Shown here one piece after another: positions 1 through 64,000 of a DNA stretch of 64,000 bases (the stretch's first letter is position 1; every line of letters starts with the position of its first letter). Made by a program: the position numbers and the translations under genes. Below the pieces are notes generated by a model that was not told the DNA's origin, did not search any database, and worked only from the letters and a program-made list of their open reading frames with translations. Source of the stretch: Antechinus flavipes (taxonomy: Eukaryota); assembly GCF_016432865.1 (NCBI RefSeq), contig NC_067398.1, positions 83,390,001 through 83,454,000 on the forward strand, given 5' to 3'.

Positions 1-3000
1 TTTCCTAAACTGAAAAATTGATAACAACAATACCTCACAATAACTCACGAAGCTAATATATGTATATAATAATATAATATATTCCTAGCATATAGTAGGA
101 GAAACACTTCCTTATTCCTATCCTGTGTTCATCCAAAGATCATAAAGTATCTTACTAAGGGAGTCTTACCTGGTTTCCTTTCTGGATAGCCAAGCTTAAA
201 GTTACCCAGCAGCATTCACGTTTCCTGGAGGGAAAATGACTAAGCCATGTCCCTTTTTTGTTGTGAAATGGCAGTGGATCCACAGAGTCAAACTTAGAAA
301 AAAATGAAGTCCGTCTGGAGGGTGTTTGTTGTGGCTGTGGAAATCTTTACCTTTCAGAACTCATTTAAGATTATCTCTAAAGAAAAGGCAGTGTGTCCTA
401 TTCCCGGGTTAGCTAAGTAGGGCAGGAATGGCTGGAATGGCCTGAAGAGTATGGCAGGAAGGTTTCTGCAGACTCTCTGAAGAAAGATAAATTAGTCTTT
501 TCCCAACATGGCCTGGCTGATCTTTCTGTCTAAGGGAATTCTGGAGAAAGTTCCCTTTGTTCTATAAACAGGATGCTGCTGTCCATTGCTTTGTAGTCCT
601 GTGCTCTAGGAAAGTTTGGCATTCTTCTATTGTGTCCTGCCCATCCTGCTTCCTGTCCCCACTTCCTTTGATTCCACTCTTCCAATTGGGATCTTGGATC
701 ATGTGTCTCTCCCCTGGGCATAAGAACTGCCCTGCCTGTCTTGCCTTAACTTTTGAAGACTCCAAGCACATGTTTCTGTAGACCTGAGCACAATGCCCTA
801 TACATAGTAAGTGTTTAATAAATATTTATTGAGCTCAATTCTAAACCTCAGAGGAACCTTTCCCTGGTCCAAGAGCATTGAGTCAGCCCTTGATCCTTGG
901 TGTTGCAACTTTCTGCCAACATAACTCTTTGGAGAGTATTGCATCTATCACATGAACAATTTCTTTGCTCCTTCTTTACTTTTTTTTTTCTTTAAGATGG
1001 GAGGAGAAAGGGGGAGGAGAGGAGGCAATTGGAATGATGACTTGCTCAGAGTCCCTTCACTTTTCATTCTGTGCAGTCCCCAATCTGGATCACCATTTAG
1101 CTGTGCACAGAAGGTGATCTCTCAAAGATGAAAAGTAGCAAGCTTTGTTTATGGTAAAAACCTAGCTTCACGAAAGGGCAAAATTTCTCAGTGGGGGTCC
1201 CAGCTTTGTCCCTTTAGCAGTCCTGAGGCCTTGATAAGCATTCTAATTTTCATCCTCCCCTATACTGAGCCTTGGGAAAAATAAGAACGGGTATAAGCTG
1301 CTTACCCATTAAGTTCAAAGGACCACCTCTTTCTCCCATCCCACTCCCACCCCAGAAAAATTCCAGCTGGTACTGAGCTAGAATTGTTGCACTGTAGTAG
1401 AGCTGTAGCTGTCTGACAGGATGGTTCAGTCTGACTTTTAGGGCTGATCATGAGATAGGAAAGGAAATGGTTTTTAAAATTCTCCCAGGATATAGCACTG
1501 GGCAGTGGTGATCTCAGCTTTCATTCCTGACCATCCCCCCCGCCCCATATCAGCCCCCTCCACTATTCTCGCCAGTGTCTGATGTCAACAGGAAATAAGA
1601 CTGATGCAATTGAATGCAAGACCAAGTCAGTGCACATGCTCCAGCCCAGATCCCACCCTTCCTGCCCTGCAGGCTCCACCCTTCCCTCCTTTTCCCTCAC
1701 CATGGAGTGGGAGCTTGGCAAAGAAAGTGTCCAGGATTGACTGTAGGGCATGGGGGAAGGGTCGAGCTGAGATGGCAGGTGCCCAGGCCAATCTCCAATG
1801 TTAGATCATGGGAGTAGTGGTTATGTCATCCAAGCCAGGCCAGCCTAAAAACTCTTCCTTTATGTGTCCTGAATTCAAGGATTTGTCTTATTCTTAGAGC
1901 ATTAGGTATTTGTGAAGTTTTATCTTAATGTGAATAGATTTTGGTGTTTGTATCTTGGGGCATTCGTTGTCACTTCATAGATTTGGGTTTGGCGTATGAG
2001 AGTAAAACACTTTTCTTTTCTGGAGTTGGGTGGTGCTCCTGACACTTACGACAAATTCAGTGGCTGGACTGGAGCCCGCCATCTCCGAGAACTTGATGCT
2101 TTGGGGTGTGGGAGTTGCCCTCTTCCTCCTCACCACAGTTGGTAAACCTTTCATTTTGTACCAACTTCGTCAGAGCCGACCTCGCTGGTTTCCAAGGTTA
2201 ATGATAGGGTAGTAACAACCTGCCACCTCTAAATCTCCTAATGAGTCAGGGCCCCCACCCTACTGCAAGGTTCTTTTCCCAGGAAAAGATGCAGAGTGGG
2301 CTCTGAACTTAACCGTGATCTCTTGGGACACACCCTGCCCCATCACTCCCCGGATCTTGCCTAGACGCTCACCACAGAGTCTGAGAAGCTCAGGACTGAA
2401 TGTAGGAGGGTGTGGAGGTGGGGAGTTAGGACACTAGGATTTAGGGAAGTAAGAAATGGTTTTATTTCAGACCATTGACCCTAACTCTTTGGCCTTATGC
2501 CGTAGATTATCTTCAGCTGAATTTGAATTTGGTCCAACCATTACAGCTCTCAATTGAGCAGTTGCTGCTCCTGCCGGATTCACGGTGTAATCTTAGTTAT
2601 ACAGCTGTGTACTTCTGCCTCTCAGTCACACACCTACTTCCACCCTCTGTCTGGGCAAGAAGGGAGAGCCAATGAGGGTAGGAAATATCTTGGGAAAATT
2701 GCATTGTTTCCATTGAAGCTCAGATATGAAGGGTGAGGATGGTCACCATAAATTATTGCTATATAGCTCAGGAAGGCCATAAACAATCATCAAATACTAG
2801 CTTGCTTTGTGTATAACATAGTGCTGGATCCCAGGATAGTATACACAGAACAGGGGAATTGATAAATCTGGGAGAGAAATCTGGCCACAATATTGAAAGT
2901 ACAAGTTTCAATTCTCATTTTCAAGATTTGCTGTTACCTTTTTAGTAGTCCTAAAGTTAGAGAGTTAAAGCTACTCCAACCCTGTCATTTAACTCCCTGA

Positions 3001-3092
3001 AATTTAAGGTCAAACAGTGAGTACCAGAGGTAGGCTTCAAACCCAGTTCTTGTTACTTAATATCATGTATATGACAAAGTATTCTTCCCTAG

Positions 3093-3197
3093 GATGAGCC
3101 ACTCGAGTGGGAGAAACCAGTCCTGTCTCAAACTGAGATTGAGCAGAAGATCAAGGAGTACAATAGCCAGATCAACAGTAACCTCTTCATGAGCCTG
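3093..3197 (+). CDS. RASSF1: RASSF1 internal coding exon (ATM-site exon), DEPLEWEKPVLSQTEIEQKIKEYNSQINSNLFMSL
   Basis: 105-nt exon with AG (3091-3092) and GT (3198); translation matches the RASSF1 motif WETPDLSQAEIEQKIKEYNAQINSNLFMSL. Earlier RASSF1A/C exons lie upstream of the window. Confidence 0.96.
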
Positions 3198-3543
3198 GTA
3201 AGCCCTGGAGTGGGGAGGAATTTAGACAAGGGCAGAGAGAGAGGTCTCTTCCTCCAGCCCGAGGTCACAAAACCTTGTTTTTCTTTTTCTTTTTCTTTCT
3301 TTTTTTTTTTTAATTAAAGGCATTCATACTTAAGTGATTTGCCCAGGGTCACACAGCTAATAAGTATCTGAAGCTGGATTTGAATCCAGGTTTTCTGACT
3401 CCTGGCAGGTGCTCTGTCCCCTGCATCATCGACCTGCCCCCATTTTATTTACTGAGTAAACAAGTATTTACTGGTACTTAGCTTGAACTCTCCTCTATGC
3501 ACCGCTGCAGTATGTCCTAGCATCCTGTCTCTCCTTTCCCCAG

Positions 3544-3841
3544 AACAAGGACGGCTCCTATACTGGTTTCATCAAGGTACAGTTGAAACTTGTGCGTCCG
3601 GTGTCTGTGCCCGCTACCAAGAAGCCCCCTACCCTGCAGGATGCCAAGCGAACCGCTGGGAAGAATCAGGCCGTGAAGCGCCGTACCTCCTTTTACCTCC
3701 CCAAAGACACAGTCAAACACCTGCATGTGTTGTCACGAACACGGGCCCGAGAGGTCATTGAGGCGCTGCTCCGAAAGTTCCTGGTGGTAGATAACCCCCG
3801 GAAATTTGCCTTATTTGAGCGTGCAGAACGTCATGACCAAG
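3544..3841 (+). CDS. RASSF1: RASSF1 coding exon, start of the Ras-association domain (NKDGSYTGFIKVQLKLVRPVSVP...FALFERAERHDQ)
   Basis: 298-nt exon with CAG acceptor and GT donor at 3842; frame continuous with neighbouring exons; ORF track 3583..3900 covers it and then reads into the intron. Confidence 0.97.
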
Positions 3842-4053
3842 GTAGACAACTGCCCCAGCTCCCTTTTCTCCTCCCGATTCCTTTGCTGTATTTCCATTAA
3901 CATCCCTTCCCAGAAAAGTGACTCATTTACAGTGGGCTCTTCCTCACTGCACGAAGGCATGAGGGAGTGGGCTGGGTTGATGCGGTTCGATCCTTGATGA
4001 TCTTTAGAGCCCTGGCTCTAAAAATGGGACCCTTCTGTGATTGTGCCCTACAG

Positions 4054-4169
4054 TGTACCTGCGAAAGCTGTCGGATGACGAGCAGCCCTTGCGCTTACGG
4101 CTGCTCGCAGGGCCCAGTGAAAAAGCTTTGAGTTTTGTCCTAAAGGAAAATGAGACTGGGGATGTCAAC
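4054..4169 (+). CDS. RASSF1: RASSF1 coding exon (VYLRKLSDDEQPLRLRLLAGPSEKALSFVLKENETGDVN)
   Basis: 116 nt, CAG/GTGAGT boundaries, phase compatible with the previous exon. Confidence 0.97.
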
Positions 4170-4664
4170 GTGAGTATTGAGTCTGCTCAGTCACAGGCCT
4201 ACGGGTGTCTTAGGCCCCATCCTATGGTCTGTGGTGATGGAACCCAGACCATTTCCACACATCCGGGATCCCAAGGTCCAGGATCATCACATTCCCTTGG
4301 GCTGTAGCTCAAATGAGATTTGGCTGGGGGGGAGGAGGAGGGAAAATAGTGGGGGGAATGCCATAAAGTGGGACAAAGTAAGCTACAGCAAAAGCTGGGC
4401 TAAAAGGTGCTCCGCACCTATCTGTGTGTGAAGGCCACCATTTAAAAAATGTGTATATGTGTGTGTGTATATATACATATACACATATGTATGAATAAAT
4501 ATACACTTATACACACAAACATATTAAAGTTTACTTTGGGATGGACCTGGCTTTCTGGAAGGATAGGGCTTTTTCATGGCTGCATGAATTGGAAACAATT
4601 GGGCCTAGGGAGAAGTGTTAATGGGGCTTCGATCATATCACTCTGTTTCTCTCTTTACCCTCAG

Positions 4665-4811
4665 TGGGACGCCTTCAGCATGCCTGAGTTACATAATTTC
4701 CTTCGGATCCTTCAACGGGAAGAAGAGGAACACGTGCGACAAATCCTCCAGAAGTACTCTCGTTGCCGCCAGAAGATGCAGGAAGCACTAGGAGCCCGCC
4801 CTTTGGGATGA
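4665..4811 (+). CDS. RASSF1: RASSF1 last coding exon, SARAH domain (WDAFSMPELHNFLRILQREEEEHVRQILQKYSRCRQKMQEALGARPLG*)
   Basis: Pyrimidine tract plus CAG at 4662-4664; SARAH motif; TGA at 4809-4811. Confidence 0.97.
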   Translation, partial: WDAFSMPELHNFLRILQREEEEHVRQILQKYSRCRQKMQEALGARPLG

Positions 4812-5865
4812 CCCCCCTCCCCATCTCCTTCTTGACCCGACTTGAGGGTCAGGTTGCTTAAAGGCTTCGAGAGGTCACCAGGCCGAATGGATGGGGGGTG
4901 GCGGGGGGGCAGCACCGAATGGATGTCATATGAATGTGTCGGGCCTGAGGAGTGAGTGTGTGTGGAGGCTTCCCAACTGAGGGGGAGCCAGCTAGGTGTG
5001 TGGGGACATGGGATGTCCTTGATGTAGCATCGTGGCTGCTACTCTGGAATGACAGCGACTAAAGAGCTCTCTTGTAAAATAGAGCTAGAACAGAAGAGTC
5101 CCTGGGGCTCATTGTGACACATCTGGGAGGGGGGCTGGGACAGGGCTCAGAGAGGACAATCTTGGATTGGGCATTCTCTGTTCCCTCTGCCCACCACCCC
5201 CAGAAAGTCCCCTCTACCGCGAGAACACCAAGGCGGCAGCTCTCGCGGAGAGCTCCCAGGCGGCCAACATCTGTATAGCTCAAGGCTGAGCTCGAGCATT
5301 GCTCTATATTCTGTTGGCTTGCTTCAGAGACATTGTGCTGGCCCACGCTGAACACAGCCGAGACACAGTCTCATTAGGGGTAAAATAGCTTCAGCTAAAC
5401 ACAGTGACTCGCTGAGGTCCATTAGTTTTTATGACTCCGTGGGACCAGCCCCACTAAAACAGAACAATTGGGAGCTTAAGATGTATAGGGACCCTTGGGT
5501 ATACAGGGAATAAAATGGATTTGACTTCAGTGATCACCTTTGGAGATCGAATCCAGCAAGCACCTCCATTAGGAGGACAAGATTGCTGGCTGGAGGTGCA
5601 GTCATGGTGAATGAGGGGGTTCAAAAGGATCCTAGATGGCAAAAAGAGCTTCATTATTGCTGCTAGGCTCTGAGGGCGTGGCCATTCACCCCAGGTGCTA
5701 ACCAGAGTGAGGGTATTTCCCTCACAAGTATTTGTCATGGTCTGTATGTTTCTTGATCTCAGCTGAGTGACTCCCAGGTGGAGATGATAGAATGTGTGGG
5801 ACCTGTGGATGACTGCTGGGTGTGTCACAAAAAAAGGGCCTGGGGCCCAAGAGGAATCCTGTAAT

Positions 5866-5871
5866 AATAAA
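5866..5871 (+). terminator. Candidate RASSF1 polyadenylation signal AATAAA (alternative at 5509-5514)
   Basis: Canonical hexamers downstream of the stop; usage not testable from sequence. Confidence 0.4.
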
Positions 5872-7557
5872 GCTTGGGCCAATCATTCTACCTTCACAAT
5901 CTCTCTGTACTGGTATTCATTCCGCAAATATTTATGTAGTGCTTACTGTGTGTATGAATATTAGTAGTGCTGGTTTTTAAAAATGTTTTATTGATGCTTC
6001 CCTCACCTTTATTATATCACTGTCCCACTGCCACTAACCTCCACCCAATTTCCTTTGTAATAAAATAAGTATAATAGAGCAAAACTAAACCATATTTGGG
6101 CCATGTTGGAAAATGTATGATAATTCTACAGCTATAGTCCATTGCCTCTTCTAAGATTGACTGAAAGCAGTTGAGTGAGTGTCCCAGATAAAGAGCTCAG
6201 ATAATATATGATGCCTTTTTCTTCTTGGAACTTTAGGGTTTGCCTTGAATACAAATAATTTTATGACATTATGGATATGTAAATGTATTGCAGTATTATG
6301 TTGTAATCCTATAAGAAATGACTGAAAAAATGTTAGGCATTTAAACACTATGTGCCAAACACTGGAAATATAATAAATTCAAAATTAAGCCATAGTCTAC
6401 CCTCAAGAAGTTTATGTTCAAATGAGGAAGACCATGAACTTAGGGTATTGGTAGCCAGAGCAGGGAGATAGGGTCTGGGAAGTAGAGCATCCTGGTGAAT
6501 GGGAACAGTAGGGCTGTCACTTTATCTGACCCTTCTAATAATGATGATGGAGGGGAGAGTCACATAACAGGAAGGTAGAAAATCACCAGGTTTGGATTTT
6601 TTTCCAGGAGCCAGGAAAGACTTAATCAGGGGTGCAGAACTTCTGGACCACAAAATCATTTGCTAAACCTACTACAAACTATAATGAGCTGAAAGCTAGC
6701 TACAATAACCTCCTACTGCTTGGAAGATCTTTGACATAGCACAGTCCCTGGCACAGAAAGTCCTTAATAAAAATGTTAAAATTCATTCAAGTAAAAACAG
6801 GGATTCAACAACTGATTGGCTATGTTAGATAAGTATAAATGAGAAATCAAAGGCGACACCATTCTTTCCACAGTAATAGGGGACATTTGGAAGTAGGATG
6901 GCTTTGAATGTGAAAGATAATGAGTCCCTCTTGGGCTTATTGAGAACCCAGGAGACTGCTAGTCTGAAATGTTCAGTGTGCAGTAGGTGATGCAGGGCTG
7001 GAGCTCAGGACAGACTAGGATTAGGTACATAAATTTGGGAGTCATATAAATAGTAATGATAATTAAGCCCATAGGAATTGATCAGATCATCAAATGAGAG
7101 AAGGGAAGTAAATAAAAGGGAACTCGAACTCCAGGGAGAAGGTAACCAACCAACAGCTGAATTGAAGGCTCTATCCCAGGCAGAAAAACTGATCTTTTTT
7201 TCCTGTTACCATAAGTAGAACTCATCTAAAAAATCCAGTGTGGGACAAGAGTAGGGGAATCCTTAATATTGTAGCTGGAATGTCTAGCATCCAGGAGGGA
7301 GCAGAGATTAATACACTTCAGCCAGATGCAGATACTTCAAACAGCTTCCAGGAATCAGACCTCTAGCAGCAAAGAAAACTGACTATGATGGAGTAGAGAG
7401 CTAGTTCTGGCAATAAGACGGTTGAGCTGAGGAGAGGTGTATACTCAGGGGAGCCCAGCTGAGTCATCCATCTAGTAGAGATGCTATCCCTTGGGAGATG
7501 CTTTATGGGGAAACCAAAAAAAGAGATGAAATCAATAACCAACAGCACCAGAGAAGT

Positions 7558-7686
7558 GAGTCATTTGGACCAAATGTGTCCCCTGTATTCTTTAATACCA
7601 CTGTCTCTTTAGTTTGGGCCCATTCTTTTCATAGGTAAACTCTGTATTTATGGGAAAATGTGCCCCAGGTTTATGGGGCTTCTATT
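7558..7686 (+). repeat. ~128-bp direct repeat, copy 1 (copy 2 at 9268-9394)
   Basis: Both copies start gagtcatttggaccaaatgtg and share an identical 44-nt end tgtatttatgggaaaatgtgccccaggtttatggggcttctatt. Confidence 0.9.
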
Positions 7687-9267
7687 CTTACTAAACATTT
7701 TTTGGCAAATGTCATTGCTTTAAGCTAATCTTATCTATTGATGCACTACTGATGGGAAGAGGGGGCTCCTCAGTCAAAATTTCCCGCTGCTGTGCAGTCT
7801 ACTCCTTGCATGTAGGGGTAGTTACAGCTCCCTGAGGAGTAGCCCAGAGTGGGAGTGAAATAGTTACCATGGGGGCATAATAGGGGGTTGTGAATAACAA
7901 TGTGTCTTTGTTTAAACAAATAGAAATATTTCACTAATCCAAGCCTGTCTTTGGTATCTGATCAACTTTGTAAGCTTGTTCAGAGTGCAACAGAATTGTG
8001 GCCTTTTGCCTAAATGAACTATTATTCTAACATAATGTGTTATACTCAGAATTGAAACTGAAACTCTATTAATGAAAACCAAAACAACCCTAACAGCTAA
8101 GCTTTATAGTCTGAAAAGAAAAAAAAAAAAAAACAACTTAAAATTCTACTCCTAAAATAGATAAAATAAAAAGGTCATCATGGCTATCCAGACATTTAAA
8201 ATGTAAGCTTTTACAACCAAAAATTGATTTATCTAGAAAAATCCTCATTTTTGCATGCTTAAATTTGGAGACATAATTTTCTAATCTTTAAAAATCTCCC
8301 AAATCTTAGAAGAGTTTCAGTGAGTTTTGAACTTATTTCTTAAAAGTATAAAAATGCAACATTTTCTGATTAGTTTCCGAGAACTACTTAACTCAAGACA
8401 GAGATTTCCTTGTCTAATTTCAACAAAAATCTTTCACAATTGGTGAGTGGGATTGAAAAATGAGTATCATGATTTACTAAGTGTTTCCAATGATACAAAA
8501 CTTCCACATCTTATTTAGCTATAACCATCATGAATATCAAATAGAGAAGTAAATTGATCATTAAAAAATAATCTTCTGAATCACTATCAAACTGTTAAAT
8601 CCAAGATTTTCAAAAATAAGGAAACATTTAATTACATTGCTCACTAGAAATTATTATAATTTTTTATTTTTATAATTATATTGTTCATTTAATTTTTATT
8701 TAAAATGTCTCTAAAACGTTTGTTTTGAGGGATGTTTTATATATGTGTGTGTGTGTGTATATTTGAGGTCCTTGGTAGCTAGGTGGGCACTGACAGAGAG
8801 CCTGAATTATAATATACAATCTGGAAGTCCTGATCCTCCAAGAAGAGAGGAGCACTGATAGGCTCATAAGTGGACCTTTTGTTCTTAAGTTCCTTGCACT
8901 GACAAAATCATCATAATCCAAGTTTATTATATCCCCGGCCAAGTTATGATGTTAAACCCTGGAAGCTTTATTTCTCCTATAAAAGAACTAACTAGCTAAT
9001 TCCTTTTTGGGGTTAGTCTGCTTAAACATCACAATAGCTAATGTCCTTAGTGTTGCGGTTACTGGGTGATATCAGACTATCCGTGTATCAGACCACCAAA
9101 ATGATGGGACACTGGGGTGAGGGGGGTGATTCCTCCCAAGTATATTGGGGTTACAGGAGGGTGTCATGGATTGTCTCAAAAGAACATAGCCTTCGACCTC
9201 CTTCAAATCAAGGGGCAAAGACCTTATTATTTTGCTAATAATGGACTAAATCTAAGTTTTTAGCAAG

Positions 9268-9394
9268 GAGTCATTTGGACCAAATGTGGCCCCTGTACGT
9301 GTTCCTTAATACTGTCTCTATTGGGGCTCATTCTTCTCATGAGTTATCTGTGTATTTATGGGAAAATGTGCCCCAGGTTTATGGGGCTTCTATT
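9268..9394 (+). repeat. ~128-bp direct repeat, copy 2
   Basis: See copy 1 at 7558-7686. Confidence 0.9.
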
Positions 9395-10289
9395 TGGGTA
9401 AACAAACAGAAATACGTGTGCGGGCCACACACATGGTAGTTAATTACAGAAGACACTTTCAAATGCAGCGCCCCTGACTTCAGCTCTAGCATCCCACGCC
9501 TACGCTGGTCCAGGCTGGAGTTTCTTTCCAAGTTGCTCTGGATGCTTCCATCGATTCTCTAGCAACGAACAAGGGGCCTGAGATGCCATGAAGGTGTGAC
9601 AAGTGAGGGGGAGCGCGGTAGCTAACCCCAAGAGACCCATGCAGATGACTTGTAAATAAGCCTATGAATATTGCAGGGGCACACTCAAAAACGTTTTTAC
9701 TGCTCACAAAACCTCGTCAAAAAGCCGGCAGTTCGGGGCATTTACAATCCGTTCCGTAATTAGAACTAGAAGAGAGAAAGCCTTCGTTTTACACCTGTGG
9801 AAATCCGGGTCCTCACACTTTAACCGACGTGTCCAAGATCCCAAAGGCGAAACTACGACTGATAACCATTATTACTGCCGTCACCGCCAAACATTCCCAG
9901 GAATAACTAGAACCTAAAGCATTTTAAGCCTTGCAAAAGGCGGCACGAGGATCTCATCTGATTGTTACCACTCTGGGGGCTAAGCGCTGTTATTACTCCC
10001 ATTTAGGGGAAAAACTAAAGCAGATTCAGGTTAACGATCTGCCTTGGGACACAGACGCACGTGAATTACAGAGACACTGTCAGATTCCGGTCCCCTGGCT
10101 TCAGATCTAGCGCCGGCCCGGCAGGTTCCTCTGGAGGCTTCTATCCATTCTCTAACCAATGGCGACTTCCAAAGCCCAGTGGCAGGCCCTGGGAGGGGGG
10201 AGGGGGAGAGTACACCCTCGTGCACCTTATGTCTAAGAAGTCACAAATAGGCATAAGGCACTGCTGAGGCCATTAAAGAAGCGGGATGT

Positions 10290-11420
10290 TAGGGGCGGCT
10301 AAGTGGCGCAGGGGACAGAACACCGGCCCAGAAGTCAGGAGGACCTGAGTGACCTCGGATACTTAACACTTCCTATTTCCGGACTCCCCCCCCCCCCGCA
10401 ATACTCTAAACGCACCCCCAACTTTGGGTTTCTTTGGAATTGTAGTGCCCCGAAACGCAAACAATCCTCCTTCTGACAGCAAGCAGGCAAGAGAGTATCT
10501 CCTGGGCACGCTTGAAGTCACACCAGTGCCAAGGCTAGGAATGCTGGGACTTGAAGTTCACTTAGCTCTAACGCGAGCGTAGCATACTGGGATGTGAAGT
10601 CTTTCGGAAGCACTTAGTTTTGCAGTCGCAGTGTACGCCGGGATCCTTAATATCCGAGGATCATCATTGGCCGCGGCTCTCGGCCTGACAGCCATAATTG
10701 CCAATAGATGAGCGAGGGCGGAGCATAGCCGTTTGAGGCGGCACAGGAAGTGAAGCTACTTCCGTTCGGTCCTAGTCAGAATCGGTCCGTCAGCGAGAGC
10801 TGGGCCGACTGTTGGAGGGCGCTGTGAGGCGCGGGGCTCCGCGATGTTCCGCGGGCCCTAACATGGGCACCAGCGGCTCCAAAGGCCGGGGGCTGTGGCC
10901 CTTCTCGGCGCCAGCGGCGGCCACGGGGCCGGGAGGCAGCCCCGAGCTCACCGACGCGGCCCGAGCCCAGCACGCCTTGGCTCGGGCTCGGGGCTTCCGT
11001 ACCGCGCCGCCCTTCGTGTTCACCCGTCGAGGGTAAGGGCTTGGCGGGGAGGCGGCCTCCGGACTTAGCTGCAGCGGGCTGTCGGGCTTAAGAAGGGAGG
11101 CGGGTGGGCAGGTCCTTCCCCGCAGAGGCTGGGACGTGCACCCCCCGGGTAGCCGTCGGGCCTCAGTCACAAGGCTCGGTTTTCACGTCTTGGCCTAGGG
11201 AGGAGAAGGGAAGAATCGCGGGCCTCTATGTCCGACTGTCGGAAAAAGACTCTGGCGCCTGGCGGTCGAGTCCCAATCTCGGGCACTGATGTCCGTGGCT
11301 TGTTTGGGGGAAGAAGGGGGCGGGGAAATCGAACCTTGGGCTCTGGGTAACGGTTTCTTTGGAGAACCGAGGCCCAGAGAAAAGTAGTGTGGCCCTCGCT
11401 ATCCTTAGCCGGCTGGCCGA
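10290..11420 (+). promoter_or_regulatory. TUSC2 CpG-island promoter with ETS (caggaagtg, cttccg), CCAAT, GC-box and three ZNF143/THAP11-like motifs
   Basis: High CpG density around the TUSC2 ATG; motifs read directly from the sequence. Confidence 0.85.
10863..11032 (+). CDS. TUSC2: TUSC2 (FUS1) coding exon 1, MGTSGSKGRGLWPFS...PPFVFTRRG; N-myristoylation motif MGxxxS retained
   Basis: MG.SGSK.RGLWPF and PPFVFTRRG match TUSC2; donor GG|GTAAGG at 11032/11033. Confidence 0.96.
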
Positions 11421-11639
11421 GGCTTCCCAGGGGATTCCTAAGAAAGGATCTCATGGTTGTAAGCTGGAGTCGGGACCCGAGTTTGAATTGTGGCTCGGTT
11501 ATCTACCACGTGTGTGACCTTGGACAAATCACTTTCTCTCAGAGAGTTCCGGAGACTAGGAGCTGGAAAATGTATGGTCAGGTGGGCATAACCAAAGAAT
11601 GGCGGAAGAAAAGCACTATGAAATATTCAGGTGGGAAGG

Positions 11640-12720
11640 CGGTTGTATTTTAACCTAAAGTCATGACAGCTATTGAGCGAGGTGATGACATAGGCAAACC
11701 TATTTTAGGAATATTAATTTGGCAGCGCTGTGTAGGATGAATTGGAGAGGGGAGAGGCCAGAAGCAGGGAGAACATTGAGGGAATGTTCCATTAGTCTAG
11801 ACCACTAGTCTGCAAACTTTGCTGATTCCTATTGGTAAATTTTTGAGATGTCTCCCCATATATGTAACATTTTAATTATATGTATACTACTGATCTAATA
11901 ATTGTACATTATAAAACTTAAAACAAAAATTGAAGCTAATATGGGGAAGAAAGATGAAATAGTATGAGATTCTGGAGTTTGAGTAGGAGGATGGTATGAT
12001 TTGACACATGGATAGGAAAATCTCTTTGGCAGCTCTAGATTTGAGATGAGTTAGGAACCTATTGCAGTCCAGGCAGAAGATGATAAAAGTCGGAACTAGT
12101 GTGGTGGCTACAAGAGAAAGGGACAGGTGAGAAATGTAAGTAGAAATCACAAGATTTGGCAACCGTTTTAGATGGATGGTGTGAATAGGAGTGAGAAGCT
12201 GAATGACAGCAGTTTCCAGATCTGCATGACTAGGAAAATGGTGGTACCCTCGACAGGAATAGAGAAGTTTGGAGAAAAGGGTTTGAGGAGAAAGATAAGG
12301 CCTGTTTTGGACTCGTTGCATTTCAGATAACTGTGGGCAATTACTGATGTGGTCATGCAATTCAGGAAAGTGCTCAGACCTGGACATATCAAATGAATGT
12401 AGAGGGAGAAGAGATAGGGAATTATCTTCAGAGGGCATGACCAAGGAGCTGTTAGACTAGGAAAAGAACCAAGAAAGATCGGTTTCACTCCCCTCCAGAG
12501 AAGAGATACTGTCCAAGAAGAGGAGATAGTCAGTGGTGTAAAATGCTGTAGAGGCAGACGCAAGAAGGATAAAGATTGAGAGAAGGCCATTAGACTTGCC
12601 AATTGTGAAGTCTTTGATAACTTTGAAGAGAATAGTTTCAGTGGACTGAAGAATCGAGGATAAAAAGGAATTTGAGAATCTGGGAGATAGAAAAGATGGT
12701 GATCGCTCATTCTTTCCTAT
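11640..12720 (-). mobile_element. Ancient LINE-2 fragment(s)
   Basis: Minus-strand decayed RT C-terminal remnant (LKCNESKTGLIFL, cf. L2 LKLNMSKTEL); boundaries approximate. Confidence 0.65.
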
Positions 12721-13390
12721 CAGCTAGCAAAAATCCCAAGTGCAAACCATATCAGATTAAAATGTAATTGAGAAATGTCTAACAAGATAGAAATACAGTT
12801 ACAACATAGTGGTTTTGGCCTAAAGTAGTCCATATCTGTTTTGAGTTTGATCACTTCCTTGAACAAAAATAGGGAAATTTGAAAGAGGAAAGGGAACAAT
12901 ATAATGGCTTCTTACCTACTGGTCAAAAATCTAGAGCAGAGAACCAAACTAGAGGCACCCGCCATAGCCATGAGATGAATTATTCTAAAGAGTAGAGTAT
13001 GAGTATGCTACAAGTTTGTGTCTCTCATAGAAGGAAACCAATTGGAAGCTTATATAGTTTTGGAAAACTAGGGGTCAGCCCACAGAGGGGCAGAGTGGAG
13101 AAATGTTAAATCTCTATGAATAGAAATAAGATAGTGTAGTTCAAAACCCTATAAATTACTATAGCAGGAAAGGTAAAATATTAGGGTAATGCTACAACAT
13201 CTTGGTGTTTTGGGGATCCTCCTTTGTTTTTTGCTTGTTTATTTGCTATTTTTAATTAGCATCATTCTTTTTCTCTTCCCTCCCCTTGGGGGAAAAAACT
13301 AAAGGAAAAAAAACTCATAACAAATAGTGAAAGCAGTGCAGATAACTTTGTTTTGTGCAAAAAAAGTATTTCTTCTGCATCTTAAGTCTC

Positions 13391-13427
<37 letters not shown>

Positions 13428-13847
13428 AGGCAGTTGTTTAAGTGACTTGCCCAGCTAGGAAGTGTTAAGTGTCTGAGAGCAGAGGAGTCTCATTTTTCAA
13501 TCTGGAAGTGAATACCATTCTTTAGCAGTCCAGGAAATATGATTGGTCATTGTATTGATCAGAGTTCTTAAGTCTTTCAAAGGTATATCATCAACAATGT
13601 TATTATATAAAGTATTCTCCTGGTGCCACCTTCTACTTTGGAGATCTGAGCAAGACCAAGATGAAAATAATAACCCTTTGGATGGAAAGAATGGAATGGT
13701 GAAAAGGTGTTACAGGAGTAAAATAGAAAGAGCTTTACGAATAATTGCATAGGTATAGTAAGGTAGAAGAAAGCAAAAGATGAAAACTTGTAAACCTGAG
13801 TGACTTGAAAGATGGTAGTGTCCTCAACAGAAAGAGGGAAGTTTGTA

Positions 13848-13933
13848 GGGGGTAAGATGGGATTAAGAAGGTAGATAATGATTTCTGTTTGGGGGTAAGA
13901 TGGGATTAAGAAGGTAGATAATGATTTCTGTTT
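13848..13933 (+). repeat. Perfect 43-bp tandem duplication
   Basis: gggggtaagatgggattaagaaggtagataatgatttctgttt occurs twice head to tail. Confidence 0.95.
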
Positions 13934-14039
13934 TAGCTTTGTGTTGAGTATAAGTTACTGATGAGTCATTAAAGTAGAGATAAATACGGAACAGTTGGCT
14001 TCTTTACAGAACTGGAGGTTCTTCTCTCCCCTCTCCCCC

Positions 14040-14920
14040 ACCTATCATTCTTTTCCCCCTCCTCCCCTTTGAGTTTTTTCTTAAAAACAACACCATCCTT
14101 CCCATCCCTGTAATCCACAACTTAAGTCATCTTTCATTCTTTTTTCCTTCACCCTTCTCCCCTCAAATGTCAAGTCTTCAGCATTCTACCTCATCAACCT
14201 GTATTACATCCATCCCTATCTTTACAATCACAAAGCTGCCACTTCAGTTCAGGCCCTCTTCACCTTTCATCTTAGAGTACTGCAAAAATCTGATCTTTGC
14301 TGCTTCTGTCTCTTTCCAATTTATATTTCATACTGTTTATAAAATACTCTTCTTGACACAAGTATGATCATGTCATCCCTCTGCCCAACCCACCCTCCAA
14401 AAAAATCTTCAGTGGCTTTCTGTTGCCTTATGATAAAATTCAGATTCTTCACCCTGGCTTTTAAGGACTTCCATAGTCTGACTTTCTACTTCCCCACTTC
14501 TTTGTTATATAATTCCCCCTAATTTCCTCTACATTCCAGCCAAACTGGCCTGCTAATTTTCCCCCTTCAGCATTTCCATCTCCAGCCTCCATGCTTTTGT
14601 CCAAGTGGTTTCTGTTTGTCTGCAGTGCTTGTCCTCATTACTTTTACCTCTTGGGATGACTAATTTCTACAAGACACAGTTCAGGTGCTACTTCTTGCAA
14701 GAGGCCTTTACTGATTTCTTCCAAGGTTGTTTGTGCTCCTTCCTTTTTGCATTATTTTGTATTGACTTTGTGCTCTTATTTTCATGGTTGTGTCTGTTTC
14801 CCCCCTCCTGCCCCTTTTCTCTCCTTTTAGTCTCCTAAGATTTCAACTCTTTTGACTTTATAGCTCTGCGTATTCAACATAGTAGGTACTTAGCTAGTAA
14901 ATGTTTGTTGAATTGAGATG
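14040..14920 (+). mobile_element. Ancient LINE-2 fragment with 3' tail
   Basis: CT-rich body ending in the L2-type tail catagtaggtactta...aaatgtttgttgaattga; boundaries approximate. Confidence 0.6.
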
Positions 14921-15549
14921 AAATGTACCTTCATATATTGAAAGAGATAGTGTGTGTTTGAATGTGTGTGAGAGACAGAGACAGAAGGGCTCAGAATAGA
15001 GCTTTAGAAGGCTCCCACACTTAGCCAGTAGTTGGATAATGATCCAGCAAAGGAAACTGAGAAGAACCAGTCAGATAGGAGAATCTGAACAGAGAGGTAT
15101 AATAGCCAAAAGGAGAGTATTCAGGAAGAGGTGGTCAGCAGTATCAAAAACTGCAAAAAGTTAAGGTCAGTGAATACTGAGAAAGGGTGGGATTTGGCAG
15201 TTGGGTTAGTTGATAACCTTGGAGAAAGTTTCAATTGAGTGTTATATAGGAAAGAAAGGTGGGAGAACTGAAAAGTCTCCTGAATAGGTGAAGAAAGTAA
15301 AAAAAAAAAAAAATCTAAGATTTAGGAGAACAAGTAGCTTGAGGGAGCAGAATCAGATGTGACTTTTTTTTTTTTTTTAAGACAAAAAATCCTGGGTATG
15401 CTTATGGACTGTCAGGAATGGGACAAAAGAGAAGAGATTGAAGATTAAGGAATGATTCCAGAGGCTAGCTAGCTCCTTTTGGAGACTGGGAAGAGGGTAG
15501 AAAGTAAAGATTTGGCCTTAGCCAGGAGATGAAAATGGGGTATAATATT

Positions 15550-15770
15550 TGTTGCTGTTTAGTCAGTTCAGTCGGATATAACTCTTCATGACCTCACTTG
15601 GGGTTTTCTTGGCAAAGACACAGAAGTGGTTTGCCATTTCCCTCTAACCCATCTTATTGATGACTTGCCCAGAGTCACACAGCTAATAAGTGTCTGAGAT
15701 CAGATTTGAACCCACGAAGATAAATCTTTCTGACTTCAGGCCTGGAATTATATACTGTGGCACAGGGCTG
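15550..15770 (-). mobile_element. Marsupial CORE-SINE (MAR1/MIR-type)
   Basis: ttggggttttcttggcaaagacacagaagtggtttgccatttcc plus core gacttgcccagagtcacacagcta. Confidence 0.7.
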
Positions 15771-16834
15771 CCTCCCCCATCAGATTTCAGTTCCCCTCAA
15801 GCTGTTAGGGCTGTCGATGGTTTGGGGAAATCATGAAGATACCTATCTCTCACCTTCCCAGTGCCCAATTTTCTGACAATAACATGCTTAAGTTCTTCAG
15901 AGAAGACTAGTTAGGAATTTGGGAGTCATATGACTCCAAGTCTGGTAAGTAGGATTGATCCCTTTTTTCTCATATGACAGGAAGAAAGTAGTCACTCAGG
16001 ACTGACACTGTGACTCTGACACTAAAGAAAAGCTATGATTTGGGTCCTTTTTAGCAGGATATTTTTGAGGTCGAGCAATAATGTCAGATAATAAGCCTTT
16101 CTGGATGCCATTTAGGCCTGACCTGGAAAGTTTTTGTGGGTAGAGACTTGCTGCACTGGGGCCCAGGACTGGAGTCATTTTCATTAGTATCTAATTTAGG
16201 GGATAGGATAGGAAATGCCATGGTCCTGAGGCCTCTAGGTGCCTGCCAACAAATTCTGTTGGTACAGGCTTCCTGCCATTTTAAAGCAGACTTCAAGACA
16301 CTGGCTATACCAGCTGTTCCTTCTGAGGCAAAGCACAGCAAGCCTGGACTGCTAGCTGCGGCTGCTTGTAGCCCCCCAGGCCTGGGCACAGAACCTGACC
16401 GTGCTGGATCCTCTGCAGATATGGGAGCTCAGGGTGGAAGCCTCAGGCAATTCAGTAGGCATCTCCTCTCCCTAATTGGGGCCCCCAGGGCTTCCACCCA
16501 CTGGTTTCCCTCCTGCCTCATGCTCTACCAGAAGCTGTGCCTTTGGTCATGAGAACTTCTTATCTCTGTGACTTAGGTGTCTTTGGGAAACTCTCCAGGC
16601 CACGCTTTGGGTCAGACAATAAATGTGTTAAACTTTGTGCAGGCCCTGGGCTGAGGGCTGGAAATTTTTTTAAGAAAGCAAAAGACTGTCCTGCCCTTGA
16701 GCTCCCAGTCTAATGAAGCGTTCCATACATAGTTTATACTTATTTGGGGGATGTTGGGCAGGCTGTGCTCCCTGAACCTTGATTCAGTTAGGAGAGCCGC
16801 AATCTTGATGGCACTTTGTCCTCTGCCCCTGCAG

Positions 16835-16955
16835 TTCCATGTATTATGATGAAGATGGTGACCTGGCCCACGAGTTCTATGAGGAAACAATTGTCACCAA
16901 GAATGGGCGGAAGCGTGCCAAGCTGAGGAGGGTGCAGAAGAACCTGATCCCTCAG
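16835..16955 (+). CDS. TUSC2: TUSC2 coding exon 2 (SMYYDEDGDLAHEFYEETIVTKNGRKRAKLRRVQKNLIPQ)
   Basis: 121 nt, CAG/GTGAGG boundaries; YDEDGDLAHEFYEE is diagnostic. Confidence 0.97.
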
Positions 16956-17897
16956 GTGAGGGAGAGCAAGAGAGACAGGGCCCCTCTCCAGCCTCCACCC
17001 TCATTCCCTTGGGTCCTCATAATCCACCGGGGATTAGCCCCCCCAAATAAACTGAAGCTCAGCAGAACTCTATTCTCCTGGACCAAATCTGCTTTGATCA
17101 TTACTTCTGAGAGGCCAATCTGGAAGTACAGTGCTTCTTGCAATAGTGTCTCCAAGGAGGGGATAAACTGAAAGGGCCTTTGCTTGACCTTATTCTACCT
17201 CTTTCTTAGCTGAGGCTACCATAAAGTCTGGTAAAGGATTAGAGGGTCCACGTATCTCCACATTAGCTGTTATTCACACAGTGCTTATGGACTGAGACTT
17301 GGGGACAGGAATAGCAAGGCCAGCCTGGGAAGGCTCACTGGAAGCCAGGACAGACTAGAATAAAACTTTAGGCTGGGTCTGTCATTCACTCCACAAACAT
17401 TTATGAAAAGCTTTCTATGGGCATTGCTAGACCTTGGGGGTAAGTAAGATCATTGGAGTGTCTATCTAAATAATTGTAACCCAAATTAAAGTATAAAAAG
17501 GCATTTAAAAGGAACTTAAAGCACTTTGGTATTAGATAAAAGAGAAATCACTTGCAATAACTGACGTTTCTATGGACTTTTAAGAGTGACCAAAGTACTT
17601 TATGTACATTCTCAAACTTTGAGCTTTCCAGCAGGCCTGTAAGGTTGTGGTATTTATTCCCCTTTTTAAACAGAGGAGGAAAACAGGGTGAGAGATTAAG
17701 GGACTCAGCCACTAAATATTAAAGCTGATCTTTGAACCTGGGTCTTCCTGGCTCTCTGGTCAGCATCTTTGCAGAATATTACATGGCTTCAGGAGTGTGG
17801 GGAGCAAGGGCTGGCAGGAGACTTCAGGAGAGAACCTTAGGGCCTGAGATAGGAAGGCTTCTTGGGCAGGGCCTAACAGTATCAATTTTATTTTCAG

Positions 17898-17963
17898 GGT
17901 ATCGTGAGGCTAGATCACCCTCGCCTCCACGTGGATTTCCCGGTGATCATCTGTGAGATGTGA
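17898..17963 (+). CDS. TUSC2: TUSC2 last coding exon (GIVRLDHPRLHVDFPVIICEM*); total 118 aa
   Basis: ttttcag acceptor, in-frame TGA at 17961-17963. Confidence 0.96.
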   Translation, partial: GIVRLDHPRLHVDFPVIICEM

Positions 17964-20900
17964 GCCCTGCAGCCCCTTCCTGCTCACATCCCAAGTCTGT
18001 GGGGTGGTGGGTATGGACATCGGGGTAGGAGGAGGGGCAGCAGGGCCAGAAAGAGGCCTTGGCTGTGAAAAACTCCCCACTTCCTTGGCAGGGCACACCA
18101 AGCTGCTGAACCCACAAGTTCAAAGTGTGGGTTCTGATGAGAGGTGCCTGGGTTAACGCAGCAGCCCCAGAATGAATTCCACCTGACAGGGCCCTTTTGT
18201 GGGCCATATTTTTTCATCTGCAAGCCAAGGGGTGGGAATGCTGGGTGCCCAGTTCTGTTTCTTCCACAGTACTGGGTGATGTCAGTTTGAGGGAAGTTTG
18301 GGATAAAGGATGGTTGGCTTGGTTCACTTCAGTAGGTATTTTCTCCAAGATCTGAGTGCCTGGGTAAAGGAAGGGGGTAGGTTACTCAGTTTCTCTTCCT
18401 AACCCCCAAAGCCCATCCCACCCTCCAAAATCCAGAGGAGTGTCAGAAAATAAAAGCTGGGTGAAAGCTCAGGCCAGGAATTTCAGGGTACAATTTCCTT
18501 CCTTCTGACCTCAATCACCTAACATCCTTCCCCTCCAGTTTCCTTGTAGCATGCACCTCTCCCACTGCCCAGCTTGGGAGAAGGAGCAGGAGAGGCCTGG
18601 GGCTTGATCACTGTCAGGGAGACAAGGGGACACAGCACTTTATGAGCAGGGTCTCCTCTTTTCCTGGTCCTTCCCCTTGTGTCCCCAGGGGCTGTGGGGC
18701 TGACCACAGGGAGCTTTGCTATGCACAAGCAGGACCCTCCTTTCTCCTTCCCCTCACATTTCTGAGCATTTCAGCCGTTTGCTACCTCGATTCCTTCCAC
18801 CCCCGAGGGAGGCTGGTCTCAACGAATCTCACAACCCCCCTGATCCCCTGCTCTGCTCCCAGCTCTCAGTTAGTTCAGCCTGCTAGAACTGAAGGGGATT
18901 GGAAGACCCTCTGTCTAGGGTGAGTGTCACTTCCTACACTGTGATCCTCTCCCTCCCCCCCAACACTTGGTTCCTGAGGGTCTGGTTGGAAAAGGGCAGC
19001 AGATACACTTGGAAACCCTAAAATTGGTAGAAAAGCATAACCCCCAAGGATATGGGGGAGAGCCCTGCTGGGCTGCTAGAGAAGCCTTTTTGGTTCTCAC
19101 ACCAACCCCTAGGAGAAAGGGGGGACTTTCCACCACACTACACTTGATATGCCCTTCAGGCATGTGCCCATCAGCTCTGGAGAGCACAATTACAACCCCC
19201 ATTACATACATACATAAACACACACACACAGACCGTTAAAATAAGCAATTCTGCCCACCTGGCAAACTTACCCATATCTTTAGTGCCCTGGCCCCTCTCA
19301 CCTGGTACTGTGCTGGTCCAATCTCTTCCCCCAGGCTGCTCACCATCTGCTAGTGGGCATGGGTGGGATAGGGAGACCACAGAAGGGAGACTTACAATGT
19401 GAAGGTTTGTAAATAGTCTTATCTATGTCCATGATATTGTTGAAGCAGAAATTCAGTCTGTTTACTTTTTAGGGTTACTTTTTAAAATTCCTTTCTGTGC
19501 AAAATGTGCTTTTTTGTGTGAATGTGAAGAGAGACAGTCTGGGGCAGAGGTGATAACAGTGGGAGAAGGGCTGGTTGCTCTTTCTCCCAGCCCAGGCTGG
19601 TGTGCCCTTTTGTTCAGTTTAAATAAATTTATTTGTAGATGATCCCAATGAGTGAGCCATTTATTGGGAATGGGAATCTTTGAAACTGTCCATGTTCTGT
19701 CCAGTATCAACCGCTTTCTCTTCTCCCTCTGAGGAGCCAATTTTATGTGTCCGGGTGCTGTGGAACTTGGGCCCCTAGAAGCCCCCCAAAAAAGCCAAGG
19801 GTGGTGTTGTCACTGGATGGCTGGCCCTCCCTCTTATTCCTCTCAGGTAGGGGAGTTGTGGCAGCTGCTTCCCCAGCTTTCTGGCAGTAGAGGGCAGTAT
19901 CTCCACAGCCAGAAGAGCTTCCTTTTTGGTCGAGAAAGGGTTGGGGGAGGGAGGGGACCGGAGCTTCTGGTCATATTTGAGGAGGACACTTTTTCAGAAG
20001 ATAGTGCTTTGAAATCCATATTTTTGTGTAATGGTTGTCAATTCTGTAAAATGAAATGCTTTGGGAAAATTAGAGCTGATTGTTAATGTGCATTACAGTA
20101 TCAAACAGTACTGACTGAAGGGGATTCCCATCCTGCTTCAGAAATCAGCTGTGTGGTCCTGGGCACATCATTTCTCTGAGCCTCAGACCAAGGTTAGCAG
20201 ACAGTGACCTTTGAATCTTCTAATTCATAAAAAGGAGGCTCTGGATTTTTCTCGCTTTCAGAAATGGACTTTAAAAATTTAAAACTTGAATTGGGTTTGT
20301 CCAGGGAAATGCTTTTTCCAGAGTGATCTGTGGGTGAAAACAGGATTTTATTTTTATCAGCGATTGACTCATCTGGTGTCTTGTGCTCCCTATCCCACAA
20401 GTACGAGACCTTGGGCCAAACAGAACCGAGTGCCAGACTGGGCAGAACAGAACATGAGAGCTCCCATTTCTAAAACGTACCCAGCCCCAGAAACAAACTG
20501 AGATGAAGTGAACAGAAAGAGGAGCTTGGACAGATCACTGTCCTCTGATTTTTACTTCAGCTAGGAATGGAAGTTTCTTCAGGACTCTGCTTAGCAACCC
20601 AGTCCTTTCCTAACACCAATGACCATCTCCTACCACTCTCACCCCACGGAGCTTCAGCCCAGGCTGGAACTGCTCTTTACTTTAATCTAAGAAAGCTATC
20701 CTGCAACCTGTCTGGGGGAGGGGGGGTGGGGGGGAGGCGGTAGAGTACAGCTCTGCTGTAGATTTGGATGGGGGTAGGTGGGAAGAGTCACGTGATGTCA
20801 GTGAATTTGCCAGGGACAGAAGGGGTTCATGGTCTTGTGTTGGGTAAGTGTGGTGGAATCCGAGACTGATTCTGGTTGTAGAGGGTCAGAAGGTCCCCAT

Positions 20901-23900
20901 AGCTTCTTTCTCTGTTCCCATTGGAGCCATGGTACCCCCAGGCTTCTCAGGAATCCAGATACCCTCCTTCCCAGCCGAGAGTCCTCTGGATTTCAGGGGG
21001 GTTTCTCATGCTGGGCTTAGAAGAAATTATAAAAGATTGGGGGTTGGGGGAGGCTGACTCCTGCCCCTCTCACCAAACCCTCACCCAGGTTATTGCTACT
21101 CATCTATGCCAGCCACTACCCCTCCCCAAGGTTGAACAGGAACTCCCAGCCTGGGATGGAGCTGCTTCATCTGATCCCCAGAGTTGGGAACAATGAGGGT
21201 CGAAGCCAACACTTCCCTCATTCCCAGTGGCCTGAGCTCACTTCCTTCCTCCTTCAAGCCCTCAGAGGGAGCCTCCCTAGTCTGACCAGGGGCCCCCTGC
21301 TCTGCTCAGCTTTTCCTTTTCTCCTCCTCCCATTCCTTGGGGGCTCTTTTTGATCAGGTAATTGAGGATTCTAGACCCTCCTCATTCATCTCATTGTCCC
21401 AGTTCTCTCCCTCTGCATACAAGCCCTCAAATCCTGCTCAGCACAGGGAAAGGATTTCAGGGACATATCCTCACAGGATTTTAGGATTTAGAAGGAAAAA
21501 ACCTTAGAGATTGTCTAGTCCGAATCCTGCAGGCTTCCTTTTATTGGAAGAATGGCCAGGGAGCCAAGAATCAATTATCCCCAGGTATCCAGAATCTGGG
21601 GAAGAGGATGAGCTCCCTGGATTATTTGGTATGGAGGGAGAAATCATTAGTCAAATCAACAAGTATTGATCATTAGCCACCAACAAACACCATATTCCTA
21701 GATGAACTTTGAGTAGCCTCAAAGCAAGGCAAAAGACCTCCTTTCCCCAGTGCCCTAACATTTGCAGTTTAGCTAGCTAGCCAAAGAGCTGGCCTCGGTG
21801 GTCCCTGCTGCTGCATACCCCTCTGAGAGTAGAAAGGGGGACAATGGTTAAGGAGTGTGGAGAGTAAAATGGGGCTAGATAAAAGGGGCCATTTCTGCTT
21901 ACCCACCCCACTCCAGACACTGGCGTGTGACAGTAATATGCACATTACACCAGTACCGGACGAACATACATCCATAGATTCCAAAGAATTTAGAGCTGTA
22001 AGAAGTCTAAGGAAATATTCAGACATTCTCTTTTAGAGATGAGGATTTTTGAGAGCCAAAGATGTTGAGATTTGCTGAAATTCACACAAATAAGTGGCAG
22101 TGCCAGGATTCAATCCCAAAGTGATTTCCGATATTGTAATCTTACCACTACACACATGTACAAAGGAATATATGCATTGGATTACTTGCTGTCTAGGGGA
22201 GGGAAGGAGAAAAATTTAGAACACAAGGTTTTGCAAAGGTGAATATTGAAAACTATCTTTGCATGTATTCTGAAAATAAAAAGCTATCAAATTTTTGAAA
22301 CAAAATTTATGCACACATGCATATATGAGAATATGGATATACATATTCTTGGCTCTGAAGGCTTTGGGTGGAATTTCTCTGCTGTTAGTGGAAAAAACCT
22401 GACTCAGCTCATGGAAGTTCCTTCTCTTGCCCTCCACCTCTTCCCCCCCCCCACCTTCCTGCCTCTTCCCTCCACACCCTACACCCTAACAGATAAAGCT
22501 TTCTTCCTCAGTGCCCAGCCTAATCCCTCTCAAGCTCGTCTCCCATTTCAACTCCTTCAGTGGCCTGAGCCAGTAGCCTGGCACTGCCCCTGGCATGGGC
22601 TTAATTATCGAGCTGAATGCCTGAACAGGCTTCTCCTTATTCATTTTCACTTTCGACTGAGGTGTCTCATGGTCAAAAGACCATGGGGGAGATGGAGATG
22701 TTTGAAGCAGCTTCTCCCCTATCTTCTGCCACCTTCCTGCCCCAATACCCTCTCCCAGGTGATTCTCCCTTTACAGATCAAGTCCTCTAATTCCCTGATC
22801 CCGTTTGGGATTTTTAGCTCCCAGAGGCCAAGGGTATTTATGGAAAGGGAGGGGGAGGCTCAACCCAAGATGGGCCCCTAGGGAAAAGCATAGACTGGGG
22901 ATGCCGGAGGCAAGTTGGGAGAGATTCTGGCCTCTTCCTGCCCACCCACCCGCCTCTGGTCATAGGTCTTTTCCTCTTGGAGGGGCAGCAGGAAATGAGG
23001 AAAGGGAGGGGATGGGACTTCAGCAGGAACACCAGGCATTAGGGACCAAGCACTAGAGAGGCAGGCGGCAGCTAGAGTCAGTGATCCTAGGCATCTGGAG
23101 GAGTGCAGGCGGACAGAAGGTCGATAACAGGCTTTGGCCTTCTGAATGATGTGGAAAAGCAGAAAGAAATTGTTCCTGGGGTCCTGAGAACAGAGAAGGG
23201 ATCCGGAGTAGGCTCAGGCAGAAGAGAACATCCATTTCTTTGTTCTGGCCCCGATTACCCAAGCCACAAGCATTAACGGAGAACCAGGTCCCCATACAGG
23301 TGAGCCCAGCCCATTATGTTGCTGGGGGTTGGGGTGTGCTTGACCATGGGTGGAGGGAGTGCTGAAAAGTGCAAGTGATTTCGGTGTGGTGGGGGAACCT
23401 GGCAGCCTGAACAACTAGGGTCCCCATTTCTGCCACAGGCGGATGGCTTGAGTCTCCCAGACTTGGGGAGGACACCACAGAGGGAATTGTATTTGACGGG
23501 GGAGAACCTATTTTGTGATCCTTTGTCCAGGGATACAGCAACATTTGGGCTTTGGACACCTTGAACAGAAAGGAAAGTCTCCCTGCCTATGGGTGAATAG
23601 TTAGAATGGGGGGGGGGGGGAGTTTCTAGCAAGGGTAAGTGGGTGTGATTGACAAGAACTAGAAAGGGGAGCGGGGTTCTGGGGCCCTAGGGCTGGTGAA
23701 GCAGCTTTTTGAACAGTTAAGCCAGCCGGAGGTTGGGAGGACTGGAACTTCCTGCGGGATTTCTCTCAGGTTTCCTGCCTCATTTCAGGAGCTCAGCAAG
23801 GTCTATTGGCCTCTCCTTTGTTTGAAGCCTGGAGGCCCGTCCCCAAGCTGAAGGTTCAGCCATGTCAGTATCCCCCCACCCCAACAGTGGTCATGAGGGG

Positions 23901-24249
23901 AGGAACAGGTTCCTGAGAGGAAATGGGGGAGAGGGAGGGGTCTGCCCTCTGGACCTCAGTTTTCTCCTTTGAGCAGGGAATTGGGGATAAGACCCTCTAT
24001 CCCAGCAGCTCCTCTCCCTCTTCCCTTGCTAATCCCACCCTCCCCCAGCTCCGAGACCAGGTGGCCACCAGCCTCCTCCCCCAGCCCAGTCAGGCATTCC
24101 CTGGACAGAGGCCTGTTGTCTTAGCAACGAAGGCTTTCAGTCAAAGCCCCAGCCCCCGGGGGGAGTCTGTGGGGCCCTCTGGGAGGAAGGGACCAAGCTG
24201 TTACCCACCCTCCCTCCTCTCCATCCCAGTGCTTTAAGATGTGATGAGG

Positions 24250-26830
24250 GCCTGGGGGCATCTAGGCAAGGATCCCACCTGGCACGACCGGATGGGGCCT
24301 GGGGTTCAGGGATCAGCCAGGGCTTGAACTCCAGGGCCGCGTCCCGGGGAATTCGGGGGCTAGGGGAGGAGGGACCCGGACCAGCTGCTGGGACGGGGTT
24401 ATTGTTGGTGGATCTGTAACCCTGGGGCCCCTAGGAGGCCAGGCCAGTGCCCAGGAGCTGAAAACTGCCCTCTTGTCAAGGAAAGGGGGAGATCAGCCAC
24501 AGGGCGTTGTTTTAGGGGAGGAGAAGAGAGATCACCGAAGGTCCAGGATGGACCGGCTTATCGCCTCTATCTGCGCTCCCACCCCCGCCCTCGCCTCTAC
24601 TCGCACCCTTTCCGTGGTTAGTTTCTGCCTGTCTCTTTAAAGCGATAGAAGCGCCTCGGCAGGAGCCGGGCCATACCATTTGCTTCACGGAGGAGGGGGA
24701 GACGGAGTTAAGACTCCCCACTCCGCGGAAGGGCGGCGGGGGGACGCCTTGCCCCACGAAGCATTTTCACGTTCCCAAGTAAGAAGAAGTGCCTTTCCTT
24801 CCAGGAAACCGGGGAGTTTCCTCGACAGTGGTCTTTTTCCAACTTGGCAGCCCGAAAAATCCTTCCCCACCTGGCTCCCTGCAGACTGCCCTGGTCCCGC
24901 CCTCCCTCTGATCTTTTAAAGGGGCCGCGCCGGGCCGAGGGGGTGGGGCCGTGGGAGGAAAAGTTGGAACGTTTGCGAACAACCGAGTGCGGGCTCGGGG
25001 CTCCGGGGCTTGAGGCTTTGGGTGCCGGTGACCATGGGGGTGGCTCGGGCCCTCGGTGCGAGGTGAGTGAGTGCCGGCGGCTCTTCGCCCCCAGATTCTC
25101 CCGGGGGATCTGCGCCCCTAGCCTCGGCACCGGTGCCGGCCGCCCCTCGCGCCCGCCGCGGGAGCCTGGCCCGCTCCGGGTTCCCAGCCGGGGCCAGGCG
25201 GGCGCGGGACCCACGTGCGGCTGGGGGCGGGGGACTGGGGACCAAGCCGCCAACAAAGGGGGCTTGTTCTGCCGCGAGGGGCCCCGGGCGGGGAAGCGGG
25301 GAGCCGGAGCACACGGGCCGGAGAGGGGAGCTGGGGCGGCCGGAGCCGTGGCCTTGGCCGCGGCGGAGTCAGCATTCCGGGAGCGCTGGCTGGAAGGGAG
25401 CCCTGCCCTGCCCTGCCCTGCCCTGCCCCAGCCCAGCCGGCAGCCGCTCCCCACCGTGGGAGGTCCAGATCGCTCCGGCCGGGACTCTCTCCTGGCCGGT
25501 CTCGGAGCTGCCTTTGTTCTTCCCTGGAGTAGCTGAGGCTGAGCGGTCTGCGAAGGAAGAGTTGGTAGATTGGGGTTGCAGGGGACCCGAGGCCCATCCA
25601 ATCTCTCCATCTTACACGGACGGAAAGTGAATCGAGGTGCCCTAACCAGAGAGTTGAGGAACTTCCTAATAGATAAAATTAGAATGGGCTTTAAAAGTCC
25701 CGCATAACTAAGTCGGGGTGGGAAGGAGTGGAAACTGCCTTGGGAAACTCCAGAGCGTCCCCGGAGACCACTAATGCCCTCCTCTCCCACTTCCTAGCAG
25801 GTCCTGAGCCAGCCCTGCAGCTTGCGACAAGAGCCCCCCATGATGTGGGCAGCGGCCCCGACGGCCCTGGCCCTGACCCTCCTGGTGTCGCTGGTCTCGG
25901 CGGGGCCCAGAATCGAAGAGCCAAAGCCTACCGCCCCACCCATCTTTACCCGGCGCCCCTTCCTGGTGGCGTGGAACGCCCCAACCCAGGACTGCGCGCC
26001 AAGGTTCAAGGTAGAGCTCGACTTATCCGTCTTTGATATTCGAGCGTCACCTAACGAAGGCTTCGTGAAGCAGAATCTCACCATTTTCTATCGAAATCGC
26101 CTGGGCTACTACCCTTACTATGACTCGCACCTGCGACCGGTCCATGGGGGCGTGCCTCAGAATAGTAGCCTGATCGACCACCTGGAGCACTTGCCCGAAG
26201 GGGTTCGGCACTATATCCGGTCACCCGACCGAGAGGGTCTGGCCGTCATTGACTGGGAGGACTGGCGCCCAGTCTGGATCAGGAACTGGCAGAGCAAGGA
26301 TGTGTACCGCCAGGTCTCCCGCCAACTCGTCAGTTCCCGACACCCCACCTGGACCCCGGAGCAGGTGGCCAAGCAAGCTCAGTACGAGTTTGAGTTCGCT
26401 GCCCGGCAGTTCATGCTGGAGACGCTGCGATGGGCGAAGGAAACGCGCCCCCGCCAGCTCTGGGGCTTCTACCTCTTCCCTGACTGTTACAACCACGACT
26501 ACGTGCAGAATTGGTCCAGCTACACAGGCCGCTGCCCAGATGTTGAGGTCTCCAGAAATGACCAGCTGGCCTGGCTCTGGGCAGAGAGCACTGCCCTCTA
26601 CCCTTCCATTTACCTGGACCCCATGCTAAAGTCCTCCTCCAATGGTCGCAAGTTTGTGCGCTATCGCGTGGGGGAAGCCCTGAGGGTGGCCCGGGAGCAC
26701 CACGCCGACTACTCCCTCCCAGTCTTCGTCTATATGCGCCCCACCTACACCCAGAACTTCACGGTGCTCAGCGAGGTAACCGGCTGCCAGAGCTAGGGGG
26801 CAGCGGCGGGCTTAGCCCCGGGGAGCCACA
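24250..26830 (+). promoter_or_regulatory. HYAL2 CpG island with a probable non-coding first exon ending at 25062 (GAG|GTGAGT)
   Basis: CpG/GC-rich with GC boxes; consensus donor at 25062/25063; tandem acceptor TAG/CAG ending at 25800. Confidence 0.75.
25840..26775 (+). CDS. HYAL2: Hyaluronidase-2 first coding exon (signal peptide, GH56 domain with AVIDWEDWRP)
   Basis: ATG at 25840 (the ORF track starts earlier at a TTG); KPTAPPIFT.RPF, DWEDWRPVW, WGFYLFPDCYNHDYVQNW; donor GAG|GTAAC at 26775. Confidence 0.97.
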
Positions 26831-27460
26831 GGTCAGGGAGGCCGGAGACCTGGGAACAGAGGCATCCCTTGGGCCTGCAAGGTCCAACTCCTCATTTTAC
26901 AGATGGGGAGACCGAGGCCCTGAAGGGAGGCGGGATCACAGAGACTTGTAGAAGTAAAGTAGAAAGAACCATTTGGCCGGTGAGAGGGGGAGGAGTTGCG
27001 AGCTTAGAGAGGGGCCTGCGCTGTCCCCAGGAGGCCAGACTAAGCCTAGGACTTGGTGGCTCCCAGGGCAGGAGCCTGCCCACCTGGCTCCACAGCCCTC
27101 AGGCCCCGTTGCCCAAGGCAGGAGGTCTGAGTTCGGAGAGCCTTGCTGATGTCCCTGCCTTAGAATTTCAAGAGTGGGAAGTTGATTAAACCCCTTGTAG
27201 GAGGGGGTAGCTGGCAGAAATTTTTCTTTTCTCCCTTCCTCATATAGAACGTCTGGAGGGGATAGAGAGCCGGCCTGGACTTGTCTGACATGGGCTATTC
27301 TCCCTGCCTCTGATCTGAAGCTTGAAACCCTGCCCAGACAAGCCTGAGGAGACAGGCAGAGGTTCCAGGAGGCAGAAGAAAGAAAGGGAGCAGCCCCTCT
27401 GTTTGTCTCACACCCCCTCCCCTCGCCTGCAGTTCTGACCTGTCCTCTTTCTTCTCCTAG

Positions 27461-27550
27461 ATGGACCTCGTCTCCACTATTGGGGAGAGTGCAGCTCTGG
27501 GGGCAGCCGGAGTCATCATCTGGGGAGATGCAGATTATACCAAGGGCCCG
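27461..27550 (+). CDS. HYAL2: HYAL2 90-nt coding exon (MDLVSTIGESAALGAAGVIIWGDADYTKGP)
   Basis: TAG acceptor, CCG|GTAAGT donor; conserved 30-aa hyaluronidase exon. Confidence 0.97.
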
Positions 27551-29625
27551 GTAAGTGGAGCCATGGGGCCTAAGGGTCTAGGTATGGACTGGCCTAACCA
27601 AAAGCCCTACTTCCCCCAACAAAGGAGGAGGAATTTAATATATGGGGAAACAGATTCATCGAGGGGAAGGGGCTTGCCCAAGTTAACCCAGTGACTAAAT
27701 GGCAAACCTAAGATTCAAATCTAGGTTTCCTGATTCAATCTAAAGCTCTTTCCGTAGTCTGAAGGAGAAAAGCCATATACCAAAAAAAAAAAAAAAAAAA
27801 AAACCAAATGAAATAAAATAAAAACCACATCCCATAGATAAACAAGCCTTGGCTGGGATGCAAGGGCAGTGTGATTGCCCACACAGTCAAGAAAGGCTTC
27901 TCAGAAGTTGAGTTGCAGTCCTAAGTTACCAGAAAATAGGAAGAAGGGCAGGAACTTTGTTCCCGTCATCGTTGGGGTGTTGAAATTAGCAGAGAGTGGC
28001 AGTGCTGGGAGGGGCATAGATTCACCGGATTTTGAAGGTGGAAGGGACCGTCTAGCCCAAACAGCAGAAACCATGCTCAGAAAATGAGCCCCCCCCCCCC
28101 CCTTACACCACACAGGACAGTCCCTCAGAGCCCTCCAGGGATGTGGGTGACATCCCACTCCTTCCCAAGATATCTCATTCCACTAAGGGAGAAGTGGGGA
28201 TGGTGGTAGTTTTCTAACATCAAGTCTAAATTTTACTCATTTTCTAGGACCAAACCAAACAAATCAGAGCTCTATAAGTGCTTAAAGATAAAGTATCAAA
28301 GGCAAAGGGGCTCTTAGAATGCAGAAGCTAGATGAGAGCTAGGAGGCCCCTTAGAATGTAAAGGAAGAATGTTATTGCTGGGAGGGCTCTTAGAACACAG
28401 ACTGTCAGAGCTGGGAAGGACTTTAGAATTAGGAGCAGGATTCGGTGGAGCCCTAAAATCCAAACTATTCCTTTTACAGGGGGCAATCTAAGACTGAGAA
28501 ATTCATATTAAGTTCCTTGTCCCATCCCTGGTTTAGTAGTTAGTTCCGTGATCTCACAAACATACCGCTTTTTGTTGCCTTTTGCTCCCTGTTCTCCCCC
28601 ATTTTCCTCTGAACTTGCATTTAAAGGAAAGGGGAAACGTGTCTTTGTTCCAGCAGCTGCTCCTAGCGTCTCTCCCCACCCCTCCGCCTGTCTTGAGTGC
28701 CTCCCCAGCCAGGAAAGGGGTGGGGATGGGAGCCTGGAGGAATAGGATCCGGCCTCAGAATCCCTACCCCCTTCACCATTGTCCCTCTTTCTGGGGCGAT
28801 TGAGTACATACACAACAGAGCACAGGGCAGACTCTTAGAGAGCTGCCTACAAACAAAGAGTCCAAGGAAAGGGGTCCTAGCAGAGGCGATTTCCCTCGCT
28901 GCCTACTCCCGGTCCTCCAGCCAGCTTTGAGACAAATGGGTTTCTTTCCACTTTTCATTGGAGGGTGGGGGATTTGGCTGTAACCTCCCATACCCACCCA
29001 TCTATGCCCAATTCCCTGCCCTAGTTGGTATTTTCTCTAAGACCTCACACAAGGATCCCACAGAGATCAGCAGAGGCCCAAACCCCACGTTCAACCTATC
29101 AGGCTCCCATTGGTCAGAGCCTCCTTTGGGGCTCCAGAGAGCCTTGCCCCTAAAGAGCTTTGTCTGATGCAGAAAGCAGGAAGATCCAAGAGAGACTGAA
29201 ATAGATGAGATACTTTGAGAGGGAAGGTTCCACTTTCCCAGGTCCTGTAAGACTATCTCAGGAAAGAGGAGGTAGTGGGGTCCAAGTTGGAGTTGGAGGG
29301 AGGGAGGGGCTTCAGCATGGAGTATGGGATGTTCATTCCAGGTCCTAAGAACCACACTTAACAGAGGTACAGATGAGGAGGTGGGAGGTGACTCAATGCT
29401 CATGAGGATGCTCAGATGCTCAGTCACTCCATGTGGCTCCCGGCTCCCCAGGGAGAAAGGCCACAGGGTCTGATGGGAAGGAGGTTAAGTCTGGGACCAG
29501 AATTCAAATCCTGACTCAAGTCCAGACTCAGCTGGTTGGCCTGATCCAGTCATTTCCTTCTCTCAAGTGCATGGTGACTGTGAGAAATGAATGCTTTGCC
29601 CTGACCTGCTCTACCTTCCCTTCAG

Positions 29626-30030
29626 GAAACCTGCCAGAAAATCAAGGAGTACCTGGAAAGCCGCCTGGCCCCTTACGTGGTGAACGTCTCGGAGGCTGCT
29701 TTCCGCTGCAGTGAGGACCTGTGCCACGGGCACGGGCGCTGCCAACGACGGGTGTCCAACTCCAATGCCTTCCTGCACCTGAACCCCCGGAGCTTTCGCC
29801 TTCGTCCCGCTCAGAGTCCCAAGGAGCCCCTCTTCCGGGCTGAGGGCGAGTTCAGCCAGGCTGACCTGGCCCAGCTCCAGGACAACTTCCATTGCCAGTG
29901 CTACCAGGGCTGGCATGGGGAGAGCTGCCAGCACAGCCGCAAAGCCCCAAACAGAGGCTCTGCCAGGGGCCCATCGGGCCTGGTAGCCCTGCTGGCCCTG
30001 GGCCACTTAGTCCTCCTCCGACTGCCGTAG
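29626..30030 (+). CDS. HYAL2: HYAL2 last coding exon (EGF-like domain and hydrophobic GPI-signal-like tail); total 476 aa
   Basis: ETCQKIKEY..., CHGHGRC, CQCYQGWHGESC, tail LVALLALGHLVLLRLP*, TAG at 30028-30030. Confidence 0.97.
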   Translation, partial: ETCQKIKEYLESRLAPYVVNVSEAAFRCSEDLCHGHGRCQRRVSNSNAFLHLNPRSFRLRPAQSPKEPLFRAEGEFSQADLAQLQDNFHCQCYQGWHGESCQHSRKAPNRGSARGPSGLVALLALGHLVLLRLP

Positions 30031-30446
30031 ATAGATATGGCCGGGGCTTCCACGAAGGAGCCAGTGATTTTAGATTGGTGTAGGGTCCCTGCCCAGGAGC
30101 CTGTAGCTGATGTAGTTGGGTTTAGGGGAGAGGAATGGCCCCCATTTGGCAACACTCATCCCCAGCCGTGTTTTACATATCCCTCACAGGGGTAGGGCCA
30201 GGAGCAGAGTGGGGTGTAGAGGGGGAGTAGCCTTCAACCCTTTGCCTATGTTTCCCCCTGTTTTAAGGGGGGGATGTTGAGAAGAGAGTTTGTATGAATT
30301 GCTGCTGGGTGTCTTCCCGTCCTAGGGGAGGGGCTGTTAGTGGAGAATAGGGATGGGGGGCACGGCAGGGCCGTAGAGAGCCCCCTGCCCCTCTCCTCTC
30401 TATATTTTGTTATTATTATTATTATTATTATTGGGATATTTTGTAA

Positions 30447-30452
30447 ATTAAA
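30447..30452 (+). terminator. Candidate HYAL2 poly(A) signal ATTAAA
   Basis: About 420 nt after the stop, followed by a GU-containing stretch. Confidence 0.5.
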
Positions 30453-32119
30453 CAGAAAAACAAACAACTCTGTGTAGAAATGTGAATGGAGTGCACTGGG
30501 GAGGAGCGAGCAGGGTTAGTGAGCCAATCTTTGGGCCCGGAGCCAATCTTGGGGCTAATTGAGCTGTTCCCACCAGAAGGGAAGACCTGACATCTGGGAC
30601 TCCACATTCGGTGGGATGGAGGATGGGGAAGCAAGATGGCAGCCCCCAAACAGCATGGGCTCAGCTGAATGAGATGCCCTGAAGACCCTGTCTTGTTCTC
30701 TGCTTAAACTGCTCGCAAGGATAGATACCATCCAGAACAGAGGGATACTTCACCTCTCTCCACCTTTTAATAAGCTACTTCTTCAGGCACTTAGTGGTTC
30801 TTCCCCTTCCTCAATAGATTGCTGCCCTGTAAGGGCTCAGCTCCCACCCACCCACCCACCATGTGGTACCCCCAAGACCAAGGAGGGGCTTGTGGAGTGT
30901 GGGCAGGGTTGGTGGGCTGGGGGTGGAGGAAATAGAATGTGACATTTGGGGGGGGGTCTGTGAAGAGGGGGGCTCAGCATGGCTCCGGGCTTGGGGCCAG
31001 CCTTCCTCGCTGCTGTTTTTCCCATGGGCACGTTGCCCAGCTCTATGTTTCTCAACCCTCTGCTTTACATCCTTTACTGGGGTGTTCCCCCAACTCTCCA
31101 CCTGCCAGGGGAAGGGGAAAGGGTCGGATCCATCTTTCTGCCCTATAGCAGAGGAAAAACGCCGTGCTAGAGGGTTAATTCTGGCCCTTGCACCTCTAGT
31201 CTCCACCACACCTGAGGCTGACTCAGACACTGGCCCGGGGAAATCCCTTGTTTCTTCTAGGTGGGGTCCTAAGGAGGCCTGGGTGGGCACCCGGCTGGCC
31301 CCAGCACACAGCAAGCAGTGGCAAAGACTGAGAGGAGGATCGCCGGTCCTGGTGCAGGGCCTTCTCCCCTTCCCCTGTCCCGCCACCCACCTGGCTGGCT
31401 TCCTGACCACAGCCTCCGGCCAGCCCTTCACCACACTGGTTCCCAGTGGTGTGTCCGGTGAGCCTCGAGCCTGAGCCCTCTAGTGGGCAGTCTGCTCGCT
31501 GCCCGAGCTTAGGGTCAGTTTTCCGAAGCCGGAGCTCATCTATTCCAGCATTTCTGAGTGATCTGGGCTTCCCGAGGTCACATCTACATCGAATCATATC
31601 AAGATATTTTAATCTCAAAAACGGTATATACCCAAAAGCTAGAATCCACGTAAAATCCCACAATTCCCCTTTGGAGGTTTCTGAGACCCCCCAATCTTCC
31701 AAATCTCTCTTCCATTTTCACCCCGCCTCGGTGTGGGTGAGGGACTTGCAAACTCTCACAGAGACAGATTCAAAGCTGGCTGGTCCACTGGTTGCCCTGC
31801 TCCTGCTCCAGCCTCTGCTGGGAGCTTCCTCCATCTCCCTGGGACTCCGCAGCTGCCCTGCCAGGAGCTCCATGTCTGGGGGTGGGAAGAAGCCCCCCAG
31901 GGGAGCCAGGAAGTATCCAGCCACAGGAGCTGAGCTTCCCCCTCGGGTCTCCCCTCTGCCCCACAAAGTGGTATTCATCAGACTGTGGTTATTTCCACCC
32001 ATTTTATTTTACTAATAAAGGAACTGGCCCCGGGAGGACAGGGGACAGAATCCCAAACTGAGGGAGTGAGGGGGAGAGCTGTGATTTGAACCCATCCAAA
32101 AGCCAGCACCACTCCTGGT

Positions 32120-32880
32120 AGGTCAGCTGCGCGAGGTTCCCCAGATCAGACACGCGTGTTTGGGACAGCTGCCCTGCCCTCCAGGGGCTCTGTCCTAGAC
32201 CACCTGGGCCCACAAGATGGGCACCCCTAGAGTTCTTCCCCACCCACCTCCCCAGTGACATAGTCAAGCCAGTGCATAAAGGTTCCTGGGTCTGTAAAGT
32301 GCGAGGAATCGTGCGGGAGGGGGAGGCAAGAGTCCCAGCTTCTGGCCTGGCCACAGCACAAGGACAAGTTCCTTTCCTGAGGGGAGGGTGGGGTAGGAAG
32401 GCCGGGAGATGTGGGGTTCAAGGTTGAACCTGTCTCAGACATTAGCTGGACAAATGCCCTAGGCCCTGGTTCTTCAGCTGAGGGATCAGAAGGATAAGAC
32501 TGAATCCCTCTCTGGGTCTGGTTCTCATCTCTCACTGGGAGGGGAGCGGTCAGCTCTGGCTTCTTGGGCTTTGGATCAGGGAGATCTCCAGATATCGGGA
32601 GCACAGGGCAGGTGGGAAAAGCATGGCCTTCTCCCAGGAACCGGGCGGCAGCTGGTGGGGATGGCCCAGTGCCGGCCAAGAAGTCCGGGGAACAGGACCG
32701 CGGCAGCCGGAGACCCGCGCCAGCAAGTGGGGCAGGGGCTTCCTCTGAACCACGAGTCGCTGCTGGGGAATAAGTGCTTATATTACCCGCTTCACATCGG
32801 ACACAGCGGAGACGCTTACAATTATCCTCCCCACAGTTGATGGGAGTTATTATGACCCCTATTCTATAGTACACGGAGAA
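32120..32880. promoter_or_regulatory. CpG-retaining element downstream of HYAL2 (candidate enhancer or promoter)
   Basis: About 15 CpGs in 32620-32880 in an otherwise CpG-poor region; no ORF support. Confidence 0.4.
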
Positions 32881-33373
32881 GATTCTCTGTTCTAACTGCC
32901 TCCAACCATTAGCTGATCTTCCCCGCCTTTCTCTTTTTAAATAAAGCTTTTTATTTTCAAAACATACACGGATAATTTAACAGCACTGATCCTTGCAGTC
33001 TTGTGTTTCAGATTTTCTCCTTCCCCTAGATGGCAAGCAGCCTACTTTTTTTTTTTTTTTTATGGCAGGATTAAGGGACTTGTTCAAGGTCACACAGCTA
33101 GGAAGTATTTGAGGTTAGATGTGAACCCAGATCCCAGTGCTCTATCTGCCCCTGTTACCTAGCTCTTCTACTGATTCTTCAAGCTTCTTGGATGGCAAAA
33201 CTCTTGACCATGGAGTGAAGAGAATGGTGCACCTTGAATCCGAAGACTAAGATTTGAGGTTCAGAATGTCACAATCTTGGACAAATCCTCTAACCTCTCT
33301 GCCATAGTCCAAACCTCTTCTCCCCTCAGATTCCCTGCAATACTCCCCCCTCCCACACACACACACATCAAGA

Positions 33374-33605
33374 GTGTACTGGTAAATATTTAACAACTGA
33401 CTCTCTGAAAATGCCCCTTCCATTCATACCAGAGAATGCTGATCAATATTTAACAACCGACATTCTGAAATGCCTCTTCCCCTCACCAGGGTGAGCTGGT
33501 CAGTGTTTTAACAACTGGCTCTCCAAAAACGTCTGCAATACCCTCCCTTCCATACCACGGATATGCTAGTAAATGTTTTAACAACCAGCTTTCTGAGCAT
33601 GCCCA
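33374..33605 (+). repeat. Four degenerate ~60-bp tandem units with core gctggtaaatatttaacaac(c/t)g(a/g)ctctc
   Basis: Core at about 33378, 33437, 33495 and 33565; resembles hAT-Blackjack (MER63/MER81-like) terminal sequence. Confidence 0.8.
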
Positions 33606-34079
33606 CTACATTTTTCAGTTCGATCTACATTTTACCCTTTTTGCCATCACTTTTAAGTTTTGACAATGAACAGAACAATAAAAGTCAAGCCCTGATTTGT
33701 AGCATTTGCCAGTTACCAAGAAGTACAATGCTTATACTGGAGATTTAAAGATCAGGTTCTTTAGGACCTCTTCCCTCCTCCCTCTTAGCAGAGGACTTGG
33801 CCTCCCACTGTTATTCAGAAAACAAAGACCATTGACTAGAAGCTTTTCTTTTCCTCAGCTCCACCAAAAAACATTCCTTTCTGTAATTCACTCTTCTCCA
33901 GTCCTTTAACGCACTCTCCGAGAAAAAGATGACTTTTTCTAAGGGCAATCACCACCTGGCCTCCTTCAGGAACAAATCAGTGGAACAGCATCTAGTAAAT
34001 GCTCACAATGTGCCCAGCACTGTGCCAAGTGCTAAGGTAATATATCTTTAAGGTTTTCTTTTTTTTTAATTTTTTTAAT

Positions 34080-34630
34080 ATTTAATTTTATTTTATAATA
34101 ATTTTATATTAACAGAATCCATGCCAGGGTAATTTTTTTTTACAACATTATCCCTTGCACTCGCTTCTGTTCCGATTTTTCCCCTCCCTCCCTCCACCCC
34201 CTCCCCTAGATGGCAAGCAGTCCTATATATGTTAGATATGTTGCAGTATATCCTAGATACAATATATGTGTGCAGAACCGAACAGTTCTCTTGTTGCACA
34301 GGGAGAATTGGATTCAGAAGGTAAAAAACAACTCGGAAAGAAAAACAAAAATGCAGATAGTTCACATTTGTTTCCCAGTGTTCCTTCTCTGGGTGTAGCT
34401 GCTTCTGTCCATCATTTATCAATTGAAATTGAGTCTTTGTCAAAGAAATCCACTTCCATCAGAATACATCCTCATACAGTATCGTTGTCGAAGTGTATAA
34501 TGATCTTCTGGTTCTGCTCATTTCAGTTAGCATCAGTTCATGTAAGTCTCGCCAGTCCTCTCTGTATTCATCCTGCTGGTCATTTCTTACAGAACAATAA
34601 TATTCCGTAACATTCATATACCACAATGGT
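34080..34630 (-). mobile_element. 5'-truncated, relatively young L1 3' end (dasyurid-type)
   Basis: T-rich tail then aacagaatccatgccagggtaatttttttt...cccctagatggcaagcagtcc, typical of the reverse-complemented L1 3' UTR. Confidence 0.8.
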
Positions 34631-36549
34631 AACAGATATTTTTAAAATAAACAATCTCTAGACTCAATGAATCTGCATTCTAATAAAATAAATCACCATT
34701 TCTAGTGGAGATTGGGAAGATGAAAGGAAGTTTTATTCCGAGGATGTGGAAACACAGGGAATAAAGGAGAGAGGTTGATAGGCAGATATTGAGAAGATCT
34801 AGATGGATGGATGAATGGATGGATGGATGGAGGGGACCAGTCCAGAGAGAGAGGAACTTAGCACGCAGATGGCAAGATGGCTGGTTGACTGGATGAGATG
34901 TAAAGCTGCAGCATCACTGGAACACTTCCCTTTGGTCACTCCTTTACCAGAGCCTACAAAGTTCCCTCCAAGGGGTCCCCCTGAAAGCTTATACTCATAT
35001 TTAATATTCCTTTGAGTCAGCATCTATCAAAAAATCTCTGGTTGAGCCCCTGTTAGGTATGTTCTCTCTTAAGCCAAACCATATGTGACATTTAAATAAT
35101 CAATAAAAGTCTTTTGATAAGTCCCAGTGGTAAGAAAATAACTAGGGAAAATCGGCTTCCTTCCTGGATATTCTTTCCTCATTTGGCTTCTGTCACACAG
35201 ATCTCCCTTGGTTCTCCTCCATGGCTGACCATCCCTTTATAATTAATTTTGTGGGATCATTCTCCATTTCCCATCTACTAATCATGAATGCTTCCCAGGG
35301 CTCTATCCTGGGCCCTTCCTTCTCTGTCTTGAAGTTTCTTTTGGTGATTTCATCTTTTCCCATGGATTCGATTTGCAATGTTATACAGGTGATCCTGAAG
35401 TCTACATGTAGAAATAGCGGTAGGATTAGTGTTGGCAGAAAGGGAGGACAAAAAAATGGCTAACTATACCTTGCCTCTCCAAGTGCGATAAGTAAAGCTC
35501 CCAGGAATAATTGCAGGAAATATCCAGGAGCACATTAAGAGGTGAAAAGAATATTATCACCTGAATGTAAAAAATAGAACAAATTCAAAAAGTAACAGCT
35601 GAGACAGAAGAGAGTTTAAGTGACCAACCTGAACCTAAGAGCTTCTCTTAGTTTGATTTATAAAAGCACTGACATGACTCCTGAGGCTCAGAACTAAAAA
35701 AACTAGTAGACACCATCACTATCCCTTCTAATTGAGGGGAAAGGAACCGTATAGATGTCGTTCAGCAGAGAGCAGCTCATCCCAGACACTAAAAGATAAC
35801 AATGAAGTAGAAATACTAGAGTAGTAAGAACTGCATCAAAATGCTGAGAGAAAGCAGCATGGAGCCCACTAACACCATCAGTAGTACCTCATATAAGGGA
35901 TTAGGAGATCCAAGACAGAGCAGTACCAGCAAGGAGCACCCGGAGAGAAATGTTTCAGGAGAAACATTGCCTTAGAGACATGAGTTAATTGACTTCTGTG
36001 TTCCCTGGCCACATGTATTTCCAGAATTTCCCCTATCCCTCTCATGGGAGAGTATAGACATGTAACATGGGGCTTTGATTAACGTGTCTCTGCTTGATGT
36101 AGTAAAAGGAGTATTAGTGGGAGTTTGTGACCCACCAATTCTGGTGGATTCTGACCCACAATCATGCATTCAACTTCAGGGCAGCTTTTAGGGGAAAGTT
36201 ATCATTGAAGAGGCCTTAGGTTCTATATATTTCTGGCCCTACTCTCTCACCCAGACTCCTACACTGCAAGATCAACTGCCTACTGCACATTTGGAAATGC
36301 TATCCCAACCTCAACAAGGTGTCCAAAATAGAACTCATTATATCTGCCTTCAAAAGCCACCCTTCCTACATTTCCCTATTTCTGTTTCGGGCCCAACTCA
36401 TCCTACCAGTGACCCATATAGCACAGCTGCTCTCCTTAGTCCCTCAACACCTCTTTCCTGCTCTGTTCTTCCACTACCCTCCTAATTTATCTTCCTCACT
36501 TTCTTCCCTCTCTAAATTATCCTCCACACAACTACCACACCCATATTTC

Positions 36550-37133
36550 TTTTAAATTTTGTTTTGTCTTAAATTTATATGTATTTTTCCATTATATATG
36601 AAAATAATTTTAAACATTTTTTGAGTTTCAAATTCCCTCCCTCCCTCTCATTTCCCCTTGAAAATGCAAGCAATCTGATAAGATTATAGATGTAAAACAT
36701 ATTTCCATATTAGCCATGTTCTAAAAGACAAGGCACCCTTCCCCCCAAAACAAGAAAAATAAAGTTTTAAAAAGTATTCTTAGCTCTGCATTCAGACTCT
36801 TATCACTTTTTTCTCTGAAGGTGGATAGCATTTTTCCTCATAAATCCTTTGGATTTAACTGTCTTGCTAAGAATAGCTGTCATTCACAGTTGATTCACCA
36901 TTCAATATTGCTGTTACTGTGTACAATGTTTTCCTAATTCTGCTCACTTCACTTTGCATGAGTTCACATAAGTTTTCCCAGGTTTTTCTGAATCCATCCT
37001 GCTCATCATTTTTTACTGCACAATATTATTCCACTGTAATCATATACTACAGACTGTTCAGCCATTCTCCAATTGATAGATATCCTATCTATCTTTCCAA
37101 TTCTTTAATACCACAAAAAGAGCTGCTATGAGA
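36550..37133 (-). mobile_element. Older L1 fragment, left half of the host of the ERV retrocopy (resumes at 40065-40680)
   Basis: ccacaaaaagagctgctatg continues as ctatgagtatttttt...gatacagacctagt...atcaaagggtatgcacag after the insertion. Confidence 0.75.
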
Positions 37134-40064
37134 TTTTTTTTTTTTTTTTTTTTTTTTTAGATCTCTAGAAGCAAAGCAAAGTTTATTTACGTTCTGGAGA
37201 AGGGGGATCCACAAATCGAGCAGACAATTGAAGGGAGGAGGTACCGTAGGGGGTAGGGTCGGCGCTTTTATCCCTAACGCAAATTCCCCCTCCCACCACT
37301 GACCCTCATCCTTATTGGCTGAGGATCTTACATTCTAAACGCGGGAACTACCCAAGAAATTGAACTTGGCCAATAAGTACATAGGTGCCCATATTTGGCT
37401 GAAATAGGGAGGATAACAAGAAGGGGACTTAAGTATGCCCTTAGGGGGCTAACAGGGAGGGGATAGCAGGAAGACTTTAAGTATGTCCTTAAGATAGCAG
37501 GGAGGAGACATTAAATATGCCCTTGACTTAAAGTCCTTCAAGCCTACTCAAACTTTGAAATAGATGAAGCCTTACTCGATTTTCGCAACTGTCTTGAAAG
37601 ATCTCATTTTATCTCTTTCAGTCTCCCCTCTTATTTATACACTGAGATCTCTTCAACATCTTTATACAATAAAATATACAAATTTAGTTTCACACAAACT
37701 TCCCCTTCCTCAGCTAACAAATAATCCAGCATAAGGCTGTTGTAAAACAATATTTTGTTTGAGTAACTTGGTCAGCCAAAAGATCTAGTGCCTCAGCAGT
37801 CTGATTGGTGATAATCTCTACAACTGCTTGAAGCTTAATTATCCTGTTCAACATATATATTGGGGTTATATATCCCCAACTTCCATCTTGAGCCCAAGTG
37901 GCTGGCTCATACTCTATTCTTTCTGGAGGCCAGGAATCACCCCAACCATTTGCATCTCCAGTCTGGAGGTATACCTCTCCAATGGAGGTGTCTAAACCCC
38001 ATTTCTCTCCTCCCAAATCATCATTTGCCTATTCAGGAAGAAAGAAAAATTTTGGCCTTATTAGTCCAAGTAGGAGAGTATAAGCAGTTAAGCCACAGAT
38101 CTAATAATGACCCATTAGAATAGGTTGTTCCCTCAAAAATATGTCTGAACTATTCCTTGTAAAAGAGCAATATTGCTGGTCCCTCATCCCTAGGGGACCT
38201 TCCCCTACAAAGGTGACATACTGACATTTCCATAAACCCTGATCCTTCCTCCTACAACTGGCAACTGGCCATTGACCTATTGGGTTAGAGGTATTCCAAA
38301 ATGTTTCCCAGGTGTCCCTGCGGTGACATGGTACCAACCCATTGATGTCAGACAGGTAAAAATTTAAGTTTTCCAAATCTTTGCAGCCTCCCTCGTGTCT
38401 CCTAGAGACAGAGCAGACAAAGGAAGTCCTTTGTCAATCTGCAGCAATTCCTGAGGAATTGTGCCAGAGCTCCCAAGAGCTCCAAATGACGACTGCAATG
38501 TCCATTTGACAACTGCAGTGTCCACTACAAGATAAGGAAAGAAAAAGTCCTTGTCCAGAGTTAAATCCACTAACATACACTATTTCCCAGCTCCCTGTTT
38601 AACAAATCCTATCTTCTATCAATGGCCACTGATATTTCTCTTCTAAGTTCCAGAAATCAGCCCCATTATGAATTTGGGATCAGTTACTAAGGATCCAGGC
38701 GGGGCTTAAAAGGTATAGATTCCCATGGCCATTAGCTCAGTCATTGGGATCCACCAATTGATCCAACAATTTGATAAATTAAAAATTCTCCCTATATTCT
38801 GCATGAGCAGGAGGAGCTGATTCTCATCTCTGGAAGATAAAGGTCTGGTTTCTATGGCTATCATGAGGAAAGAGGCAGACCCAAAGCTCAGGAAAAGCCC
38901 CATGAGAATTTCCCAAAGTAATTAATGTAAGAAAAGTCATACAATTACAGCGCACTGGATTCAGAATGTGTCCCATTCAGTGGAAGTCCCCTCCTCAAAT
39001 GTAATTTGAGGTCTCCCCATCTTCAACTGTCCACTCAGATAAAGGTGGCGCCACAGGTCCTTTTGTTCTGGTGTGGTGTGTCCAGCCTCACGCCCAGGTG
39101 CGAATTGCAGTGTCCGAGAGGTCAGTATTATCTGGTAGGGTCCATCAGGGTCCGTCCCAGCAGAGTCAGCTTCTCATCCTTCCAGGAATGAATTAACACC
39201 CAATCTCCACCTGAATTCTATGAAGAGGGAAACCTAGGAGTCTGAGCTATTAACCCTTCTGTTGAAATTCTTGTAAATGTCTTAGCAATGGTTTAACACC
39301 TCTTAAGAAAATTCCTTTGTCTCAAGATAGGGTCCCAGTTTCCCATAGGACAAGCCTAGAGAGGATGACCGTACAATACTTGAAAGCCCAATTTCTCTAC
39401 ATGGCTTGGTTCCGATTCTGACCAGAGCAAGAGGTAGTTGGGTCTCTAAACATAATTTAGTCAGTTGCCATTTTATTTCCTGGTTCATCCTTTCTACTTT
39501 CCCAGAAGAGGGAGGAAGCCAAGGGGTGTGGAGATCCCAAGTGATTTGATCACATTCTGCACCACCTGGGCAGAAAAATGTGTTCCCTGATCCGAGTCTA
39601 TCATCTCCACTATTCCATATCTAGGAATAATTTGTTCTAATAAGACCTTACTGTCGAGGCAGTTGCTCTGGCTGAGGGGAATGCCTCCACCCATGAGGTC
39701 AGATGGTCCACTATGACCAGCAAGTATTTGAGGCGACCCACTGGTGGCAGCTCAGTGAAGTCCACCTGGATGCTTTGGAATGGTCCGATTCCCGGAGGTC
39801 GTCCCCCTTTTGGGATCTGGCGTTGAGCAGCCTTGTTAGTCCTTCGACAAATGAGACAGCGTCCACCAGTTGTCGGGCCATTGTATATAGGCCAGGGGAA
39901 CATACCTTGTCAGCACAGCATCACAGGTTTTGGACATCCCAGAGACTGCCCTGGTGCAGTTGCTGAAGGACCTGCCTCATACTTGCTTTGGTCAGTACCT
40001 CTCTACCATCAGGTAAGAGCCATCGTCCTTCCGAGTTCCCAACTGCTCCGAGAGTCGAGGCCTT
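37134..40064 (-). mobile_element. Defective class I (ERV3/HERV-I-like) endogenous retrovirus retrocopy: partial pol, deleted env, PPT, U3-R, poly(A)
   Basis: Integrase remnants CLIC, QVDFTELPPVGRLKYLLVIVDHLTSWVEAFP, IDSDQGTHF, SSGKVERMN; env remnants [45 protein letters not shown]; PPT at 37621-37632; LTR start TGAAAG at 37620; AATAAA at 37182-37187; T25 at 37134-37158; multiple frameshifts. Confidence 0.9.
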
Positions 40065-41265
40065 CTATGAGTATTTTTTATATGTATAATTCTTTTTCCT
40101 TTGAGATACAGACCTAGTGATGTATAGTGATATCAAAGGGTATGCACAGATTTATAGCTCTTTGGACATTGTTCCAACTTGCTCTCCAAAATAGTTGGAT
40201 CACAATAGGATGAAAATGCTATTTGCATTCAGAGAGAGAACTATGGAGACTAAATGTGCGTCGATGCAAAGTATTTTCTCCTCTTTTTTTTTGTTTTTTT
40301 TTTTTCTTTCTTGTGGTTTTTCCCTTTTCTGATTTTTCTTTCACAACATGATTAGTATGGAATATGATTGTACATTTATAACCTATATGCAACTGCTTGT
40401 TGTCTTGGGGAGGAAGGAGGTAAGAGAAGGAGGGAGAAAAAATTTGGAACACAAATCTTACAAAAATGAAAACTATTTTTCCAAGTCATTGGAAAAATAA
40501 AATACTATTGAAGAAAAAAATTGTTGAATCAGTTCAAACTCCACCAACAGTGCATTAGTGTCTCATTTTTTCCACATTCCTCTTAATCTTTCTAATCTGT
40601 CATATTAGCCAATCCAATAGGCATGGAGTGTTGCCTCAGAGGTGTTTTGCATCTCTCTAATCAATGGCTACACATATTCCTAAAACTCTGGTCTGACCAT
40701 GTTACTCTCCCACTCAGGAATCCTCAATAATTCCCATTACCTCTAGAATAAAAAGAAAACTTCATAGCCTATCACTTATTCTCCTCATCTCTTCCCAGCC
40801 CCACAACCTAGATTTCCAAACTTGTTTTACATAATTTGCCTTCATGAACTCTATTTTTTCAACCAAGCTGGCCAATTGTCTGTTCCATGAATTGACATTC
40901 CATCCCCTATCTTTTCTCTCCTTATCTGTGTACCAGCTATTCCACATTCCTGGACTCTCTTACTGTTTTCTGTCTCACAAATTTCTGCATTCCTTCAATG
41001 ATAAACTCTCTTTAACTCCTCTCCCCCCCCCCCCACCCCCTATGAAAGCAAAGAGATGGAATTCATGAGTTTGACCACTTAGGGGAGCTGGGGTGGGGGC
41101 CATCAGAGAAGAAGGCAGTTTGCTCTCTGGAAATAGAAATGGAAGAAAGGAAATGTCTAGCATATATTTTTGGACGTCATTAATGAGCAAATTTGTTTTG
41201 CTTCACTATGCATATTTGTTTAAAAATGTTTTGTTTTTCTTTTAAAGAAGGATTAGGAAAAAGAA

Positions 41266-41464
41266 NNNNNNNNNNNNNNNNNNNNNNNNNNNNNNNNNNN
41301 NNNNNNNNNNNNNNNNNNNNNNNNNNNNNNNNNNNNNNNNNNNNNNNNNNNNNNNNNNNNNNNNNNNNNNNNNNNNNNNNNNNNNNNNNNNNNNNNNNNN
41401 NNNNNNNNNNNNNNNNNNNNNNNNNNNNNNNNNNNNNNNNNNNNNNNNNNNNNNNNNNNNNNNN
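41266..41464. other. Assembly gap (199 N) next to a GA-rich simple repeat (41465-41665)
   Basis: Run of N. Confidence 0.99.
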
Positions 41465-41665
41465 AGAAGGAACAGAAAGAAGGAGGGGGAAAGGAAGGGA
41501 GAAAGGGAGGGATGGAAGAGAGAGAGAAGAAGAAGGAAGGAAGGAAGGAGGAGAGAAAGGAAGGGAGAAAGAGAGGGGGGGAAAGGCAAGAGGATGGAAA
41601 GAAAGAAGGAAGGAAGAGAAAGAGAAAGATGGAGAGGGAAAGAAAGGGAGAAAGAGAGGGAAGGA

Positions 41666-41884
41666 AGTTTGATAGTCTAATATCCATCTTCTCTCACACT
41701 TTCCTTCATAGCCTCCCAAATACTGAGTTAGCTCTGGTGATGCATCTGTCAACTTCACCATCAATATGGGCATCCCTGGAAAGCATAGTGCCAAGGTAAA
41801 AGAACTTATTCACAGCATTCAAAACTTCATCATTTTGCTGTAACCAGTGGTTCCACATATGGATGATACCGTGCTGACTGATGG
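41666..41884 (-). mobile_element. RTE LINE fragment, inverted relative to 42449-42664
   Basis: Reverse complement matches the RTE RT C-terminal segment at 42449-42664. Confidence 0.8.
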
Positions 41885-42299
41885 CTGATGGCTTATTTTT
41901 TTAAGAAGGAAGAGAGGAAGGGAGTGAAGGAAGGAAGGAAGGGAGAGAGGGAGAGAGGGAGAGAGGAAGGCGCTAGTGAATTTAGGAGACAGCATCTGCT
42001 TCAGTCTCTTGTCTCCACAGCAGCTCTCAGAGCCAAGGAGTTAGGGTTATATCAAAACAAGGTCTGTCTCTCCTTAACTTTCATCCATTATTCTTAGTTC
42101 TGCTCTCTGGAGCCTAGCCAGAAGGCATAAGGTGGGTAACAAGCATTTATTAAGCTCTTCCTATGTGCCCAGCACTGTGCTCAGTTGATCAGTTATAGTC
42201 CTTTCTCAGAGGACCAAAATGACATCACTGTGACAGAGTCGGACAGCCGATCAGAGCGACAGGAGCTGGGATTGCTCTGCCTCGGGTTGGACACAGAGA

Positions 42300-43500
42300 G
42301 TCCCCATGAAGATTTGGGGCAGGTTCTCTAACTGCACATCCTACATGTCTTCTGATTTTGGTTTGCAGATGGTTATGCACTCAATGCAGCCTCTGAAACT
42401 CAGATGCAACAAAGTATGGTTCAATTCTCTGCTGAAAACACAGGGGCTCCATCAGCCAGCGCCGTATCATCCACATGTGGAACCACTGGTTACAGCAAAG
42501 GATGAAGTTTTGAATGCTGTGGATAAGTTCTTCTACCTTAGCACTATACTTTCCAGGGATGTCCACATTGATGATGAAGTTAACAGATGCGTCACCAGGG
42601 CTAACTCAGTGTTTGGGAGGCTCTGAAGGAAACTGTAGGACAGGACGGATATTAGACTAACTACGGGACTAAAGGTCTGCAGAGCTGTTGCGCTGACCTC
42701 ATTGTCATATGCCTGTGAAACCTGGTCAATATATCAACACCAAACTGAATCGCTTCCATTTGATTGTCTTTTTTTTTTTTTTTTTAACAAAACAGAGCTA
42801 CATTTACTATTTTATTAATTGTCTAGACAAAAGAAAGTAAAAGTAATGGAAAAATGTCAATAATACAGATCTCATTACATTCATTTTCTCCCAAAACCCA
42901 CCCCTCTTTTTTTTTAACTGAGGCAATTGGGGTTAAGTGACTTGCCCAGGGTCACACAGCCAGGAAGTGTTAAGTGTCTGAGACCAGATTTGAACTCAGG
43001 TCCTCCTGACTTTAGGGCTGGTGCTCTATCCACCTGTCACCTAGCTGCCCCCCTTCTTTTTTATGCATACATATTTATACAATTATCTTGCTGCACAAGA
43101 AAAATCCATTTGAATTGTCTTAAGAAGATTCTGAAGATCACCTGAATCCTTTCTCAAACCAAACTGCCACGCATTCCAACTCTACTGCAGAGAACACAAC
43201 TCCATTGGGCTGGCCACATTGTTCAAAAGCCAAATGCACACTTGCCAAAAGTACTATCTATGGAAGACTCACATAAGGTAAGTGTTCACATCAGAAAAAG
43301 GGACATAAGGACACTCTCAAGGTCTCGCTTAAGAACTTTAGAACCGCTTGTGAGGCAGGGGAGACATTGGTACAGGACTGCCCAACATGGCACGCCTTCA
43401 TCAGAGAAGGTGACGTGTTCTATGAGCAAAGCAGAATTGAAGTATTTCAGAAGAAGCTCAAAAAGTTAAAGAATATACCCCAAATGTTCATAGAGACTGT
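42300..43500 (+). mobile_element. RTE-clade LINE 3' fragment, interrupted at 42771-43104
   Basis: AVDKFFYLSTILSRDVHIDDEVNRCVTRANSVFGRL is an RTE ORF C-terminal motif; sequence resumes at attgtcttaagaagattctgaagatcacctg. Confidence 0.85.
42908..43052 (-). mobile_element. Marsupial tRNA-derived SINE (WSINE1-like)
   Basis: gaggcaattggggttaagtgacttgcccagggtcacacagc...atttgaactcaggtcctcctgac...ctagctgcccc; similar copies at about 3310, 13395, 33050 and 50056. Confidence 0.8.
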
Positions 43501-44009
43501 GCTAAATGCTGAGGTTATAAATACAAGCAACAATCCCTGCCCTCAAGGAACTTTCATTTTAAAAAAGGAATTTAAACTTGTGAAATGTACAGAGAAGTCC
43601 AAGGAGTTAAAGCTCAGATGGGAGGGGAATGAAACATGGCCAGCTTGGGCCTATCCCCAAAATGAAGGCCCTGGAAGGATTTCACCACTGGGAGAAGAGG
43701 GCCAGCTTAATGGAGGGATTTTCCAGAATAATGAATGTCCAGGACACTGAGGGATATTCCAGGAAGGCAGCTCAATCATGCTGGCAAAGTCCTAAGAGTC
43801 CAAAGCCTGGCTGGGAGGGGAACAAGGAACCCCAATCCTAGGGGTCTTTACATAGAGATTGAAAAATTACTTGTATGATCCAGAAGAAGGTTCACTTAGG
43901 TGGAATCGGACAGGATGCCCTCTGAGATGTTAGCATCCCGTGATTCACTCAGCTTGACCCTTCTTTCTTTCATTTGACTCCTTTTGAGTAATTTGATCTC
44001 TGTCTCCGA

Positions 44010-44430
44010 TTGAGCTACTAAGAAGGATGGAAGCATCTAGGGCCAGCTGGGGCAGCAGCAGAAAAGAACAGAAGAGTTCTGAGGTACTGAAGAGGAAGAG
44101 AGGAAGAAAATCCTCTAGTTGGAGAAGGCTAGAGCCTATGGTCCAAATTACAGAGCCTTTCAAAGTTAGACAGAGGAGCTTGTCATACTAAATGCAGGAG
44201 GCTCTAGTGAGCCAAGGAAAGTTTTTGAACAGGAAATTAAGGTTAGGGTCTGACAGGGAGAAAGTGACAGAGAAGAACATTAGTTTCCTGGTACTGCCTG
44301 TTAGTCACTCAATCCTGATCCTGGCCCTCCGTTTTCCCAGAATGACCACAAACAATGATGCCCTTTTCTGGTTCCTTCCTTTCCTGGCAGACATACATGC
44401 TTGTGTCCCTGGAACTAGGACATCACTTGG
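44010..44430 (+). repeat. Local duplication unit, copy 1 (paralogous to 47720-48150; continuation at 46330-46455 matches 48195-48325)
   Basis: Shared blocks gagctactaagaag, gtccaaattacagag, aaatgcaggaggctctagtgagccaaggaaag, cactcaatcctgatcctggccctc, ttttcccagaatgacca. Confidence 0.9.
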
Positions 44431-44599
44431 ATCCGGTGCTGTTCTCATCACCTGTCACCCAGTCCCAGAGCTCTTCCTGAACTGTTCTGGTTGGGTCATC
44501 TCTGTGATCCCCTCACGTTATGCCTTGTGTTGTGGGTTTGGTTTTTTCTTTCTGTTGTTTTCAATAGTATTTTTCTCCAATTATAGGTCAAGGTGATTT

Positions 44600-45840
44600 T
44601 TATCATTTATTTAAAATTTTTTTAATAATAGCCTTTTATTTTAAAAATATATGCAAAGATAGTTTTCGACATTCATTCTTGCAAAACCTTGTGTTCCAAA
44701 TTTTTCTCCCTCCCTTCCTTCTCAGCTCCCTTCCCTAAACAGCAAGTAATCCAATGTAGATTAAATATGTGCTATTCTTCTAAACACTTTCACATTTGTC
44801 ATGTTTATCACTCACTTTCATAAAATTTTCTCCTTCCCTCCTCCATTCCCCTCCTCTCTTTCTAAAATAGTAGCCATTTTGACATAGGCTAGACATGTGC
44901 TAACACACAGAAAAAATTTCTATATTAGTCAGTTGTGAAATAAGAAACAAATCAAAAGAAAAAAACAGAAAAAAAGAATAAAGTAAGTGCAAAGGCATGC
45001 TTTTATCTACATTCAGAGTCCATATCTTTTATCTGGATGAGATTTGCATTTTTCTTCGTACAAGTACAAAGGATTGTCTTGATCATTGTGTCCTGAGAAG
45101 AGCTGGGTCATTCATAGTTGATCATCACCCAGTGTTACCGATACTGTGAACAATGTTTTTCTGGTTCTGCTCATTTCACTTTGCCTTAATTCATACAAGT
45201 CTTTCCAAGTTTTTCTGAAATCTACCTGTTCAACATTTCTTTTTGCACAGTAATATTCTATTATATCCATATATTGCAGTTTGTTCAACCATTCTCCAAT
45301 TGATGAGCATCCCCTCAATTTCTAAAATTTTGCTACCACAATATGGGTTGCTATTAATATTTCTGTACATGTGGGTTGTTTCCCCTTTTTATGATCTCTT
45401 TAGGATACAGACCCAGAAGAGATACTGCTGGATCAAAGGGCATGCACAGGTTGGTTCCAAATTGCTCTCCAGAATAGTTGAGCCAGTTTGTAGTTCTACC
45501 AATAGTGTATTAGGGTTGCAATCTTCCTATACCCTCTCTAATATTTATTTTTTTTCTTGTTTGTTGTATTATTCAATTTGATTGTTATAATGTGGTACCT
45601 CAGAGTTGTTTTAACTTGCATTTCTCTAATCAAAAGTGATTTAGAGCACTTTTTCATATACCTATAATTAGCTTTAATTTCTCTATCTGAAAACTGCCTG
45701 TTCATATCCTTTGACCATTTATCAATTGGGAAATGGTTTGATCTCTTATAGATTCTGTTCTTCATATATTTGAAAAATGAGGCCTTTATCAGAGACTCTT
45801 GGTGTAAAGATTGTTTCAAAACTTTCTGCTTTCCTTTTGA
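44600..45840 (-). mobile_element. L1 ORF2 C-terminus and 3' UTR fragments
   Basis: PIDKWSKDMNRQFS...MKKCSKSLLIREMQVKTTLRYH on the minus strand. Confidence 0.9.
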
Positions 45841-45859
45841 TGAGGTCAGTGGTAGAATT

Positions 45860-46300
45860 GGGGTGGGAGATCCCCTCTGCTCCGAGGGGCAGGGCCTACG
45901 CAAAAGAATTCGCAAACCCAAAATCTGTGTGGCAGAAAGGGATTTATTGGCACTGAGAAGAGAATATCTTCACCAATGGGCAAAAGTCCCTGCAGGATAG
46001 CTTGCTAAGACAGCTTCCTTAAAAAGCATAATCCTGTTTAGGATTTCTGCAAAGATTCGGGGTTCAGAGTTATCTTTTATTAGTTGTCTGAAGCTTTGGC
46101 TTCAATTCAAAATTGAATGAGATTCATTCAATGCTTATCTTGGGAGTTGGAGCTATTGGGAGTGGTTCTGGACTAATCTTCAACTCAATAGCGGGTGTGA
46201 CCAAGTTCTTGGCTAAGATCTCCAATTGAATGAGACCACTTAACTGCCCTGAAGAGTGGGACTTTTTCAGGGAAGAATTTGGACAGTTTCAGGATTCACC
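45860..46300 (-). mobile_element. Solo LTR, same family as 55699-56279 and 59271-60352
   Basis: Shares gatttatt, gcaaagatt.ggggttc and aagatctccaattgaa with the 55.7-kb copy; ends approximate. Confidence 0.6.
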
Positions 46301-46489
46301 CCCATCACTTCTAATCTTGGTTTCATGGTGTCTCTTTGAAGAAGCAAGTGCCTTGTTAGCCCCTATATATAGACCTCATTTATATTTCAAACTATCTTTT
46401 TCTTTTGCTTGGTTAACTATTGTTAGGAATCTTCCCTCAGAAGAATATTAAGTGGAGGGGATGTGAGAAAACTAGGACACTAATGCATT

Positions 46490-46995
46490 GTTAGTAGATT
46501 TGTGAAATGATCCAACCATTCTGAAGAGCAATTTGGAATTATACCCACAGAGCTATAAAACTGTGAATATCCTTTGATCTAGCAATGTTATTACTGGGTC
46601 TGTATCCAAAAGAGATCATAAAAGAGAGAAAAGGATCCACAAGTGCAAAAATATTTATAGCAGCTCTTTTTGTAATGGCAAGGTACTGGAAACTGAGTGG
46701 ATTCCCATCGGTTGGGGAATGGCTTTTTATGTTATGGTATATGAATATAATGAAACATTGTTTTATAAGATATGATGAGCAGGCTGACTTCAGAAAAGCC
46801 TGGAAAGACTTACATGAACTGATACTGAGTGAAGAGAGTAGAACCAAGAGAACATTGTGCACAGAAACAAAATTATGTGATGATCAGCTGTGGGGGAGTT
46901 GGCTATTCTCAACAATGTGGTGATTTAAGACAATTCTAATAGATTTGTGGTAGAAGGTGCCATCGACATCCAGAGAGGGAACTATGGATATAATG
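46490..46995 (+). mobile_element. L1 ORF2 3' fragment
   Basis: LLGLYPKEI...KIFIAALFVMARYWK. Confidence 0.88.
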
Positions 46996-47183
46996 TTCGG
47001 TCTAGCTTTCTCGAGGACCTCAGGATCAGCCCGAGTCCTTGATCTTAATGGAGAAGTGATGACAGCAGGAGCCACCATGAGGCTGGTCAAAAATGGAATG
47101 TCCCTCTTCCAGTCCTTTTTAGCCCTGATATACCTTATTGTAATTATGTCATTACAGCATACTGATTATGTGTGAACTGGACA

Positions 47184-47303
47184 ACCATTACATCACCATA
47201 CTAAGTACTAAGTATATATGTGAACTAGAGAACCATCATCTCATCAATTCCACTGGAGTTAACACCTTGTTTCAAGTATACTTCTCCAGAGTTCCAGCTC
47301 TCT
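47184..47303 (+). repeat. ~115-bp segment nearly identical to 62759-62870
   Basis: accattacatcaccatactaag...catcatctcatcaattcca...gagttaacaccttgtttcaagtatacttctccagagttccagc in both places. Confidence 0.92.
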
Positions 47304-47539
47304 CTCTATAGAGACTGAATGCAGAGCAGAGCATAGTATTTTTCCTTTTTTTGTTTGTTTGTTTGCTTTTTTCTTTCTCATGATATTTTCCCTTTTTGGT
47401 CTGATTTTTCTTGCACAACATAACAAATATGGAAGTATGTTCAAAAGAATTACAAATTAAAAAAAGAAGAATACTAGTTCCTTACCTGTGCCTCAGCTCT
47501 GCTTTATTTTAATTACTTATTACAGATATCCATTGAATC

Positions 47540-48720
47540 CCAAACCCTTATCTTTCCATCCTTCAAGACTGGGTTCAAACCCATCTTTTCCAATAAGTCC
47601 TTCTTGACCATTTCAGCCATTAGGAATGAGTCCAGTATTTGAAGCCATGGGACCTGGCTTCAAATTCTGTCTCTGCCACTTACTACTTCTATGAGCTTGG
47701 GCCATCTCTGTGATTCTGTGATCTGATGAGCTACTAAGAAGAGAAATATGTAGGGCCAGCTGAGCTGGGAATAAGCTGGGGCAACAGTAGAGAAGAATAG
47801 AAGGGATCTGAGGCATAAAAATCAAAAGAGGAAGAAAATTCACCAGTTGGAAAAGGCTAGAGCTCTAGGGGTCTGTTTTCTCATAGGGTCCAAATTACAG
47901 AGGCTTCAAATGCTAGACAGAAGAGCTTGGAACACTAAATGCAGGAGGCTCTAGTGAGCCAAGGAAAGGTTTGAACAGGAAATTCAGATAAGGTCTGACA
48001 GGGAGAGAGTGACAGAAAGGTGCGTTATTCACTCAATCCTGATCCTGGCCCTCTGTTTTCCCAGAATGACCAAAGACAATGCTGCCCTTTTCTGGTTCTT
48101 TCCCTTCCTGGCTGACATACGTGCTTGTGTCCCTGGAACAAGGACATCGCATGAATCCAAACACTAGCTCTGGCTGAGCTATCTTTGTGGTCACCTCCTG
48201 GTATCCTTTGCAAGAAGCAAATGCCTTGTCAGCCCTCACACACAGACCCTCATTTCATATTCCAAACTACCCATTTTTTGCTTGTTAACTGTTATTAAGA
48301 ACTTGCCCCCAGAAGAATACTAAGTCCTTGTCCATTATCTCAGCAGCCTTTCATTATAGTCACTTTTTACTATTACCCTCTGAGTCCCAAACTTATATCT
48401 TTCCATCCTTCAAAACCTGGGTCCAAACCCACCTTTTGTAGTCAGTCCTTTTTGACCATTTCAGCTTACAGGAATGAGTACAGTATTTGAAGTCTGGCTT
48501 CAAATACTGTCTCTGACACTTACTACCTTTATGAGTTTGGACCATCTCTGTGGTTTGATGAACTACTAAGAAGAATGGAAACATCCAGGGCCAGTTGGGA
48601 AAGAGTTGAGGAATCAGTAGAAAAAGACAGAAGGATTTTGATCAAGAAAGACTCTGAGGGGCCCGGAAAGAAAGACATGAAGAAAATTCCCAGATTGGAC
48701 TGGATTAGAGCCATTTAATT
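47540..48720 (+). repeat. Local duplication unit, copies 2 (47540-48325) and 3 (48385-48720, partial)
   Basis: tctttccatccttcaa...ttgaccatttcagc...ggaatgagt.cagtatttgaag...ccatctctgtg...actactaagaag repeated. Confidence 0.88.
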
Positions 48721-49421
48721 TCTCAGGGTCTCAGTTTCCCAATTTTTTAAAATAAGGGGATTAGCCTAGACAGTCTCTGGGGTCCCATGATCTTGTAATT
48801 CTTTCTTTAAACTTCCAAAGTAAAACTTACTTGTCATTTATTTGATCTGGAATTGTTTTGTTTTCCTAGACATATTGTTAAATCTCTAACTGAATTGTAA
48901 ACTCCGAGACAGCAGAAATTCTATAGTTTTTTTTTTTTCTGATTACATGTAAAGCCAATTTTTAACATTCATTTTTTTTAAATTTTGAGTTCCAATTTCT
49001 TTTTCTCCCTTCCACTTTTCCCCCTTCCTTGAGAAGGCAAACAATTTAATGTAGAATCAGTCAAGCAGAACATTTCCATATTAGTTATGTTGTGAAAGAA
49101 AACACAGCCCCCCCCAAAAAAACCAACCAAAATAAAGTTTTTAAAAAGTATGCTTCAATCTGTATTCACATTTCATCAGTTATTTCTCAGAAGATGGATA
49201 GCATTTTTTAGCATGAATTCTTTGGAATTATCTTGGAACATTGTGGTTTTTTGTTGCTTGTTCATTTTTTTTTGTTGTTTTTATAACACTTTTTAAAAAT
49301 TCCACTCTATCCTTTGTAACAAAGCATAAAGAAGAGATGAGGGGAAAAAAAACTTCAGCCAAACAAAACTAACTAATCAGCCAAGTCTCAAAATGCCTAG
49401 GCATTCTTCCTCCCCCCAGCC

Positions 49422-49452
<31 letters not shown>

Positions 49453-49602
49453 TTTAAAAGAATTTATTTAGCATTTTATTTTCCTAAGTTACATATAAAA
49501 ACAATTTTTAATATTCATTTTTAAAACTTTAAGTTCCAGATTCTTTGCCTTCATCCCTTCTTACCTGCCCCCTCTTTATTGAAAATACAGGCTATTTAAT
49601 AT

Positions 49603-49791
49603 TGTATCCAGGATATACTGTAACCTATTCAACATGTAAAGGACTGCTTGCCATCTGGGGGAAGGGGTGGAGGGAGGGAGGGGAAAAATTGGAACAGAAA
49701 TGAATGCAAGGGATAATGCTGTAAAAAAATTACCCTGGCATGCATTCTATCAATAAAAAGATATTAAAATTTAAAAAAAAAAAAGAAAAAA
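49603..49791 (+). mobile_element. Short 5'-truncated young L1 3' end with poly(A) and 21-bp TSD
   Basis: TSD aaaatacaggctatttaatat at 49582-49602 and ending at 49812; same family as 34080-34630. Confidence 0.88.
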
Positions 49792-51108
49792 AAAATACAG
49801 GCTATTTAATATAGCTTATACATGGGGGGGGGGGGTCATGCAAAACATTTGCATTACAATCATGTGAAAGATACCGCAGCCAAAAAAAAAAAAAAAAAGC
49901 CTTAAGAAAAATAAAGGGTTTTTTAATTTGTTTGTTTGTTTTTAGAGTATGCTTCAATCTACATTCAAACAGTATCAGTTCCTTCTCTGAGTATGTATAG
50001 TATTTTCCATCATAAGACCTTCAAAGTTGTCTTGGATCATTGTGTATATATATAATTTTTTTTGCTGAGGCAATTGGGGTTAAGTGACTTGCCCAGAGTC
50101 ACGCAGCTAGGACATGTTAAGTGTCTGAGTCCACATTTGAACTCAGGTCCTCCTGACTTCAGGGCTGGTGCTTTATCCACTGCACTACCTAGGATCATTG
50201 TATTGCTGAGAATGGTTATGTCATTCACAGCTTATCATTTTACAATATTGCTGTTACTTTGTTCACAGTATATTTCACTTTGCATCAGTTCATAGAAGTC
50301 TTTCCAGGTTTTCCTGAGAACATCCTGCTCATCATTTCCTATGACACAATTACATACAACTGTTCATTCAGCCATTCCCCAATTAATAATCATATTCTTA
50401 GTTTCCAATTCCTTGCCCCTAGGAAAGAGATGTTATAAACATTTTTTTGTGTATCATATATGTCCTTATCCTTTTTTTAAAGCCCGTTTTAGGATACAGG
50501 CCTAGTAGTAGCATTAAAATGCCTTTGGGTAGAGTTCCAAATTGCTCTATAGAATGGTTGAATCAGTTCACAACTGTGCTAACAGTATATTAATGTTTCA
50601 TTTTTCCTACATTTTCTCCAACATTTGTCATTTTCCTTTTTTGTCCTATTAGCTAACTTAATATGTATTCTTATGATTTCCCTTTTCTCTTTACCTTTTT
50701 ATGCCTCTCCAGAGTCTGATATTTGAACATCAAATTTCTATTCAACTCAGGTCTTTTCATCAGAATGTTTAAAAATTCTTCATTTCATTGAATTTATTTT
50801 TCCCCTTGATGTATTATAAGCACTTTTGATGGGAGAGATTCTTATTTGTAATCCTAAATCTTCTGCCTTTCAGAATGTTATATTTCAAAACCTCCAATTC
50901 TTTAATGTAGAAACTACTGAATCCTGTATTATCTTGACTGTAATTCCACAATACTTAAATTGTTTCTTTCTGACTGCTTGTAATATTTTCTCCTTGAATT
51001 TGGCTATAATGTTCCTAGGAGTTTCATTTTGAGATCTCTTTCATTTCTTTCCATTTATATTTGCCTTCTGGTTCCAGAATATCAGGGTAATTTTCCATGA
51101 TAATTTCT

Positions 51109-51290
51109 NNNNNNNNNNNNNNNNNNNNNNNNNNNNNNNNNNNNNNNNNNNNNNNNNNNNNNNNNNNNNNNNNNNNNNNNNNNNNNNNNNNNNNNNNNNN
51201 NNNNNNNNNNNNNNNNNNNNNNNNNNNNNNNNNNNNNNNNNNNNNNNNNNNNNNNNNNNNNNNNNNNNNNNNNNNNNNNNNNNNNNNNNN
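51109..51290. other. Assembly gap (182 N)
   Basis: Run of N. Confidence 0.99.
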
Positions 51291-53509
51291 TAGTTCAATA
51301 ATTTTTACATTCTCTCTCCTGGATCTATTTTCCAGGTCAGTTGTTTTTCCAATAAGATATCATACTGTCTTCTAGTTTTTATGTACTTTTAAAATTGTTT
51401 TTATTGTATTGTTTGTTTTATTGTTTCTTTGTTGTTTTTCATTTACTTTTTTATTGTTTTTTTAATGTTTATTGTTTCTCATAAAAGTCATTACCTTCCA
51501 TTTGCTCAATTCTAATTTTTAAGGAATTATTGCCTTGAAGGGGCTCTTGTATCTCTTTTTCCATGTGATCAGTTCTATTTTTAAAAGGGTTGTTTTCTTT
51601 AGTGGATTTTCCCCTCCCTCCCACAATTTAGTTAATTCTTCTTTTAAATGCATTCTTCTCTTCCTTGGCTTTTTATGCTTTCTTTAACATTTGACCTAGT
51701 TGGAATGTTTTTTAAAGTGTTATTTTCTTCAGTATTTTTTTTTTTTTTTGCATCTCCTTTACCAAACTGTTGACTTGTTTTTCATGATATGCTTGTTTCA
51801 CTCTCATTTATCTTCCCAATTTTTCTTCTATCTCTCTTACTTGATTTTCAAAATCCTTTAAAAATTTTTGCATGGCCTGAAGCCACTTAATATTTTTCTT
51901 GAGACTTTCAATGTAGGAGATTTGACTTAATTATCTTTTGAGTGAATGCTTTGATGTTACTTGTCACCTAGTAACTTTCTATGGTCAGAACAGTTTTCTC
52001 TTGTTTGCTCATTTTTCCAGTCTACTCCTTGACTTTTATCTCTTTTTAAAAGTGGGGTTCTGCTTCCAGGGTGAAGGGAACAATGCCTCAAGCTTCAGGG
52101 TTTTTGGACAGCTGTTTTCAGAGATAATTTAGCAATTTGTATGTTTTCAATTTACAAGGCTGAATGATCTAAGGAGAGTATTTACTACTCTTCTGGCCTG
52201 TGACCACAAGCACTTTTTTTTGCTTGAACTAAGAAGGGGCCCCCACACCACTGTGGCTGCAAGCTCTGGTGTGCTAGCACTCTTTGCCTTTAAGACTGCC
52301 CCCACTCAGGACTGTGACCTGTCTTCAGATATGGGTAAAGCAATAGAGTCCTGCCTCAGTGTTAGCAAAGAGATCCCTATAATCTTCATATGACAAGGGT
52401 TTTGTTTTGTTTTGGTTTGTTTACCCTCTTACCATCTTTGACTTAACTGCAGAAGCTGCTGCTGCTGCTGTTAATTCAGTGGCTCCTAAGGCCCACTCTA
52501 GTTTTGCTGGGGCTGGGATTGTGTTGAACTGTGTTCCATTCTCATCCTAGTAAAACAGATTTTTCTTGCCAAACTTCTAAGTAGTGCTGGGCTGGAAAAT
52601 CATTTCACTCCATCTTTTTTCGTGGATTCTGATGCTTTGAAATTTGTTTAAAGATACTTGAAGGGATTTGGAAGAGAGCTCAAACAAGTCTCTGCCTTTA
52701 TTTGACCATTTTAGCTCTGTTTCTCCAATCTTGGATCATTGTATTGCTGAGGATAGTTAAGTCATTTGGGGTTGTTAATTACAATGTTGCTGTTACTGTG
52801 TATAATGTTATTCTGATTCTACTCATTTCACTTTGCATCACTTCATATACATCTTCCCAGATTTTTCTAAAATTATCTACTAGCAGAAATTCAATAAGAG
52901 ATACAGGATGGTTTAATGGAAAAAACCTGGCACTGTAAATCTGAGGTGGGGTTGGAGTTGGGGGAAGAAGAGAATGAAGAATATGTCTTGGACTAGCCCC
53001 CTGATATGAAGGTCATGATTTCTAAAGCACTTTGTAAACTTCAAAAAGTGCCAAAGATATATAAAACTATTACTCTTATTAGTCAACATTCCTCCATCCC
53101 AAGTCTTTGCCACTAACTTACCATGTGACATCTAGAATCAAAGACTTTAGGACAGGAACAGACCTTTAAGACCATCTAGACTAATAATATAACCCCTTCA
53201 ATTAATATATGGGGAAACTGAGGCTAGGGGATCTCACAGGTCTATCCAAGGCTTCCTAAGTAGTTACTTAGCAGGAAAAACAGAATTTGACTTCATGTTT
53301 TTCTGTCCTTCCCCCCTGAATCAAATGGGGGAGGGGGAATTGGCCAGCTGATCTGGGAAAGTCCCATTAGTTTTGCCAAACTATTTCTTCTTCCCTATCT
53401 TTCAGACAATACAACTGTGTAATCTCCTACCTCCTTATCTCTGCATTCTTTTTCTGACCCTACAGCTGCCTTCTGATCAAGCTCTGAGCTGAAATGATTT
53501 TCACTATCC

Positions 53510-53874
53510 NNNNNNNNNNNNNNNNNNNNNNNNNNNNNNNNNNNNNNNNNNNNNNNNNNNNNNNNNNNNNNNNNNNNNNNNNNNNNNNNNNNNNNNNNNN
53601 NNNNNNNNNNNNNNNNNNNNNNNNNNNNNNNNNNNNNNNNNNNNNNNNNNNNNNNNNNNNNNNNNNNNNNNNNNNNNNNNNNNNNNNNNNNNNNNNNNNN
53701 NNNNNNNNNNNNNNNNNNNNNNNNNNNNNNNNNNNNNNNNNNNNNNNNNNNNNNNNNNNNNNNNNNNNNNNNNNNNNNNNNNNNNNNNNNNNNNNNNNNN
53801 NNNNNNNNNNNNNNNNNNNNNNNNNNNNNNNNNNNNNNNNNNNNNNNNNNNNNNNNNNNNNNNNNNNNNNNNNN
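53510..53874. other. Assembly gap (365 N)
   Basis: Run of N. Confidence 0.99.
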
Positions 53875-55698
53875 CAAGACAGAGGGAAAGGAGAAAGGGG
53901 GGAGAGACAGACAGACAGACAGAAGCAGAAAGGCAAAGACAGAATGGGAGACAGAGAAATAGAAAGAGAAAGGGACAGACAGAATGAGTGGTCATCAGAG
54001 GTGTGAGGAATGGAGATTCCAGAAAATCAGTTTTCCATTGAGAAAGTGTTCCTTTCTTCCACTGCCCCCACAATGCTCAAAACTTCCTCACTTTGGAAAG
54101 AAGATAAGGAAGGAAGTGGTTAGAGCTGTGGGCTTGGAATCAGGAAGACCAAAATTTAATCAGACATCGACTAGCAATGTGATCTTGGACAGTCACTTAA
54201 CCTGTTTTGTTTCAGATTCTTCATCTGGAAAAACGAGGATAATAATAGCATCTACTTCCCAGGGTTTTTGGCAAGATCAGATATAGTATTTGTAAAGTAC
54301 CTGACATATAGGTTATCATAGAGTCATCATTATGATAAGGATTAGTAATGTAGGTGCTTTCACAGATAGAAAAAAAAAAAAGCTATCATTCTGTGCTCTG
54401 TTTTAGGTATAAGCCTGCCAGAAACAATTCTGTTGATTTAACATTACCCTGAACTCAAACATCTCTAGTTCAGAGAAATGTCCAAACTGATACTGTTCTC
54501 CTCCCTGCCTCATGTAACATGCCCTTAGACATCTCTGTACCGCAAGACATTTTGAGTCAACATTTATAGCAGGAGTTCTTAATGTGGACTCGGTGATTTG
54601 GTTGGCTGTTTTTTTTTTTTGGATGGTTTTTAAAAATATATTTTGACATCTATATTTGAACATAATTAATATCCTTTGGAGTTCAATATCTTTTATTTTA
54701 TTCCTATAAAAACATTCTTCTGACAAGAGGTCGATATTTTTCAACAGATATTGCCCAAAGGGCTCTTCTCCATCATCAAGGTCTTAATCCTTTCTGAATG
54801 GAAAAGAGATTTCTGCCCTTAATGTGCTACAGATCTTCATTTGGGGGTGGGGGCTGTCTAACTTAAGTCGCCAAATCCATTGATTTGGAACTCTCATTCT
54901 CAACAATTGCTGTGGACTTTGGACTTCTAGCTTTAAGAGGAAAGATAGATGAGGTCAGCCACATTTCCATTTCTTGAAGGAAAAAGTGGGGAAGAAACCA
55001 ATATGAGGGAAGTTGGCAGTCTCCATTATGTCCCTGTCTTCAGCTACTGGTACTCTGGGAAGTTTGGGGGAGTTTCCCTTTGGGTGAGGTCCAGGACTCC
55101 CTATCTTGTTTGAGCTGAGTTATCTCACTTCCAATGAGAGAGCTCCTTCACTATTTCAGATATATATATTTTCCAATTTCTGTTTTGCTACCGATTTGGA
55201 TAAATGAGTTTCTTTGCAACTTGCTATATGTGTTCGTTGTAGAACTGGTATTTGGTAGGAAAGGGTGTAAGCCTTGGATATAAAGCCTGGAGTCCTTCTT
55301 CCTTCCAATAATGAAACAGTAGTCTACAATGAACAAGTCGAACAATACTTAAGGGAGCAGATAAATATCATTCTAGCCCAATACTCATTCTCTCTGAGGA
55401 GAGCAGAGTGGTTTCCAGCTTCAACTTCTTATTTCCTCTCTTACAAGAATTAAAATTTCCCTTGAAGAAGGGTCAGGAAAAATGATGCTAGAGATGTTTA
55501 TTCTGGTTCCCTTTGAGCTACCAGAGAAGGCCATGCAATATATAGGGGGCAGCTATCCCAACCAATGGGGCATCTTCAACACATTGGGAATCAAAGCTTG
55601 GTTAGCACCTTTAGTTCACATTCCTTGGTCTTTAGCATATGGTCTTGACTCTTTTCCCCCTTTCATAAAGGGAAAAATCTAGAAAGGATGGTTGACAA

Positions 55699-56279
55699 TG
55701 TTGAGAAATGAGGGTGAGAGCCCCACAGGCTAGTGTGGGGTTCTTGCAAAAGAAGTCACAGTCCCGAATGCAGGAGAGGTTTGTGGCAAAAAATGGATTT
55801 ATTATACTGCGAAAACAACTTCTCAGCAGGGTCTTCCAAGAGGAATTTTCGCAAAGGTAGGTTTTTAGCAAAGATGGGTTTATACTGAGAAATAATTTCC
55901 TCAATGGGCCAAATCCAGAAAGGGGTTAGCAAAAATGGGTTTACACTGAGAAGAAACAACTTCTCAGTGGGCCAAATCCTATTTGGATTTTTAGCAAAGA
56001 TTTGGGGTTCTGGCTTTGATTACATTAGGTTTTTATGGCCCGAGGCTGGGGAGCAATCTCCAGATGAATTTGAGGGACTAATTTTCAATTCAAAAAAGAG
56101 TGGTGATTATGCCCCAGGCCAAGATCTCCAATTGAATTGTAGAGAGACCTCCACGGGAGTTTCCCCTAGGAACAGGAGGATGGGGCCCCTGCCAGAGGCC
56201 AAGAGGGGTTGAGCTTTTAGGGTTTCTTTAACCCAGGTCTACCCCCCGCAACAAGATCAGGGGGATACAGTTTAAATCA
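55699..56279 (-). mobile_element. Solo LTR about 720 bp upstream of the first HYAL1-like ATG
   Basis: Minus strand TGAT...CAACA; internal blocks match 59271-60352 (cccctgatctt, gacctgggtta, ggcctctgg, aataaa...gggactg.ga.ttct); no clean TSD found. Confidence 0.7.
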
Positions 56280-57001
56280 AGTAGAAAAATGTTTCTTAAT
56301 TCTTTCAATTAAATTAAAAAGGTTTTCAATAATCTTTCACATATTCTACCTCATTCTCTTTTCCTCCTTAGACATCTGTTTCCTCATCTGTAAAATAAAT
56401 TGGGGGTTTTTTAATGACCCCACACCCAGGAAAACCTAGGGATCCAAAAGTAGAAGTCTAGTGGGGAGGAAGGAGAATTCTCTGAATTTAGATGAGAAAT
56501 ACATTTTGTCATTATTTTCACTAACTTCTAGAGATGCTGCCCCAGGGGAACACATTAAACAAAAATGGATTTGGATAAGTGATTTTTATGGTCCCTTTCT
56601 TTTCCTGTTGTAAATCTCATGATCTGATAGTTGAAAGGCCAGCCGGTGCTTTAGGGCTTCCCTGTATCCAGAGAGCCCACTCTGTACCAGCTGTTTCTCT
56701 TTTTCTGGTTTGGGAGTTAGCAAGGGAGGAAGTGAGGCCTGAGGTTGGGGAAGATATTGGGCCAGGTGACAACTCACTTGAAGAGTTCAGAACAAACTAG
56801 AACAGTGATATGAAACAGGCAGTGCTTGCTTTGATGGGATGAAGAGTGGGAGGGATTTGTGCCTGAGAATGGGCAGGCCCTTGAAGGCTCTGCATAAAGC
56901 TTGTCAGTTGAAAGCAAAGGCAGAAGGCTGAAGAACCAAGGTGAGTGCCAGCTTATCTTGCCCTCCTAGTGAGTCGGAGGAATTAGTCCCACCTGCACAT
57001 C

Positions 57002-57916
57002 ATGGTTCTGAATACCTTCTCCGTGGGGCTACCACATCTATACGCTCTCCTGCTGTGTCTGCCCACCCCGGGCCAGAGCATCGTGGCTCCTGTGGTCCCC
57101 GATGTCCCCTTTGCTGCCATCTGGAATGTTGGCACCAATTTCTGCCAGAAAAAATTTCAAATCAACATTGATCTGGAAACCTTTGATATCGTGGCCAACC
57201 CGGGCCAGGCCTTCAAGGGGCCAAACATGACCATCTTCTACAGCAGTCAGCTGGGCCTTTACCCTTCCTACACATCTGACGGTCAGCCTGTTAATGGAGG
57301 CCTGCCACAGAATGCCAGCCTCAATGCTCACCTGGCCAGGGCTCGCCAGGATATCTTGGCCTCTATGCCCACACTAGGTTTCCGGGGTCTGGCAGTCATC
57401 GACTGGGAGTCCTGGCGCCCGGTGTGGGCTCGCAATGGGGGATCCAAGAACATTTACCGGGAACGCTCTCGGGAAATGGTCAGGGCTCAGCACCCGGACT
57501 GGTATTCTTGGTGGGTGGAGAGGAAAGCCATAGAGCAGTATGAGGGGGCTGCCAAAGCCTTCATGCTGGACACCTTGAAGTTGGGAGTGTCCTTGAGGCC
57601 CCAGGGGCTCTGGGGCTATTACGATTTTCCAGACTGCTACAATTACAACTTCCAGAGCCCCAACTACACAGGCCAGTGTTTACCTGGAATTGAGGACCAG
57701 AATGACGGCCTTCAGTGGATGTGGGAGGAAAGCCATGCCCTCTATCCCAGCATCTACCTGTCCCCAAAGCTGGCAGGCAACGGGCATAGCCTGCTTTATG
57801 TCCGCTCGAGAGTCCGAGAGGCCTTCCGGGTAGCAGGTAGAACCAGGAGTTCTCACCGACACATCCTGCCTTACGCTCAGATATTTTATGAGAACACAGA
57901 TCGCTTTCTGTCTTTG
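57002..57916 (+). CDS. HYAL1: Hyaluronidase-1-like gene A, first coding exon (signal peptide, GH56 domain; catalytic D134/E136 in AVIDWESWRP)
   Basis: 915 nt = 305 codons; MTIFYSSQLG, GGLPQNASL.AHLAR, WGYYDFPDCYNY, YPSIY; donor TTG|GTAAGT at 57916. Which copy is the HYAL1 orthologue is unresolved. Confidence 0.93.
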
Positions 57917-58207
57917 GTAAGTGTCTTTACCACTTCCCCCAGCCAATCAATCCCTCCCTCTGAGGCTAGAATGTGGGTCCAGTATGGAGCCATCAGAGCC
58001 CCATTGTCACTGACAGGTACCCCAGCCTCGGGCTGAGATGCCTGGGAAAGCTAGATTTTATTTATTCCCTTCTCACTCCCATGAAGCCCAGTAAGTAATG
58101 TTGGTGTGATCTGCTAATTTCACCCAGACCCAGGACTCCATGGCAGCTCTGCTCCCCCATCCCTATTGACCCCGTAATCCCCTCAGCTCTGGGTTTGTTC
58201 TCTGCAG

Positions 58208-58297
58208 GAGGACCTGGAGAGCAGCATTGGAGAGAGTGCAGCCCAGGGAACAGATGGAATCGTGCTGTGGATCGGCTGGTCGAACTACAACAGCAAA
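58208..58297 (+). CDS. HYAL1: HYAL1-like A 90-nt exon (EDLESSIGESAAQGTDGIVLWIGWSNYNSK)
   Basis: CAG acceptor, AAA|GTGAGG donor; GESAAQG and VLW..W are HYAL1-type. Confidence 0.94.
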
Positions 58298-58914
58298 GTG
58301 AGGAAGGCCTGAGGCTTGGGAGGAGGGACCTTGAATAAGGCCTGGGGACTGATATCTAGGGGGAGGATCAGTGGAAACAAGAAGGCATTTTCAACTCTGC
58401 CCAAATTCTTATGGGTACTAGGCATCCAGGGAAAGTGGGGGGGGGGAGGGGGAAAGGGAGGAGTTTCCCCTCAATACTGTACCTCTATCAACCTGTCACA
58501 GAGGCCTGATATTCCTCCATTAGAGCTCCAAGTTAAGGGGCAAAGATTTATTTCGATGCTGAGAGGCAGCTAATTTGGAAAGGAATTTAGCCAAGAACTA
58601 GAAGCAAGAAGATAATTTTATTGGAAAGACAAAGATCAGATTCAGTAGTTTTATGACTAAAGGTACAATTGAAGATGGTGGGGCAGGAGGGATTGAAATG
58701 CATTGAATTGAGGTGGAAAGCTCCTATCATTGAATTTTATGGCTTACTGATCAATAGATGGTCCTCTGATAGCCATTTGTTTGTGACACTCCCCAAGGCT
58801 GGGTAACCTTAGGGTTTCTCAGAAATTGCATAATTCCCCTGGAAGGTCCATTTCATCATCTCTAAATCTACTCACATAAGATTGGCACTGAAGCCATCCT
58901 CTCTTTGTTCACAG

Positions 58915-59241
58915 AAATCGTGCCAGGCTATCAAGGATTACATGGACACCACCTTGGGCCCTTTCCTCCTGAATGTGACTAGCAGTGCCCACCTCTGTAG
59001 CCAGGCTCTGTGCTCAGGACATGGGCGCTGTAGCCGCCGCCCAGATCACCCCCAAGCCTTCCTCTTCCTCAACCCCTCCAGCTTCTCTCTCCGGCACCAG
59101 CCAACCAGTGGGCGTCTGGGAGTAGAGGGCATCTTGACACATGACGCCAGAGCCAGGATGGCCAGTGAGTTTGAATGCCGATGCTACACAGGCTGGAATG
59201 GAGAACAATGTGAACTCCAGGATGACTCTCCCTCTCCTTAA
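58915..59241 (+). CDS. HYAL1: HYAL1-like A last exon (EGF-like domain, no GPI tail); total 443 aa
   Basis: SCQAIKDYMDTTLGPF.LNVTS, CSQALCSGHGRC, CRCYTGWNGEQC; TAA at 59239-59241. Confidence 0.95.
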   Translation, partial: KSCQAIKDYMDTTLGPFLLNVTSSAHLCSQALCSGHGRCSRRPDHPQAFLFLNPSSFSLRHQPTSGRLGVEGILTHDARARMASEFECRCYTGWNGEQCELQDDSPSP

Positions 59242-59270
59242 TGTAGAAACTAACATCAGCAGGGTGAGAT

Positions 59271-60352
59271 TGATGCAATGGGACTCTGTCCCCTGATCTT
59301 TGGGGGGGTGGGGGTGGACCTGTTACGCCACAGTTCTCTTTAACTGTCCTGACTCAGTTTCCCTGTACTAGTTTCCCTTGTCTCAGTATCTTTAACTGTT
59401 CTTTGTCAATCCCCTAAGCTGTAAACCGCCACCCCCCCCCGCCCCCCGGTTCATTACTGAGGACCAATTACTCTAAGGTTATAAATTGTTAGCCCAAGCA
59501 AGATAAACAAGAGAGTAGGCCTTCTGACTCTTTTCTGTCCTCAAGAATTTACAATATCCCTCTAAAATATTCCAAGATATTTCACTGACATCTTTATCTC
59601 TGTGTATTCAGACATCCTGTCTCTGGGTTTTTTGGGGTTTATGGCCTCTTCCATCCTGACAGTTTTCCTGCGCTTCTCACCCCTTCCTTTGTTCAGAGAA
59701 AAGGTATTTAAGAAGTTGGGGTTCCTCCATTCATTGCTGGAGGATGGCGGCTGGTGGCTGCATGATGGACGCTGGATTCTTTGAGATGACAGTCTCCTCC
59801 AGCCCTGGGACCAACATGGATTCCTTGGTTCCAGTATATCTTTATCTCTGTCTGACTGGATAATTTGAGACGAGAGTCCTGGCCAGTCAATCTTACTCTC
59901 CCATTAATAAAATATTAAAAACTCTCTAATCTCTCTCCTGCCTCAGTTTCTCCGGCATTACAGGCCTGGGTTAGAAAAACCCTGAATCTCAACTCCTCCT
60001 GGCCTCTGGGAAAATTCCTAAAATGATCACCACCCTTCAGTCCTGATTCCCATGGGAAAATCCCATGGGAAAATCTGGGAATCAGTTTGGTCTGGAAAAC
60101 AATAGCCATCCTTTATTGATTTGGAAATTAGTCACCCTAACCCTAAACCATAGAAAGCTACATAAAATCAAAACATTGTAACCCAAACTTTGCTACCTTT
60201 CTAATCAGGAAAAGGCCCATTGAGAGAGCTGCTCAGTGAAAATAAACCTATTTTTACCAAACCTTGCTTGGAGACTGGGACTGCGAATTCTTAAAACCTG
60301 CAACATTGGCCTGGGGACCCCCATCGATGTTAGGGTATCTCACCTTTCAACA
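59271..60352 (+). mobile_element. Older solo LTR in the HYAL1-like A 3' UTR, interrupted by a younger LTR
   Basis: TG...CA ends; perfect 4-bp TSD AGAT (59267-59270 and 60353-60356); AATAAA at 60241-60246. Confidence 0.82.
59321..59962 (+). mobile_element. Younger solo LTR nested in 59271-60352
   Basis: TGTTAC...CATTACA ends; TSD GACC/GGCC (the uninterrupted family copy reads gacctgggtta); AATAAA at 59906-59911. Confidence 0.85.
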
Positions 60353-60769
60353 AGATGAAGTCAATGACATATGAAATTACAATCATAGATACATGTGATC
60401 CCATTTATAGATGCAAACACTAATAATCAATCAAATGTGTATGGCATGCCAGCCACTCTAGAAATAAAGGAAAAGCAAGATTCCCTGCCCTCCCAGAGCT
60501 GGAAACAGACTGGGATATTCCAAGAGTTTAAGCTTTCGAAGCCTTTTCCCATATAGTTTCTATTTCAAAACTGGGCACAAGGAGAAGCTCAGTAAATACT
60601 GCACTTTCTAAATGAATGAATGAATCCATATGTAAAGTTAGCCAGAACTAACCAAATTTACATCTGGTCACTGCTGTACAAAAGCATCCAGAAATACTCA
60701 CATCACTTCTAACGCACTCACACATACACACGTGACAGACAGAGGAGGCAAAGAAGGCAGAACCGGGAG

Positions 60770-61810
60770 CGGGGTGATCCCTAGAGGTGGCCGGTCCCAG
60801 CTGAGGAAAGGGACTTTTCGAGGTCACACAGTGGGCTCAGGGAGAGCTGGTTAGCCAGGCTTCAGACTCTGGGTACGGAAATCTTTTCGGTGGAAAACCC
60901 TGCCGCACCCACCCCCATCCAGTAGTCCCGCAAGCTCAGTCACCCACTTAGTCAATGACACGGCATAATCATGCTCACAGATCCATCCTGGGAATGGGGG
61001 AAGGGCCTCCCCATCTCCCTTGTCCCCCACCCATCTACTCTCGGGGCGTTTTCTCAGCCCCTTCGTGCTTCGGGCTACAATAAAACTAACGATGCCGAAG
61101 GACTAGTACTTTATGTTGGAGTGGTAGCTGCGATCCCAAACCCGAGCGTCCAGAGTGGGACAGATGGAGGGGTTAGATTTGAGTTCAGGCTAATCCCAAC
61201 TTGCCTCTCCTCTCCTCTCCTGCTTGGGCACCGAGATGCTATCCCTCCACCCCCAACCCCTCCTGGGAGGAGTGTGCTGTGTTGACTGCCCCGGGGGGAG
61301 CACAGGGCCCCTCTTCTTTCCCCATCCTCCCATTGGAAACAGGTGTGTGGTTGCCTCCTCGGAGGGGAGGAGTCCCGGACCCCTCCACCCCGCAATTGGG
61401 AATACAGGTTTGTGCTGGCCTTCCCAGAGGTGGGGAGGACAGTTCCGGACTTCCTCCTCCTCCGGCGGTGGGGGAAAAGACCAGTCACTCAAAGGTCTTC
61501 ACTTCTCCCGGCCGCGTCTACTCGGGTCCCGGCTTCCAGTTCGGCCTCGGGACAGAGAGCTGGCCTTTGTGGGGGTGGAGGGAGGGAGAAGCGTAAAGCA
61601 TTAAAGTCTGGGCCAAGGAAGGAACAGTTCCCTGTCGGGACTACTCGCCCGAGGGTTTTCTGTAAGGGTTTGCACGGGAATCAGCCGCTTCGCTTTCATC
61701 CCGAGGGCTGCTGGCCCTGTAAAAGATTACGGCAGGGGGACCTGCACAGTGGCGGTAAGTTTTCGGATCTCCACATCGGCCACAGCTCATTCTCCTGTCC
61801 TACCTCGTCT
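60770..61810 (+). promoter_or_regulatory. CpG-rich island with a strong donor GCG|GTAAGT at 61754/61755 (probable non-coding first exon)
   Basis: CpG retention, ETS-like and NF-kB-like (gggacttttc, 60810) motifs; nearest strong acceptor at 63590. Confidence 0.65.
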
Positions 61811-62758
61811 CCGAAACCTTATTCTCCCATTTCCCCGCCCCCAAAGTCTCCCTTATTTCCCTATTCTTCCAATCCCACCATTTAAGCCTGCCACTTCACT
61901 CCCCTGTCCCAGCATCCTCCTGGATTCTCCCTTCTCTTTCTGCTCCGCTTCCCTCCTCCTCTGGACGCCTGACCATCTCTTTCGTGTTCTCAGAACCCCA
62001 TTCTTTTCCCTAAAGCACAACTCTAACCATGTCATGTCCACTTCGATTCCATAAAATCCAGTAACTCCTTATTATGACTTCCTATTCCAGGATTAAATAT
62101 TCAGTTCTTTGCCCTTCATAACCCGGCCCCTTTCTGTCATTCTAGGCTTCTTACATTTTATTTACCCCTCCGTGAATTCTGCAGTCCGGTCTCTTACTCT
62201 TCCTTATACAGTCCATCTCCCATCTCCATGCTTTGAGGTTTGCTATCTCTTCTCACCCTTCTCCTGGCTTCCCTCAAATTCCTCCAGATCCCTATTGCTT
62301 TCATCCCCACTTCCCAATTGCTAATAATGCCTTCCATCATTGATTGGCTTCCATCCACTATTCTGTATATATCCAGTACATATGCCCAATACATTCCCGA
62401 TTGTTGTATGTTGTTCTTGGTTCCCAATATGCTATGTCCCCCATTAGAATGTGAATCCGAGGACATAAAGACAAATGTCCTAAGCTTGTAGCACAATGCC
62501 TGGAGTGTAGTAGGGTTTTTTTTTTTTTTAATTGTTGTAACAACAACATGTCTGACTTTTGGGGATCTCATTTGGAGTTTTCTTGGAAGAGATAATTCAC
62601 CATGTCCTTCTCCAGCTTTTTTTACAGATGAGGAAATTGAGATAAACAGAGTTAAGTGATTTGCCTGGAGTCACATAGCTAGTAAGTGCCTGAATCTGAA
62701 TTTGAATTCAAGTCTTTTTGACTCCAGAGTTGGCACATTGTAACACCTAGTATATGGT

Positions 62759-62870
62759 ACCATTACATCACCATACTAAGTATATATATGAACTAAAGAA
62801 GCATCATCTCATCAATTCCATTGAGTTAACACCTTGTTTCAAGTATACTTCTCCAGAGTTCCAGCCCTCT
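62759..62870 (+). repeat. ~112-bp segment duplicated at 47184-47303
   Basis: See the partner feature at 47184. Confidence 0.92.
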
Positions 62871-63468
62871 ACACTTATTGACCATCCCCCAGCCTTCCTC
62901 TTCACCAGTTCTCTTAACTCCCCTCTTTATTCCCTGGTACCTCTATTCTATGGCCCCCCAAATTCCTATCTCATCCCACTGATGCTCCAACCCTCTTTTC
63001 CCCAATCCAATCCTGTCTTTCATCCTCCTGTCCTCTTATTTCTTTATTCATGTCTCTATATTCTCTTGTTCTTTGACCCCATTCTCTTATCTCCCTGTTC
63101 CCCAGTCCCTGCAATCTTGATCCCTTTGGTCTGTTTTCCTGACTCTCTACCCTATCTTCCCCATCTCTCTCTATTATCTTTTATCAGTCAAGGCAAGGAC
63201 AGATTCCATACTTCACCCTCCATATGGCTTGACTTTGTGATATCTTAGCCTCGCCTTTTCCAAATTTAGGAACATCTCCCCAGTGGCTTGATTAGACAGA
63301 TATGGTATTATCCATTCTAGTTGCTGCCTAATCCCAGAGTTTCCCTCACAAACTGTGCTCTAGTGATTGTTTAATCTGGGAGCTCTTGAGTCACTTGTTG
63401 ACCTTGCCATGGTATCTCATCCTAGGACATCCAGTCTCTGAAATAGTGAATGTTTAACCTGAGAGTCT

Positions 63469-63471
<3 letters not shown>

Positions 63472-63511
<40 letters not shown>
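63472..63511 (+). repeat. (TG)20 microsatellite
   Basis: Read directly. Confidence 0.97.
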
Positions 63512-63514
<3 letters not shown>

Positions 63515-63619
63515 ATGGACATGAGCTCCCTTCTTGATCCTGAAAGCAGAAGTTAAAACCAACTCACCCACCACTGTTCTGTCACAACAGAATCTGATCT
63601 ACTGATTCCACTATGCACC

Positions 63620-64000
63620 ATGGCTCCAGGAGGCTTCATTTTTTTCATCTGTGCCCTTTTGCTGATCTATCCAGACCTAACTCAGGGTTCAGGCGGCCCT
63701 GTGCTGCCCAACGTCCCCTTTGTTGCAATCTGGAATGCCAACACCTATTTGTGCCAACAGAAATTTCAGGTGAACATCAGCCTGGACACCTTCCATGTGA
63801 TAACCAATCCAAACCAGGTCTTTAAGGGACCAAACATGACCATCTTCTATAGCAATGAGCTGGGCCTTTATCCGTGGTATACACCCACTGGGCAGCCTAT
63901 CAATGGGGGCTTACCTCAGAATGCCAATTTTGGTGCCCACATGGCCAATTCCTATAACGACATCTTGACCACTTTGCCTGAACCTGACTTCAAGGGGGTT
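63620..64000 (+). CDS. Second hyaluronidase-1-like gene (B), first 127 codons, runs off the window
   Basis: Not in the ORF track. MAPGGFIFFICALLLIYPDLTQGSGGPVLPNVPFVAIWNANTYLCQQKFQVNISLDTFHVITNPNQVFKGPNMTIFYSNELGLYPWYTPTGQPINGGLPQNANFGAHMANSYNDILTTLPEPDFKGV, open to the window end; optimal Kozak accATGg; acceptor CAG at 63588-63590 with branch-like ctcac. Confidence 0.9.
   Translation, partial: MAPGGFIFFICALLLIYPDLTQGSGGPVLPNVPFVAIWNANTYLCQQKFQVNISLDTFHVITNPNQVFKGPNMTIFYSNELGLYPWYTPTGQPINGGLPQNANFGAHMANSYNDILTTLPEPDFKGV

What the first reader, a model, noticed from the sequence alone, without database searches (positions are those of the whole stretch)
57002..64000. Two tandem, deeply diverged HYAL1-like genes where human has one
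Seen: a complete 443-aa HYAL1-type gene (A) is followed 4.4 kb later by a second open HYAL1-type frame (B, 63620 onward) with signal peptide and intact motifs. A manual ungapped alignment of 101 mature residues gives about 62 identities, so this is not an assembly duplicate or a recent copy. A and B share features such as VPF.AIWN, CQ.KFQ.NI.L.TF, FKGPNM and GQP.NGG, while B keeps HYAL1-type WNANT, YTPTG and P.PDF.G. Knowledge: the human 3p21.3 order is HYAL2-HYAL1-NAA80/HYAL3, with one HYAL1. Inference: an old marsupial-lineage duplication that gave an extra secreted or lysosomal hyaluronidase with possible sub- or neofunctionalisation. I do not know of it being characterised.
Basis: partly seen in the sequence, partly recalled or inferred. 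Interest (0 to 1): 0.8.

Follow-up and report, generated by a model that had tools for sequence, protein, structure and literature searches.

The report
Marsupial-wide tandem duplicate of HYAL1
Marsupials carry two side-by-side copies of the hyaluronan-degrading enzyme gene HYAL1 where echidna and placental mammals have one; both copies are intact, spliced into mRNA and under purifying selection, and they are already in sequence databases but not described in the papers searched.

Summary
Gene A (57002-59241, three coding exons, 443 aa) is intact. Gene B starts at 63620, 4.4 kb downstream, and runs off the window. Its full 436-aa product is encoded just beyond the window in the same assembly (Antechinus flavipes, GCA_016432865.2).

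The gene order is HYAL2 - A - B - NAA80-like acetyltransferase - HYAL3, so B is not HYAL3. A-type and B-type genes lie in tandem in Antechinus, Sminthopsis, Macrotis, wallaby and Monodelphis. Sarcophilus, Vombatus and Gracilinanus also have proteins of both types. Echidna has a single HYAL1 in the same slot.

In a maximum-likelihood tree A and B are reciprocally monophyletic sisters (100/99). AU tests reject pairing either copy with eutherian HYAL1 (p about 0.003). The duplication therefore happened on the marsupial stem.

Both copies keep the catalytic Asp129/Glu131, the cleft tyrosines and all ten cysteines. Both have dN/dS of about 0.3-0.4 between two dasyurids. Spliced mRNA contigs for both exist in related dasyurids, with B at higher depth.

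Only the A lineage has changes at otherwise invariant cleft residues: W141G/D142G in dasyurids including this window, W141S and R134L in Gracilinanus, and E131D in wallaby.

RefSeq and UniProt already list both genes under automatic names. Interest is modest.

The parts
25840..30030 (+). HYAL2 (context gene): coding exons 25840-26775, 27461-27550 and 29626-30030, giving 476 aa with a hydrophobic C-terminal tail.
   Evidence: ORF list, tblastn, splice model. Used as outgroup in the tree.
57002..57916 (+). Gene A (HYAL1 paralogue A), coding exon 1, 305 codons. Holds the signal peptide, the DWE catalytic motif and the NGG replacement of the conserved NWD.
58208..58297 (+). Gene A coding exon 2, 30 codons.
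   Evidence: The GT..AG joint 58297->58915 is seen in an RNA contig of a related species (X4 record 13).
58915..59241 (+). Gene A coding exon 3, 108 codons plus stop, holding the EGF-like Cys-rich C-terminus. The 3' UTR extends at least to about 59313.
61316..61754 (+). Gene B 5' non-coding exon in a GC-rich stretch. Its 5' end is uncertain: contigs start between 60988 and 61657. The donor is at 61754/61755.
   Evidence: Joint 61753->63590 (GT..AG, cut +1) in one long contig in each of four RNA runs.
63591..64000 (+). Gene B (HYAL1 paralogue B) first coding exon: acceptor at 63590, ATG at 63620, 127 codons inside the window. The exon continues to 64525, followed by exons 65168-65257 and 65777-66091 beyond the window, for 436 aa in total.

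Best explanation
A and B are two functional paralogues of the lysosomal/secreted acid hyaluronidase HYAL1 (glycoside hydrolase family 56). They arose by one tandem duplication on the marsupial stem, after the split from placental mammals and before opossums and Australian marsupials diverged. Every marsupial examined has kept both, except Dromiciops, where only a B-type protein was seen. Each encodes a signal peptide, a GH56 catalytic barrel with the Asp129-Trp-Glu131 acid/base pair, and an EGF-like cysteine-rich tail, with no membrane anchor. Each most likely cleaves beta-1,4 N-acetylhexosaminide bonds of hyaluronan, and probably chondroitin sulfate, at acid pH. These points are shown: gene structure, intactness, synteny, tree position, purifying selection and spliced transcripts. 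This point is inferred: B carries the canonical, more strongly expressed HYAL1 role, while A is a weaker or tissue-restricted copy whose substrate groove is changing through loss of Trp141. That would be subfunctionalisation with possible change of substrate handling in A.
For: Structure: A is 443 aa and B is 436 aa, each with the same three coding exons. The order HYAL2-A-B-acetyltransferase-GH56 (HYAL3 position) comes from the same assembly, which is identical to the window over the overlap. Distribution: the A-B tandem pair is called in Monodelphis, Macrotis, Sminthopsis and wallaby. Both types also occur in Sarcophilus and Gracilinanus and in Vombatus. Echidna has one HYAL1 between HYAL2 and NAA80 and no extra GH56 fragment. 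Tree (LG+C20, HYAL2 outgroup): the A clade has 100/99 support, the B clade 100/100, A+B 100/99, and each includes Monodelphis. AU tests reject B+Eutheria (p 0.0030) and A+Eutheria (p 0.0024). Selection: dN/dS between Antechinus and Sminthopsis is 0.29-0.40 for both A and B, and dS between the paralogues is 1.0-1.6. Residues: D129, E131, Y202, Y247, Y286, W321, R265, N350 and ten cysteines are kept in the window's A and B. B aligns without gaps to the solved human HYAL1 structure 2PE4 over 411 residues, E 3e-180. RNA: each of four runs holds a 1.9-3.1 kb contig (depth 33-157) joining B's 5' exon to its coding exon by a GT..AG splice. A 666-nt contig (depth 8) joins A exon 2 to exon 3. Cleft changes occur only in the A lineage. 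The cleft residue list comes from PMC9686885.
Against: No enzyme assay exists for either protein. The RNA contigs come from related species at about 95% identity, not from this species, and tissues are hidden behind coded run names, so the expression difference is weak evidence. dN/dS rests on one species pair, because DNA could not be fetched for the other marsupials. A sister relation of A and B could also result from an older duplication homogenised by gene conversion on the marsupial stem. The cleft changes in A could mean decay of activity rather than a new specificity.
Confidence: 0.85

Rival explanations
1. Copy A is losing hyaluronidase activity in several marsupial lineages. It survives either as a decaying gene or as a binding or otherwise non-catalytic protein, and only B does the HYAL1 job.
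For: Only A-type proteins change residues that are invariant in the other 33 HYAL1 sequences aligned. These are W141G/D142G in all three dasyurids, W141S and R134L in Gracilinanus, and E131D (the proton donor) in wallaby. In the four runs laid, A transcripts appear only as one low-depth spliced contig and one unspliced contig.
Against: A's reading frame is intact at 439-443 aa in seven species of four orders; the Vombatus A-type entry is a 390-aa partial. dN/dS for A is 0.29-0.40, no higher than for B. The window's A keeps D129, E131, the tyrosines, W321 and all cysteines. Asp for Glu is a conservative change, and it rests on a single wallaby sequence.
Confidence: 0.2
2. The duplication is older, therian or earlier. 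A and B look like sisters only because gene conversion homogenised them on the marsupial stem, and eutherians and monotremes lost one copy.
For: Tandem paralogues of the same orientation and exon structure are prone to conversion. The tree cannot separate a stem duplication from stem homogenisation.
Against: It needs two independent losses plus a conversion event instead of one duplication. Echidna shows no GH56 remnant between HYAL1 and NAA80. No non-marsupial protein scored closer to A than eutherian HYAL1 among 915 hits, of which the top 120 were seen. There is no sign of later conversion: exon-wise DNA identity between A and B is 68-74% throughout.
Confidence: 0.05
3. B is HYAL3 or another known paralogue, or an assembly duplicate of A.
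For: In human, the gene after HYAL1 in transcription order is NAA80/HYAL3 (background knowledge).
Against: A separate HYAL3-position GH56 gene follows the acetyltransferase gene. B lies in the HYAL1 clade. A and B are only 58% identical in protein with dS above 1. The pair recurs in independent assemblies.
Confidence: 0.01

Closest known systems
Human HYAL1 (GH56 acid hyaluronidase; solved structure 2PE4)
   Same: B aligns without gaps over 411 residues to 2PE4 (E 3e-180). A and B average 56-57% identity to eutherian HYAL1. They share the three coding exons, the catalytic Asp129/Glu131, the cleft tyrosines, Trp321, five disulfide pairs, the EGF-like tail and the position next to HYAL2.
   Different: There are two genes instead of one. 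Both marsupial copies share an extra N70 sequon, and B-type proteins add N50. The window's A has Gly-Gly in place of Trp141-Asp142.
Other tandem expansions of the GH56 family (rodent Hyal5/Hyalp1 beside Spam1 in the 7q31-type cluster)
   Same: These are also lineage-specific tandem duplications inside a hyaluronidase cluster that gave intact extra enzymes (background knowledge). PMC3581078 states that the family is still evolving in several species.
   Different: Those lie in the sperm-hyaluronidase cluster and are rodent-specific. This one lies in the somatic HYAL2-HYAL1-HYAL3 cluster and is shared by marsupials from four orders. PMC3581078 does not mention marsupials.
HYAL3 and HYAL2 of the same locus
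   Same: Same family (PF01630), same strand, same cluster.
   Different: HYAL2 is about 46% identical to A and has a hydrophobic C-terminal tail. The HYAL3-position gene is about 43% identical to B's N-terminus. Neither groups with A or B (for HYAL2).

Membership tests
Glycoside hydrolase family 56 (Pfam PF01630) | Match to the family profile above the curated cut-off | tested here: met
   A-type P0001 scores 449 bits and B (P0016) 439 bits. Window A exon 1 scores 371 bits and the window B fragment 111 bits. The cut-off is 23.2.
Glycoside hydrolase family 56 (Pfam PF01630) | Catalytic Asp129-x-Glu131 (DWE) pair | tested here: met
   Present in the window's A and in B's full protein. Among all A-type sequences, wallaby alone has Asp at 131.
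HYAL1 subfamily | Falls in the HYAL1 clade, apart from HYAL2, in a rooted ML tree | tested here: met
   The mammalian HYAL1 clade has 100/99 support. A+B sit inside it as sister to Eutheria, with echidna outside. No HYAL3, HYAL4 or SPAM1 sequences were in the tree.
HYAL1 subfamily | Position between HYAL2 and NAA80/HYAL3 on the same strand | tested here: met
   Window plus L001 give HYAL2, A, B, acetyltransferase, GH56.
HYAL1 subfamily | Substrate-cleft residues Tyr75, Arg134, Trp141, Tyr202, Tyr208, Tyr247, Arg265, Tyr286, Trp321 (list from PMC9686885) | tested here: inconclusive
   B keeps all of them. The window's A keeps all except Trp141, which is Gly. The same change is present in Sarcophilus and Sminthopsis A.
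HYAL1 subfamily | Ten conserved cysteines (five disulfides, including the EGF-like domain) and the N350 glycosylation site | tested here: met
   Invariant in all A-type and B-type sequences. The residue numbering comes from my own knowledge of human HYAL1 and was checked against the DWE position.
HYAL1 subfamily | Soluble protein: signal peptide present, no GPI or hydrophobic C-terminal tail | tested here: met
   Read directly from the sequence. Both have hydrophobic N-termini aligned with the human signal peptide region, and both end 6-11 residues after the last cysteine. The window's HYAL2 has a long hydrophobic tail. No signal-peptide predictor was available.
HYAL1 subfamily | Acid-pH endo-hydrolysis of hyaluronan | not testable with these tools
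   Needs a recombinant enzyme assay.

The most novel reading that the evidence does not exclude
Copy A has taken on a new, marsupial-specific role with altered glycosaminoglycan handling. Its substrate groove has lost Trp141 at least twice independently (dasyurids and Gracilinanus) while the gene stays under purifying selection. On this reading the pair is a retained case of neofunctionalisation, possibly tied to marsupial-specific extracellular matrices, for example in reproduction or pouch-young development.
Probability: 0.2. Interest if true: 0.5.

Novelty: new member of a known kind. Interest (0 to 1): 0.3.

Why it matters
HYAL1 is the main somatic acid hyaluronidase, and its loss causes mucopolysaccharidosis IX in humans. 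A second copy kept in marsupials since before opossums and Australian marsupials diverged (dated from background knowledge, not measured here) is a natural experiment on how hyaluronan turnover can be split between two enzymes. It also matters for annotation. RefSeq names both genes 'hyaluronidase-1' in Antechinus, Sarcophilus and Monodelphis, so orthology-based transfers and expression studies can confuse them. The recurrent loss of a cleft tryptophan in only one copy gives a concrete structure-function hypothesis that can be tested. This is nonetheless an ordinary lineage-specific duplication in a family known for tandem expansion.

Tried and rejected
(1) B as HYAL3 was rejected by synteny and tree.

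(2) An assembly artefact or recent copy was rejected by 58% protein identity, dS above 1 and recurrence in other assemblies.

(3) A pre-therian duplication was rejected by AU tests and the echidna locus, apart from the conversion scenario kept as a minor rival.

(4) A third copy inside the window: tblastn finds none.

(5) Homology between B's 5' exon/promoter (60900-61800) and the region upstream of A: blastn finds nothing.

(6) The search of 50%-identity representatives was uninformative, because all mammalian HYAL1 collapse into one cluster.

(7) A systematic charge or pI difference between A and B: none found.

(8) DNA for Monodelphis, Macrotis, Vombatus and wallaby could not be fetched (files too large), and Dromiciops B was not on record. 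No multi-species codon model could therefore be run.

(9) Five literature searches found no description of the duplication (and the reading).
Full report
**What is in the window.**

tblastn of the spliced gene A protein against all 64 kb finds three GH56 loci and no others.
- HYAL2 lies at 25.8-30.0 kb.
- Gene A lies at 57002-59241.
- The start of gene B lies at 63620-64000.

Gene A has three coding exons (57002-57916, 58208-58297, 58915-59241) with canonical GT/AG borders. They encode 443 aa without interruption. The model is identical to a database protein named hyaluronidase-1 [Antechinus flavipes].

Gene B opens at an ATG at 63620 and stays open for 127 codons to the window end. The distance from A's stop to B's start is 4378 bases. 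Both stretches match Pfam Glyco_hydro_56 far above the cut-off.

**Completing gene B.**

A protein search with A returned a 436-aa protein flagged as belonging to the window's own genome (P0016). Its first 127 residues equal the window's B fragment.

Looking up its coding contig gave L001 (GCA_016432865.2, CM028217.1). L001 is identical to the window over the 8381-base overlap. B there has the same three-exon layout as A, at window-equivalent coordinates 63620-64525, 65168-65257 and 65777-66091, and it splices exactly to P0016.

Downstream of B lie a 251-aa acetyltransferase gene (the NAA80 position) and then another GH56 gene of 416 aa (the HYAL3 position). The order is therefore HYAL2 - A - B - NAA80-like - HYAL3. 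B is an extra gene and is not HYAL3. B's N-terminus is only 43% identical to that downstream gene.

**Distribution.**

A-type proteins are 69-92% identical to A. B-type proteins are 69-92% identical to B's first 127 residues. Both types occur in the following species:
- Sminthopsis
- Sarcophilus
- Macrotis
- Vombatus
- Notamacropus
- Monodelphis
- Gracilinanus

Only a B-type protein was seen for Dromiciops.

Called genes show the same tandem A-B arrangement in Monodelphis, Macrotis, Sminthopsis and wallaby.

In echidna the interval holds HYAL2, one HYAL1, NAA80 and HYAL3. tblastn with A and B finds no further GH56 fragment there.

**Phylogeny.**

The tree used 39 proteins: 6 A-type, 7 B-type, echidna, 15 eutherian and 9 sauropsid HYAL1, with the window's HYAL2 as outgroup. 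The model was LG+C20+F+G4.

| Clade | Support (ultrafast bootstrap / SH-aLRT) |
|---|---|
| A-type | 100/99 |
| B-type | 100/100 |
| A + B | 100/99 |
| Eutheria | 100/100 |

Monodelphis is sister to the Australian species within the A clade. The two opossums hold the same position within the B clade.

AU tests reject trees that unite B with Eutheria (p 0.0030) or A with Eutheria (p 0.0024).

The duplication therefore falls on the marsupial stem. It came after the split from placentals and before the opossum/Australasian divergence.

Mean protein identities agree with this:

| Comparison | Mean identity |
|---|---|
| A vs B | 61% |
| A vs Eutheria | 57% |
| B vs Eutheria | 56% |

Neither copy is clearly the slow-evolving parent. 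The stem branch lengths are 0.17 for A and 0.26 for B.

**Are both functional?**

Coding sequences of A and B were spliced from Antechinus (L001) and Sminthopsis (L003). All four are open.
- Pairwise dN/dS is 0.29-0.40 for A and 0.29-0.40 for B under three estimators. Both are under purifying selection of similar strength.
- dS between the paralogues is 1.0-1.6, which is near saturation.

B aligns without a gap to the solved human HYAL1 structure 2PE4 over 411 residues.

In an alignment of 38 HYAL1 sequences, the window's A and B keep the following:
- Asp129 and Glu131
- Arg134 and Arg265
- Tyr75, Tyr202, Tyr208, Tyr247 and Tyr286
- Trp321
- the N350 sequon
- all ten cysteines

The cleft residue list is taken from PMC9686885.

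Neither protein has a hydrophobic C-terminal tail such as the window's HYAL2 carries. Both should therefore be soluble, secreted or lysosomal enzymes. This is inferred from sequence.

**Asymmetry between the copies.**

Changes at residues that are invariant in the other 33 sequences occur only in the A lineage:
- Trp141-Asp142 to Gly-Gly in all three dasyurids, including the window
- Trp141 to Ser plus Arg134 to Leu in Gracilinanus
- Glu131 to Asp in wallaby

All B-type proteins keep these residues.

B-type proteins share an extra N50 glycosylation sequon. Antechinus B has lost the N99 sequon. There is no systematic pI difference between the copies.

**Transcription.**

Four RNA runs were laid on 58001-64000. 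They are Logan contigs from two related organisms with coded names, about 95% identical to the window.

Each run has one long contig (1.9-3.1 kb, word depth 33-157) with three features:
- It starts in a GC-rich 5' exon that begins between 60988 and 61657 in the different runs and ends at 61753/4.
- It splices GT..AG to 63590/1 and continues through B's coding exon to the window end.
- Its distal part cross-maps at 80% identity onto A's exon 3, as expected for a paralogue.

Gene A is represented by two contigs:
- a 666-nt contig (depth 8, 96% identical) that joins exon 2 to exon 3 at 58297->58915 and runs into the 3' UTR
- an unspliced contig in another run

Both genes therefore yield spliced mRNA in close relatives, with B at higher depth. 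The tool itself warns that contig depth is a poor measure of expression. Tissues are unknown. A's exon 1 lay outside the 6000-letter limit.

**Known or new.**

RefSeq and UniProt already list both genes with automatic names. Examples are two different 'hyaluronidase-1' entries in Monodelphis, Sarcophilus and Antechinus, and 'hyaluronidase-1-like' in Sminthopsis, Macrotis and Vombatus.

Full-text searches of the paper library found no paper describing a marsupial HYAL1 duplication. The main review on hyaluronidase gene evolution counts six genes from zebrafish to platypus and does not mention marsupials (PMC3581078).

I class this as a new member of a known kind: a lineage-specific tandem paralogue in a family known for such expansions.

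**Limits.**
- dN/dS rests on one species pair.
- No branch models could be run, because DNA of the other marsupials could not be fetched.
- Expression evidence is cross-species and not quantitative.
- Stem-lineage gene conversion of an older duplicate cannot be formally excluded, although it is less parsimonious.
- The N runs in the window (41266-41464, 51109-51290, 53510-53874) were left untouched. The flank for L001 was chosen so as not to reach them.

Noticed in passing
window 63613-63622: An out-of-frame ATG lies 7 bases upstream of gene B's start codon, inside the spliced 5' leader. It opens a 70-codon overlapping frame (63613-63825). B's own ATG has a strong context (A at -3, G at +4). 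This may be a translational control feature.
   Followed up: no
window 63474-63512: A (GT)n microsatellite of about 20 units lies in B's 5' intron, about 80 bases before the acceptor at 63590.
   Followed up: no
window 59200-60400 and 62600-63000: Word depths in the thousands from many short RNA contigs at 90-95% identity point to dispersed repeats (transposable elements) in the A-B spacer and in B's 5' intron.
   Followed up: no
window 24000-26000: A very GC-rich stretch (0.65) lies just upstream of and over the HYAL2 start. It is probably a CpG-island promoter. It produces many spurious long ORFs on both strands.
   Followed up: no
wallaby locus (no DNA held): In Notamacropus eugenii a further GH56 gene call of 465 aa starts only 2.8 kb after B's end. 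That is closer than HYAL3 lies in the other species. It may be a HYAL3 model with upstream exons or a third copy.
   Followed up: no
Monodelphis locus (no DNA held): A 490-aa gene with an ataxin-10 domain lies on the opposite strand between B and NAA80 in a compact 1.5-kb call. It is absent from the Antechinus, Macrotis and Vombatus loci and is possibly a retrocopy.
   Followed up: no
L001 8001-8906 (B exon 1; window 63620-64525): Antechinus B has lost the conserved N99 glycosylation sequon (NAS to NAN), which every other HYAL1 aligned keeps.
   Followed up: partly
If real, this genome's GH56 repertoire has more than one extra member.
   Followed up: no
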